A DNA stretch of 63,814 bases, filler included, from Syncephalis fuscata S228 (Eukaryota > Fungi > Zoopagomycota), in the NCBI GenBank assembly GCA_025786725.1. It is 5 parts of 5 records of this genome, joined end to end, with 100 filler letters (N's around TTAATTAATTAA, not from the genome) between each part and the next. Parts side by side here need not be neighbours in the genome. Positions count along the whole stretch, not along the records: positions 9,612 to 25,007 come from JAHLTZ010000216.1; 4 more parts are not named here. The stretch is one strand, 5' to 3'. Of this stretch, positions 1 to 63,814 are shown in pieces. The notes beneath the pieces are model-generated. The model saw only the letters and a program-made list of their open reading frames with translations, did no database searches and was not told the origin of the DNA. The translations under genes and the position numbers were made by a program. Position 1 is the first letter of the stretch. The number at the start of each line of letters is the position of its first letter.

Positions 1-1538
1 TCCAACATGCTGTATACGGTGTTAGACTGCACATAGCCAATAGGCCTTCTGTTCAGTGATATGGCGTTTGCTGTGTGTTTGTTTGTGGTAATTGCATTGC
101 TAAGTATTTGGTGTATGGGCAGTAAAGATCTTTAGATATCGCCTATAACTAAATTGACTTGGATGTGGTGGTAGGATTAGTTGCTGTTTATATAACAGCC
201 ACTAGCTTGACCCTGTACGAACGTACATAGTGTTGCATTACGGATAACGTATGCGATAGAGCCAGTGCGGTTGTGCGGGATGAGAGTAGTGGTTTGTGCG
301 GCTGGTTGAATAGTCTACCGCCGTAGTCCGGGCTGAGCTTCTGCTTGTGACGGTACAGTGATATTACGGTTTGGTGCTATGACCAACAGTTATTTCGGAT
401 GCTTAGCAATGTGATTATGCGGCAAGCATAATTGCTATAGTTTATTTACATGTATCGTTTGCTAATGTCACTTTTAATAGATATAGATTCCAGGCATGGT
501 TATATTCAGCAAGCATAGAATTGCAATACATCGTTTAGTCACTATTCTGTACCATTATCATTATACAGGTGTATTTTTATGAATAAATAAAGTTATTTTG
601 CAAATATTACTGTTACAATCAGCTATATTTGATACAACTTCAGCACACTGCTTATCTTAATAGCAATAGTTTATTTAGTTAATTGTATTATTTATTATGT
701 TATTAGACAGCTTGTTAACAATTTAGTGTAATTCGGTAGTATTCGTGCAGTTGCGATAACACTTAGTCTGTTAAAAGTGTAAAATGAATTATTCACCAAA
801 TGTGTGTTAAACATTTTTTGCAAAAAGTGGGCAAATGTGCAAAATGGCTAGTACCTGAAAATAAACTCAGGCATGGTAGCACAATGGAAAAAGGATTATA
901 CGTTAAAGTTTGCAAATGCACCTTAAAATAATTGAACAACATGCAAGGGCTGTGCAGTTCATGTAACAGCTTGATAATTAAATGCAACGAATGACAAAGA
1001 AGTAAATAAGCATGCAGGAAATAAAGTGGTGTAATACTACTGATTAGCATATAATTTACGCAATGTTGCGCGTATCGCTTGCTATGTTAACCAGATACTC
1101 AATATCAATTTAGTGAGTCATCCATCCGGAACAGCAATTGTGTAAAGAAAGTAAGACCAGTTTCACCTATACAAAATCGTCATTATGGCAGCAGCATGTT
1201 ATGTGTATTGCTGTCGCGGCGACTTTTAACGCCATTAATATTACAGCGCCGATTAATTGATTAGTTCACAACAATCGGACCTTTAATAAATAAAATAAAG
1301 TATGTTTAGTCTTGCTGGCAACTTAACGCGTTTGTATGCAGTTTTAGTGTATATTATTCATAAATAAAGCAATGGCAATACTCGCTGTATTCCGATAGAC
1401 ATCTGTAACTGTGTAACTAGTGCATTGTGAAAAGAGCAAACTAGCCAGCAGTCGTATGTGACCTTCCTTTTTATTCGCGGCTGCTGCGTATTTTCATTGT
1501 TGCATAGCAGATTCATATTGAAGCTATTGCCATTGAAT

Positions 1539-3485
1539 ATGCCATCGAATACAAATAGCTACCGTTTTTTTAAACACCATGACGTCGTGCTCTACATGCG
1601 GCGTTTTATGGATGATAAAGAGGTAGTCCTCCTTACAAGTACTTGTCGTCTTCTGTATCAGACGATGGCGAATCGTCCCGACTATTGGAAGCGACAGTAC
1701 AGACGGACGTTTTCATTAGGCGATCCAAGGGAACAAGAGTGGATCAAATGGTACAATTGGAATATGAATGCCATACCAAACTCTACTCCTTCATCGTCTA
1801 CCTCTAGTCTTGAGCCTGCGTCATGGTTTCAAGCCTACCAGCGACGCCAACAGGTTGATTGCAACCTAATGGCAGGCCAATTCGAAAGAAGAAACTGCCA
1901 ACTACCAGTCGATAAATGTGATCAACTGAAATTGGTTGATTTAAATCCTTGGCATGTGCTGGTACAAGACAAAGAAGCATCAAAACTATGGTCTATTCAG
2001 CATGGCTGTTTTGGCGAAGATGATGAACACAGCAACGAAGAACTGGCCTGCAATGAGCTGACCATTCCTTTGTCGCCATTTATATCTACCGGCCAATTCC
2101 GAATCATGAATCCCCATGGAACACAGCGGTTTGTTGTGGCCAATGTTTTCATAGACACATATGAAGATTTAGCTTCTATTTACGCGTGCAATCCAATAAG
2201 TAAGTATTAATAATAATTTTAATTAGAATACTAAATATTTATTAATGTTATTACAATAGTGAGTATTGATGAAATAGAAGCACCACACATAAAAAAAACT
2301 GAACTAAAATATTCAACTGTTTTGAATGAACGCTTTCCTATTGCTTCGTCGACTGAATCTTCGGAAAAACGAGAAAGCTGGACGCGGAGGGCCGTTTTAG
2401 TATGGTCTGTTACTGACTGCTCATTCCCGAAAGTTATTCAACTTCAACACAAACATGAATATCAGCAACAAGGAGAAAAACTAGGCTTTGTCGACATTTA
2501 TAACGAATGGATCCTGTTTCGCACTATCAATATAGAAGAAAATTATCATCGATTCGATTTATTCGACCTAAATGGCAGTCGATGGGTACGAGGTCCAGCA
2601 GTGGACAATAACATTTCACGCGCCTGCATTCAGTTTGCTTCTCTCGACCAATGCCAGTTTTTAACATGTTCAATAATGCCCGATCTTGTAGAAGATGACA
2701 CTGCTTCTACGGTCGCTGAAATTCAATATTCCGAAACTATTGACAGTGACCATGAAAGAGCGTACATTCGATGGAAGCTTTTCAATACTCAGAAAGGCCA
2801 ATTGCAGCGCAAAGCAATATCATTGGGTCAAATCGCCATTCGTCATTATCCAGACGCTACGATCAAGGTTGAAATGTATACAAATAAGGCATGTTTAATC
2901 ATGGTAAGTAATCACCATCCAAAATATGCCACTTTACTATTATTGCTCGTATTCGGAAAGTCCGTATCGGACGATGTGCCAGAGTCAATATTCGAGTCTA
3001 GTAATTACTGCCAATCACTGCCAATTGATAACTCTGAACAAGGCCGTTTGGAATGGCATCGGTATATAGATACCAACAATATTACCAAACTATTCAGCAA
3101 AAAATTGATTATTGTCGATGCTGGTAGAAATTATAATGTATTGGATGCTTGCAATGGAAATATGCTGCTTTCAATTTTTTATCCATTCCACGAAAGACTT
3201 GCGCCTTTCCTTGGGCCTTTATGTGCCATGGTCGGCAACAAGATAGAGAAAATTTGGTTTACTGATATGAAAACCCGCCAGTATTACGAAGCACCGCCAT
3301 GCCTTACTGGCAGACGAGTTCGTGACGCCAATGCTACAACTCGAGGTCTTGTTAGAGTAGAAACTAGCAACTTTCCAGGTTTTGAAATAGAGCCTGAATG
3401 GTCGAACTATCATATATCAAGTGCCGTCTTTGGTCGAATCGCCAAGGAAGAAGGCAATGTTGTCTACAAAGCTTATATGTTATAA
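1539..3485 (+). CDS. F-box-like domain protein, 2 exons (1539-2199, 2260-3485)
   Basis: The two ORFs join in frame across a GTAAGT(2200)...ACAATAG(2259) intron. The N-terminal 'HHDVVLYMRRFMDDKEVVLLTSTCRLLYQTMANRPDYWKRQYRRTF' resembles an F-box, followed by a beta-rich C-terminal region. Confidence 0.6.
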
Positions 3486-3740
3486 AGAACTTTAATTGCA
3501 ACCTCTTATTGTAAATAAAATTTGTATTACATCTATTGAATATCCAAATTGAATAATCCATTAAGTATGCAAAAGTAATACCATAATAATAATGATATTT
3601 TTATTAGCAATTTATTGGACACTTAGTGTAATTGGGACAAATGAATAGACTTGATAACATTCGCGTAATTGAACTACACATTTAATCTATTGAACATGGA
3701 GACAAGTGGCAAGTTTTATTTAATCGTCACATCATCACAT

Positions 3741-4621
3741 TTATTGTTTGCTTGGTGGTTAAATAATTATTTTTAATAACATTCAACCTATCAAACATGG
3801 TGGTGGATGGTGAGTGACATTGATTATCAAATACTCATCATAGTAGATTAATTATATAGTATGCATATATCACCACAGTATGCGTTATTGCTATATATAC
3901 CTATCACTTTGCTTGATTAACATTAAACCATAACTAGTTAGCATGATCTAGTTTATTTATAAATAATCTTAATAAAACATAACTTCGTTCACGCTCATGT
4001 TGTTTGTTCTACTAATATAACTCAGTGAACAAACTAAGTGCAATATGTCAATTTTATTAATAAAAAAGCTGGAACCATACCGACAACGGTTATAGACAGC
4101 GTATGGCCAATATATAATAAAATGATAAACGTTATAATGAATATGCAATATTGAACGAGATTAGCAATGTTCGAGCTAATGAGCATATATGCATGAGCAG
4201 AGGACCGACATTAGTCGAATTTATTAATAATAAAGCTAAAACAAAAATAAAAGTAGTTTTGGGTAGAGAAAGATTATGCGAGTATAGAATGATATATAAA
4301 ATGATAAATGTATGGAAAGAAAGTATAAAAACGATGTTGAAGTTACAGTGCATATAATGCAATGAGGGGAATGAGTGGAGTGTATTAGAACACATAAACA
4401 GTAGAATGTGTCTAGTATATCATTATATGATATATAGTAGTATGGAATAGAATTGGAATAATATAATGACTAAGGATATATGTGTACCGGGTATATGCAT
4501 ATTGGATAATAAATCTATGATGACGAGTATTTGATGACTGATGTCACTCACCACCCATCATCATGTTCAATAGATTGGTTGTTATTAAATGTTAGTCATT
4601 TGACCACCAAACAAACAATAA
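3741..4621. repeat. ~130-bp diverged inverted repeat pair (3741-3870 / 4491-4621), MITE-like; partial third copy at ~12501-12560
   Basis: The reverse complement of 4491-4621 (ttattgtttgtttggtggtcaaatga...ggtgagtgacatcagtcatcaaatactcgtca...atatgcatatac) aligns with 3741-3870. Confidence 0.75.
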
Positions 4622-5306
4622 GTTTTAATAAAATGTCATAAAAATATTATATTATATTAATAAAAATACGGGCCATGGCAAAAAGAAAAGCTGTTTAAAT
4701 TCCAGTTTACATATACATCTTTAGCATAAGTAAATAAAGTCGAAATAATATCGAGTAGAGTGCATAATTTACGTTGACTCAAGTTTCCAGCAGTGATCAT
4801 ATTAGATTGCTGAACAATTATTAATATGTTGCTTTTTACGGCCTATGCATGTTAGTACAGTATGCATAAGCACGATTTTAGCAGACATTCATCAATGTAT
4901 GTTGTTCCGTATTAGCAAGTGTTCAGTAAAACACAATGGTATTTACCTTTATAATGGTCACTGCGTCGTTTTGTTGCTAAATTTAAATAAATATCTGTAG
5001 CATTCAACAGTCTACATGCAATCATAGCAAAACAATTGCACCAGGAATGGCCTACTTGATGTATGTTGATAACCTGGACTCCCACCCATCAGTGCTGATC
5101 TATATGGTCTTCAGCTATCATAATCACGATGCGCTGTGGCTGCTGTTTTGTCATTGCTTATAACACAAGCAATATCAGAAAACTACTCAGCCAAGCGACA
5201 TACATGATTAGATAAACACAAACGAACAACCAATAGCACTGACCACTTACCCACGTCTAGGCCATCTACATACAAACAAGAAATCTAGAATACAACAATG
5301 ACAGCG

Positions 5307-6475
5307 CAATAGCACACTGTTACAACACAAAACAGCCAACACAGCTGCACCACCATTCTAGACAGTTAAAGACAACAGCTTAGATAGTAAAAACATTATA
5401 ATACTTTAAACCAAAGCTGTGCCAATAAAGGTACTTTAACCGTTAAAAACAATGATGCCACTATGATAACTTTCAATCATTGCCCACAAGCAAGGAGTGT
5501 TGATATACACAATGCCCACCTGAGCGTATACATACAAACACCATCATACAATACACAGTGGTCTACAACATAGATCAAAATGCTTTAGCATCGTGCTGTC
5601 GATCTTCGCACTGTGGTTGATTCGACTATTTTACTTGCTTTAAACAAGTTAAATATGCCAAGCAGCTGTATATTGTATGACTTCACAAGCAAGCAGTTTA
5701 CAGTGCACCATATAAATATTTGAGTAATACTTAGCATTACAGTCTACGAATGTATAAAATAACGGAATATGGTTAATAGCTAAAGAATAAATGTAAATCA
5801 AAAGAAATAAGATTACAAATATTAACAGAGTATACGCATTTATCAATATACATTATTTAGTATTAGTAACTAATCAATATCATGCATTAGTATTTACCTT
5901 TACAATGACCATTATGTTGTTTTGCTGATGAATTTAAATAAACATCTAATAACATGCGACAGTCCAAATACAAACATGATGAAGCGGCAACGGCAAACAG
6001 ACAACTTAAAATACAATAGCACACTGTTACAACACTAAACAGCCAACACAGCTACACCACCATTCTAGACAGTTAAAGACAACAGTTTAGATAGTAAAAA
6101 CATTATAATACTTTAAACCAAAGCTGTGCCAATAAAGGTACTTCAACTGTTAAAAACAATGATGCCACTATGATGGCTGTCAATCATTGCCCGCAAACAA
6201 GGAGTGCTGATATGCATAATGCTCACCTGAGCGTATACATACAAACACCGCCATACAATACACAGTGGTCTACAACATAGATCAAAATGCTTTAGCATCG
6301 TGCTGTCGATCTTCGCACTGTGGTTGATTCGACCATTTTGCTTGCTTTAAACAAGTTAAATATGCCAAGCAGTTGTATATTGTATGGCTTCACAAGCAAG
6401 CAGTTTACAGTGCGCCATATAAATATTTGAATAATACTTAGCATTACAGTCTACGAATGTATAAAATAACGGAAT
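5307..6475 (+). repeat. ~460-bp near-identical direct repeat (5307-5768 / 6014-6475); more diverged upstream homology at ~4939-5030 / ~5890-5980
   Basis: Long identical tracts in both copies, e.g. 'caatacacagtggtctacaacatagatcaaaatgctttagcatcgtgctgtcgatcttcgcactgtggttgattcgac'. Confidence 0.92.
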
Positions 6476-7937
6476 GTGTTAGTAATTAGTTAAAGAATAG
6501 CGTAGAAATAAAGGCGTAGTTGAGGTTATGGATTCAGTGAGTAATGCAAGTGCTTTATATAGGCCATTGTATGTATTAGTGCGAAAGCAGGCATTTAATA
6601 CCATCCAATGAATTGAATCCATCGGCCACAATGAGACAGACAAAAAAGCGGAATAAACCGGCTTAAAGAAGGGAATGCTGTGTGATATCGTGTAACGTAC
6701 ATGGCTAACTCACTAAGAAAGCACGTCATTGCAAGACAGAGTGCCACTTTATCCAATTGAACCGTGCGATGGTTCGGCGAAACAATAAATGTCCGAATGC
6801 GGATGTAGAGCTCTACTGGAAAATTGTTCAGTGTGTGTGGACAGGCAATGCCGATACGAGTTGCCTATCATGGTAGTACAATCGCGGAACTAACTGAATC
6901 AGGGTAGCTGCTTTTGAATCGGGGTAACACCTTTTTTAATAAGCGTGCATATACTAGTGCCAGCAAATATACAAGCTAATTAGAAAGATTAGCACACTGT
7001 GTGTGTTGTGTATTAGAATTTAAAAACAATTATGCTATCTATAACATCATCAGTTGATGAATATGCATGATCAACTTAAAATTAATTAATACCTGACATA
7101 TTAACCGGTATTTAGTGACCTTAAATAAAACCAAACACTTTGTTTTTCATAAACCAAATTTTGGGGTTTTTTCAAAGTTGCATTCCCGAGTACGTGTAAC
7201 CGTCCATTTACGGACAGTTTCATCCAGATGGCGACTTTCTTTGTCAAAAAGCCGAACTGTTTAAATCGGAGTTTAAATTGCACTAATGTTGCAACATCGT
7301 CCATATTCATGACCGCTTTATCGTACACCATCAATAGTATATGTTTATATAACTTCATATAAACATTCTGCTGCATTGTGGCTACAAAATGAGACTAATA
7401 AACACTATTTAATATTCAAATGAGCTGTTGTCTCGTATTGCTTATATCTGCAACATTTCATAAAATTGTTTGGTATTCAAACTCTGATGCAAATAATTCA
7501 TCATTGGTGCGCAGATGATAGTTAGAATGTTGAGACCGGAAGTGGGTAAATTGCGCTAGTGTATGTGCGCGCACTGTTCGTATCCTAATTGGTCGATGGC
7601 GTTATCGCGAACAAAACCGCAAGTCCAGCTATCAGTAGCTTGGTGGTGTATGTTTCATATACTAGCCAATTAAAATTTTAAAATACATTAGTGCTTTTAA
7701 TCAGAGTTACGCGAATATTGCTCTCGCAAATATGCCATGAGTCACAGGCAGCGTTTGCCAGCGTAGCGATATTATCAAAAATAAAGCGTGTGCGTCAGTT
7801 GAAATCATATAATACTGTATACACATTTTCATCTTTGCAAAGACATTGTACTTGCTTTATCATAGTGTACTTACATTCTGCCTTTATCTTGCAGTATTTG
7901 AACAATCTTTGAATATCTAAAATCACACATAAACACT

Positions 7938-9511
7938 ATGGATAGCTTAGCAAATCCATTTCTTTCTACAGCCGCTACTTCAGATGCAGCTAGTTCTTTT
8001 TCATCCTCATCCTCGTCATCGTCATCATTTTTTTTATCCGAGTTAAACGTAGTTGAACCAACTACACATTCTACTGCTGAAGATGATTCCAATAAGTTAT
8101 CTTCAGCAGTTCAAGTGACAAACACGGCTCGTATACCTGCTCTTGCTTTGCCGTTTGCCACATCAAACGATGCTGTAGAAGGCATACATGAGAAGCTTCC
8201 TGCGGCATGGTCGCAATTGAGCGAAGCAGAGCGTTTAGAGGTAGTGGGCTGGGTAGAAACATTTGATGAAGATAGAACAGGTAAGTGGATATATTGCTAA
8301 TGAATAATTTAAAATAATCATTTATTCAAAGAGTATTTGTTAAAAAAAGACGAGATACGCATCCTTGGGCAAAACACGGCAAAGTAAGTTGTACGATGTG
8401 TGGTAGTAGTGTTTATTGTTATAATACTATGGCACATTGCTGCATAAGAGATGTGGAGACACTAAATAATTGTTTATTTAGTCTACACATGATATCAATG
8501 AATCATATTGTATAAATCTATTAATATAATTTTTGTGCTATTTAGCAAATGTGACAAACAAAAGGAATATCAAAACGGGTGGTTTTCGGTATTTATAGTA
8601 AGTATCACGCAAATTTGTGCTAAAATGGCAGTAATAACAATGATAATGTATATTTAGATTAACGATCTTCTAATGATCTCAGTAAGTATTCATTATAATA
8701 GTTAATAATAATGCTAATTGTGTAATTAGAATTTCATGACCAAGGATATACTGGGTAAATAGCAATCATTAAAATTATTAAAATGCTAATTATATATTCA
8801 GTAAATGGTGTTGCTGTTTCGCCCAACATCACATGCACCATTGAGAATAAGAGTTTTATAAATCCTGTTGGATTTAACGGTAAGTTTCATCAACATATAG
8901 TAATCAAACTAATCAACAATAGCAGTATGCTACATTGCATACAAAGTTGAAAGCTTAGCGCTAAAAACTGACGATCAAAGCCATGATTTCGACGCCGTAA
9001 GTCATTAATATTACAGTAACGCTAATTATAACAACTAACACAATTATAGGTCATTAACAGTCGATATGCCGTCACAACTCAGCAGCTTGGCGCGTAAGTA
9101 TTTATTATTTAAATTATATTGTTTCTAACTCCAATTTAGTGGCGGCTTTGGCGAGGTTTATTACGGCGAGACGCGCTGTAATAAAATGCCTATTGCTGCC
9201 AAAATATCTAAAAAGCAGAAGGCCAAAGGCGCAGCAAATAATGGTCATTTCAATATCTTTGATGAAGAAAAAGATATGATCATTGCAGCACAAGAACATT
9301 CAAGTATTATCAAACTAGTTGGTGCACACAACACAGAATTGCACAGCTATTTGATACTTGAATATTTAAATGGTGGCAACTTGTTCAATTATTGCATGTG
9401 CCATGGCCCATTACCCGAACAAGAGGCCAAATACATATTTCAACAAATATTAAATGGTGTTAAAGTAAGCAATAATTTTAATTAATAATCAGTTACTAAC
9501 GTCGAACTAGC
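7938..9511 (+). CDS. Ser/Thr protein kinase (CAMK group, Chk2/Rad53/Mek1-like) with a possible degenerate FHA domain; multi-exon, truncated by the linker
   Basis: Kinase motifs: Gly loop 'GGFGEVY' (~9141), 'IAAKI', 'YLILEYLNGGNLFNY', 'LPEQEAKYIFQQILNGVK'. Several short upstream exons splice to 'ILVNGVAVSPNITCTIENKSFI' (FHA-like). Confidence 0.75.
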
Positions 9512-9611
9512 NNNNNNNNNNNNNNNNNNNNNNNNNNNNNNNNNNNNNNNNNNNNTTAATTAATTAANNNNNNNNNNNNNNNNNNNNNNNNNNNNNNNNN
9601 NNNNNNNNNNN
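9512..9611. other. Artificial contig linker
   Basis: N-run + TTAATTAATTAA (stops in all six frames) + N-run, 100 nt. Confidence 0.97.
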
Positions 9612-9863
9612 GTTCACATAGACTGGCGTGAATAAAGTAATTTCCGCTTAACTTTGCAAGTAGAAATTTATATATATATTGGCAGCTATGTTCAATCAAC
9701 AAAGCACAAAGTACCACACTATTCTAGTTGTCCATAATTGTCTATTTTATATCCTATTTCCAAATTAACTCTATTATAATTACTTTGAACATACTTCAAC
9801 AATTGTCTATTATTTTCCAATCTACTGATATTAATATCTATTGTTATTATTCGCACAATCATC

Positions 9864-12403
9864 ATGCTGGGCTCCTTATCTTGCAAAAGTTTGGCCTGGT
9901 TGGCGCTGACCCTTGCATCAGCTGCGGTGGGCGTAAATGGAAGCTATAATGTAAGCATCATAAATTATAGCGATTTTATTCTAGCAGTTTTTTAATTTGC
10001 TGCTGTTTTTAGATTGGAGCGGGTATTGCAGATATCACTGGGTAAGTTGAGCTGCTATACAAGTAATTTCATAAGTAATTAACGTTTTTATTTATCATGT
10101 AATCGATCAACAGACCTATCGGTAAGTGCTATAAATTAAAATAACTACGCATTTTATGCTTACTTAAAATATTTCTTACACCATTTAGCCGAGGTAAACT
10201 TCATGGGCTATGCCAATCTTGAACAGAAAGGTGCCGGACTTCGCCAGCGTACCTATTCACGTGCCTTTATTATACACGATACGGAAACTGGCAAGCGAGT
10301 TGTACATGTTACTACGGATACAGGCATGATGTCACAGTTCGTGCGTCAGCGTCTTTTAAAACGCTTAGAAGACAAGTTTGGAAGTGGCGTCTATACACGT
10401 GAAAACGTTATGATTACTGGCACGCACAGTCACTCTGGTCCAGGCGGTTTTCTCGGATATCTGCTGTACGATCTAAGTATACTGGGCTGGATCGAACAAA
10501 CTGCAGAGGCCATCACAACCGGTATTGCACTCTCCATTGAACGTGCTCATCAACGTCTACAACCGGGAAGCATTTCAGTCAATGTTGGTGAGCTGCTTGA
10601 GGCTAGCATCAATCGCTCACCTTCATCGTACGATGAAAACCCGGCGGAAGAACGGGCTCGCTACAAATACAATACCGATAAGGATATGACGCTGTTGCGC
10701 TTCAACGATGCTTCAGGCAAAGGTATTGGACAGCTCAATTGGTTTGCTACTCATGGCACAAGCATGAACAATACAAATGTATTGGTCTCCGGCGACAACA
10801 AAGGGTAGGCGGCTTAAAAGCCATCATAATCGCTACTAATACGATCAAATAGATATGCCGCAATCAAGTTTGAACAAGCAATGAACCCACCAGAAAGTCA
10901 AACTGGCCTTGGAACTGGATTCGTGGCTGCTTTCAGTCAAACAAACATGGGCGATGTTTCTCCCAACATTGAAGGTGCCAAGTGCCTGGATACTGGTCTA
11001 CCTTGTGACTATTTGACAAGTACCTGTAACGGCAAAAACGAACTATGTGTTGCTCGGTAAGCATGTGCAATTCTCTATTTATTCTAGCTAACAACAAGTT
11101 ATTATTTAGTGGTCCAGGATGGAAACAAGGCGATTTTGCCAGTAACCAGATTATTGGCGACCGCCAATATAATAAGGCTCGCGAACTATATGATGGCACT
11201 CCCCAGAAGGTTCTGTCTGGCCCTGTCGACTTCCGTCACATGTATCTCGACATGTCGAATGCACCATTTACTTATGACAACGGCACTACAGGAACCACCT
11301 GTCCAGCTGCCATGGGATACGCTTTTGCTGCTGGCACTACTGATGGTAATGTAGATGCAGACATTTCATTAACATAGTCACTAATATTATATGTTTTGCC
11401 ATAAATATAGGTCCAGGCCAATTCAATTTCTACCAAGGCCAGGATACATCAAATCCATTGTGGAATACGGTTGGAGCTGTTGTTACTAAAGCACCAAATG
11501 CTAAACAAGTTGCTTGCCAATACCCGAAACCAATTCTGTTCAACACGGGCGAGTCACATACGCCTTATGAATGGCAACCAGCCATTATTGAACTACAAGT
11601 ATTCCGCATTGGCCAAGTGTTCATCGTGGGCGTCCCAGCTGAATTCACCACCATGTCTGGCCGTCGCATGCGAGATGCAGTAAAGAAAGCAGCAATTGCA
11701 CAAGGTATTGCTGACGAAAATGCCACCGTGATCATATCCGGCCCAACCAACACCTACGCCAGCTATACCGCTACTCCTGAGGAATATGCTGCACAACGCT
11801 ACGAGGCCGCCTCCACCATCTTTGGCCCAGGATCACTACCAGCCTACATCAAGAACGCAATCAGTCTGGTAGAAGCCATTGGCAAAAACTCGACTGTTAC
11901 CTCGGCACCTGCACCTCCCGATTTCTCCAGCAAATTCATGACTTTACAAACTGGTGTTGTCTTTGACTCTGTCCCACCTGGCAAATCATATGGTAGCATC
12001 AGCACCGATGTAAAATCTTCCTACAACCAAGGCAGCACCGCTCAAGTAATTTTCTGGACCGGTCATCCCAAAAACAATCTTCTTTTGGAACAGAGCTACA
12101 TTTCAGTCGAGCGTCAAGACCCAACCACCAAGGCCTGGACACGCGTGCGTGACGATGGCTACTGGAGCACCCGCTACAAGTGGGACAAGGTTAATGGCTT
12201 GGGCCAAAACCGGGCTGTCATCGAATGGGACATTGAAGCCGATACTATACGTAAGTATAAATATACAAATATTTACTTGTTTTACTAAGCTTTATTTAAT
12301 AGCGGGCACTTATCGAATTCGACACTTTGGACACCACCGCACGGTTTTCCAACAAGTTATTGCACATACTGGAACTTCTAGCACATTTACCGTAACTGCA
12401 TAA
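9864..12403 (+). CDS. Neutral/alkaline non-lysosomal ceramidase (secreted), multi-exon
   Basis: Signal peptide MLGSLSCKSLAWLALTLASAAVG; IGAGIADITGP, MGYA, THSHSGPGG, WFATHGTSMNNTN, catalytic GDVSPN, AAGTTDG, EFTTMSGRR, YEAAST, GTYRIRHFG. Confidence 0.95.
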
Positions 12404-13137
12404 ATTATTTTACGAATGAATATTTTATGGTAATAAATGGTTTTACTTAATAACAAGTTTTATAATAATAAGTAGTTTTGATATCAAATATATATACTGA
12501 GTATATGCGTATTGAATAATAAATCTACGGTGATGAGTGTTTTAATGACTGATATCACTCAAGCTAATAAATCTAAATTCAAATGTTATTAAAATAGGCA
12601 TTTGATCTTAAATTATATTAAATGACTAATGAATTGGTTAATTTAATGTAATTCCATTAACATAAATAATATAAACAAATAAATCGCTAATAGTACTGCT
12701 AAAATAGATCATACAACTAATTGCAGTATGTTAATATTTGCAAATAAAAAGTGTTTCTTTTTAACAATAGTAATAGTATGTGTTGTTTTAATCCTTTAAA
12801 TGAAGCCGTAACAAACAACTGAACAACATGCAATCTTGATATGGCAATCAATTTGTTATGCAATAGCTATTTAAATAGTAACTTGCTTCAATAACTAGAA
12901 TAATAAAGCTAGTTCACTAGTTCTTCCTCGTACATTACAACTAATATCTATAGGCTACTATAATATATTTTAATTAAAGCAATAGCAAATTGAATAGACA
13001 AATAAACAGTTTGTTTGGTTCATTAATTGCAAATAGTAATAATTTTGATTTTAACAAATAAAATGTTGCTGTTTTATTTGGTACCATAAGCTGCGTTTTA
13101 TTAGCTTACAGTACTTTTAATCTCAAATCAAAACACT

Positions 13138-14945
13138 TTAGGCTTGCTTTTGTTTCTTCTGCTTAAGACGCAGTATACCAAATCCATATCTCACGACAGA
13201 AACAAACAGATAGATTGATGTAGCAACAATTAAAAGTATAAAGGCGTATAGATCATAGTTGCCGGCTTTCCACCATGGCATGCGGAAATCCGCACTTTCG
13301 TGTGCTAGAATAGCACCGGAGATGGCGGCCAGCTCAACAAGATCAGCACCACGATTGTGATCACGATTAGCCATATGAAACATACGCTGAAGACGGTTAA
13401 TGTTGGTACGGATCTCTTTAGCTTCCTCCGATCCAGGTGATAGTAGTCGATGGAAGGCATCGCTCAAAGTGTCATGGCTAATCTCCTTCTTAGACAGCCA
13501 TAAACCTGCTTTGTGTTCAGTCATTTTGTTTGCATTGATTATTTGATCACCAAAGCCTGGAAGGCCAAGAACTGGCACTCCAGCGTAAAGTGTTTCGTAA
13601 ATAGAGCTAATCCCGCAGTGTGTAACAAACAGTTGAGTAGATGGATGCGCTAATACAGCACGCTGTGGTGCATTGTCAAGCAGACGAATTACTGGATGCT
13701 TTCCAGAACGCATATCCTCAACACTATGGTCGACACCATCAATGGTAATTGTCTGCGGTATCGATTCTTTGTTATCAGCTGTCCGCACTAATCCCCAGAT
13801 AACACCGTCAAGCAGACCATCTCTATGAGCAGCAAGCAATGAATAAAGTATTTTTGAAACACGATGAATTGGCAAAACAGAGGCAGTCCCAAATCCTACA
13901 TAAACGGTGCGTTTATGGGTATCCAAGAATTCGGCAAGCTCGTCAGGCAGTGCTTCAACGGCATTTGATATGTGCGGACCAATCATAAATGTGTTGGATG
14001 GCAAAGGTTGAGGCGTCTACACAAAAAATCATTAGGTATTATTAAAAGCGCAATCGTGCCATTACCTCAAAGCCAATAAAGCTATTAACCAATATAAATC
14101 CGTGCCTCCAAAGATCCGCGAATCCACTGTATGGTGCAATACCTGCCTTGGACATTGTGACCTCTCTTTTTTTCAAAATTTCTTTTATAGCAAAAAATAC
14201 TTTTCCAGGCAAAATAATTTTGTCGTATAGACGATCAATAAAGCCTACATTCTCATATGTGGGCGGCATAGGCTGCATGTTGTTTGGTATATAAGGTTGC
14301 ACCCCATGGCCTAGATATTACATTGTTACACATAATTACATTCTTTCTAATACACTTACCATATGTTCCCAACATATGTACGGTAATGACAAACGGACAG
14401 CCAACATCATGTGCAGCATCAACACAAGCAGGATTGCTAAAGTCGCATATGATCACGTCAGCCGAGTTGTCACGAATCCATTGACGATAGAATTGAACAT
14501 TTTCAACGTAGTTTTGCATGAGCATGTCAAGCACCCAATTAATTAAGTCCGTTAATTTCATTTCTTCATCAGAAAATAAAGCCTGACGAGACATTTCTAA
14601 AAACATAGCTTTATCCATTGGATTGGCGCCCATATCTACAGGACGTAACATAGGATGGTCCTTCAGCCACGAAGACAACGTATCGTTGTAGCCAGCAAAT
14701 GCTACTTTATGGCCGCGTGCAGCCAGGACATCGCCTATAGATAGCTGGGGCGCTGCATGGGACTTGGTGCCCATCGCAGTGCTAATAAGAACATTCAGCG
14801 GACGGCTGCCGAAGCTGGCGGGTGTTGGCCCAGAAGTATTATGCTTGGTTGGTGCATTTGCGCTTTTAGCGGATATATACGTTGACTTAGAACACAATAT
14901 ACAACTAAGTGCAAGAAAACAAAATAGCAACTTTTTACAAAGCAT
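13138..14945 (-). CDS. UDP-glycosyltransferase (GT1, UDPGT family), 3 exons; signal peptide, C-terminal TM helix and lysine-rich tail
   Basis: N-terminal 'GTKSHAAP...GHKV'; UGT signature 'APQRAVLAHPSTQLFVTHCGISSIYETLYAGVPVLGLPGFGDQIINA'; ends with a TM helix and KQKKQKQA. Confidence 0.92.
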
Positions 14946-15589
14946 ATTGCAGTAACCAACGAATAAACAGTAAAAAGAGAAGTTGGACTCAATTCCTTGA
15001 TAATCCATTCCTTTTCAAAGGCAATGTTCACTCTGGTAAACCTCGTGTTTATCGTTACACCAACGTCGGCATAACATGTACGGTTGCAACGTCATGCTGA
15101 TGATGAGTCAATATGAATAATCTATTAGTGTAAAATATGCTATAATATGGTACGATATTTAATATCACGAATGCCCGTATTTTATTGTATCTAAAGCGTA
15201 AAGTAATTTTATAGCTAATTGAATATAAGAGTATATATATTAATGGATGTTATACCAAAAAGCATTAATAAAATTTTGTAATTGAGTGACGTAACCTTTG
15301 ACGTTACACTATCCACATTCATTGATATGACAGTTGTCAAAATAAAATGATTACATATAAAAACAATATAATCGTAATTACTATTTTTGTAATTAAATCA
15401 TTATATTGCAACCACTGGGCTTAACTATTTATTAAAAGAAATATTAGTATTAGCATTTATAAACTTAAAATACAGTAGGTTATTTTCTGACCTTGATAAT
15501 TAAACAAAAATACAAGTTACATGATAGCAACTGCATAATGATAATATCATACTAATAACAGTATTTATTGTATTAAAGTCAGACTATTT

Positions 15590-16430
15590 GGTTGCACTCA
15601 GTTTAACTTTTCACCAATAATTGATTGTGTAAATGCCTACAGCTTATCGTTTAATTCGGTGTTTTAAACATACTGGGATGATGTGGCTAGTTTTCCATAA
15701 GGAACAAAATATTGGCCGTTGTAGCCTTTCTTTCTAACTTCATCTGATGTGATGACATAGAGGGAAGTAGCGCGCCATCCGCCGTAGAAAGGCCTGAGCA
15801 AAAGAAAAATATACTAAACAACAGATTCCAATTCAGCCAAGAGAATTATATCCGTTTCGTCCAATTTCTGACCTAACTACGCCTGGATGCAGTGAGTTGG
15901 CTAGCACGGCTGATTTGCCATTCTTGGCTACCTCTTTGCAAAATAATTTGCTGTTAGAATGCAAGCTAATTTGGAGTGGCCATATGCCTTAATGGTGTTG
16001 TATGATGCTTATTATTAACCTCGGCCATGATAAGTCGAATACCATTGGTATAGGTTTATTGATGCATCGTGCTTGACGTAAACACAATCTGAGAAGGCTC
16101 TTCAGCTGTGCCGCTGCTTTCAATAGTAGAAGATAAACGCTGTGTAAACAGCGCTGGCCCCAAGTGGTTGACGGCAAAGCGCAATTCGATACCATTGTCA
16201 GCCAGTGTAACGGTACCATCGAAATACCAGTATTATTAACAAGGATGTTGATGCAAGGCTCGACTTCTAAAAGCTTTTTTTGCAGCAATATCCACTTGTT
16301 TAAGATTAGCAAGATTGAGATGCAAAAAGTGGATATCTGGCAGTTTAACTTAATAGGCATGATGATGAAAAGAATAAAAGTAGCGTTTGTTTATAGCAAT
16401 ACAAGCATATAATATACATATATTACCATA
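15590..16430 (-). pseudogene. Short-chain dehydrogenase/reductase (retinol dehydrogenase/WWOX-like) pseudogene
   Basis: ILVNNTGI, 'GIELRFAVNHLGP', catalytic 'AYGHSKLA' and 'NSLHPGVVRSEI' lie in different frames. Frameshift near 16210, TAA near 16057, further frameshifts downstream. Confidence 0.85.
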
Positions 16431-17241
16431 GTTAAGTGTATCAGTGTTGTGTAATAGGCTGATATTTACTTTACTCCCCCCCCCCGCCAGGGCAGTAAAT
16501 CTCTTTACGCAATCAATTGTAATGATTTAGATAGTTGACAAGTTGATTAGATTAAATTGTGTTTAAATGATCATTCACAATAAATACTAATATAATATAA
16601 TAAAATTATTATTTCCATAAAATAGAATTGACTAAATATAACAGAACATTGTATCAGTAATAATATTAAACATTTAAATAAAAAATGTAACATACTATTT
16701 GATTTCATTGAAACATTTGAGGCCAATTGTTGTTGTTGGCCATGCATAGGAAAATTGATTGAATGTTAATAGAAGCCATTGATTGCAATTCTATGCCATT
16801 CTGCATGTGTTGTTGCATCTATGTACATCATTGATTATTATGTCTAAATGGTCTTTTCAATTTTTCAATTTTCTACTGTTGCATTTGGGCATATTTGTGA
16901 TGTAAGATCAAGATTAATATAATTATTATAAATGTCGTTTATTAAACAGTCACTTCCCCTATAGCCAATCTGACTAAATAAATGGTATTTTTAACGATTA
17001 ATATCATAATGACAATGTATATATATATTAAAGCAATAATGAAATGAGTAAATAAAAATGTGAGAGTTAAAGTACGGTGCTCCGTGTAATAATAATAATT
17101 TTAATATATTATAGAAAAATAAAAATAATTGATCTATATAAAACATTTACAAAGATTACTAAAATATACAAGTGAATCTAAAATATAACAGCTTTATATA
17201 GTTAAGCAAACAAATTGTTTATTAATATGATTCAATTATAA

Positions 17242-18783
17242 TTAAATCTTAAGATACCATCCTCGACTATCCATAAGCATGGCCATTGGAACGTACAATA
17301 ACGATACCCATGCTCCAGACCATACCAAACTGTTAAGGCGCATTGGCAACCAACTAGCAAATACATACTGGAATGTAACAGACCATAGACTTCTCTCTTC
17401 TCCATTAGCACCGGGTGCAATTGGAATAGACATGACACTGGCAGCAATCAGTTCAGAGGCCATATAGATGGCGAGTGGATTCTTGCCGACAGCAAGACAA
17501 GCATTCAAAAATAGCTTCGTTGGTTTGGCTACAATAGCCGATGCACTTTCGCTTAATCGAACATAGTCAACGACATATGTCATTGTAGCAAGTTCCATCA
17601 GTGATATTGAGCCGGCGAATAAAGTAAATGTTGGTGTCCAAAGCGGCTTGCTAATAGGAATGACTGGATTGAACAAATAAGCAATTAAAGCAAATCCAGC
17701 CGATAATAAAGACCAAGACGAGATGTGCTGAAGTTGACCAAACGAGCTACGTAGCGCTGTACGAGCACCCATCACCTGTATACCAACACGTACACCAAGA
17801 TAGCAGCTTAGCACTGCAGTCACGTGTGAAAGACTGCCTTCTGGATCAAACGACTTGCCCTGGTAGTTGTGTTCTGGTCCAAAGATATGCGAATCAAAGT
17901 AGGACTCGACAGAACACTCCATATCAAAATGGCCACGACCACAGCCGGGTACATTCACACCAAACGTTAGGCCAAGCCAAATGGCAAGTGCCGTTGCGGG
18001 AAATACCGTATTAAATGCTAGATGGCGCTGGACCCGTTTTGTGCGATGTAACATGGTTTTAACAGCGCCTTGCGTTTCGCCATCACAATCTTCAGGTTCT
18101 TCTGTCGTTGGTGGTATATCCGGCCGAAGCCATGCAAATGCACCGGCACACACAGCGTAAGCTATACCTAAGCGCTGCAACACACCGGCCGGTCGCCAAT
18201 GAGACGCAATATTGGGTGTTGTAAAGGGAAAGTTTGTAATGAACATGCCAAGTAGGATTAATAACGAAGAACGTTTCATAATACGCACAGCGACCTGCAT
18301 CCCCGTGCCTTTAAGCCGACGGCCGGCCAATGGTACAGCAAGCCCCATAACAAAGAGAAAATTGGGAAAAACGGAGTCAGCAATTGAGAAGCCAAGCCAT
18401 TCAGGATGTAACAAATAGGAGAAGGCTTCATCTTCAATTTGGTAGTTCACGAGAATCATTAGGCAAACGGTAAAGCCACGCAATACATCGAGCGATACGA
18501 GTCGACCGTTACCACCATCACCGGCGGGAGGATTGGGCGCAGTTGATGGTGGTGGCAATACGGCTTCTGTGTCATCCGTCATTTCAGGATTTGTGTAATA
18601 ATCATTTGTTTTTTCATTAAGAACAGTATGGTTGTTGGCTGTCTCTGATATTATGATGGTGGTGTTTTCTTGCTGTTCCGACCGCGTCACATTTTCATTA
18701 ATGACTGCAGTAGCCTCAATGGATGGTGACGACGGACCAGTTGTGACGGCGGTGGTAGAGACGGCCATCGTTGGATCAGCCAT
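17242..18783 (-). CDS. Heparan-alpha-glucosaminide N-acetyltransferase (HGSNAT/NagX)-like membrane acyltransferase, intronless
   Basis: RLVSLDVLRG, 'LHPEWLGFSIADSVFPNFLF' (His-containing motif), GVLQRLGIAY, FDPEGSLS, PISKPLWTPTF; many TM helices. Confidence 0.9.
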   Translation of the reverse strand: MADPTMAVSTTAVTTGPSSPSIEATAVINENVTRSEQQENTTIIISETANNHTVLNEKTNDYYTNPEMTDDTEAVLPPPSTAPNPPAGDGGNGRLVSLDVLRGFTVCLMILVNYQIEDEAFSYLLHPEWLGFSIADSVFPNFLFVMGLAVPLAGRRLKGTGMQVAVRIMKRSSLLILLGMFITNFPFTTPNIASHWRPAGVLQRLGIAYAVCAGAFAWLRPDIPPTTEEPEDCDGETQGAVKTMLHRTKRVQRHLAFNTVFPATALAIWLGLTFGVNVPGCGRGHFDMECSVESYFDSHIFGPEHNYQGKSFDPEGSLSHVTAVLSCYLGVRVGIQVMGARTALRSSFGQLQHISSWSLLSAGFALIAYLFNPVIPISKPLWTPTFTLFAGSISLMELATMTYVVDYVRLSESASAIVAKPTKLFLNACLAVGKNPLAIYMASELIAASVMSIPIAPGANGEERSLWSVTFQYVFASWLPMRLNSLVWSGAWVSLLYVPMAMLMDSRGWYLKI

Positions 18784-19025
18784 AGTAAAAAATCTTTACG
18801 GTGGTTATTACAATAAGCAAGTTAGAAAAAGAATAAAATCAAGTCGTTAACTGTGTCCAAACAATTCATACATACGTTAGAGGAGAAAAAAAGAAAGGGG
18901 TACTTTTTCTACTTGGTAACATTAAGTAGCGGATCCTTTACAATAAATAGATGAATCCTGTGTTTTTTTGTTGTATGTAACCCTACCAACCGGTTACTGC
19001 ACTATACTACATGACATGGGCATGT

Positions 19026-19686
19026 GACTGTATAGAATATTCTACAGTTACGCAATAGATATCATTTATTAAAATTGTCCAATGCAAATAAAACGTCATG
19101 TGGGAAGAATGTGCACGGTGTCAGTAGCCTGTTTGCAGAGTCATTAAACAAAATAAGAAACATGACTGCAAAGCAGTTGAATTGTGGAGACAACAATGAA
19201 TTTTATAACAATAATGCTTATTATAGTCTTTAGCTATTCTTTCTATTATATTCATTAATTTAAGGAGGATAGAAGTGTAAAGAAATACTGATGTAAATGT
19301 CTATAATAAACAACAATGACTATAATAGTTTTCGGCTTAATACTTGCATAATAAAACATTTAATTTTGATTAATTTACTACGTTTTTATATCAATTCCAT
19401 TGCTTTATTTTTACGTAAAGGCTCTACATAGCATATTAAACTCATTTGTTCTACACATACATGTACAATACACAATAGTTTTTTAGTTAACTATTGCTTT
19501 ATTTCTAGTACCTATAAGAGTAATTGACTAAAACTTGGATTACAAAATTTATACGTTGCGTGACCATCAGGTCTATTATTGCTACACCAGGAAAGTAGCA
19601 ATATGAACACACGACTCTATAGAATATTCTAATGTTACGCAACCAATGTCATTTATTAGAATCGTTTAATGCAAATTAAATGTCAT
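19026..19686. repeat. ~70-bp diverged direct repeat (19026-19099 / 19613-19686)
   Basis: 'tatagaatattcta...gttacgcaa...tcatttatta.aat.gt..aatgcaaat.aaa.gtcat' in both places; the second copy overlaps the stop codon and 3' flank of the SPX-PSP gene. Confidence 0.75.
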
Positions 19687-21890
19687 ATAGCTGTCGTGCA
19701 TCCCCATCTGTATAACCTAGCAGGTAGAGCACATATTTGAGACTTTTTTGGTTAATACGTGCTCTTGCCTGTTCTTGTACGCGAGGCTTAGCATCGAATG
19801 CGATGCCTAGGCCAGCCTTGGCCAACATCCATAAGTCATTGGCACCATCTCCCACAGCGACTACTTGGTCAAGTGACACCGATTCTGCCTGAGCAATGAC
19901 TTCAAGTAGCTCAGCCTTGCGTTCCCCATTAACGATGGGTCCCACAGTCTCTCCAGTCAATGACTGGCCATCTGGTGTCGTCTTTAGCTAATACGTCATG
20001 GTTTGCATTACCAATTAATTATCGGCATGGCTGGCCATCATTTCTAGTACTCACCTGGTTGGCAAATGCATAATCGAGACCCAGTTCATTTTTGACAAAA
20101 GTTGCAAGTGGCATAAATCCACCTAAATAAAATGGTGTTAGATTAGAAAAGGTAAATAAATTAATATTAAAATATCTACCAGAAATAACCGCCAACTTGA
20201 ATCCAAGTCGTTTAAGTGCTCTACATAGATAGTGTGCGCCCTCTGTAAACGTCAGTTGATCTCGAACTTGTGCGAGTACTGAAGTTGGCGTGCCTTTCAG
20301 TAGTGCAACACGACGACGTAATGATTCGTTAAAATCAATCTCTCCATTCATTGCTGCCTCAGTGATAGCCTATAATTATAATGATATATTAGCGTTTATC
20401 ATTTAATTGCTACATTATTGTGATTGTTATTCAGCGCAATTACTAACCGCTACTTTGTCCATAACACCGGCATGTCGTGCAATCTCATCAATAACCTCTT
20501 GTTGAATAAGTGTTGAATCCATATCAAATACCACAAGTCGCTTGTTTCTTCTGAATACATTATGCTGCTGTAGAGCAACATCTGTGGCGTGTTGTGTACT
20601 TAGCTGGAACAGCTTTTCACGTAGTGCAACAAGATCAACATCATTAGGTACACTGAGCTGATAGTCAGCACAGCACACACGGCCAGCATTGAGGCGGGAC
20701 ATCTTTTCGACGGAAATACGTTCGGCAAGTAGTAGTTTCGTCCAATCGTTAAGAAACGTTGCTGTAAGCCCATGTCGATTCAGTACAGTAGCTGCATATT
20801 TAACACGTCCAGCATAAGGTGCTTCCTCAATCGACTGAGTAATGGCTGAATGATCGCTGTTATGCGGTTCAAACTGTAATTGGGCATCCCATTGGCGTGC
20901 GGCTTCAGCCAGATCGCGGAATAGCTCGACCCGTTCATCGGTAAGCCGTAGTAGTGCAGCAAATGTTACTTGATGATAAAGACGACTCAACATGAAATCT
21001 TCAACGTCGGCCGCATAACGAGCTGCACAATCGAGTACACAGCCAATGATGTCGGTACCGTGCGGACCTGACATAGTAACCAATATACGCTGGTGAGGCA
21101 GTTGCGACGCAGGTGGAAACCAGTTCTTGCGCTCATCGTTACCCATTCGTTCTACGATTGAATTTGATGGCAATAGCGCATCGGCCACTTCTTCAACGGC
21201 ATTTGGCACAGTTGTAGTAATTGAAGGGTCAACCGTGGCTGCAGCGACTGCTTGTTCCGCTGCTTGTACAGCTGAAATGGTGGGCGCAATAGCACTGGCC
21301 ACAATGCTGGCATCATGGGCCTGATCAACTGTCGTCTTTATACTTTCCAATAAACGTTGCTTCCACGTACTTAGTGGCTGAAAACGTACAAGTGGCGTCA
21401 CAGCAATACGTAATAAATAAGTTTCGCCTAAACATAGGCCCGTATAACGATCGTGCTTTTTTAATATCTTGGTAATGGCCGTGTAGTTAAGAAATGCGAA
21501 TGACTCGACCTGTACAATACAACGCAACGCATCCGATGTTGTAAGCTTGTTAGCTGCAAATGCCTCGGCTGCTTTCGCCACTTGATAGCAAACATGCTCG
21601 GAAGCACGCGCCACTTCCGTATCCAATTGATGGAAGAACTGCGGTACCGTTTGCTGAAGCGTCGTTAACCTTGTGGCTAATTGCGTGCCAAATGACTCTT
21701 TAGCCAGTTCGGGCCCGTCTGGCTTGCTGTTCGCCGTATTGGTGGGCAATAGCGCGTTGAGGTGTAGCGAACCAGGCTGCAACTTCTCTTTAATAAACCG
21801 TTTAAGATACGTATAATTGACACACGCTGCCTTCCAGCTATCTTCCGGCAGCAATTCCTTACGCTCTTCTAAATACTTTGCAAACTTCAT
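19676..21890 (-). CDS. SER2: SPX domain - ACT - ACT - phosphoserine phosphatase (SerB-type HAD) fusion, 4 exons
   Basis: SPX: MKFAKYLEE, NYTYLKRFIK, FLNYTAITKILKKHDRY. ACT-like 'ILVTMSGPHGTDIIGCVL'. HAD motifs FDMDSTLIQQEVIDE, AMNGEIDFNESLRRRVALLKG, ISGGF, RKAELL, GDGANDL. SPX through HAD motif I is one uninterrupted exon (21890-20448). Confidence 0.93.
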
Positions 21891-22349
21891 GTTCTTTAGT
21901 AGTTACAAATGAAAAAGAAAATAAAGCTACGAGAAAGTATGACTGTGCGAATCTAATAAGCTATTCCAACGCCGATTTCATATCATTTAATCTAACATCT
22001 GATTCTATTGATTAACACTTAATCGACAGTCTATTTAGCACTCCTATTTGTTTATTGCTAGCTATACAGTTAATGTTTAATAACAATATTTCCTTTATTT
22101 ATTTCTTTTAATTAGTGTTAACTAGTTATCTAATTAGCACTTGATAAAAATAACAAGTCTAATCAATCAACGATTTATTTAATTTACTATCCACTTATTG
22201 ACATATATTTAATCAATAAATAATAGTAATAAATCTTGATTCGATATTTTTATTAATACTAATGGTCATTATTATTATTTATTGAAACATATCATCGTAT
22301 TACTAGCTATTTCTACTCCCTTTGAATCTATCGACTAACTTTACAAACT

Positions 22350-24096
22350 ATGGCTACACCAGCTGCTGTAACTGAGCCACTAAGTGTGGTTGATATTGCT
22401 CGTAATGCTCGTCTAGCTTCTACTGAATTACAATCGGTAACTGGTGCCACTAAATCACTGGCGTTGAAGCATATTCAAGCGGCGTTGCTTAGACATAAAG
22501 CAACCATTATTGCTGCCAATCAACGCGACAAAGAAGTAGGTAGCGGTGGTGGCAGAGAAAGAATACAACCTCTAATACTAACAACGACGTATACAATAAC
22601 AGCTTGCAAAGATCGAGGTGGATGCAGGTCGGTTATCGGCCTCACTATTCAAACGACTCGATATCGAAGGAACCAATGAGGAGAAGTTTATGACTATGGT
22701 TGAAGGGGTGGCCGATGTCGATAAACTAGAGGATCCAACTGGCAAGTATAGTGTTAATGTAGAAGGGGACCAGTCAACGTATTACTAACTACTCGTCGGG
22801 TTGTAGGTCGAGTAAGTATGGCGACCAAATTGGACGACAATCTCGAATTGTATCGTGTAGCCTGTCCTGTTGGTGTTTTATTAGTTATTTTTGAGGCACG
22901 TCCTGAGGTGGCAGTTAATATTTCAGCATTGGCCATTAAGTCGGGTAAATAATAGTATTATTTAGTATTGGCACATTTATCAAATGTCTAATACGAACAC
23001 TAGGTAATGCGGTAATTCTTAAGGGTGGCAAAGAGGCTACTCATACACTACAAGCACTGAATATCTGTTTAAGAGAAGCGCTTAATGACTTGCCAGCTGA
23101 ACATTCCATTCCAGCGGATGCCGTCCAACTAGTATCAAAACGTGAAGAGATTGCCGAACTGTTAGATCAAGATAAATACATTGATATGGTTATTCCTCGT
23201 GGTTCCAATTCGTTGGTTCGTCATATTCAAAATAATACACGGTAAGTGGTCATGAGTCTTGTTTACTGGTAATTAATACTAATCCTTGGTTATAGTATTC
23301 CAGTATTGGGACATGCTGATGGACTATGTTCTATTTTTATTGATGAATCAGCCGATATCGATAAAACGATTAATGTTGTATTAGATGCTAAAGTACGTAA
23401 CAGTGCACTATTGCCGTATTTAATACTTACTCTATGTATAGCTTAGCTATCCTGCTGCATGCAATTCAACTGAGACACTGCTTGTTCATGCTAAAGCTGC
23501 TGAACGTGTATTGCCGTCCTTGGGTGCGGCACTTTATGCACAGCAAGTACAATTACGTGCCGATGATACTTCACGTCGTTGTTTGCCTGTACCCGACAAT
23601 CCTCAACTATTAAAACCAATTGCTGATGAAGATGATGATACGGAGTTTTTAGATGCCATTCTTGCCGTAAGAGTGGTTGGCTCATTGACCGATGCCATTT
23701 CACACATCAATACACATGGCTCAAAACATACAGATGCTATCATGACTGAGGAGAGGGCAAATGCCGAACAGTTTATGACTCAAGTGGATGCAGCAGGTGT
23801 CTACTGGAATGCATCAACTCGATTTGCCGATGGATTCCGTTATGGATTCGGTACAGAAATTGGCGTAAGTTTTGTTTTGTAAAATGTAGACCATATATAC
23901 TTATATACTATGGATAGGTAAGCACGAATAAGACACATGCTCGTGGCCGGTTGGTTTAGAAGGACTTGTTATTTACAAGTATCGCGTTTACGGCAACGGA
24001 CAAGCATCGGCCGCGTATGGCGTGGGAGAGGGCAAGCGACGCTATTTACACGATGCCATTCCATTGGAAACATGCGAGAATCGTTTCCGTAAATAA
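22350..24096 (+). CDS. PRO2: Gamma-glutamyl phosphate reductase (glutamate-5-semialdehyde dehydrogenase), multi-exon; apparent 1-nt deletion near 23947
   Basis: [100 protein letters not shown](P)VGLEGL. Confidence 0.95.
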
Positions 24097-24240
24097 GAAT
24101 TGTTTATTTAACTATTGATATATTCCAATTGAATGAATGATTTGCGCCTATTTCTAATCTACACTATATCAATATAAATAATGGTGTCTATTTTATTTCT
24201 AGTCTCTACTAAACAATTGTTCTAGTTGATATTTGCATCT

Positions 24241-25007
24241 ATGGATGAATCTAGTCTATACAAAGATATATGGTATATTTACAAAATGTGTTGCTATTTG
24301 TCATATTGACATTGGTATTTACTAGGCTAGCTGCCATACTTGGTACTCGATCAGCGTTGCGTCGAATGGCTCGACGACACCTAGAACGAGTACAAGTGTC
24401 ATGTGCTTGGTAAGACCACTTAAGCAATAGTTATTTTTACTATAAATATATACTATAGCGAATGGATAATACAACGCATTGAAGTGACAACTCTCCGTAT
24501 ATCTGCTCATCTTTTATATGGCACTGCATTAATTCACGACCAACAATGTGAAAAGATCTATGGTAAACAATCAATATGGCTAATGTTGCTATTGCTAATA
24601 TCTATATTGTAGCTGATGCACACCAGTTATCATTAAATATTAAAGATGCTCTTTTATGCAAGAAATTATCTACTTATCCATATACAACAATTGAACGAGC
24701 AAGGTAATAGTTATTAAATTAATTGATGATATTAGTTTTTTACTTTATTATAGATTCGACACTATTACCATTTCTATGCCGACTTTTCCATTCTTCTTAT
24801 TAGCATCGTATAATCATATCTATCAAGTATATATTATAACAATAATCTATAGTAATCTATAACAACTAACGTTGGCCATTAGCCACAATGGTGTTTTATG
24901 GCTAGTCAGTCTACATTTACAAAGACTACTACCATGTATTCAAGTGAGTTTATTAATATTATACCTATGTATATTGATATATTGTGACAATAAAATAATT
25001 AGAAGAA
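24241..25007 (+). CDS. REC8: Rad21/Rec8 kleisin N-terminal domain (Rec8-like), 5' part only
   Basis: Spliced translation MDESSLYKDIWLAAILGTRSALRRMARRHLERVQVSCACEWIIQRIEVTTLRISAHLLYGTALIHDQQCEKIYAD matches the Rad21_Rec8_N pattern (IWLAA...LRxSxxLLYG...QQC). Confidence 0.75.
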
Positions 25008-25107
25008 NNNNNNNNNNNNNNNNNNNNNNNNNNNNNNNNNNNNNNNNNNNNTTAATTAATTAANNNNNNNNNNNNNNNNNNNNNNNNNNNNNNNNNNNNN
25101 NNNNNNN
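25008..25107. other. Artificial contig linker
   Basis: N-run + TTAATTAATTAA + N-run. Confidence 0.97.
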
Positions 25108-28100
25108 GTGTCATCTCGACGTCGTTGGTTAGCATATTGTGCCTGTCTATCCTGAGCGTACGATATGTTGTCTTTTACCGCCTTTTGTATCGCTTCTAGT
25201 CGCTGTAAAAACTCCTCAGCTGCTGGTACTGTTATATTATCGCTATCAGCTGGCATAGTCGTTGTTATTGGATGACGTCCATATACAGAGAAGAAAGGTG
25301 TAATACCAGTAGTAGCGTTAGTACTATTGTTATAGGCAAATTCTAATGCAGGTAAGTATTTATCCCAATCATCTTGTTGTTGGCTAATAACATGACGTAA
25401 CATTTCTTCGATGGTTCTGTTGGTTCGCTCAGTCTGGCCGTCAGTCTGTGGATGATTTGCAGTTGATCTGGCTAATTTAGTACCGGTAAATTCAAATAAG
25501 GCTTCCCAGAATCGGCTAGTAAATCGTGGGTCACGATCAGAGATTATGGATCGTGGAAGACCATGTAGACGATATACATGGTCGAAGTATAGTCGTGCGG
25601 TGTCAACAGCTGTGACAGTGTTGGTAGTAGGCACGAAGTGGGCTTGTTTACTAAAGCGGTCAACTACTACCATTAACGCATCTGCACCTTTTTCAGTGAG
25701 TGGTAGATGTGTAATAAAATCCATACTAACTGAGTCCCATGCATGTGCAGGTATTTCAAGTGGTTGTAATAAGCCACCTGGTCGTCGATTAGTGGCCTTA
25801 TTACGTTGGCAAGTATCGCAGGAAGTGACATAGCGGTGGACGGTGTTGTGTAGTGATGGCCAGTAAAAATGGCGATGAATAGCCAGGTATGTTTTATCTA
25901 CACCTAGATGGCCGGCTACGATGGCATCGTGATGATCGTGTAGTATATCTTGACGTAATTGGTTATTTTTAGGTACACATAATCGATCACCGTTGAAATA
26001 TAACAATCCATCAGTTAGTCGATACTTGACTAACTTGGTACGAAGAGCTGGAAGTGGCGTTGTCGTATTAAGCTGGGCGTATATTTCACCAAAGTCAACA
26101 TCGTTGGCGTACAAGTTTTTAATTTGATCAATATATGTAAAACTGACAGTAGTTAAACTGGACAGTTGTAAATCAGGCCGTCTGGATAATGAATCGGCTA
26201 CAATATTGTTTTTCCCGGGCTTATATTCGATCAATACGTCATATTCTTGTAATAGTTCTGACCATCTTGCTTGTCTGGTTGATAAATTCGGTTGACTCTG
26301 GAAGTACTGCAAGGTTTTATGGTCAGTATACGCGTGAAATGACGATCCATGTAAGTAGTGGCGCCAAATCTTTAAAGCATCTATTAATGCTAATAGTTCT
26401 TGTTCATGTACCGGATAATTGCGTTCAGCGGGCTTCATTTTGCGCGAATGATAAGCAATGGGGTGCCAATGGCCATCACGATCTTGCTGCAACAAGGCAG
26501 CACCTACAGCAAAGCCAGAAGCATCGGTTTCTACACGGAAAGGCTGATGTACGTCGACTATTTGTAATACTGGAGCTTGGGTCATTGTCTTCTTTAGTAT
26601 ATCAAATGATTTTTGAGCTTCAATGGTCCATAAGAAACGACGATCTTGACATAGTAGATCGGTAAGTGGTGTGGCTATAGCAGAGTAATTTTTAATAAAC
26701 TTTCTATAGTAGTTGGCCAAGCCTGTAAAAGCGCGTATATCAGTGACGTTTCGTGGTGTAGGCCAATCAGAAATGGCCTTTATCTTAGCTGGATCAGCTT
26801 TTACACCATTAGCACATAGCAAATGGCCTAAATATTCAACTTCATCCTTAAATAATTCACATTTTGACCATTTGGCGTATAAGTGGTTGTCGCGAAGTAT
26901 TTGTAATACTTGGCGTAGGTGTCGTTCGTGGTCTTCTGGTGTTTTACTGTAGATGAGAATATCGTCCAAATAGACAATAACACATTTGTCTAGTAATGGC
27001 CTAAATAGATAGTTTACCAGTGTTTGAAAACTGGATGGTGCATTACTTTGACCAAAACTAACTACTAGCCATTCAAAGTGACCATAGCGGGTGCGAAAGG
27101 CCGTCTTGGGTATATCCTCTTCTACTACACGTAGTTGATGATAAGCAGAGCGTAGATCTATCTTAGAAAAGACAGTTGCGCCTAACACTTGGTCGAATAA
27201 ATCTTCAATCCTTGGCAATGGGTACTTGTTCTTGATAGTGATTTTATTCAGCGCTCGATAATCAACACACATGCGCATACCACCATCTTTCTTCTTGACG
27301 AAAAGAACAGGCGCACCGTAGGGCGATATACTAGGACGAATATATCCCGCGTCAAGTAATTCGGTAAGTTGTGTTTTAAGTTCTTTAAGTTCCAGAGGGG
27401 ACAATCGGTATAAGGCGTTACTGGGTGGTGTTGCGCCTGGTATCAAATCGATACGATGATCTAATCCATCACGTTTTGGCGGCAATTGTTTCGGTAGTTT
27501 GTCGGGAAATACGTCAGCAAAGTCGTTGCGTAATCCAGTCAATACTGGAGTGATGGATGGGTCATTTGAGTGATTAGCAGCTTCATTTAGCGGATTATCG
27601 GCTGGTCGTACAATGGCTAGGTGTAATTCATCTGTTCGTTTAGCATAGCGTTTAAATTGTAAGGCAGATAATGGCAATATGGTTGGTTGTCTATGTGCAT
27701 TTGCTTGCCATACAATGTGTCGATTATCATGCATAAACGTAACAGTGTTAATTAACCAATCTATCTGTGGATTATAGCGGGCTAGCCACGGTTTACCGAG
27801 TATTACGTCGTGTTCTAAAGGAACAACCAAAAACGATAAACGGTCTTTGTAACCAGTGGAAGTAAGGAGCGCACCAGCCAGTTGGCGGTCACACGTATAC
27901 GAACGGCCATCTGCCACGTGTACGGTCGATGGGTATTTAACTTTATGGGTGTGTGCGCGAATATGTTTCACAAGATTTGCGGATACAAAGTTATCAGCTG
28001 CTCCACTATCTATTAGTACCGTAACTTTTCTACCTAATAAACGAGCATTGATACGTAATAAATCGTGAGCGTGTGGATATTTTGACAATAAACTTTGTTC

Positions 28101-28277
28101 CTTTAAAAGTGCATCAGTGTCATCAACAACATTAGCATGAGGAAATAATGGCGCAGAAACAAGCAATTCATCATCAGAAGTAAGCGAGAGAAGATCGGGG
28201 GTGGCATCAACAGAAATAGTATTTAGTTGGGCACCAGTAGGTTGTGATGCTGACACTACTGGTGCTGGACTTTTCCC
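25108..28277 (-). CDS. pol: Pol polyprotein of element A (PR-RT-RH-IN), reached by -1 frameshift
   Basis: Open frame of >1000 aa with catalytic motifs intact. Confidence 0.95.
28204..28277 (-). promoter_or_regulatory. -1 programmed ribosomal frameshift signal of element A
   Basis: G GGA AAA slippery heptamer (28277-28271), 5-nt spacer, 10-bp stem GCACCAGTAG/CTACTGGTGC; loop GCATCA can pair with downstream TGATGC. Confidence 0.85.
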
Positions 28278-29451
28278 GTATTCAAAGGACAAAAACGCAT
28301 GATGTGGCCATATTGGCGACAGCGGAAACAGCCGCCGTTTTGTCGTAACGTTTCGCGTTCAGCATCAGTGAGTGGAACCGATTAATGGTGTCTAGTTCCA
28401 TTGGTATAGGGCCATTTCTTGGTTGTGTGTTAATCGGAGGGCGAAACTGTTGTTGTTGCGTTGGACGAGGTGTGTTATGGCGAACGTTGTTAGTTGATGA
28501 TTTGCCAATGTACTTGCGTAACGAATCAAAATGAGTAGCCACTTCTATGGCTGATTGTAATGTAGACGGTGTAGCTTTTTGTACTTCGTATTTAACTTCG
28601 TGATTCAGTCCATTAATAAACATAATACGTAAAGCTAACTGCCACATTTCGGAATCAGGCATAGGAAAAGTGTGCCTTAAATTGTTAAATTCTAACGTAT
28701 AATCATTGACACTTTTGTTGGCTTGTCGTAACATGTGAAGACGACTAAAAGCGTCTTCTTCTACCGAAGTACCGGGACAGATGTGTTGGCGTAGTGCGTG
28801 AGCAAACGCACTCCAAGTGGTATATGGATGACTATAGTCACCGTCAGAGTGAATAGTATTACTCTGCCACCAACTAGAGGCAGTGCCATCTAAATAAGTG
28901 GCGGCTACTTCGATGCGTTCAATTTCATCAGGGATATACCTGACATATTGCCGTGCACGGTACAACCAAGTCTCTACTGAAATATCCTTATCATTGCCGT
29001 TGTATCGTGGCGGGGCAGATGGACGAGCAGTAGGAGGGGCAGTGACAGAAGTAGATGGAATAGCGGCAATAGCAGCGGCAGTATTGGCAGCGGCAGTAAC
29101 AACAGCATCGGCAGTAGCAGCATTATTTTGGGACACAATTTGCGTTACCAAACTTGAAATAAAGTCAGCGTTGGTAACGAAACTTGTGTTAGGCAATTCT
29201 GGGTTCATAATGGGTGTTATTTCTTCTTGAGTATCAGTAGTGTATTCGTTCGTGTGGCTTGTGATCGGTGGTTCGTACTGGGTATCGGTGTATTCGTTCG
29301 TGTGGCTTGTGATCGGTGGTTCGTACTGGTTATCTGGGTATCGAAAGGTTACTGGTGGATCTTGGATGAGTTCGTCGGCGAAAGATTGACGGGCTTGTTC
29401 GTGGTCGAAGTATTTCGCACCACGTCGTTGGTTCATATCACTGTAAGTCAA
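28256..29451 (-). CDS. gag: Gag of element A; the CCHC knuckle lies after an apparent 1-nt deletion at ~28378
   Basis: Capsid-like '[14 protein letters not shown]...LDGTASSWW...LRQ...FINGL', PMELD. The alternative frame continues [39 protein letters not shown]. Confidence 0.88.
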
Positions 29452-29472
29452 GGCAACGAGGTGGATAGGTTT

Positions 29473-29491
29473 AAACTACCCGTTGCTACCA
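29473..29491 (-). promoter_or_regulatory. Primer-binding site (tRNA-iMet type) of element A
   Basis: TGGTAGCAACGGGTAGTTT, 2 nt inside the LTR end; its complement AAACTACCCGTTGCTACCA fits a eukaryotic initiator tRNA 3' end (...GCT-ACCA). Confidence 0.8.
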
Positions 29492-29493
29492 TA

Positions 29494-29831
29494 TGTAACC
29501 GTAGATACAGCGAACTGTTGCGGTTACTACGAGTCACAATACAATAATGTATATAAAATAAAAATGAATATTGAAAGTGAACTAATGTCTTTATTTGTGG
29601 TCATAATCATACGCGTATTTATATTGTTCTATTGGATATATGGAATATCTAAGTAGAACAATAAAAGAAAATAAAATAAAAATAAAAGAAAATAAAAGAT
29701 AAAGATAAAACAATACGCGGTGGCGGAGTGTTAACTTCATCGTGGACCATGTGTGATGATCGGTGTGTTTAAACACCGATCATAATGTCTAAAAATGGTA
29801 ATAATAAATGAGAGGGAGAATTTTTGTTACA
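29494..29831 (-). repeat. 5' LTR of element A (338 bp)
   Basis: Termini TGTAAC...GTTACA; abuts the PBS on one side and interrupts the RNaseH of element B on the other. Confidence 0.85.
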
Positions 29832-31568
29832 ATAATTCTTTTCGGCTGCCTGTAATATACGTGACATAAATGCAACAGGATGTTCATTATTATCGGTTAT
29901 TTGTGATAATACTGCACCAATTGCATAATCAGATGCATCTGTAGTAACGATAAATGGTGCATTAACATTTGGTATAACCAATACCGGTGCTGTAACTATC
30001 GCATTACGTAGTGTGTCAAATGCTGTTATTTTGATTATCTCCCATGTGAATGGCTCATCATTCTTAGTCAATTGACTTAAATGCCGTGCAGTATCAGCAT
30101 ATCCACGAATAAACCGTCTATAATAGCCAGTTAATCCGAGGAAAGAGCGCAGTTCTTTCAGATTGTTTGGTATAGGCCAATTTGCAATAGCCATTACTTT
30201 ATCGTGTAGTGGTCTTATACCCTCGCCACTAACAATATGTCCCAAAAATTCCACCTCATCTTTACCAAATTCACATTTGCTTAATTTGGCATATAATTTG
30301 TTTTCTCTTAGTAATTGTAACACTTGCCGTAAGTGCCACTCATGTTCGGTATGATTTTTACTAAATATTAAAATATCATCCAAAAATACCACTACACACT
30401 TGTCTAGTAATTTATGAAATACATTATGCATTAATCGCATAAATACTGACGGTGCATTAGTCAATCCAAATCCCATCACCGTCCACTCATAATGCCCATA
30501 GCGCGTTCTAAACGCTGTTTTGTGAATATCATCCTCATTTACTCTTATTTGATGATATCCACTTCTCAAATCTATTTTTGAGAATACTTTCGCCCCATGT
30601 AACTGATCGAATAATTCATCGATCAGTGGCAACGCATAACGATCACGAATTGTTTGTGCGTTTAACATTCTGTAATCCACACACATACGTAAATCACCTC
30701 CTTTCTTCCGCACAAATAGTACAGGTGCACCAAATGGTGATGTACTAGGCCTAATAAAGCCTTTTTCTAACAAATCATCGATCTGTTTCTTCAACTCGTC
30801 TAACTCTTTCTTTGCCAGATGGTATGTAGGCCGAAATGGTGGCTGCTGATGTGGCACCAAATTGATACGTATATCAATGTCTCTTTTTGGTGGTAAACCA
30901 GGTGGTAATTCTTCTGGTCCAACATCGGCAAATTCACCCAACAATCGCGCGTAACGGCCATTTAACGATGTATCATTTTTTTCTTTGTTTTCTTTTATCA
31001 TCGCTAATAAAATCATATCATTGGCTTCTGTTTGCTCGACTTCTTCTATTGACATGAATGAAGGCTGAATTTTGTCGGTAATTTCTAATGTACTTTTGGG
31101 TGCTGAATTACAATTAGAATTAATAACACCGGTCTTCCAATCTACTTGCGCTTCATGTTTTCTTAGCCATGGCATACCCAGCACTGCATTATAGTTGCCC
31201 AATTTCATAATAGTAAAATCAATTTGTTCTTTCAGATAATTGAAAATAATAGGCACTTTATTAGCAGTACCAGATACACCGCACTCCATACCATTTCCCA
31301 ACTTTACATTGGCTGAATTTGCTTGTTTCGTAACATGTACTTGAGCCCTCTTGGCAAATTCAATATCCATAAAGTTGGTGGATGCACCAGAATCGATTAA
31401 TACATGGGCTGGAACACCATTGATTTTGAGTGCTACTGTAATTAAACCGGAGCTAGCGCGACCTTGAATGAGTGTAGACTGCTCAAATCCGGGTGGTATC
31501 GGAGTATTAGCGGCAACCTGGCCGTCAGTAAGTGTGCCGCACTTAATTACTGACGGTTGTCGTTTCCC
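29832..31568 (-). pseudogene. pol: Pol of element B (PR-RT-partial RNaseH), interrupted by insertion
   Basis: [12 protein letters not shown] upstream of ORF 29769-31370; RT motifs; the reading frame runs into the LTR of A after AEKNY. Confidence 0.9.
31510..31568 (-). promoter_or_regulatory. -1 programmed ribosomal frameshift signal of element B
   Basis: G GGA AAC (31568-31562) in the gag frame, 5-nt spacer, 10-bp stem CCGTCAGTAA/TTACTGACGG; loop GCGGCA pairs with downstream TGCCGC; pol is in the -1 frame. Confidence 0.9.
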
Positions 31569-32410
31569 TGAATTACGTTGTTGTTTGCTTGGACGTCGAC
31601 ATTTGTTGATTGTAAATCTAAGCTGTTAGATTGCTGTTGATTGTTGTTATCGCGGTTATTGTAATTACGGTTGTTATTGCGATTACAATTTCTGGCTAGA
31701 TGGCCACGTTTGTTACATGTGTAACATCTAGGCCCGTTATTGTAATTTTTACGGTTATTGTAATTACTGCTGTTGCTATTATTAATAAAACCTAAACTAT
31801 TTAAAGCTTGGACTATAGTATCTAAATCCATTGGTGTTGGGCCGTTATTAGATTTAGTTGGTGGTGGTATTAAGTGTTGTAATCCATGTTTCCTTGAGTA
31901 ATAGAAAGCACGTGTGGAAGCGTAAGCTTCGTTGATATTGGTGGGTTTATTATGTATCGAATCGGTTAAGTATTCCGGCGGCAATGTAAGTCGAAATGCC
32001 GTAACCAATTCCATGTCAGCGGCATCTGGAATTCGACTACGCAGTGCTGTGAAATTTGTAATATGTTCTTCAATGTCTTTATCTTCTGTCCAGCGCAATC
32101 GTGTGAGTTCCAAACGCGCGATGTCCGCTGATCGATTGCCACCAAAACGTTCTAAAATTCCGTCCCTTAGTTGTTCCCACGTGCTATATGGCGTATTACC
32201 GCCGCGTATCGATTGATACCAAACTGCCGCTGGTCCCGATAGTTGTTGGGACGCCATTATACGTTTTTGTTCGTCTGTAAATGTACCCAATTCCCATGCG
32301 TCTTCTACCATGTTACACCAATGTTCCACAGGCAAACTGGAATCACCGGTGAACTTTTCGGTGTGTGTGAGTGGTGAGCGGGAATTCGGTGAGAATAAAA
32401 TCGGTCTCAA
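31547..32410 (-). CDS. gag: Gag of element B with CCHC zinc knuckle
   Basis: EKFTGD...[31 protein letters not shown]. Confidence 0.9.
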
Positions 32411-32504
32411 CGTGTACTATATACTGAATCGTAATTTTAAAACAGCGGTGCTTATTTTCAAACACTGATAAGCAAAAATAAAATAAAATTGAAAAGAGGA
32501 CAAT

Positions 32505-32678
32505 GCGACAAACGCGATATACGGTGCGACAAACGCAAAATAACGGTGCGACAAACGCAAAATAAACGGTGCGACAAACGCAAAAATAAACGGTGCGACA
32601 AACGCAAAAATAACGGTGCGACAAACGCAAAATAAACGGTGCGACAAACGCAAAAATAACGGTGCGACAAACGCAAAT
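32505..32678. repeat. Tandem minisatellite (22-24 bp unit, 7 full copies + 1 partial) in the 5' leader of element B
   Basis: Core ACGGTGCGACAAACGC followed by a variable A/T linker. Confidence 0.95.
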
Positions 32679-32874
32679 ACTAGTAACTACCCGTTGCTAC
32701 CAATGTAACAACCGTAAAATAGGATATAATGGAATAAAGATTATCTTTTATTAAACAGAAATTGTGTGTTATTTATAAGCTTTGCGGAGCTTTAATTTAA
32801 GGTGTTGTGGGAAAATAATTGCATAATATTTAAATTATACAATTATTTCCCGTAACGAATATAATATCGTTACA

Positions 32875-33050
32875 GGATGTTATTTCTTTTTGTGACAGTA
32901 GTATTCGTTGGTGAAACTTGTGATCGGTTGTTCGTAATGGGTATTGGTGTGTTGAGAAATCACTGGTAGATCTTGGATGAGTTTGTCAGCAAAAGCGGGG
33001 CTTGTTCGTGGTTAAAGTATTTAGCACCACGACGTTGATTCATATCTGTT
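32875..33050 (-). mobile_element. Degenerate gag 5' fragment of an older family-A element (host of element B)
   Basis: Aligns with ~29212-29440, e.g. 'gatcttggatgagtt', 'gggcttgttcgtggt.aagtattt.gcaccacg.cgttg.ttcatatc'. Confidence 0.85.
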
Positions 33051-33699
33051 GTAGTAAACAGTTGGTTCAATAGGAAACAATTGGATATGAGATAAATGGA
33101 TAATGATTTTGTTTATGTAGTAAATTGTTGCTGTATTTATAGCAATGTAAGTGTATGTAGAAAATACTCGTTTCATTGTAATGGAATGTTGTCGAATGTT
33201 TATTGATGTCATAGGACATCAAAAACATTGGGAAATCTAGATTTCATATTTTGCTTACTATATTTAGTAATTATGATCGGGAAGATCAGGGTGACGTAAT
33301 AATCCCAAATGTCATAAATGCTGAGTTGTGAATCTAAAAATAGAATTTTAACAAAAATAAAGTAGCTGATAATGCCTATTAAAAATACTAAATTATGTGC
33401 TCTTTTATAGTAAAATGAGCTAAGATTAAGAGGTATTTGTAAAGAAAGAACTTGTTTGTTCCTTCCTTTTAATATTGTATATGGGTATTAAGTTACTTAA
33501 AGTAAATTAGTACCCATGTTCTGTACTTAATATGTTAGTTGGGGGTACTAGCCGCGTGTTAAGTAAAAGCTACACAAATGTTGTACCTGACTAGATCACG
33601 TGACTAGATGCCAAATTAATTATAATTACCATATTTGGTAATAGATAAATAATTCAATCATGTGATCAAATTATTATTATTAGTGCCTTCGTAACAATG

Positions 33700-34430
33700 T
33701 GATGGTGGCGTCCACGTCATTTTGAACCACAGCGATAGCATATGTGGGGTATAGATTTTTTGCCGTTGTTTTTGGTGCTATACCAAAGACCAATTCGAAT
33801 GGCGAATAACCAATAGTGTCTTGTCTTCGACTGTTATATTGGTGGGTGATTTGCGGTAGTAATCGATACCAATGTGTCGTGGATGGTCGATCGGTGGCAT
33901 ATTTAGCTAATAGTTCTTTGAGTTTACGATTTGTGCGTTCAACTAGTCCATTAGTTTGAGGGTGATATGGGCTAGATTATGCGTGTGTAATGTCGTGTTT
34001 TTCTAGCAATTTTTTTACTGATCCAGTAAATTCTTTACCATGATCTGTAAGTATTTCAGACGGAATACTGTGACGATTCAAAATTTCTCTTCAATAAACT
34101 GAGCAACTCTAGCAGCTGTATTGGCTCCGATAGCTCTAGTTTTAATCCATTTGGTCAGATAATCGATAGCAACAACAATGTATCGTTTGTTGGTTGAACT
34201 ACGAGGTAGTGTAATTAAATCAATACCGAACCGGTGAAATGGTGCAATAATGGGTATTGGTTTTAATGATTGTACGTGTCGTATTTGCGTCCTTAATTGG
34301 CAGTTACAACAGCCTCGAATATATGCTTGTATATCGCTGTCCATTTATGTCCAAAAATAACGGCGTTTAATTAATTCACACGTACTATGATTGGCAAAGT
34401 GTCCTGCTTCATCATGGTGTAGTTGTAATA
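33700..34430 (-). pseudogene. Degenerate retroviral-type integrase
   Basis: 'CCNCQ', PFHRFGIDLITLP...YIVVAIDYLTKW, 'ILTDHGKEF', 'PYHPQTNGLVERTNRKLK', 'YSPFELVFG', with stops and frameshifts. Confidence 0.85.
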
Positions 34431-34659
34431 GTGTAACTAATATTGTCGCACTTTTAACACTTGGTTTATCGTAACAAGAAAGTTGTTATCATTTTACTTG
34501 TTACGCAAACGCTACATGTTACAATTATAATCATACATTAATTGTTTTTTGTATGGTTATAATTCTATTATTTCGTACTAATTATTAAATGTAAGCTTAG
34601 TCTAACAATCACTGCTAGACTGAGATAATCAGAAAAGACTCTAAATTCAGTAATAAAGA

Positions 34660-35640
34660 GAATAAATTTAAAGTAAAAAATACTTGTACCATTTTGTCGC
34701 GATCTGTCCATTCATGTCTTCTAGCATCTCGTTCAAATTGTATTAGCCATAAAATTGGATATTCGTTCTGTACTGTTCCTTCAAATGGCAAAATGTTACT
34801 GCCTACTTTTAGCGTAATTTGATAATTTGATATTAGCGCGTGATAATCGTATTCTTAATTATTAAATATTGCTGGTACTTATTGGCAAGTATATTCCTTT
34901 TTTTTACTGAAATGATGGCAAATTAATATGTTGATTTAGTGGTGGTTGACTATTGGCGTTTAATACACTTCTTGGGTCGGGAAGTATAAGCTGTGTGTTA
35001 GCGGTTGGTCTTAAACCGTAATCTCTATTAAAACTAGTAGTCGACTGTTTCTCTTTCCTACTTTTAATAATAAAATACAGTTGTTTATCTACTTTAATAA
35101 ATAGTGATTCTTTTATCTTTTGTTCCATTCCGTCTGCTACCATGTCCTTAATTCCATCTCTACCTAAGTCTACTGCCATTTGACCTAAAAAATGGGCTAG
35201 TGATAATACAAATCGTTTCATATCTGTCTGGTCACCTTTTCGCGCATGGATGCGATTATAGAACTCCATGCTAATATTGATTTGTCTAGGCTGCCTGTGC
35301 AGTTCATATTTTGTATGAATAATAGTATTCTGCCGCGTAGTGATTCTAACTCTTTTGGGACGTCTTTTATGAAAGCTGAATTATATACTTCTTCGGTGTT
35401 ATCGTCAGTTAGTTGACTAACAATAAGTTAAGTGTATTTTATATTTTTGCATTGTCTCGTGTTTGGATGGTCCAAGCGGTGGCCTTTTTAACGCGTCTTT
35501 AGTTGGACCATCCATTGTACCATATCTTGTTCTTTTAGTACCAAGAGATCTTTCGGGATTGATAGAATTGTTTTACTAGTCTGAGTGGGCTTGCTAAATG
35601 TTATTATTCTATCCCTGGTAGAATAGTAACATCATGTAAC
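34660..35640 (-). mobile_element. Degenerate gag-like remnant of a further LTR element
   Basis: Minus-strand 'PFEGTVQNEYPILWLIQFERDARRHEWTDRDKMVQV' (~34680-34790) resembles a Gag capsid N-terminus; TGTAAC at 35635 is a possible LTR edge. Confidence 0.5.
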
Positions 35641-36660
35641 TATTGGTATCGAAAAGTGTATTTTCAATAATCTAATGGTATTAATTACGTATTTTATGTT
35701 ATCATATGTGATCTAATTTTTATCTTTGTTCTTTCCATATCAACCAAACTAGATGTTTATAGAGTACATTAATATAATAATAATAATAATAATGCATTTT
35801 TCGCCCCTGAATTTCATTTCATGTCAATAGTAATATCAGTCAAAAACAAACATGCAAAATTTAAATAACAATGATATAATAGAGCGACGGATAATAGTTT
35901 ATTGCAATATAGGCAATGTATATATTTATATTAAGCATGAGCTACACAAATATTATATATATATTATGCCAAGCAATCTCTAAAAGCTTCATATCTTTGG
36001 CTCTATATTTAGATTGCAACTACATTACCTGTTATTGCGTAATCTCACGTGCTTTAATTATTTACATTATTAGTACCCTGTTAGCTATTTATTACTTAAA
36101 TAGTCAGCTATGTATGATACTCGTATAGTTTTTATATTGTTCTAAACAAGGCAACTAATTAATAATAAACATTAATATAGTAGAATTCAATAATTTATTA
36201 AAAATAACAAACTATGCGTGTATCTATATATAGTAAATGATACACAAATGTCTGTTTATGTATATGCTAAGCAATTTCCAAAGCATAAAACTCTTGATTA
36301 TAAATGATAACCTATGTGTCTTTAAGGCAAGAACTAACATTATAATTAATTTTTAAACTTCAAATAATAAACAATAGAATTTTGAAGTATCAAAATAGTA
36401 ATGGCTTTTTCAAATCAATAAATCGTAAATACACAGAATTGATGTGTAATTTGCATATTAATTTGTTTTTAATACATCAGCTTATCATAATGAATTGTGA
36501 TTTGGCCAAGTAATTTACCGCAATTTATATAAACTCAAATTGTATTTAACACAACAAATATTTAATTGCTGAATATATACTAAATATAGCTATTTACGAT
36601 TACACAATAGTTATGTGTGACTTAGTCATGGTTTACTGCATTTTAAAGATATCAGTAATT

Positions 36661-37392
36661 TTAGATAACTTTTAATTTATAATTTATTGACATCAAGTAA
36701 AATTCATAAAGGCAGTGATGCCATAGCTTTTTTAATTTAGAAATATATATAGTTACTAACAGGTATAAGCCGACTAGAATAGCTTGTTGAGTTTCATTTA
36801 TATGGATATCAGCACTGCGGATATTGTTTGGATCATTCATTGCTGAGGTGTCGGAGTCATTATTTATAGGTTTTTTTGTAACGTAATTCACAGTATCGTT
36901 GATGTAATATACCTAGAAAATGTTAGCTTGTATAAGTCGCATGAATACTTGCCAGTCAACGGTATAAAATATTCTTGAGAATCTCCTCCAACCTCGAAAA
37001 CAATAATAAGGCAACAGATTACATTGCAGAGAACTATCAGGCACATTATCTGAATACCATCACGGGCCAGTTTCCTCCATGCTTCATAGCCATATCTTTG
37101 ATAGCGTCTATAGGCTACAGTGCTAAAAATGATTGAAAAAAGTATGTTGCTTGGAACCATTGTGCCGATCCAGTAGAATGGGATAAAGAGATGATAGTAA
37201 GAAAGCATCCGGCAGATTTTCCAATACAATGTGTGAGTAGTTGTATACAATATAAATAAAGAAAAGCTGTGGCAGAATGCAAATGGTGCCACAAATGGCT
37301 ACCCAGCGTTGCGATAACAGCACAAGGTAGGCTTTGTAAAGTACAATATGCTGTTGCAAAAGATTGAAAAGCTTACTGCCGCTACAATATAC
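36661..37392 (-). pseudogene. 3' part of a multi-pass membrane (GPCR-like) gene with frameshifts
   Basis: Hydrophobic segments split over overlapping frames ('YKAYLVLLSQRWVAICGTICILPQL', 'FYWIGTMVPSNILFSIIFSTVAYRRY...WRKLARDGIQIMCLIVLCN'). Confidence 0.6.
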
Positions 37393-37492
37393 NNNNNNNN
37401 NNNNNNNNNNNNNNNNNNNNNNNNNNNNNNNNNNNNTTAATTAATTAANNNNNNNNNNNNNNNNNNNNNNNNNNNNNNNNNNNNNNNNNNNN
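37393..37492. other. Artificial contig linker
   Basis: N-run + TTAATTAATTAA + N-run. Confidence 0.97.
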
Positions 37493-38705
37493 TCGTCCAT
37501 GCAATGCGCACTACTCATTGCCACGCGATTGACTAACCATGCCGAAAAATGACGTAATTTAGCCGTCATGATGATTACCACAATAGGCCTACCAGTATTT
37601 CAAAAATAGTTGTATCGATGTCATGTACAAACATAGCAGTAAACTATTTGATATAAAGCTAATCTACCGTCTATTTTTACCTCAAAACACATGATGTGCT
37701 TCATCAGTGTTTGATTTTCTGTTCCAAAAACAGCTATGAGGGAATAATTTGCAACATCGTATTATGCCATTTACTCGCTTGCACATGCCACTCCTACCAA
37801 CTATAGATAGCTAAACATGCTGGCGATCATACCATTTACAACTATAGAATTATAGCTCGTGCTAATGCCGTTGCTAGCCTGTCTAGCTTTGAAACAACTA
37901 GTGTGGTTAATAATAGCAAATTGGTCGAACCAACTGCTTATTATAAGATGTTTGCCTAGACAATGGCCTTAAAATAAGTTTAAAATAAATATTCACTGTA
38001 CCAAAAAAAGATTCTACATTTAAAAAAAATAATAGACAATGTTATTGGTAGCGTGAATGGACTAACGTAGCACGGATTAGTCTGTCTGTTTCAGGTATTC
38101 TTCAGTTCTTTGTTTTAGCATAGGCCAGGACTGTCTTTCTTATTGGAACAACCAAGCAATAGTGATACTGTACTGCTTAGCAAGAGTATCAGCCGTTGTT
38201 TCTCACATCTCATTATCCGTATTCACGTTTGTAGCTTGCAACTCCGCACTCTCCCTTCCCTTTCCTTCCTTTGCCTGTCTATCTACTTGTCTTCAAAGAA
38301 ACGGGCTGCCACATCCTTTGGCAGCCTAATGCAAAACGCTCCGATCTTTAAAAACCGCACAGATTACAGACGGCTATCGTTTTAGTTTCAGTACTCAGAT
38401 TTTGATCTATTGTCCACAGCACATACTCACCCACTCATTCACTTGCTCAAATTACCTATATCATTTATATCGCATCTTGCTCACACACTCATCCGATCAT
38501 TTGCTTTCTTCAAATTTCTTTGCAGATCGTATCTGTTATTTACATCTGCAATTAGCCATCGCGTATCTTTTTTGTTTCTATCATCGTTCTTTTGCTGTAT
38601 TCAACGCCATTTCTATCTAGTAACGTGTAGTGTTATTGTATTTACACCATCTACTTTTAACTGTGCACTCAAATGCCTGTAGCCGCTCGTTTTTTTTCAC
38701 AAAAA

Positions 38706-39615
38706 ATGCACTATAACCCATCCAACGCAAACAATCGACCAAGACACGCTTTTCTTTACGCTCCCGAGGAATACACTCGAATGGAACGACAGGAACAGTC
38801 AGTAATGGATTGTATACCAACTTTAACAGCGCAAAAAGAGTTTCCTGCCTATCTTCATCGTTTAAAGATACCCATCATCAATAAGGATTTGAATAAAACA
38901 CCACGATCAGCCATTGATAGGTAAGCATTATTTTATTAGTATCAAAATGCTTTTCGTCCATTTTTAAACAATCGTAACTAATCCACTATCTTTTTCTAGG
39001 TGGGAAAATCAACAATTGCCCAGTGCGAGTGCCAATGAGGACATCCATGAAATGGGCCATCAGCGGAGTTTTGCTCCACGACGACGACTTTACCGGTCAA
39101 AGTCAATGCCAAATCTTGCCGAACCAACGGCTTTTCCCTCATCGTATAACGATGCTACGCCTGCTTCATTTTCAATGACAAAACCTCGGTTGAATGATCG
39201 ACAGACGGCGGACCAGTATGAACAAATAAGTACTAATGGCCTAGATCCACGTATTGTACTATCTCCTGTGCCACCACGTCGTTGTTCATTGGCCATGCAT
39301 CCAGGTCATTTAGCGAATCGTGGTCGAAGGCAATCATCGCCCGCCACCACCACAATAAAGCGACCAAATCCTGGACGTTTCCTAGTAACGTCAAACATGG
39401 ATTTACTTGTTGAGTTTGGCCAAACAACAATAGCAACCATGCCAATGGTGTCGGACAATGCCGCCATTGGTGTGCCGTGCGATTTGCCATTCAATAGCGA
39501 ACCGGCTTTGGTTGAGCCAGAACACTACTCCTACATGTCAATGCGCAAGCCATCAATGCTCTCTCGTCTATTTGCTGAAAAAGAATCCAGAATTGATTGG
39601 CAACAGTCATACTAA
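38706..39615 (+). CDS. Hypothetical, probably disordered protein, 2 exons
   Basis: ATG 38706; intron 38921-38999 joins the two ORFs in frame; S/P/R-rich (RSKSMPNL, PPRRCSL). Confidence 0.65.
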
Positions 39616-40095
39616 ACAAAAATACGCATTGTTCACGTTTAATTATCTTTATTGTACCTTCATTTGCCATAACAAAAAATTCCAATTATCCATCCTAGCC
39701 ACTATCATTTATATTCTTTTTGTATTCTGGTTTTCTTGCTAATTAAAGATGAACATTAAATTATCATACACTTACGTTATCCACCGTGTAATATACGCCA
39801 TATTCATTTTTAAAACCATGTCATAAGAAATAACAACATAGGACTGGTAAATGGCGTGCAGCCTTCTATTTTTGTAACATCTATGGTTCACTCACAGCAG
39901 CATGGTTTCGTCTTTGCTACATAATGCATCCACGGTGTAAGACTGCGACATTCGCGCACTCATTCCTTGAATTGCACTGTATGACCTTACACGCTTTCGT
40001 CTTCTACCACCACTACTCAACTCGAACAACACCATTAACTGTAGCAATTACAGGCGTAGTAATTTGTAGCTATTCTACCTATTATCTACAACGTG

Positions 40096-41218
40096 ATGTC
40101 TACTAAAATGCCTCGATCGTCAACAGCGGTTATTCATGCAACGCAACCAGCGCCTAATTATGCCGCGTTACTTGAAGATACGCCTGTTCACCAATTATTA
40201 CTAGAAAAGAAAAACGCCATTCCGCTGGTGGCGGTACCTGCTACAACAAGTATCGAGGACGTATTTGACTGCTTACTTGGGCAGGACGTTACATCAGTCC
40301 CTATCTACACTACACAAGATAATAGCACCAATATTAGTTATATTGGATTTATAAGTGCCTATGATTTACTCGTCTATCTTTCAGATGATGTAAGTAGCTC
40401 TGCAACTACTAGATGGGCTAACTCACGCTCACACTCACACATTACTATAGCTTGATCTCGGCGAGGAAGCTGTCGACTGGATTGGCAATGCGCCTAATGA
40501 TACGACAGCCAGTCGGCTGACCAGTGCTTTGCAGCAACCGGTGCTATCTGTCGTGAACCGGCTTGGTCTAGGCGCCAAAGTACTGACCATTTCACCAAGT
40601 GACTCGGTACAAACACTGCTAAAGCTACTTACTCAGCACGGCCAGCATCATGCTATTGTACAGCTGGATACAGATGCCAATCAGAAACATACAGCAAGCT
40701 ATCCATTGCCGTGTGTTATTACTCAAACGGATCTAGGTCGGTTTTTAGCACAAAATTTCCATCAGCTTGGTGATGTGTTGGATCTTTCGGTAAAGCAGGC
40801 TGCTGAACGTCGACCTATTCCCCATTTACCGGTCACTGTACAGGTCAATACGACAGCTGGTGCTGTTTTCCGTCGACTCAGTGATCTATTAGCGAGTAAT
40901 CGTGCACCTAACGAAGGCGGAGGTGCCATTGCTGTCGTTGATGATCTGGGTGGTGTAGTGGCAGAATGCTCGGCCGCTGAGTTACGGGGTCTTAATCCAA
41001 ATCGTATTAGCGAGCTTCGTCGACCGATTCTAGTTTACTTAAGGGAGCGTGCTGGTGGAATGCTGCCTCGACCATTTATTTGCTGGCCCAATTTCACGTT
41101 GACTCAATGTCTTGCAGGCATGGTACGTCTTGGTGTACGGCGTGCCTGGCTAGTTAATGATTCGGGTGTTTTAAAACGCGTAGTAACACTGTCCGATATC
41201 CTACGGCTATTTGTCTAA
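40096..41218 (+). CDS. CBS-domain protein (Sds23/AMPK-gamma-like), 2 exons
   Basis: Intron 40390-40450 is phase 0 and joins the frames; CBS repeats 'TSVPIY...YIGFISAYDLL', 'VITQTDL', 'AIAVVDD', 'VRRAWLVNDSGVLKRVVTLSDIL'. Confidence 0.85.
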
Positions 41219-41726
41219 TAGCATACCCGAACAAAGTACATATGAATTATCGGTTGTATTTGGTGACTATAAGCCAATAAATAGCTATACTGTTTGTAAA
41301 CTTGTTAATCATGAGCACAGATAATGTTATATTTATTTTGATTCATAAGTATTATTTTCTATCTAATAAATATATATCTAAATAAACTGGATAGTTGAAG
41401 TATTCATTTATTGATAGATGTGCCTTTATAGTTTTTAAACATAAATCTGTGCACATAACGTATACATACATACATATATATAATGAAGAGAATACCACTG
41501 AACAATATCAATAATGTTATAGCAACCAACGAATCATTAAAATTTATTTTAGATTGTTGTTCCACGCATCTCACATCCAATGACGAATAGGCCTTTTTGT
41601 TATACCGGCTCTTTAAATAGCAGTGTTGCGTATTAAATGGCTTGTATCATTGGAATTCTTTCATATTTGTAGTGTTGCAATATTTTACTACTGTAGTCAT
41701 TCCATTAGTATATCTTAACCAGTACT

Positions 41727-42980
41727 ATGACACTTTCTACTGTCGCTCAAGGTGTTTGCCAAGTAGCTGCCAGTCGCGGCCCACGGCCGTTGAATATATC
41801 ATATGAAGTATATGGTACTGGAACACAACGGGTTATCCTTATCATGGGTATGACATTAATAGTAACATTTATGACAATCAAAGCAGCAAGCAACATTCAT
41901 TAATAAAAAATAATAGGTATTGGACGTGTTGGTAAAGCATGGCTACCGCAAGTACAATTTCTAGCACAGCACGATTTCCAAGCATGTATATTTGATAATC
42001 GTGGTGTAGGCAACTCTGGTAAGTGGACTATATAAATAGTCAAATCAACATGGCTGATTTCTTTTAAATTATTAGATGTTCCTGATGAATTTTATACGCA
42101 AGTAAAACGTAGATATTAAAACGCACGTATTAATTGGCTTTTTATTTATAATATAGTATCAATAACATGGCAATGGACACCATAGAGTTGCTCAATCATT
42201 TAGGATGGACGTCTGATGTACATCTTATTGGAACCAGTATGGGTGGTCTTATTGCACAAATACTAGCCAGCGAGTATCCACAGTATTTTAAGTCTGTGTG
42301 CCTAACAAGCACTTTTATTGGCATCGATGGTCCAGAAGTACGTTAAAATTTTCATGAAATGATGATGAATTGATACTTTGTTGTATCGTGCTAATTCAAA
42401 ATATCTAGAACTCAAGTTTAAATGAGCGTTTAAAAGTAGGAGCACAGCTAGATCCACTAACACGCGCTAAACAATTTCAAGATTATGTTTTTCCTGCTGT
42501 AAGTTGTCAATTGCAATACAAGATAGTTGATCAATACTAATTAAATTTAGGAATGGTCTGATTCTCCCTCAGCAGCGGATCCTACCAAAACCAATCGAGA
42601 ATTTCTACTAGAGGTACTTAATATACAATAATGCTTATTAGCTGTAATATTAATAGGTAATATCTGCTTAGCTGGCGCGTTCAATTGATCCCAATGACTA
42701 TGATAAAATAGGCAAAGGTTATCAGGGACAATATAATGCTATTGCTACTCCCTACATGACTGAAGAAAAGTTGATCAGGATTCGAGACAGCAATTTAAAA
42801 GTGCTTGTTTGCACTGGAGATATAGATAATCTAGTACCACTAGCCAATTCTGAACATATTGCCAAAATTTTACTGGCACCGCTGAAGATATTTAAGGGCT
42901 GTGGCCATCGCAGCCACGCACAGGAGGCGGACCAATATAACGATGTCCTTTTGGAGTTTATTTGCAATTCATCTGTTTGA
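41727..42980 (+). CDS. Alpha/beta-fold hydrolase, multi-exon
   Basis: ISYEVYGTG...LIMG, FDNRGVGNS, nucleophile elbow HLIGTSMGG, TGDIDNLVP, GCGH. Confidence 0.88.
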
Positions 42981-44116
42981 AATTTACTCGTTATTAAAAT
43001 TAGTATAATCCCATTAATTAATATTCTAAAAACACAAATACAAAGCAATAGCATAGGTCCATTATTGTTGTATGTTTCTCACACGTAAAGTAGGTAGCAT
43101 ATAATAAAATTATTGATAAAAACACAATAGCGAGTAAATAGTAATACTACTATTTTTTATAAAATTAATAAATTTATTCAGCATTATATAACTATACTGA
43201 TTGTAATAGAAAAATAATTAGGTTTTTATGCTAAACATGTTTTGGCTAATTAGTATTGCTGTGCCACTCACATTAACGTCGAAATCTATAAGGGCTATAC
43301 AACAATTTACAAAGTCATTAATATGTTGATATATTTGTAATCAAACTAATATATGACTAAGCTCTTATTAACAAATATTATATTCAAATAATGTTTAAAG
43401 CGCCATCCACTCACTGTCAACGCTCTTTATTTACTGCATATAGTATTAATATGCTATTTTTTAATCCGATTTTGCGCTGAAACAGGCCAGTTCTTGGCTT
43501 ATTTACAGAACTATTTGTTAAATACCAATGCCAATAGATTTTTGATTATGTTGTCATGAGCAAATTCATAAAGGTGCGATAATGGTATGTAAAGTTATGC
43601 ACACATTTTCAGAACAAAGAAACAACTCAAACTGCATGCATAATTGGTACTACCATGATGTTGAACATTTCCATGCAAGTCCATAAGCGCAATAATAATG
43701 TCGCTAGATTTATTATGTCGTTTTAATGTTGCTTACAATAATAAATTTGAAATTCTGAATGCTGTAAAGCAATAGTTTTATTAAACATACGAGAAACACA
43801 ATTACATTCATATTTGGAATACTATTTCATTTAGCTTGCAACTTATGCATATGAATATGCATCCCAATAGCCTGCTGACCTTTGGATCAATGTTCCAAGT
43901 GTAACAATATTTGCATTCCACAATAGCCTATGTTGCAAATAAAATTACTAGCTATTAGTTTACTGATATTTGATGCACATCAATGTAAAAGGCCTGTGTT
44001 ATAAAACTAATTATACTTACATATAAATTTTTATAAAGCTATATGGCTATCTACTATATAATAATACAATATCCATTGATAACATAGCCTTATTACTTTC
44101 TATCTTGATTTTCAAC

Positions 44117-45992
44117 ATGCTATTTTTAAAATACCAACAACTGATCTTATTGCTATTTACTTGTATATCGATACAAACCAATTACGTTTGTGCAAAACTC
44201 ATATTTTACAATAATACCAGCCAATCAGTACCCTATAATTTAACTGGTATATACCTTTATCCAAGATCTTATCAGCAGCATTATGAGAGCGTTGCACTTT
44301 TATGGAATCTTTCTGAGCATACAAAATCAACTACTTCATGCTTTCGACCCAGAGATCCGAAATATTGCCAACAATGCATATAAATATCGAGATTTTGCAA
44401 TTATAATAAATTATAAATATTTTATAAAGGATTACTGCAACAATAAAGAGAAAGTAAGTGTTTTATTATTATATATTCATGTGCATGTGTTCTAATTATA
44501 TTTCAGGTTAGTCAGGCGATAGATGAATTAATTCGGCAATTATCATGGGCAGGATTTCCTCCAATTAAGCTGCTTATTTTATCCAAGTATTGGGCACCAA
44601 ATTTTATTCAGGTTACGATTATGTAATGGGATTTCATGAAGATATTATAAGTGGAGTTACAGGATTAGACTCAATAACTATATCAACAGCGCGGATATAT
44701 GTTGCCCCAGAAGATATGACAAAGCCTAATGCTTACACAGTCCTTCGTTATACTGCCCAATTAGGTAAATTAGTTAAAATATCTGCTATATCAATGCTGA
44801 ACTGTTAATAGAACCCGAAGAATGGAATGCAGTGTTGTTTTCAAAAACATATATTGCTTACAAATGGATATATTTTACATTGGCAAGTAGAGGAATTAAA
44901 TGCGTATATAATTTTAATTGTATTGTTACAGGTGTTAATTGCTCTGTTATATACGTGTGCTCGTATTATAAGACTGGCAATATTTAAGCTGCTAAAGTGG
45001 AATTTACTTTTAGTTGCATTTGCCATCAGTATTGTATACTGTATTTGTAAGTAAATTTAGTTCAGCTTAAATGTATAACTTATGATTATATCTAGTTTTC
45101 TTAATACACCTGGCTGTCCTACAAAAAGCATACCAACCATCAACTGTTTTATATGTTTATGTTTTCTTAGCAGGAATACCTTTTGATATAATAATTATGC
45201 ATTGGTATGTGCTTGCTGTACTATACTAATATAATGTCTAATAACTAGTTCCCAGGTCAATTATTGGCAAACGTTTGTTTTCAGTAATGATGATGATACC
45301 TTTTTGGCTTATTATCATGATTGATGCTATAGTAACCATTCTAAGGGCTTTTAGCATAATACATGTCATTAATTTAGGCATCAAAAGTATTTATTTCTTA
45401 CCAGATGAAGATTCTACTATTGAATCTATGCGACGTATTCTGTCATGGATTGCTACTGCAGTCTTTGGTGGATTTTGTAAGCCAATATATACATTGATGT
45501 ATCCAATCTAACTTAATTTTATTCAATAGTACTATGGTTTGGATTCATTTCCTACAGGCTTAGAAAGCATTTCGATGGTCGTCGTAAATTCATACAGGTG
45601 GGTTATTTAATAAAGTCGGTGCGTTAGGTTATAGTAATTGTATATTGCATTAGATGGCATGCCTTACTGTAATAGCTCTTTCCACATATCTAGTATTTCC
45701 GTTTCGTTACGCCTTTTATCGCGCAGATTCGATGAACCTAAGTCCCACTGAAGCATATGAAATAGATTTTATGTTTGATACAGCCTATATGGCCCGCGCA
45801 CTTGTATTCTTATCAATTCTTGGCATACAATGGCCATATCCACCAAAATTAACTGAACCAGAGATACGGGAGCCACTTGGTGGAATGACAACTATTGAAC
45901 GCAACACAAATGTAGGAGCAACCTCAACATACTGGCAATTGACTCGTGATTTTACAAAGAAGCATTTAAACTTTGAACATCGGCGCGAATAA
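44117..45992 (+). pseudogene. Signal peptide + ectodomain + multi-TM receptor-like gene, copy 1 (frameshifted)
   Basis: Exon-by-exon paralog of copy 2; frame breaks near 44310-44340 and near 44582 relative to copy 2. Confidence 0.7.
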
Positions 45993-47396
45993 TCATTTGA
46001 CTCGTGTCTTTTGAATGTAAATAATAAATAATGAATAGCTACTGCTGTATTTAGTATTTGATTATTTAGTTATAAATTAATGTTTGTCGATAATAGCTGT
46101 AATTATAAAAAAATAAATTATATAAACGCTTAGCTTAATAATTTTACTTATAACTAAAATTGAAATTAGTCAGTTTATTGATAGTGAGAATAGTCTAGCT
46201 GTTATTAATTATGAATCTACAAGCTAAAATTGAATACAAAATTAAACAGATAAGCTATTGCCAAACTCATTATACTTGAATTTTTGCTTTAACATATTGG
46301 TATTAATCATAATTTAAATGCTTGACATTACTACATGATTTAAAATAGTGCCAAATACATAAAATTTAAATAGCAGCTTACAAAAGTATTAAGTCATTAA
46401 TGCATGTCTATTCAAGTTAACACGTGAGTTTTATTGAGTCATACTGCATCCAAGTGATATTCAAGGCGTCGTACAGCCTATTGTCAGCACATTTTGACCC
46501 ATGAGGAATGTACCATTCAAAAAATTAATGCCACTGCTTTTAACCTTTAAAACGCTGTTTCTGAATCTAGTTCTGCGCACAAGTAAGCCAGTCCTTAACA
46601 TGTTTTCAAAGAATATGCAATAAATACCGATTTTAGTAAGTTTGGGCCATGATTTCGTCAGTAAGCTCATGTAATTGCAAAATAATAGTGTAAGCTTAGG
46701 CATGCGTTTTAAGAACAAAGAAACTGTTCAAGTTGGATATGAAATTGGTACCACCATACTGTTAAACACCGTCCATGTGAAAATGGGCGCGTTGCACCCG
46801 CATAGATGCTATAACATCGTTGTGCTCTGGGGGTAAACAACACGGATATCACTCAAAGGCGAGTATGACTGGCAATAGGAAACCAATCAACGCTAACGAT
46901 ACTGCTATTCCAGGTTTTACCTGTAATGGGGAGTTATATATGTGTAAATGAAAGGAGTTTATTAGGTAAAGGGAGAAACAGAAAGGCAAGGAACAACTAA
47001 CTATAGGCGTTGTTTTGGACTTGGAGGAAAGTTGTTTAACGTCACTAACCAGTTTTCAAAATCAGCTTTGCAAATACGTTCCATGCATAGCATACTTTGA
47101 CTACTTATCAATAGTTTATTTCACCACCATTTTGTGTTTTTTATCAAGTATAAACCTTGTATAAATTTAAATAATAAATTGGCTGTTTATATATACATTT
47201 TGGCATAACATTATTTACGTACAAAAATGCTAGCCATTAGTTTCACGATATTGCGTGTGCCGATGTAAGAGGCCTATTATAAAAACCGGTTTCCATTTAC
47301 ATGCATCTTTCTGGAAGCATGCGATTAGTAACTATATAATGGTGCAATCCAGTCTATTGAGCATGTAACTGTATCGCTTTCTATTCTAATTTCAAC

Positions 47397-49255
47397 ATGT
47401 TCCTTTTAAGATTTCAACAACTGATTTTATTGATATTTATCTATATATCGGTACAGACCAATAATGCGCAAGCAAAAATTACTCTTTTTGATAGTGTCGG
47501 TGACCAAGAAACATTTAATTTAACGGATAGTTATTATTATCCGGAATATCAGCAGTATCGCTATGAAGGAATTGCTCTTATGTGGAGCGCCCTTGGTTTT
47601 AATGCAACAAACATGGAATGTGCTTTTCCGTCAGTTAATGCTTCTGCCCCAGCAATCCGAAATATTGCTAAGATTGCATCCAAGTACCAAGACTTTACAG
47701 TAATTGCAAGCAGATTTGCATCATATATTAATTGTAATACCGAAGAAGAAGTAAGTGTTTTTATTAGAAATGGATATATATATGTGCTGACTGTACTCCA
47801 GGGCAGTCGTGCGGTAAATAACTTGCTTCAGCAATTCTCACGCGCAGGATTTCCACCAGTCAAGCTATTTATTCTATATCCAAATAGGTCGGCATATTTT
47901 AGATTGGATTACGATTATGTTAGAAGTTACCGTGGAGAGTTACCATTTCAGTTTGCAGAATCAATCACCACTAAAAGAGCAACGATGGAGGAATCTGAAT
48001 CATTTAGCGAGAAAATGAGACATGAAAAATATAAAAGCTTTCATTATACTGCTGAAATAGGTAGGCCATTTAAAATACATATTATATCAATACTAAATTG
48101 TTGGTAGAACCCGACCAATGGAATGCCGTATTCTTTTCAAATGCATATCTCGCTTACAAATGGATGTACTTTATTATGGTAAATAGTAAAATCAAATATG
48201 TATATGTAATTCTTATTGTATTGCTATAGGTGTTAGTCGCTTTGTTATATGCGTGTGCTCGTATTATAAGACTGGCAAAATTTAAACTTTTAAAGCGGAA
48301 TCTACTTTTGGTTGCGTTTGTTTTTGTTTTTATATACTGCATTTGTAAGTAAATTCAATCCGTCCTAAAACATACAATTTACGATTATGCACTAGTCTTC
48401 CTTATACACCTGGGTGCCCTACAGAAAGCATACATAGGGCTCTTCTGTTCCGACTTGTATATTCTTTTAGCAGGATTACCTTTTGATGTAATACTTTTAC
48501 ATTGGTATGTAATTGCTGTACATTAATAATATAATGTTTAACATTTTGGTTTTAGGTCATTCATTGGCAAAAATCTATTTTCAAAGATAATGATGATACC
48601 TTTTTGGCTTATTATTCTCACTGACAGTATAGTAAACATTCTCCGAATTGTATACAATATGTATGTCGTTTATTCGGATTTAAACATTTTTTATACCCCG
48701 ACATACATGGTACTTTTTGGCGAAGAGATGCATAGTGCGCTGACATGGATTGCTATTGCAACATTTTCCGTACTTTGTAAGTCGATATAAACTAAATGAT
48801 CCAATTTAAGCCAACATCTATTTGATAGCATTATGGCTGGCATTCATATCCTATAAGCTTAGAAAACACTCCGATGGCTATCGCAAGTTTATAAAGGTAA
48901 AATATCTTATAAATTTACTTCATTAAACCGTAGTACTTATGCACCTCACTAGTTGGCATGTCTTACTTTGCTGGCCCTTCTCACATATATAGTGTTTCCA
49001 TTGATAATTTCATACTATCCCCCACAAGAGTACCTTTTAAAACCGAATGAAGTGTTTAAGATTGACTTTATGCATGATACTGCTTATATGATCCGTGCGC
49101 TTATATTTTTATCAGCACTTGGTACAAAATGGCCATATTCGCCAAAGTTGACTGAACCAAAAATACGGGAACCACTTGGTGGATTGACAACTATAGGGGA
49201 ACATTCAACACACTGGCAATTGACCCGTAAAGTTACAAGGATGCTTAAACGATGA
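47397..49255 (+). CDS. Signal peptide + ectodomain + multi-TM (GPCR-like) protein, copy 2 (apparently intact)
   Basis: Signal peptide MFLLRFQQLILLIFIYISVQTNNAQA; conserved exons (EPDQWNAVFFS, PFDVILLHW); several hydrophobic helices; tail PKLTEPKIREPLGG. Confidence 0.7.
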
Positions 49256-49989
49256 GCATCAGTGTGAATAATGAATTAATTTATGGCTTTTAAATGTAAA
49301 TAATAAATAAGTATAGTTTCTATCATATTCAATCACCAATCTTAGTATTTAGCTTTAGTTATTTAGACTATGTACCATGTTCATCACTGTGCTACAGATA
49401 TAAAAATATAGGTTATATACACGTTTAACGCAATGTTTTATGTATAACCTACAGTTAATGAACTAGCTAGTTTATCAATGGTAAGTTGCGCTAATATATC
49501 TAAATCAAATATGGTTTGACTGCTTAACGATGGTATGTCAATTACTTCATATCGAGCATATATTATCCATGTACTACGAATGTAAAGGTTCGCATATTTT
49601 CAAAGGCATCTAATCAATTTGACTCGTGGCAACAGAGTTGGTATTATTATAAGGCTGAATATTGCACCATGTAAATCTGGAGGGTTGCAATAGCATGAAT
49701 ATTATAACATGTGTATGTCTGTTATATTCTGAATAATCAATAGGATATACATTTAAAATAGTACAATAAACGTTTATATGTAAATTTATTGCAGTGTTAT
49801 TTATCTACAAAATTGCTAGCTATTAATTCGTCTTAATATTGCCTTAACATCAAGGTAAAAAGCCTGTATTACAAAACCAGTTTATACTTGTATGTAATTT
49901 TCCATAAAGGTATATGACCATTTACTATATAATAATACAATTTAGCATATTCAAAATGCAGCTTTACTGCTTTCTATTCCGACTTCCAG

Positions 49990-51600
49990 CATACTTTTTT
50001 CAAAATACCAACAATTGGTTTTATTGTTTATTTATATATCGATACAAATCAATTATGTTTACGCAGAATTCATTTGTTACAATAATACCAACCAACCAAT
50101 ATCTTATCCTTTAACTGATTTATATTTGTATCCGGAGTCTTAGCACAATCATTATAAAGGCATCGCCCTTGTATGGAATTCTTTTAATCTTACAGAATCA
50201 AACACAAAATGCTCTTTTTCACCAGTTAATGCGTCCGACCCAACAATTCAAAATACTGCTAAAAGTGCATCTAAATATCCAGAATTTGCATTAATCATAG
50301 ATATAAATTCTTCTTATTCCATTTGCAAAGATAATAAACAAGTGTTTTCACTGTAATATAGATGTACATACTAACTGTACTTTGGCTTAGCCAAGCAATG
50401 AATAGTTTAATTCAGCAGTTATCACATGCAGAATTTTCACAAATCAAGCTGCTTATCCTATTTTTATATATGCAACCATATTCTTTTTTAAATTACAATT
50501 ATATTAAAACTTTTTTGACAATTCACAAAACGGATTTTCTGTATCAAGCTCAATTAGAAGAGCAACAATAAAAGTATCAGAATTTTTCAAGGCAAGAACA
50601 ACGTTTAAAAACTACACAAGCTTCCATTATATTGCTGAGACAGGTAAACAACTTGAAACACTTGTTATAGCAATACTAAATTGCTAATAGAACCCAATCC
50701 ATGGAATGAGATATACTCTTCGGACACATATTTCGTTTACAAGTGGGTATAATTTACCTTGGTAAGTAGCGAGACCAAACATGCACATATAATTTCAACT
50801 GTATTGTTACAGGTGTTGGGTGCTTTGTTGTATGCATGTACTCGTACTATAATGTTGGCAAGATTTAAGCTGTTGAAACGAAATCTGCTTTTGATTGCAT
50901 TTGTTATCGGCTTTATATGCTGCATCTGTAAGTAGATTTAGTATATTCTAGAATATACAACTAATAATCATATACTAGTTTTTCCTATACACTTGGCTGC
51001 TTTGCACAAACCATATTTATTACCAGTTTCTTTTTAAATTTACGTTTTTTTATCAGAAACACCTTTTGATATAATACTTTTGCATTGGTATGTAATTACT
51101 AAATCTTGACTATAAGATGTTTAATACTTAGTTTTAGGTCATTCATTGGCAAAAAGCTATTTTTAAAGATTATGATGATATCCGTTTGGCTCATTATTAT
51201 TATTGATACTGCAGTAAACATTATGCAAATTGCACGTTTAATAGTGCTGATTTGTCAGATTAATTATGGCTTTTTTTCACTGTTTCTCAATATTATTTTA
51301 ATAAATTTATATATATTGCGCTGTCATGGGTTGCTATTGCAACATTCTGTGGATTTGGTAAGTTAATATAAAGCTAATTAATCTAATTTATACTAAAACA
51401 TATTCAATAGTAATATGGTTTGGGATCATATCCTACAAACTTAGAAAGCATCCAAATGGCCGCCATAAATTCATACAGGTAGATTATTTGATAAAGTTGG
51501 TGCGTTAATCATAATACTTATATATTGAATTAAATGACATGCCTTACTGTATTGGCGCTTTTCACGTATATTACAAATACGATTAAGTGCCAATTATTGA
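49990..51600 (+). pseudogene. Copy 3 of the receptor-like gene, decayed
   Basis: Start ATG changed to ATA, in-frame TAG near 50141, frameshifts, truncated last exon; same exon layout as copies 1 and 2. Confidence 0.8.
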
Positions 51601-52752
51601 CGTAAATAATTAATTGGCCTATATTTTTTAAATGTAGATAGCAAAAGTAGTTGTCTTTACTTTATTTAGTCATCAGTATCTCTGCATTTAGTACAAATGG
51701 AATGCAGACAATTCATTTACCAATACTGCGCAACGATATTTTCTATAGTTTCATAATTTCAAATATTGTTAATGCTGTGCAACAATAGTTTAGTCGATAA
51801 TACTGTTACTGGTGTTACAAAAATTTAGCATTGGAATCTAGCGAACACCAGCATTTTTTGCTTTATTTGTATTACGCACACTGAAACTTGGTGTTCTATT
51901 ACCCACTTCAGTTGATAACATTAGCGCATTATGGCAAACTTAATATTAGTCACTTTTAATAGGATGCATGTTACAATATTTGATTTATATACTTGTACAA
52001 TAATAGTTTTATATCCAAACAACTGTCTATGTACTAGAAGCTAGCTAAACAGTCATGTCGCAATAGAAAAACTTGAATAATTTATTTAAATAAGTTAGTT
52101 GTTTATTTCTATAGTTATACAGTTTACTCATTAGTCTGTATTACAATCAAACAGAAAGAATAAATTAATTTGGTCGCACATACAATCTTGAAACAAACCA
52201 CGTTCTAAGCGATAATTGTATTTGGATTAAAATAACAGCTATAGTCGTGAATAAAAACTATTCCATATTCATTGAGACTAGCAGTCTCTATCATTAACTT
52301 AGTGCAGTGTTACTTATGCAAATAATAATGGCGTAAACATCAAAGTGCTAATAGTAATATGGTATTGATATTATTAGCAAATGAATTAGCGTAGTGAAAT
52401 AATAATGACCATACAGTTAACTTATTTAAGTTAAATGCTTGTGTTGATTATTATTATTAGGATTGTACTATCAATGCCCAATGTTTGGGACTTAACTAAT
52501 AGCAGTATTTTTATTGGTATATTACTATCCATACCATATTTAATCCAGCTATTGTTACATTTGTGTAAGATAAAGACACAAGTGAGTGGCATTAATTGTG
52601 TATTTTGGCAATATATAAACCAATAATTATGCCATTAAGCTAAATAGCAATATTTTTATTTAATAAGCTTATTTGATTCTCTGTTACGTATTGCCAACAA
52701 TTTAAACCGCAACAAATTACGTCAAATTTCTGTGAAAATAACATCAGAAATC

Positions 52753-53421
52753 ATGATAGCTTGGGCCAGTATTATTTTTGTTGCTATTCTCGGTCTTGGT
52801 ACAATTGAAAGTGCACTGGCCCACATGAGCCTAGCGACACCAATTCCGCGTGGCAGTCTCAAAAACACCGGATATCCAGTAGACTACAATCTTCAAGCTC
52901 CACTTAATAATGTGGCATTTCCTGGTGATTTTCTTTGCCGTCACAGACAACGAGGTCCAATTACGGCAATCTACGACGCTGGCCAGTCCATTTATGTTGA
53001 TTTTGATATAAACAATCCACATAAAGGTGGTCATTGCCAATTTGGTTTTTCATACGACAACGAAAATTTTGTGGTGCTAAGGACGGTGTTTCGCGATTGC
53101 TTTGATGTATTCAACTACAACATTCTGATTCCTGCAGGTGCCAGGGGTGGCGATGCCGTATTCAGCTGGAGCTGGGTCAATGCTGATGGAAATCGCGAAT
53201 TTTACATGAACTGTGCCGATATTCATATCAATGGGCCGTTGGACGGCAGCGTAACTGGCCAGAGAGTAATGGTTGCCAACATGCCAAACACGCCATTCAT
53301 TGACCAATGGATCTATGGAAAGGGCACTGATGGTTATGAATATTATAAGCAGTGTCCGGTCATTACTATCCCTTCGAACGCTCAACCGCGTGCTAATGGT
53401 CGTGTTAATGATCGTTATTAA
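52753..53421 (+). CDS. Secreted AA11-like lytic polysaccharide monooxygenase (putatively chitin-active)
   Basis: Signal peptide ending ESALA followed by His1 (HMSLATPIPRG); PHKGGHCQFGFSYD; FSWSWVN...NREFYMNCADI; intronless. Confidence 0.88.
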   Translation: MIAWASIIFVAILGLGTIESALAHMSLATPIPRGSLKNTGYPVDYNLQAPLNNVAFPGDFLCRHRQRGPITAIYDAGQSIYVDFDINNPHKGGHCQFGFSYDNENFVVLRTVFRDCFDVFNYNILIPAGARGGDAVFSWSWVNADGNREFYMNCADIHINGPLDGSVTGQRVMVANMPNTPFIDQWIYGKGTDGYEYYKQCPVITIPSNAQPRANGRVNDRY

Positions 53422-53645
53422 TAAATCTCATTTTATTATTTACGATTAATGTGATTTTTAAACATACAATATTGCTGATTCAACTATGATGTTTTCAATT
53501 GATACATTTCCATTCTTGTAATTTTTATTAAACTGTGTCCATATTTATTAATCACTAATTTCACTTTACTAGTTTACTTTAATAACGACTAGGAAACATC
53601 ATACCAATATATTTGCTTTATTCTAAAACCTTAAATTCAAAAAGC

Positions 53646-54797
53646 CTATTCTTGAGCCAAATCTAAAGGTAAATTCCATTCTGTAAAACACTGACGTCGA
53701 ACCTCCTCTTGATTGGTGCATGGTGGCAATTGACTAAAATATGGTCAGTATTAACCTTCAACTAGCACTCGCATGCTATTATTACTTACGGATTTTTTAT
53801 ATAACGCAGTATTTGTTTTAATGCAGTTGTCTGACGGCAAGCAAGTCTATAGAATGATGAAGCATTAATAAAATAGGCATACATGTCAGTCAACCTACCT
53901 TTGATTGCAATCTTTTAACCAGTTAATAAAAGCACCATCATTCTTTACCACACTCGTGTTTAGTATACTCTGCAGTTTCACTGTTGAATTTGGATCTTTA
54001 GAAATATCCTCAAGCATACGGTTAGTTTGAGTAAGTTTCTCTATAACTTGTGGAGCTCGTTGTTGAAAATTGATGCCTATAAATATCTAGCACTTTTATT
54101 AGCTGATTAGTCATGACAGAACAAATAGCTTACCGTTCTGCGTTGGCTGGTCGGCTACAAACAGGTTTACAATGTGAATTTTTTCAAACGACTGGTAAAG
54201 TACATATAATAATTCAACCGTGCATGGATGATGCAAATCAAAGAACTTGCAAACAAACGTGCCACCACGCGTAACACTCGAAGCATGACGTTAATTTCAT
54301 TAAAATCAAATGCAATGATAACGTCTCTTGTTCTTGCTCTTTTCCAGTGACATCAAATGCCTATTAAGTATCACAGAAAAACTGTTTGTTAATAGCACTT
54401 CATTATTTGCCGTAAAACAACTTACACCATCAGCCACTACTATATCCACGCCTTGTTGATTTGTCTCGTTGAATACCACATTGGCAAAATGATCAGATAT
54501 CTGCTGATTGCACAAATCACCTAGTGTAAATAAAGTTAGTACACAATAATTATAAGTACATCTGCATATATAACAATTACCAGTATCATTAGGACTTTTG
54601 CCATAAATAATAGTAAGATTCTGACGTGCAAGTGCATCGGCATGAAATTGATCCAAGTTAAAGTCTTTCTCTTCTCCGGCTCCTGATGCTGCACTCAGCG
54701 TAATCGCCCATCCTTTGCCTCCTCTCCCCAGGTATGACGACGCCATAACATATATTCTACCAATAATCAATGATTTGTGTTCTTTGTTAAATGTTTT
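53646..54797 (-). CDS. CMTR1: Cap-specific mRNA 2'-O-methyltransferase (CMTR1-like, FtsJ/RrmJ fold), 3' part; two apparent 1-nt deletions near 54270-54300
   Basis: KGWAITL, YGKSPNDTGDL, GVDIVVADGAFDVTGKEQEQE, GGTFVCKFFD, KPVCSRPANAERY; C-terminus NQEEVRRQCFTEWNLP. Confidence 0.82.
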
Positions 54798-54897
54798 NNN
54801 NNNNNNNNNNNNNNNNNNNNNNNNNNNNNNNNNNNNNNNNNTTAATTAATTAANNNNNNNNNNNNNNNNNNNNNNNNNNNNNNNNNNNNNNNNNNNN
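54798..54897. other. Artificial contig linker
   Basis: N-run + TTAATTAATTAA + N-run. Confidence 0.97.
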
Positions 54898-55130
54898 CTT
54901 GGTAGTAGATCGGGGCAAGCAAGAATGTTATCTAGCGTGATAGATGAAGCTTGTGGCTCATGTTGGCTACTACGCGGTATTGGTGTTGGTTGCCACGAGG
55001 CAATTCTATCCCGATAGGCATTCAAGTGTGGAATAGTAGTGGGCGATGGCGGTGGCGGATAAAGAGATGTAGGCGATGTAGGATGTGATAGAGATAAATA
55101 AAGTGGAATAGACGTTTCATTAAGTGTTTT
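54898..55130 (-). repeat. Inverted, apparently identical copy of 61900-62132 at the contig start (probable chimera)
   Basis: The reverse complement matches coding sequence of the second 7TM-RGS gene (aaaacacttaatgaaacgtc...gatctactaccaag). Confidence 0.9.
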
Positions 55131-55628
55131 GTCAAATGTTTTAATATCAATTTAATAAAAAATACTATTAATATCAAATGACTTTAACTTATGACAATAG
55201 CTTAACTCAGCAGATTTATGACAAAAGTTGTAATTGTATAAACTCTGATAATAAATTAAAATGAATTGGCTTATAAAAGCCATCTTTATTATTATTTAAG
55301 CAGCAGTATTATGTATTTATAGCATTATTGAATAATAAAAGTTACAAAGCTAAAAATTACTGATGGGAAAAAGTTAATTACAATAAATGCAACAATTTTA
55401 ATTTAAAACTTTGCTGATTTACGTAATTTAGTTAATTGTAGCAATATTAGATTGTGCTAACCATTAATAAAAATAATTTAATTTAATAATGCTATTATAA
55501 TATCATGCAATTAGTTAGATTTTATTACACAAATACAAATTAATATCTAAATACTAAAAGTCTTCAACAGTTACTGATAGTTTAGAAAAGCGGCGATACA
55601 TTTGTGAATTAACCAATAATATCTATAG

Positions 55629-56615
55629 GCGCAACAAAGCAGGCGGCACAAGCTTCTCTGGTTGTGCCTATCGCTACAGGTATGGCCATATCGCTGTGCT
55701 TGGCCACTTTGCGGAATCAGCGACCAAATGCACGCTATGTCATCTGGCCACGTATTGATCAGAAATCCGCATTTAAGGCTATTCTAAGTGCTGGTATGTG
55801 TTTTGCCGGCACAGTCTAGTATAACGCTTATTAACAAACGTAGCTAGGCCTAGAGCCTGTTATTGTGGCAAATCGTCTTAATGGAGATCAAGTATGCACG
55901 GACATGGATGCGCTAGAAAAGACGGTGAACGCCATGAGGCCAGAGTCCATTGTCTGCATACTCTCGACTACGAGTTGCTTTGCACCGCGCATTCCTGATA
56001 AGTAAGCTACATAAGCTATGCTAAAAAAAAGTCCTGCATACTGATTTAGTTAAACAGCTTAAGTCGCATATCTCAACTGTGTGCCAAATTCAATATTCCT
56101 CACTTAGTAAACAATGCCTATGGTGTGCAATCACGTCGCTGCATGAACGCTGTATCAGAGGCAGCACGCCACATGTACACAAAGGAAGTAAAGGATCCAT
56201 TGTTGCTTGTAGTTCAAAGTACTGACAAGAACTTTCTAGTTCCTGTAAGTATACAGATTCAACAAACCATCTCGTCGCTGACTAATACTCGTTCAGGTTG
56301 GCGGCGCTGTTGTCTTTAGTCCCAGCAAAACGCTTTTGGTCAACGTGGCAAAATCCTATCCTGGCCGTGCATCAATAACACCCATTCTAGATGTATTCAT
56401 CACGTTACTCACACTAGGTGAAACTGGCTATCGCAAGTTGTTAAGCGATCGCAAGGTAAGACCACGTTTTGCGTTTGTAATAGCAATAAAGCCAATTACC
56501 GACTGGTAGGAAGTCTACGATTATCTTTCTGACCAGTTGTCAGCGATTGCAGTCGAGCTAGGCACGCGTGTGCTAGACACGCCACGTAATGATATTTCAA
56601 TGGGTAGGTTGCGTG

Positions 56616-56657
<42 letters not shown>

Positions 56658-57112
56658 CTCGGACCATCATATCCATATAAGCTAAGCAATACCTGTTAGC
56701 ACTATCGCTTGAGCCTTTATTGGCCAGCGGAAAATCATTAACGGATTTAGGCGCTATGCTATTTGCCCATCGAGTCACTGGAGCAAGGTAACCCCGCGTA
56801 TTACAATCTGCCATATTAAATTAATATTTCCATTTTTATAGAGTTGTTACAAGCACAGATATCAAGCAGATTGACCGGTTTAAGTTTGAAGGATATGGCG
56901 CACATATAGATATCTATGGCCCGACAGCTTCTACAAGCTCGGTCAACTCAGCGGTGTGCACAGCACAGCAGAAAGTGAGTACTGTTTGCCCGTATATGAC
57001 CGTAGCAGCAGCACAGGGCATGCATAAAGAAGAGGTCGATTTATTAATTCGTCGATTACAATCTGTTTGGCAGACCTTTTGCACCAAAGTTGACAAAACA
57101 AATAAAGAATAA
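55629..57112 (+). CDS. SEPSECS: O-phosphoseryl-tRNA(Sec) selenium transferase (selenocysteine synthase, SepSecS); 7 visible exons, N-terminal portion not found
   Basis: Spliced translation [66 protein letters not shown] (PLP Lys), [40 protein letters not shown]; no stop or frameshift seen. Confidence 0.95.
56618..56656. repeat. (AC)n microsatellite within a SepSecS intron
   Basis: About 19 AC units. Confidence 0.95.
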
Positions 57113-57902
57113 TCTATTGGTTTTATTAACTAATTAACAATGGGAAGATTTACGTCAAATCCGTATTTTTAAATCATTCAGTCATTATATTTTATAACAA
57201 AGACTGTAGAAAGTATTTCGGTACCCGTGTCAAGCTTAAAATTTTGTTGCTGAATTATTATTGGGCCCAATTAGGCAATGCCGTCATTTAAACTCGTGGC
57301 AGCAATTACTATTTTATTCGAATTGCCAAACTAGGCAGTGTACATGTGAGGCGCATCCGTATTGCTTTGCCGATTTTTAAGTTATAGCTCCGATTTTTAA
57401 TGCCGCTCACCTGAGAATAGTTCGGACAACTAAAGATCGAAAATATAGCGAGAAAAAAACGAAAATAGCCACCATAATAGTTTTCCTTTGACAAAACAAC
57501 TGTATGGCCACGTGCTCGTACTTTTAACAGCTAATGGAAGGCTACTAGAAAATTATATTAGCTGATTCTTGCACTCAACTCCGTCTATCCCAGTTAAACA
57601 CTTGCTGTCCTTGTCCTTTCTATTCTACCGTCTTTCCTTCTTTTTTATTACGACCAATATTTGCGATAGTTGTATAACCTATTCTTCGGTATAGACTATA
57701 CGGCTTCGATAACGAGTTTCATTCTACATCAACAACATAGCAAGCGTGACGCGCCGTTGACGGCGATTGCCGATAACCACTGAGCTTCCTCGCTTTAATC
57801 ATTTATTTTTGCTTATTACTTAGACAAACAACTTATATATACGCGTTCGTACAGCCACCATACACGCAGCAATAGCAACAGCAATAACCGGTATTTTTGA
57901 TC

Positions 57903-59948
57903 ATGGCATCTCCCGCTAAAATAGCTATGGCTTTAGAACAATCGGCCAACATATCTCTCTTTGGTGATACTCGCCAAATAGTCTACTTTACAGCGATTCC
58001 AGTCATTCTCGTGGTTATCCTTGGCACAACACTACACTTCCTCTACCGACGTCATCACCCGATTATTTACAATCGTGATGTTCCGCTTACTTTACTCAAC
58101 ATTATGGCCAATGCCATTGTCAGTGTTTTACATTTGACTAAAACAATTAACTACTACAACTATCCTTGCTTTATTATGCTATGGATTCCAGCAATCGTCT
58201 ATCCTCTTTATATTCTAACCATTTTTGCCCGCCTAACACGCATTATCTTCATGTATCGGCTTAGCGAAGCAAGATTACAGGCTATAGATCTTCGCACGCT
58301 ACCCATGAGAAGCTACAATGGTCTCGGTTCCTCTATGAGAGAAATGGATCAGGAAAAGCTTACCAACACAAATTCGTGGGAAGTGCCGCATGATGATATG
58401 GCCATGAATATGCACCATATTACATTATCGACGCCTGACAATCAATGTAAACCAAATATGAAGTCATTTGATAATGTACCATCGCATTGCCATTGGTCAC
58501 TATCCTATCGACGTCGCTTTACTACACGTGCCTTATGTATATCCATCGGTATACTGCTAATTGTCCACGTTGTGTTAACACTTATCATGCAGCTGCGCTA
58601 TCCATCTGAATTTACTTGGATGCCAGCTAAACTCGGCCGCTGTGGTCATTCTGCCGCCTATCTACCTTTGTGGATTAGCTGCGGCTTCTATATTATCTTT
58701 ATTGCGCCATTTATCGTATATCACGCACGCGGTATTCACGACGCCTACGGCATTCGTGTAGAGCACTTTTTTGCTCAAGGTATTGCGCTGTTCTTCTTTG
58801 CTCTCTATTTTCTTTTTAAATGGCTTGGCTTCGATAACAACAACGTATTTCCCGCCGCTATGTGGCTCGTCATTGGTACGCTTATCGCCCATCTATGGAC
58901 GGTAGCTCGACCAGCCTGGCTGGCTGAGCGTCACATTAAAGGTAATCGCAAAAATAGCTGCGACTCCCTTGAGCGTATTCAAGGCATTGCCGAATTCAAA
59001 ATGCTACTTGACGATCCAATATGGCGTCGTGAATTCCGCCTTTATTCAGTTCGTGACTTTTCCGTTGAAAATATTTTATTTTATGAAGAAGTAATGCGAC
59101 TTCAAATCGATCGCTATTCCACTCATCGGTCAAATTCTTTATTTAAAGATGATCACGAGCTTGCTACCATTCCCGAGACATCTGCCGAAGGTATGGACTT
59201 GCCAGCGATGGCTTCATTGCCCAAGTCTGAATACACAGACAATTCATCTGTATTCTCTCCAGAACTGGCCCGTAGCCGTTCATTTAGCCGTTCATCGCAA
59301 GTATCCGAGGCCCATACCTTGGGCGGATTTTCAGAAGATGAAATTCTTACCTATTGCAATGCACACCAGCAGGATGACAACTATGGCCACAACAAAAGAC
59401 TCGACCCACTTGATGCCATTCGTCACAACCGATTGCGTGTCCGATCATTGGGTGCCATTACTACGGTAGCCAATTACATGAGCGAGCAGGCCCGACATCA
59501 CTCGGTCCCACCAATGCTCACACATTCGGACTCACTCGACAATGATTTAGATTTGGAACCAAAACCATTGCCCCGAGAACTGATTAATGGCTTGCGGGAA
59601 ATTTATAAACTATTCTTGCGGCCCGATGCCGAGTACGAATTAAATCTGTCCCATCAAGTACGCCGTAATGTGTTGCAGCAATTTGAACAAAATGATTTGA
59701 CCGCCGACATACTACAACCGGCAGTGACCGAAATCCTTATGCTGATGTACTTGAACACATATCCTCGTTTTCTCGACTGGATCGACCGTCAAGGCTCAAA
59801 AAATCACATTTCCCGTCGTGGCAGTTCAAAATGCTGGTCTCTAAACTCCTCGGTGGTTGGTCGCAAGACACGTGCAGCATTTGGAGTCGATTCTGACGAA
59901 TTACGGTCTGGACTTGCTTTGAGAATGGCCAAAGAAAACGGCTGGTAA
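57903..59948 (+). CDS. 7TM-RGS protein (GprK/AtRGS1-like), intronless
   Basis: Seven hydrophobic segments, 'YPCFIMLW', 'IHDAYGIR'; RGS motifs 'LLDDPIWRREFRLYSVRDFSVENILFYEEV' and 'IYKLFLRPDAEYELNLS...LMYLNTYPRFL'. Confidence 0.92.
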   Translation: MASPAKIAMALEQSANISLFGDTRQIVYFTAIPVILVVILGTTLHFLYRRHHPIIYNRDVPLTLLNIMANAIVSVLHLTKTINYYNYPCFIMLWIPAIVYPLYILTIFARLTRIIFMYRLSEARLQAIDLRTLPMRSYNGLGSSMREMDQEKLTNTNSWEVPHDDMAMNMHHITLSTPDNQCKPNMKSFDNVPSHCHWSLSYRRRFTTRALCISIGILLIVHVVLTLIMQLRYPSEFTWMPAKLGRCGHSAAYLPLWISCGFYIIFIAPFIVYHARGIHDAYGIRVEHFFAQGIALFFFALYFLFKWLGFDNNNVFPAAMWLVIGTLIAHLWTVARPAWLAERHIKGNRKNSCDSLERIQGIAEFKMLLDDPIWRREFRLYSVRDFSVENILFYEEVMRLQIDRYSTHRSNSLFKDDHELATIPETSAEGMDLPAMASLPKSEYTDNSSVFSPELARSRSFSRSSQVSEAHTLGGFSEDEILTYCNAHQQDDNYGHNKRLDPLDAIRHNRLRVRSLGAITTVANYMSEQARHHSVPPMLTHSDSLDNDLDLEPKPLPRELINGLREIYKLFLRPDAEYELNLSHQVRRNVLQQFEQNDLTADILQPAVTEILMLMYLNTYPRFLDWIDRQGSKNHISRRGSSKCWSLNSSVVGRKTRAAFGVDSDELRSGLALRMAKENGW

Positions 59949-60612
59949 TACGATTGCATTTTAATACACTCTTTCTTAGTTATTTACCATTGGTGTTTAA
60001 ACAATGTCCATGTGCAACTATGTATCTTTAATTGTCATTGTACCATTTCGTTTATAGACACACGTGCAGAACAAGCTATACTAACACGTGGGATCGTCTT
60101 TTTTAATTGCTTTTTCTTTCGCTAATTACATATATAGACTGGTCCGTGTTTATCCTTGAGTTTTTCCCCATTCTTGTTAACACATCCTTGTACCGTTTCG
60201 AGCACGGCATTTTTCATATTTAATCCTATTCTATTGCCTCTACGCTTCGCTATCCATACATCCACTTTTTCCATTCATTACTATCTATTAAATGAACAAT
60301 TGCTACATTTGTGGGCCAATAATTTATTGTTATTTTCGTAGAAGTTATATTAAATTTAAGCCATATTCATTTTAGATACACCATTTACGCAACTCGATGT
60401 TCTGACGTACTGCTAAAACCAATATATTTTGTCGCCGCTACCATTCTACCAGCTCTACTAACCAATCACCTATTCTACCATCGCTATCACATTAACGCGT
60501 ATTTAAATCCCACGCGTAAATCATTGATGAATTTGTCTGATTCTGGACGCAGACCTTGAACAAAATCGTAAATTTAAACTTATTACTTCTGGCTATACTT
60601 TATAATTCTATT

Positions 60613-62922
60613 ATGACAGCCGCCCTTAGTGTACTTAGCCCATACTCACGCCAAGTAGTCTACTACACTACGACAGCCGTATGGCTAGTATTTCTTGCAT
60701 TGACTTCATTTCTATTCTACCGATTCCGACGACATCCAGCCATTCAACACCGCGATGTAGCACTTACCATGGTAAGTATTACGGCTAATACGGTATTTTC
60801 CGTACACTATTTGGTCAAAATCCCACTGGCTGGCAACTATCCCTGTGCACTCCACCTTTGGATACCCATTGCGTTTATGCCACTATGGCTTATGACGTTA
60901 CTTGCTCGACTCACCCGCATTATTGCTGCTTATCGCCTGGGCGAAGCAAGACTTTACGCGGTCGAACAAACACAAGACACTAAACTGAACGACGACACTA
61001 ATACACTATCACCTTTGTCACATTCTACTGACCGACGATCCAGTATACGACATACCGTAAACAAATTATTGCGAACTACAAGTACACATGAACCAATGAT
61101 GGGTCGTAGAACACCCAATAGTATACCGATGATAAAAAAGAAAGCATCATCGTCGTCGACGACTGCTTGTACATTTAATTCAAACAAAGGTTACGAAGAA
61201 CGAAGCGACTGGCCAGGTAGTCATGAACATACGCGTAACCTGTCATCTGTCTCTACCGAGAATGACGTCGACATTAATGTCGTGGTAGATCCAGACCGGG
61301 CCTATGCCACGCTTACTTCCCCTCGATCGGCCCATTGGACATTTGTTTATCGTCAGCATTTGACAACACCTTCACTTGTACGAATGATTATTGTTCTTGA
61401 ACTTATTATTCTTATTGGTGCCGTCTTTTTCCACTATATGTTCCGTGATGCCTTCTTTTATCGCCCCGATGGCTCATGTGGCAGCTCGCCCACCTATACG
61501 TATATCTGGGTCGTTGCCGGTATCTATTTAGTGCTAGTCACGCCAGCACTTATTTATGCCGCACGAGATGTACACGATGCCTGGGGCATTCGCAATGAAT
61601 TAGTACTATGCGATATTATTGGTATTATATCGTGCATTCTATTCGGTATATTCCGTATAGATGGATGGGGCGATGATTCAACCTGGCCTGCTGCTTTGTG
61701 GATTTTATGGGGAGCGAGTTTTACACATGTGTGGACAGTAGCTCGCCCAGCCATTAGAGCTGCATGTGATTTACGCGATATCAAACACTATAAGCCACGA
61801 AACATGTCATTGGATCACGTCAATAATACGATGAGCTGCACTAATGTACCGCAAATGATAACACCGCAAATACGACGTATTCCTTCCTCCATAAGCCATA
61901 AAACACTTAATGAAACGTCTATTCCACTTTATTTATCTCTATCACATCCTACATCGCCTACATCTCTTTATCCGCCACCGCCATCGCCCACTACTATTCC
62001 ACACTTGAATGCCTATCGGGATAGAATTGCCTCGTGGCAACCAACACCAATACCGCGTAGTAGCCAACATGAGCCACAAGCTTCATCTATCACGCTAGAT
62101 AACATTCTTGCTTGCCCCGATCTACTACCAAGATTCCGATCGTTTTGCATGCACGATCTTAGTCTTGAATCACTTTTATTCTACGAAACTGTCACTCATC
62201 TTCAGGCCCGTATTACTGGTATCGACCGAGCACCAAGATATGACCTGCATCATCATCATCGATCATCACCGATGACGGATACACATGGTCGACCTGCCCA
62301 TTGGGAGGATAATCTTTCCGTACGCCAGTCTTACTTGTTAGCTGATCGTGCACCAACACCGCCACCACCATCGGCCCGATCAGCGTATAACTTTCCCCTT
62401 CGATCACCAACACTTACGACACTGCCTGCTGCACAGCCAATGGTCTCATCGTCATCATCACCACCATCGTCACCACTATCACCATCATTTAACATGACCA
62501 CTTCTAGTGGTGGCGGTGGTGGTGGTAGTATGACCATACGTCGTCCTCCGCTTTCCCGTGCCGCTACCAACATTCAACTGCGCAATATCGTTGATGCTTT
62601 TATTCGTCCTGGTGCACCCTACGAAGTACCGGTATCTACGCCACTACGTGAACGACTACTACAACGAGTCGATCGCAGTCTTTATCCCCAAAGTAACGAA
62701 TCAACGCCAGATATAATGGAATCGGGTCTACAACACCAACAACAATACCATAGAGATTGTAGTCTCGTTGATTTATACGAAGCAGCCAACGAAATACGTC
62801 AACAACTGGAAGATCATTCAGTGGTACGTTTTCGTCAAGAATACATTAAACTAGTAAAAAGCTCGAACAACTGTCCCACCACACCTGTAAGTCGATGGCG
62901 CCAATGGATTCGCGTCTGGTAA
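60613..62922 (+). CDS. Second 7TM-RGS protein (tandem paralog), intronless
   Basis: 'YPCALHLW', 'VHDAWGIR'; RGS motifs 'ILACPDLLPRFRSFCMHDLSLESLLFYE' and 'IVDAFIRPGAPYEVPVS...LEDHSVVRF'. Confidence 0.9.
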   Translation: MTAALSVLSPYSRQVVYYTTTAVWLVFLALTSFLFYRFRRHPAIQHRDVALTMVSITANTVFSVHYLVKIPLAGNYPCALHLWIPIAFMPLWLMTLLARLTRIIAAYRLGEARLYAVEQTQDTKLNDDTNTLSPLSHSTDRRSSIRHTVNKLLRTTSTHEPMMGRRTPNSIPMIKKKASSSSTTACTFNSNKGYEERSDWPGSHEHTRNLSSVSTENDVDINVVVDPDRAYATLTSPRSAHWTFVYRQHLTTPSLVRMIIVLELIILIGAVFFHYMFRDAFFYRPDGSCGSSPTYTYIWVVAGIYLVLVTPALIYAARDVHDAWGIRNELVLCDIIGIISCILFGIFRIDGWGDDSTWPAALWILWGASFTHVWTVARPAIRAACDLRDIKHYKPRNMSLDHVNNTMSCTNVPQMITPQIRRIPSSISHKTLNETSIPLYLSLSHPTSPTSLYPPPPSPTTIPHLNAYRDRIASWQPTPIPRSSQHEPQASSITLDNILACPDLLPRFRSFCMHDLSLESLLFYETVTHLQARITGIDRAPRYDLHHHHRSSPMTDTHGRPAHWEDNLSVRQSYLLADRAPTPPPPSARSAYNFPLRSPTLTTLPAAQPMVSSSSSPPSSPLSPSFNMTTSSGGGGGGSMTIRRPPLSRAATNIQLRNIVDAFIRPGAPYEVPVSTPLRERLLQRVDRSLYPQSNESTPDIMESGLQHQQQYHRDCSLVDLYEAANEIRQQLEDHSVVRFRQEYIKLVKSSNNCPTTPVSRWRQWIRVW

Positions 62923-63050
62923 TACTATTATGTGTGTATGCATGTGCGTTTATGTATCTACTTGTTCATTCAATTTATAAATCTATTATGCTATCCATTA
63001 TAGTCTTTATTAAATCACAACCACAATCAAAATGTATAATGATAGTAGTA

Positions 63051-63814
63051 TTAAGAAGCAGAGATTAAAGCGTCTAGTTCACCACTAGCATGTAGCTCGT
63101 TAACAATATCAAGTCCACCTTGTAATTCGCCTCGAACATACAGCTGTGGATAAGTTGGCCAGTCTGAGTACTTTTTCAATCCTGTTCAACACCAGTTAAT
63201 CTATGCTATCAACTACTTAGTAGTAACTAACCTTGGCGCACTTGCTCATCTCCTAAAATATCAAAATAGTCATATGAAATATTAGCACTATTTAATAGAT
63301 GGACTAGTTTCTTTGAAAAGCCACATCGTGGTGTATCTGGCGAGCCTTTAATAAAAATCATAACGGTTGCCCGATGAGTAAGCTGCTTCAAATACGCTTC
63401 CAAGTCATCCTCGGTGCGTTGTGGCGGTGGTGCTAATGGTGCACGCGGTTTGTTGTTTGATGGCGTAGCAGTGGCTGCTGCTGTAAATTGACGCTCTACA
63501 GCCGCTGTAAGCTCTACAGTATTGGCACCATTTACTCGATCAATTGGCTTGCCATTCTGATTGTTTTATGATTTATTAGACAACACACACACAAAATACA
63601 GCTTAACTACTTACTCGAATAAAGATAAAAGTTGGTACAGCTTCAATATCAAATCCCTCCGATACTTCTGGATACTTTTCAGCCTCTACCTATTAATGGT
63701 AACCGCCATAACAATAAAGTACATTATATTAAATACACTATACTAATATTCAAATACTATTTGCTTACCTGGATAAATTGAAGCTTGTATTGAGTCGATA
63801 GATCGGCAAAAACT
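63051..63814 (-). CDS. GRX3: Monothiol glutaredoxin Grx3/4 (Trx-Grx), 3' part
   Basis: Trx part '[23 protein letters not shown]...DRVNGAN'; Grx part '[16 protein letters not shown]', '[12 protein letters not shown]', '[20 protein letters not shown]'. Confidence 0.92.

Follow-up and report, generated by a model that had tools for sequence, protein, structure and literature searches.

The window analysed here, a stretch of 63,814 nucleotides (filler included) from Syncephalis fuscata S228, encodes on its minus strand an SPX domain fused to a phosphoserine phosphatase (PSP) of serine synthesis. This fusion is a real gene, and its architecture is new and uncharacterised, while the component domain types were already known. 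Taken as a whole, the protein is probably best explained as a PSP whose SPX domain relays phosphate status to the enzyme in cis. The 670-aa product is laid out as SPX (1-194), Ala-rich linker (195-257), ACT pair (258-445) and HAD domain (446-670), and the following features were identified:

19676..21890, minus strand: whole coding sequence with three introns and the stop codon, encoding a predicted 670-aa SPX-ACT-ACT-HAD phosphoserine phosphatase (open reading frame and splice reading)
20448..21890, minus strand: exon 1, 481 codons, with SPX, linker, ACT1, ACT2 and HAD motif I in a single stop-free open frame
20370..20447, minus strand: intron 1, 78 nt, GT..AG (splice reading; skipped in RNA contig)
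20123..20179, minus strand: intron 2, 57 nt, GT..AG, interrupting codon 545 (Gly) within HAD motif II (skipped in RNA contig)
19988..20054, minus strand: intron 3, 67 nt, GT..AG (splice reading; skipped in RNA contig)
21309..21890, minus strand: SPX domain, aa 1-194, helical bundle (PF03105 HMM, domain model, Foldseek)
21801..21815, minus strand: ligand residues of the SPX N-terminus, Y26 and K30, corresponding to Vtc4 Y22 and K26 (motif reading against the Vtc4 numbering in PMC9911596)
21447..21470, minus strand: SPX basic cluster K141, K144, K145 and R148, equivalent to Vtc4 K129, K132, K133 and K136 (ungapped HMMER alignment to Vtc4)
21120..21308, minus strand: Ala-rich disordered linker, aa 195-257 (low pLDDT, low conservation)
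20856..21119, minus strand: ACT1, aa 258-345, beta-alpha-beta-beta-alpha-beta (PF13740 ACT_6 at 268-340; secondary structure; Foldseek match to M. avium SerB2)
20556..20855, minus strand: ACT2, aa 346-445 (aligns to SerB2 residues 111-180; ACT-type secondary structure)
19679..20555, minus strand: HAD-IB phosphoserine phosphatase domain, aa 446-670, with the three introns inside (TIGR00338, PF00702, PF12710; motifs)
20511..20525, minus strand: HAD motif I DMDST with D456 (nucleophile), D458 and T460 (sequence; conserved in 59/59)

The initial annotation had placed the gene at 19676-21890, exactly where it was found on the minus strand, and had read it as SPX, Ala-rich linker, two ACT modules and SerB HAD domain; all of these parts were recovered by HMM, model and sequence. 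Its layout of four exons, the first reaching into the HAD domain, agreed with the open reading frame, the splice reading and the RNA contigs, and the TKILKKHDRY lysine cluster and the Ala-rich linker were present as it described. Exon 1 begins with MKFAKYL, the canonical SPX N-terminus, and exons 2-4 finish the HAD domain, with the stop codon at 19678-19676. The gene matches the S. fuscata NCBI protein P0001 (670 aa): translated exons 2, 3 and 4 recur in it letter for letter (residues 482-544, 546-567 and 568-670, respectively), and exon 1 is near-identical with allelic differences, e.g. P57 in the window vs L57. Full-length protein analyses were run on P0001, with the exons of the window compared one by one.

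RNA-derived Syncephalis contigs span 19681-21899 and skip exactly the three introns, in agreement with the single transcript that had been proposed. Their sole break is one base at 21081, where one genomic copy has C and the other T, an allelic SNP. Unbroken SPX-to-HAD mRNA contigs were further found in one Mucorales and one Neocallimastigomycota sample, with introns present in the nearest genomes. For the idea that two adjacent genes had been merged by faulty annotation or assembly we found no support, the lone gap in RNA coverage being that one base, and the gap sits at the SNP. Moreover, one stop-free 481-codon exon spans everything from SPX to HAD motif I, linker and ACT pair included, the whole fusion lies on single spliced mRNA contigs in two other phyla, and the architecture is repeated in more than 100 species. 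An artefact was therefore rejected as effectively refuted, its probability being negligible. A further isoform, starting internally and lacking SPX, may exist alongside and would be compatible with the contig data.

The catalytic domain showed the hallmarks of a PSP. P0001 matched the TIGR00338 serB equivalog with 267.2 bits (cut-off 144.15) at residues 437-657 and PF00702 with 82.8 bits (cut-off 26.4), and PF12710 also matched. HAD motifs I-IV (D456, D458, T460, S544, K591, G613-D618) were invariant in all 59 aligned members. Foldseek TM-scores, given by target, were 0.92-0.95 to the M. jannaschii PSP, cap included, and 0.86 to SerB2, with identities of 36-47% to characterised PSPs. The locus is the only one of SerB type in the S. 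fuscata genome, where it occurs in two copies with 99.4% identity over 3.3 kb, most likely haplotigs, and SerC is present as well. Judged from sequence, the protein would thus be the sole SerB-type PSP and would complete the phosphorylated serine pathway by catalyzing its final reaction, which releases Pi. MtSerB2 is credited in PMC10564941 with effector functions and multifunctional moonlighting properties, and the HAD domain might by analogy act on another phospho-compound (e.g. phosphoproteins) instead of free phosphoserine, with the SPX domain serving a different pathway. We consider this very improbable, given an equivalog score far over the cut-off, the identity to characterised PSPs, and the fact that the genome retains SerC and has no other PSP gene.

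For the SPX domain, the PF03105 hit whose absence had been named beforehand as speaking against the annotation was found with 45.6 bits vs a gathering threshold of 27.8. The predicted domain model was of high quality (pLDDT 92.7, pTM 0.86), and its best 46 Foldseek PDB matches were all SPX domains (XPR1, OsSPX1, Vtc4, Gde1), 5iig and 5ijj being among the matches, with TM-scores up to 0.76. At the start of the domain, M1 and K2 were found in 57 of the 59 aligned members, and position 3 was F or Y in equally many. Y26 and K30 were kept in 58 members, the remaining row being a gap, K141, K144 and K145 were Lys in all 59, and the R148 position held Arg in 51 and Lys in 8, while the remainder of the SPX domain was only about 57% conserved. 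Mutations of the corresponding Vtc4 residues Y22, K26, K129, K132, K133 and K136 reduce InsP6-stimulated activity (PMC9911596). The S. fuscata SPX domain therefore appears to retain an intact-looking, complete predicted InsP6/PP-InsP-contact surface, consisting of a PBC (Y26, K30, K145) and a KSC (K141, K144, R148).

Between the SPX domain and the enzyme, residues 192-256 had a pLDDT below 50 in the full-length model; linker conservation was 0.17, and the aligned stretch (aa 179-258) ranged from 31 to 80 aa across the family. The ACT_6 family (PF13740) was hit with 26.1 bits (cut-off 23), and two ACT folds were seen in the model (268-343 and 362-442), both falling inside the 405 columns that align structurally with SerB2. 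Within ACT1, the loop G275-I281 does not vary in the family, which is no more than suggestive as regards the predicted L-Ser feedback or oligomeric switching. A transfer of the L-Ser site from SerB2 was dropped because E33, R103 and T136, the published contacts, are specific to M. tuberculosis (PMC10564941). The full-length model had a pTM of 0.53, so that the arrangement of SPX relative to the body was not confidently placed, and complex prediction of SPX (1-192) vs ACT-ACT-HAD (258-670) gave a score of 0.00, which counts neither for nor against an intramolecular contact.

Among known enzymes, mycobacterial SerB2 (M. avium/M. tuberculosis; PDB 3p96, 5is2, 5jlp) shares the ACT1-ACT2-HAD order and the same catalytic motifs, and the M. 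avium protein aligned to that of S. fuscata with 36% identity and a TM-score of 0.86 over 405 columns (sequence E = 4e-63), but SerB2 has neither SPX nor a long N-terminal tether. To our knowledge, bacteria are without PP-InsP signalling. Red-algal SerB2-like PSPs (Porphyridium, Galdieria, Gracilariopsis; about 440 aa) are likewise ACT-ACT-HAD proteins, with 51-56% identity, and lack SPX. Tandem-ACT SerB had been described as the bacterial architecture; this holds for mycobacterial SerB2, but the architecture is not solely bacterial, as it also occurs in red algae and many fungi. Ser2-type PSPs of Dikarya (Morchella, Kalaharituber, Orbilia, Arthrobotrys; 294-349 aa) belong to the fungal PSP clade, catalyze the same pathway step and share 50-60% identity over ACT2 and HAD, whereas they have neither SPX nor ACT1 and form long branches in the tree. 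On the SPX side, Vtc4 (SPX-TTM polyphosphate polymerase) and Gde1 (SPX-ankyrin-GDPD glycerophosphodiesterase) combine an N-terminal SPX domain and the same PBC/KSC basic surface with a catalytic domain of phosphate metabolism, and in Vtc4 this surface binds InsP6/PP-InsP, stimulating catalysis (PMC9911596). In S. fuscata, by contrast, the catalytic partner is a soluble HAD phosphatase from amino-acid biosynthesis, equipped with an ACT regulatory module of its own, SPX identity to Vtc4 and Gde1 is only 15-21%, and the third KSC position in the fungal PSP family is usually Arg, not Lys. The closest structural match of the SPX part was XPR1 (PDB 8tyu, 8tyv with IP8; TM 0.69-0.76), which differs in being a membrane Pi exporter gated by SPX, its body showing no resemblance to a PSP.

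A database protein search showed that the SPX-ACT-ACT-HAD architecture is present in well over 100 proteins from more than 100 species of Zoopago-, Kickxello-, Entomophthoro-, Glomero-, Mortierello-, Mucoro-, Chytridio-, Blastocladio- and Neocallimastigomycota. Members include arbuscular-mycorrhizal Rhizophagus, the mucormycosis agents Rhizopus and Mucor, oleaginous Mortierella, rumen fungi and several chytrid orders, and Saitoella (Ascomycota) has a degenerate version, in which Thr takes the place of K30. The fusion is thus conserved in nearly all non-Dikarya fungal lineages, and the initial guess that it may exist in other early-diverging fungi was correct and understated. The short PSP relatives found in animals, in plants and in almost every Dikarya lineage do not carry it. 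Long PSP-containing representatives (800-1150 aa) were rejected as further SPX fusions, being tandem ACT-HAD duplications without SPX. As for novelty, the literature searched on SPX-PSP/HAD fusions, fungal SPX proteins, and PP-InsP and serine synthesis yielded no description of the fusion, in line with the earlier statement that no characterised enzyme of this architecture was known.

The PSP phylogeny that had been suggested placed the fungal enzymes in one eukaryotic clade (SH-aLRT 92), with SPX-less forms nested within and the red-algal PSPs as sister clade when the tree was rooted on bacteria. This pattern fits one old fusion followed by repeated losses. The fusion probably dates to the base of Fungi or near it and has since disappeared several times, among others from nearly all Dikarya. 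SPX-like coding sequence was sought up to 6 kb upstream of the SPX-less PSPs of Gigaspora rosea, Batrachochytrium salamandrivorans and Morchella snyderi, and none was found, which rules against clipped annotations in these three species and makes real losses probable. A number of short entries from Coemansia and Rhizopus are incomplete, since the same genera have full-length SPX forms. Because several lineages lost SPX yet retain a working PSP, the domain appears dispensable for catalysis.

Besides this locus, the S. fuscata genome has about nine more that encode SPX domains, together with kinases of the IPK family; a PP-InsP/SPX signalling system thus exists in this organism. Genes neighbouring the fusion are unrelated (ceramidase, glycosyltransferase, HGSNAT-like and aldehyde-dehydrogenase family). 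No CACGTG or variant thereof (Pho4/NUC-1-type E-boxes) was found in the 459 bp (25% GC) before the ATG; this carries little weight in either direction, as the PHO regulon of Zoopagomycota may use another motif.

Under the favoured cis reading, the SPX domain on its disordered tether of 35-80 aa would sense phosphate status via the levels of 5-InsP7 or 1,5-InsP8, and the ACT1-ACT2 module would, by analogy to mycobacterial SerB2, probably set oligomeric state and amino-acid feedback. SerB2 regulation involves L-Ser-driven oligomeric transitions in which the ACT domains take part (PMC10564941). SPX might then act by shifting this ACT-dependent oligomeric or conformational equilibrium, or by altering active-site access, and serine flux and Pi release from phosphoserine would become coupled to Pi availability. 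It has been argued that Pi limitation favours reactions that release Pi (PMC7864628). We lean weakly, at little better than even chances, towards PP-InsP-bound SPX restraining the enzyme in the Pi-replete state and Pi starvation freeing it, because this would be expected for a Pi-liberating step. We infer PSP activity, ligand binding, an effect of SPX on activity and the direction of that effect alike. The full conservation of the SPX ligand-contact residues strengthens the initial proposal that PP-InsP and an amino acid could control the enzyme jointly.

SPX domains can also work in trans, as in plant SPX1, which acts through PHR transcription factors. In the S. fuscata protein, PP-InsP binding might accordingly recruit or release a partner or determine location, with the PSP as cargo or metabolic input and catalysis not directly gated. 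The conserved ligand surface, a tether long and disordered enough to reach a partner, the model without confident intramolecular docking and the SPX-partner complexes among the fold matches (7e40) would all suit this alternative, but no candidate partner was identified, the adjoining genes being unrelated, and SPX domains fused to an activity are generally cis regulators of that activity (VTC, XPR1, Pho90). We therefore regard action in trans as rather unlikely. Even less likely is a structural SPX domain that serves oligomerisation, solubility or stability without inositol pyrophosphate sensing. Such a role could explain why the enzyme was retained through several SPX losses and why Saitoella tolerates Thr at the K30 position, but invariant surface lysines are unexpected from a purely structural role, and the six ligand-contact positions are kept in the 59 aligned members (one gap) across long-diverged phyla vs about 57% for the rest of the domain. 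Regulation of the PSP in cis by its own SPX domain remains the reading we prefer.

The characterised SPX carriers that we know of are Pi transporters, VTC polyphosphate polymerase, Pho81, Gde1, RING ligases and stand-alone regulators, all belonging to phosphate homeostasis proper. If the proposed regulation is true, an SPX domain whose ligand surface is intact, placed on the committed reaction of serine synthesis that releases Pi, would let PP-InsP signalling act directly on central amino-acid and one-carbon metabolism. Experiments on the fusion are within reach, since genetics are available in Mucor, Phycomyces and Mortierella, the protein is soluble, and in-vitro tests of SPX allostery should therefore be easier than with membrane-embedded SPX proteins; the nested, repeated SPX losses offer natural comparisons. 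For the fungal ancestor and most extant non-Dikarya, we tentatively suggest, at somewhat less than even chances, that PP-InsP signalling gates an amino-acid-biosynthetic enzyme directly, by allostery, with one polypeptide joining Pi status (SPX) and amino-acid status (ACT-ACT) and setting serine/one-carbon flux and Pi recycling from phosphoserine. Such a branch of SPX/PP-InsP signalling would have escaped yeast- and Dikarya-centred work because Dikarya lost the domain.

Positions 9612-25007 of the window correspond to contig C131 (15.4 kb) of the 29.4-Mb Syncephalis fuscata assembly, which encodes a predicted phosphoserine phosphatase (PSP) of 670 aa with an N-terminal SPX domain (SPX-PSP):

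Exon 1 frame, ATG at 21890, minus strand: 481 codons, stop-free from a canonical SPX N-terminus into HAD motif I
Intron 1, 20447-20370, minus strand: GT..AG
Intron 2, 20179-20123, minus strand: GT..AG
Intron 3, 20054-19988, minus strand: GT..AG
Stop codon TAA, 19678-19676, minus strand: SerB motifs in frame through exons 2-4

The window exons were translated one by one, and full-length analyses were run on P0001, the matching NCBI protein. Exon by exon, the translations of exons 2-4 were exactly residues 482-544, 546-567 and 568-670 of P0001, and that of exon 1 was near-identical (P57 in the window, L57 in P0001). The initial annotation had read the gene as an SPX domain, a linker, two ACT modules and a SerB HAD domain; profile scores (PF03105, ACT_6, TIGR00338) and modelled folds upheld this reading:

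SPX, residues 1-194: PF03105, 45.6 bits against a cut-off of 27.8
Linker, residues 195-257: pLDDT <50
ACT1 and ACT2, residues 258-445: ACT_6 at 268-340, 26.1 bits against a cut-off of 23; both modelled as ACT folds
HAD PSP, residues 446-670: PF00702, 82.8 bits; TIGR00338 (serB), 267 bits against 144

The full-length protein was modelled with AlphaFold2 on an alignment of 59 family members. In the model (mean pLDDT 83.9) SPX was helical (1-194), the linker was disordered (192-256, pLDDT <50), and beta-alpha-beta-beta-alpha-beta ACT folds at 268-343 and 362-442 preceded the HAD domain; the model's pTM was 0.53, and its inter-domain geometry carries no confidence. The SPX part folded alone reached pLDDT 92.7 and pTM 0.86, and its best 46 PDB matches were all SPX domains (XPR1, rice SPX1, Vtc4, Gde1). 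Residues ~260-670 of P0001 resembled Mycobacterium avium SerB2 in structure (Foldseek, 405 columns, TM 0.86 by target, 36% identity) and by sequence search (E = 4e-63).

Contigs from the public sequencing run X1 omit exactly the three predicted introns and are therefore RNA-derived. One covers 19681-21080 and the other 21082-21899, reaching 9 nt upstream of the ATG. The one-base gap at 21081 coincides with a C/T difference between C131 and the long contig C112 (about 365400-368700). With 99.4% identity to C112 over 3.3 kb (18 substitutions, 2 indels), the C131 region is most likely an unmerged haplotig of that contig. De Bruijn assemblers break contigs at allelic bubbles, and the break at 21081 is such an assembly effect and no transcript boundary. 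At most variant sites the RNA contigs follow C112, and they break at one of these sites; expression of both alleles is suggested. Complete, uninterrupted SPX-to-HAD ORFs were also found on a Mucorales contig (L012, 2058 nt) and a Neocallimastigomycota contig (L014, 2303 nt), from which the introns of the nearest genomes (one in Helicostylum, three in Piromyces) are missing. They are independent evidence from two further phyla for the fusion as a single message. An additional shorter isoform may exist beside the full-length message. An artefactual fusion was effectively excluded.

The following genes were observed around the PSP gene:

10203-12285, plus strand: multi-exon neutral/alkaline ceramidase gene (PF04734, 292 and 178 bits; PF17048, 130 bits)
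13141-14004, minus strand: C-terminal part of a UDP-glycosyltransferase (PF00201, 87 bits)
14256-15008, minus strand: ORF upstream of this part, without Pfam match, which may be the N-terminal part
17242-18783, minus strand: 513-aa single-exon ORF directly downstream of the PSP gene; weak HGSNAT catalytic/DUF5009 match (32 bits), multi-pass membrane acetyltransferase-like
22350-23900, plus strand: multi-exon gene divergent from the PSP gene (459 bp intergenic, 25% GC); one exon with a weak aldehyde-dehydrogenase-family match (E = 9e-4), possibly of glutamate-semialdehyde dehydrogenase type

The suspicion that other early-diverging fungi share this architecture proved correct: the exon-1 query retrieved over 100 named proteins that combine SPX, ACT and HAD, from across non-Dikarya lineages. 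These comprised Zoopagomycotina (Syncephalis, Thamnocephalis), Entomophthoromycotina (Basidiobolus), Glomeromycotina (Rhizophagus, Diversispora, Ambispora, Geosiphon), Mortierellomycotina and Mucoromycotina (Endogone, Umbelopsis, Rhizopus, Mucor, Phycomyces), Chytridiomycota (Spizellomyces, Phlyctochytrium, Rhizophlyctis, others), Blastocladiomycota (Paraphysoderma) and Neocallimastigomycota (Piromyces). An exhaustive representative search added Kickxellomycotina (Coemansia, Smittium), further Blastocladiomycota (Catenaria, Sorochytrium) and, with a weak SPX, the ascomycete Saitoella (Taphrinomycotina). Residues 1-180 of the Saitoella protein P0245 scored 22 bits for SPX, with VRF for the usual MKF at the N-terminus, Thr at the K30 position and KILKKHDR retained; this decayed SPX may be a snapshot of SPX loss towards Dikarya-type PSPs. 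Neither search recovered an SPX-PSP outside fungi. Long PSP-containing proteins elsewhere were rejected as SPX fusions, being tandem ACT-HAD duplications instead. Those of 770-1150 aa (P0248, P0250, P0252-P0262, P0268), mostly transcriptome- or metagenome-derived, resemble such duplications, with N-terminal ACT_6, a partial HAD mid-protein and C-terminal ACT_PSP_2 and HAD.

SPX-PSP sequences are public under automatic labels such as phosphoserine phosphatase or HAD-like. No description of the fusion was found in the literature searched, which included a survey of nutrient signalling in AM fungi and mostly lay outside subscription journals. We class the SPX-PSP as a new, uncharacterised combination of known kinds, SPX-regulated proteins and SerB2-type PSPs.

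Among the proteins recovered by an ACT2-HAD query, those of Gigasporaceae and Dimargaritales had the ACT-ACT-HAD layout without SPX, and many chytrids, an aphelid and Pezizomycotina (294-349 aa) had shorter PSPs. Red algae contributed SerB2-like proteins (51-56% identity), and deltaproteobacteria SerB (about 52%). The 6 kb upstream of the PSP genes of Gigaspora, Batrachochytrium and Morchella contained no SPX-like coding sequence. In a maximum-likelihood tree of ACT2 and HAD (52 hand-picked rows, remaining matches excluded, rooted on three bacterial rows) all fungal PSPs formed one clade (SH-aLRT 92) with red algae as sister. SPX-less forms were nested within SPX-bearing groups, Gigasporaceae adjoining Diversispora and Coelomomyces falling within Blastocladiomycota. 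At least six SPX state changes are needed, only two of them forced by strongly supported branches. The tree by itself is neutral between gain and loss; together with the phylum-wide distribution, its simplest reading is that the fusion arose once, at or close to the base of Fungi, and that SPX was then lost repeatedly. Branches were long for SPX-less Batrachochytrium, Synchytrium, the aphelid, Pezizomycotina, Bifiguratus and Calcarisporiella and much shorter for SPX-bearing rows; this could reflect constraint that relaxed or shifted once SPX/ACT1 had been lost, or simply fast-evolving lineages.

Residues 118-168 aligned gap-free with Vtc4 106-156 (HMMER). In Vtc4, InsP6 is bound by a phosphate-binding cluster (Y22, K26, K133) and a lysine surface cluster (K129, K132, K136), and mutations in either lower InsP6-stimulated activity (PMC9911596). 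The S. fuscata equivalents across the 59 family members were:

Phosphate-binding cluster, Y26: Y in 58, one gap
Phosphate-binding cluster, K30: K in 58, one gap
Phosphate-binding cluster, K145: K in all 59
Lysine surface cluster, K141: K in all 59
Lysine surface cluster, K144: K in all 59
Lysine surface cluster, R148: R in 51, K in 8

Whole-domain conservation was only about 57% for SPX and about 17% for the linker. Because these contact residues are conserved and the genome encodes IPK-family kinases and about nine other SPX loci, the SPX domain has likely retained ligand binding.

The S. fuscata genome has no other SerB-type PSP locus, and SerC is present; judged from this gene content, flux through the phosphorylated serine pathway should pass through the predicted PSP, unless its HAD domain acts on a different physiological substrate. 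The phosphoserine phosphatase step releases Pi. Pi limitation has been argued to favour Pi-releasing reactions (PMC7864628), and in SerB2 regulation works by oligomeric transitions that L-Ser drives and that depend on the ACT domains (PMC10564941). The SPX domain might recruit a partner in trans or be purely structural. In the mechanism that we propose, by contrast, an SPX domain on a flexible tether would place an ACT-gated PSP under control of inositol pyrophosphates, and so of Pi status, in cis; with a weak lean as to direction, high inositol pyrophosphate levels would restrain the enzyme.
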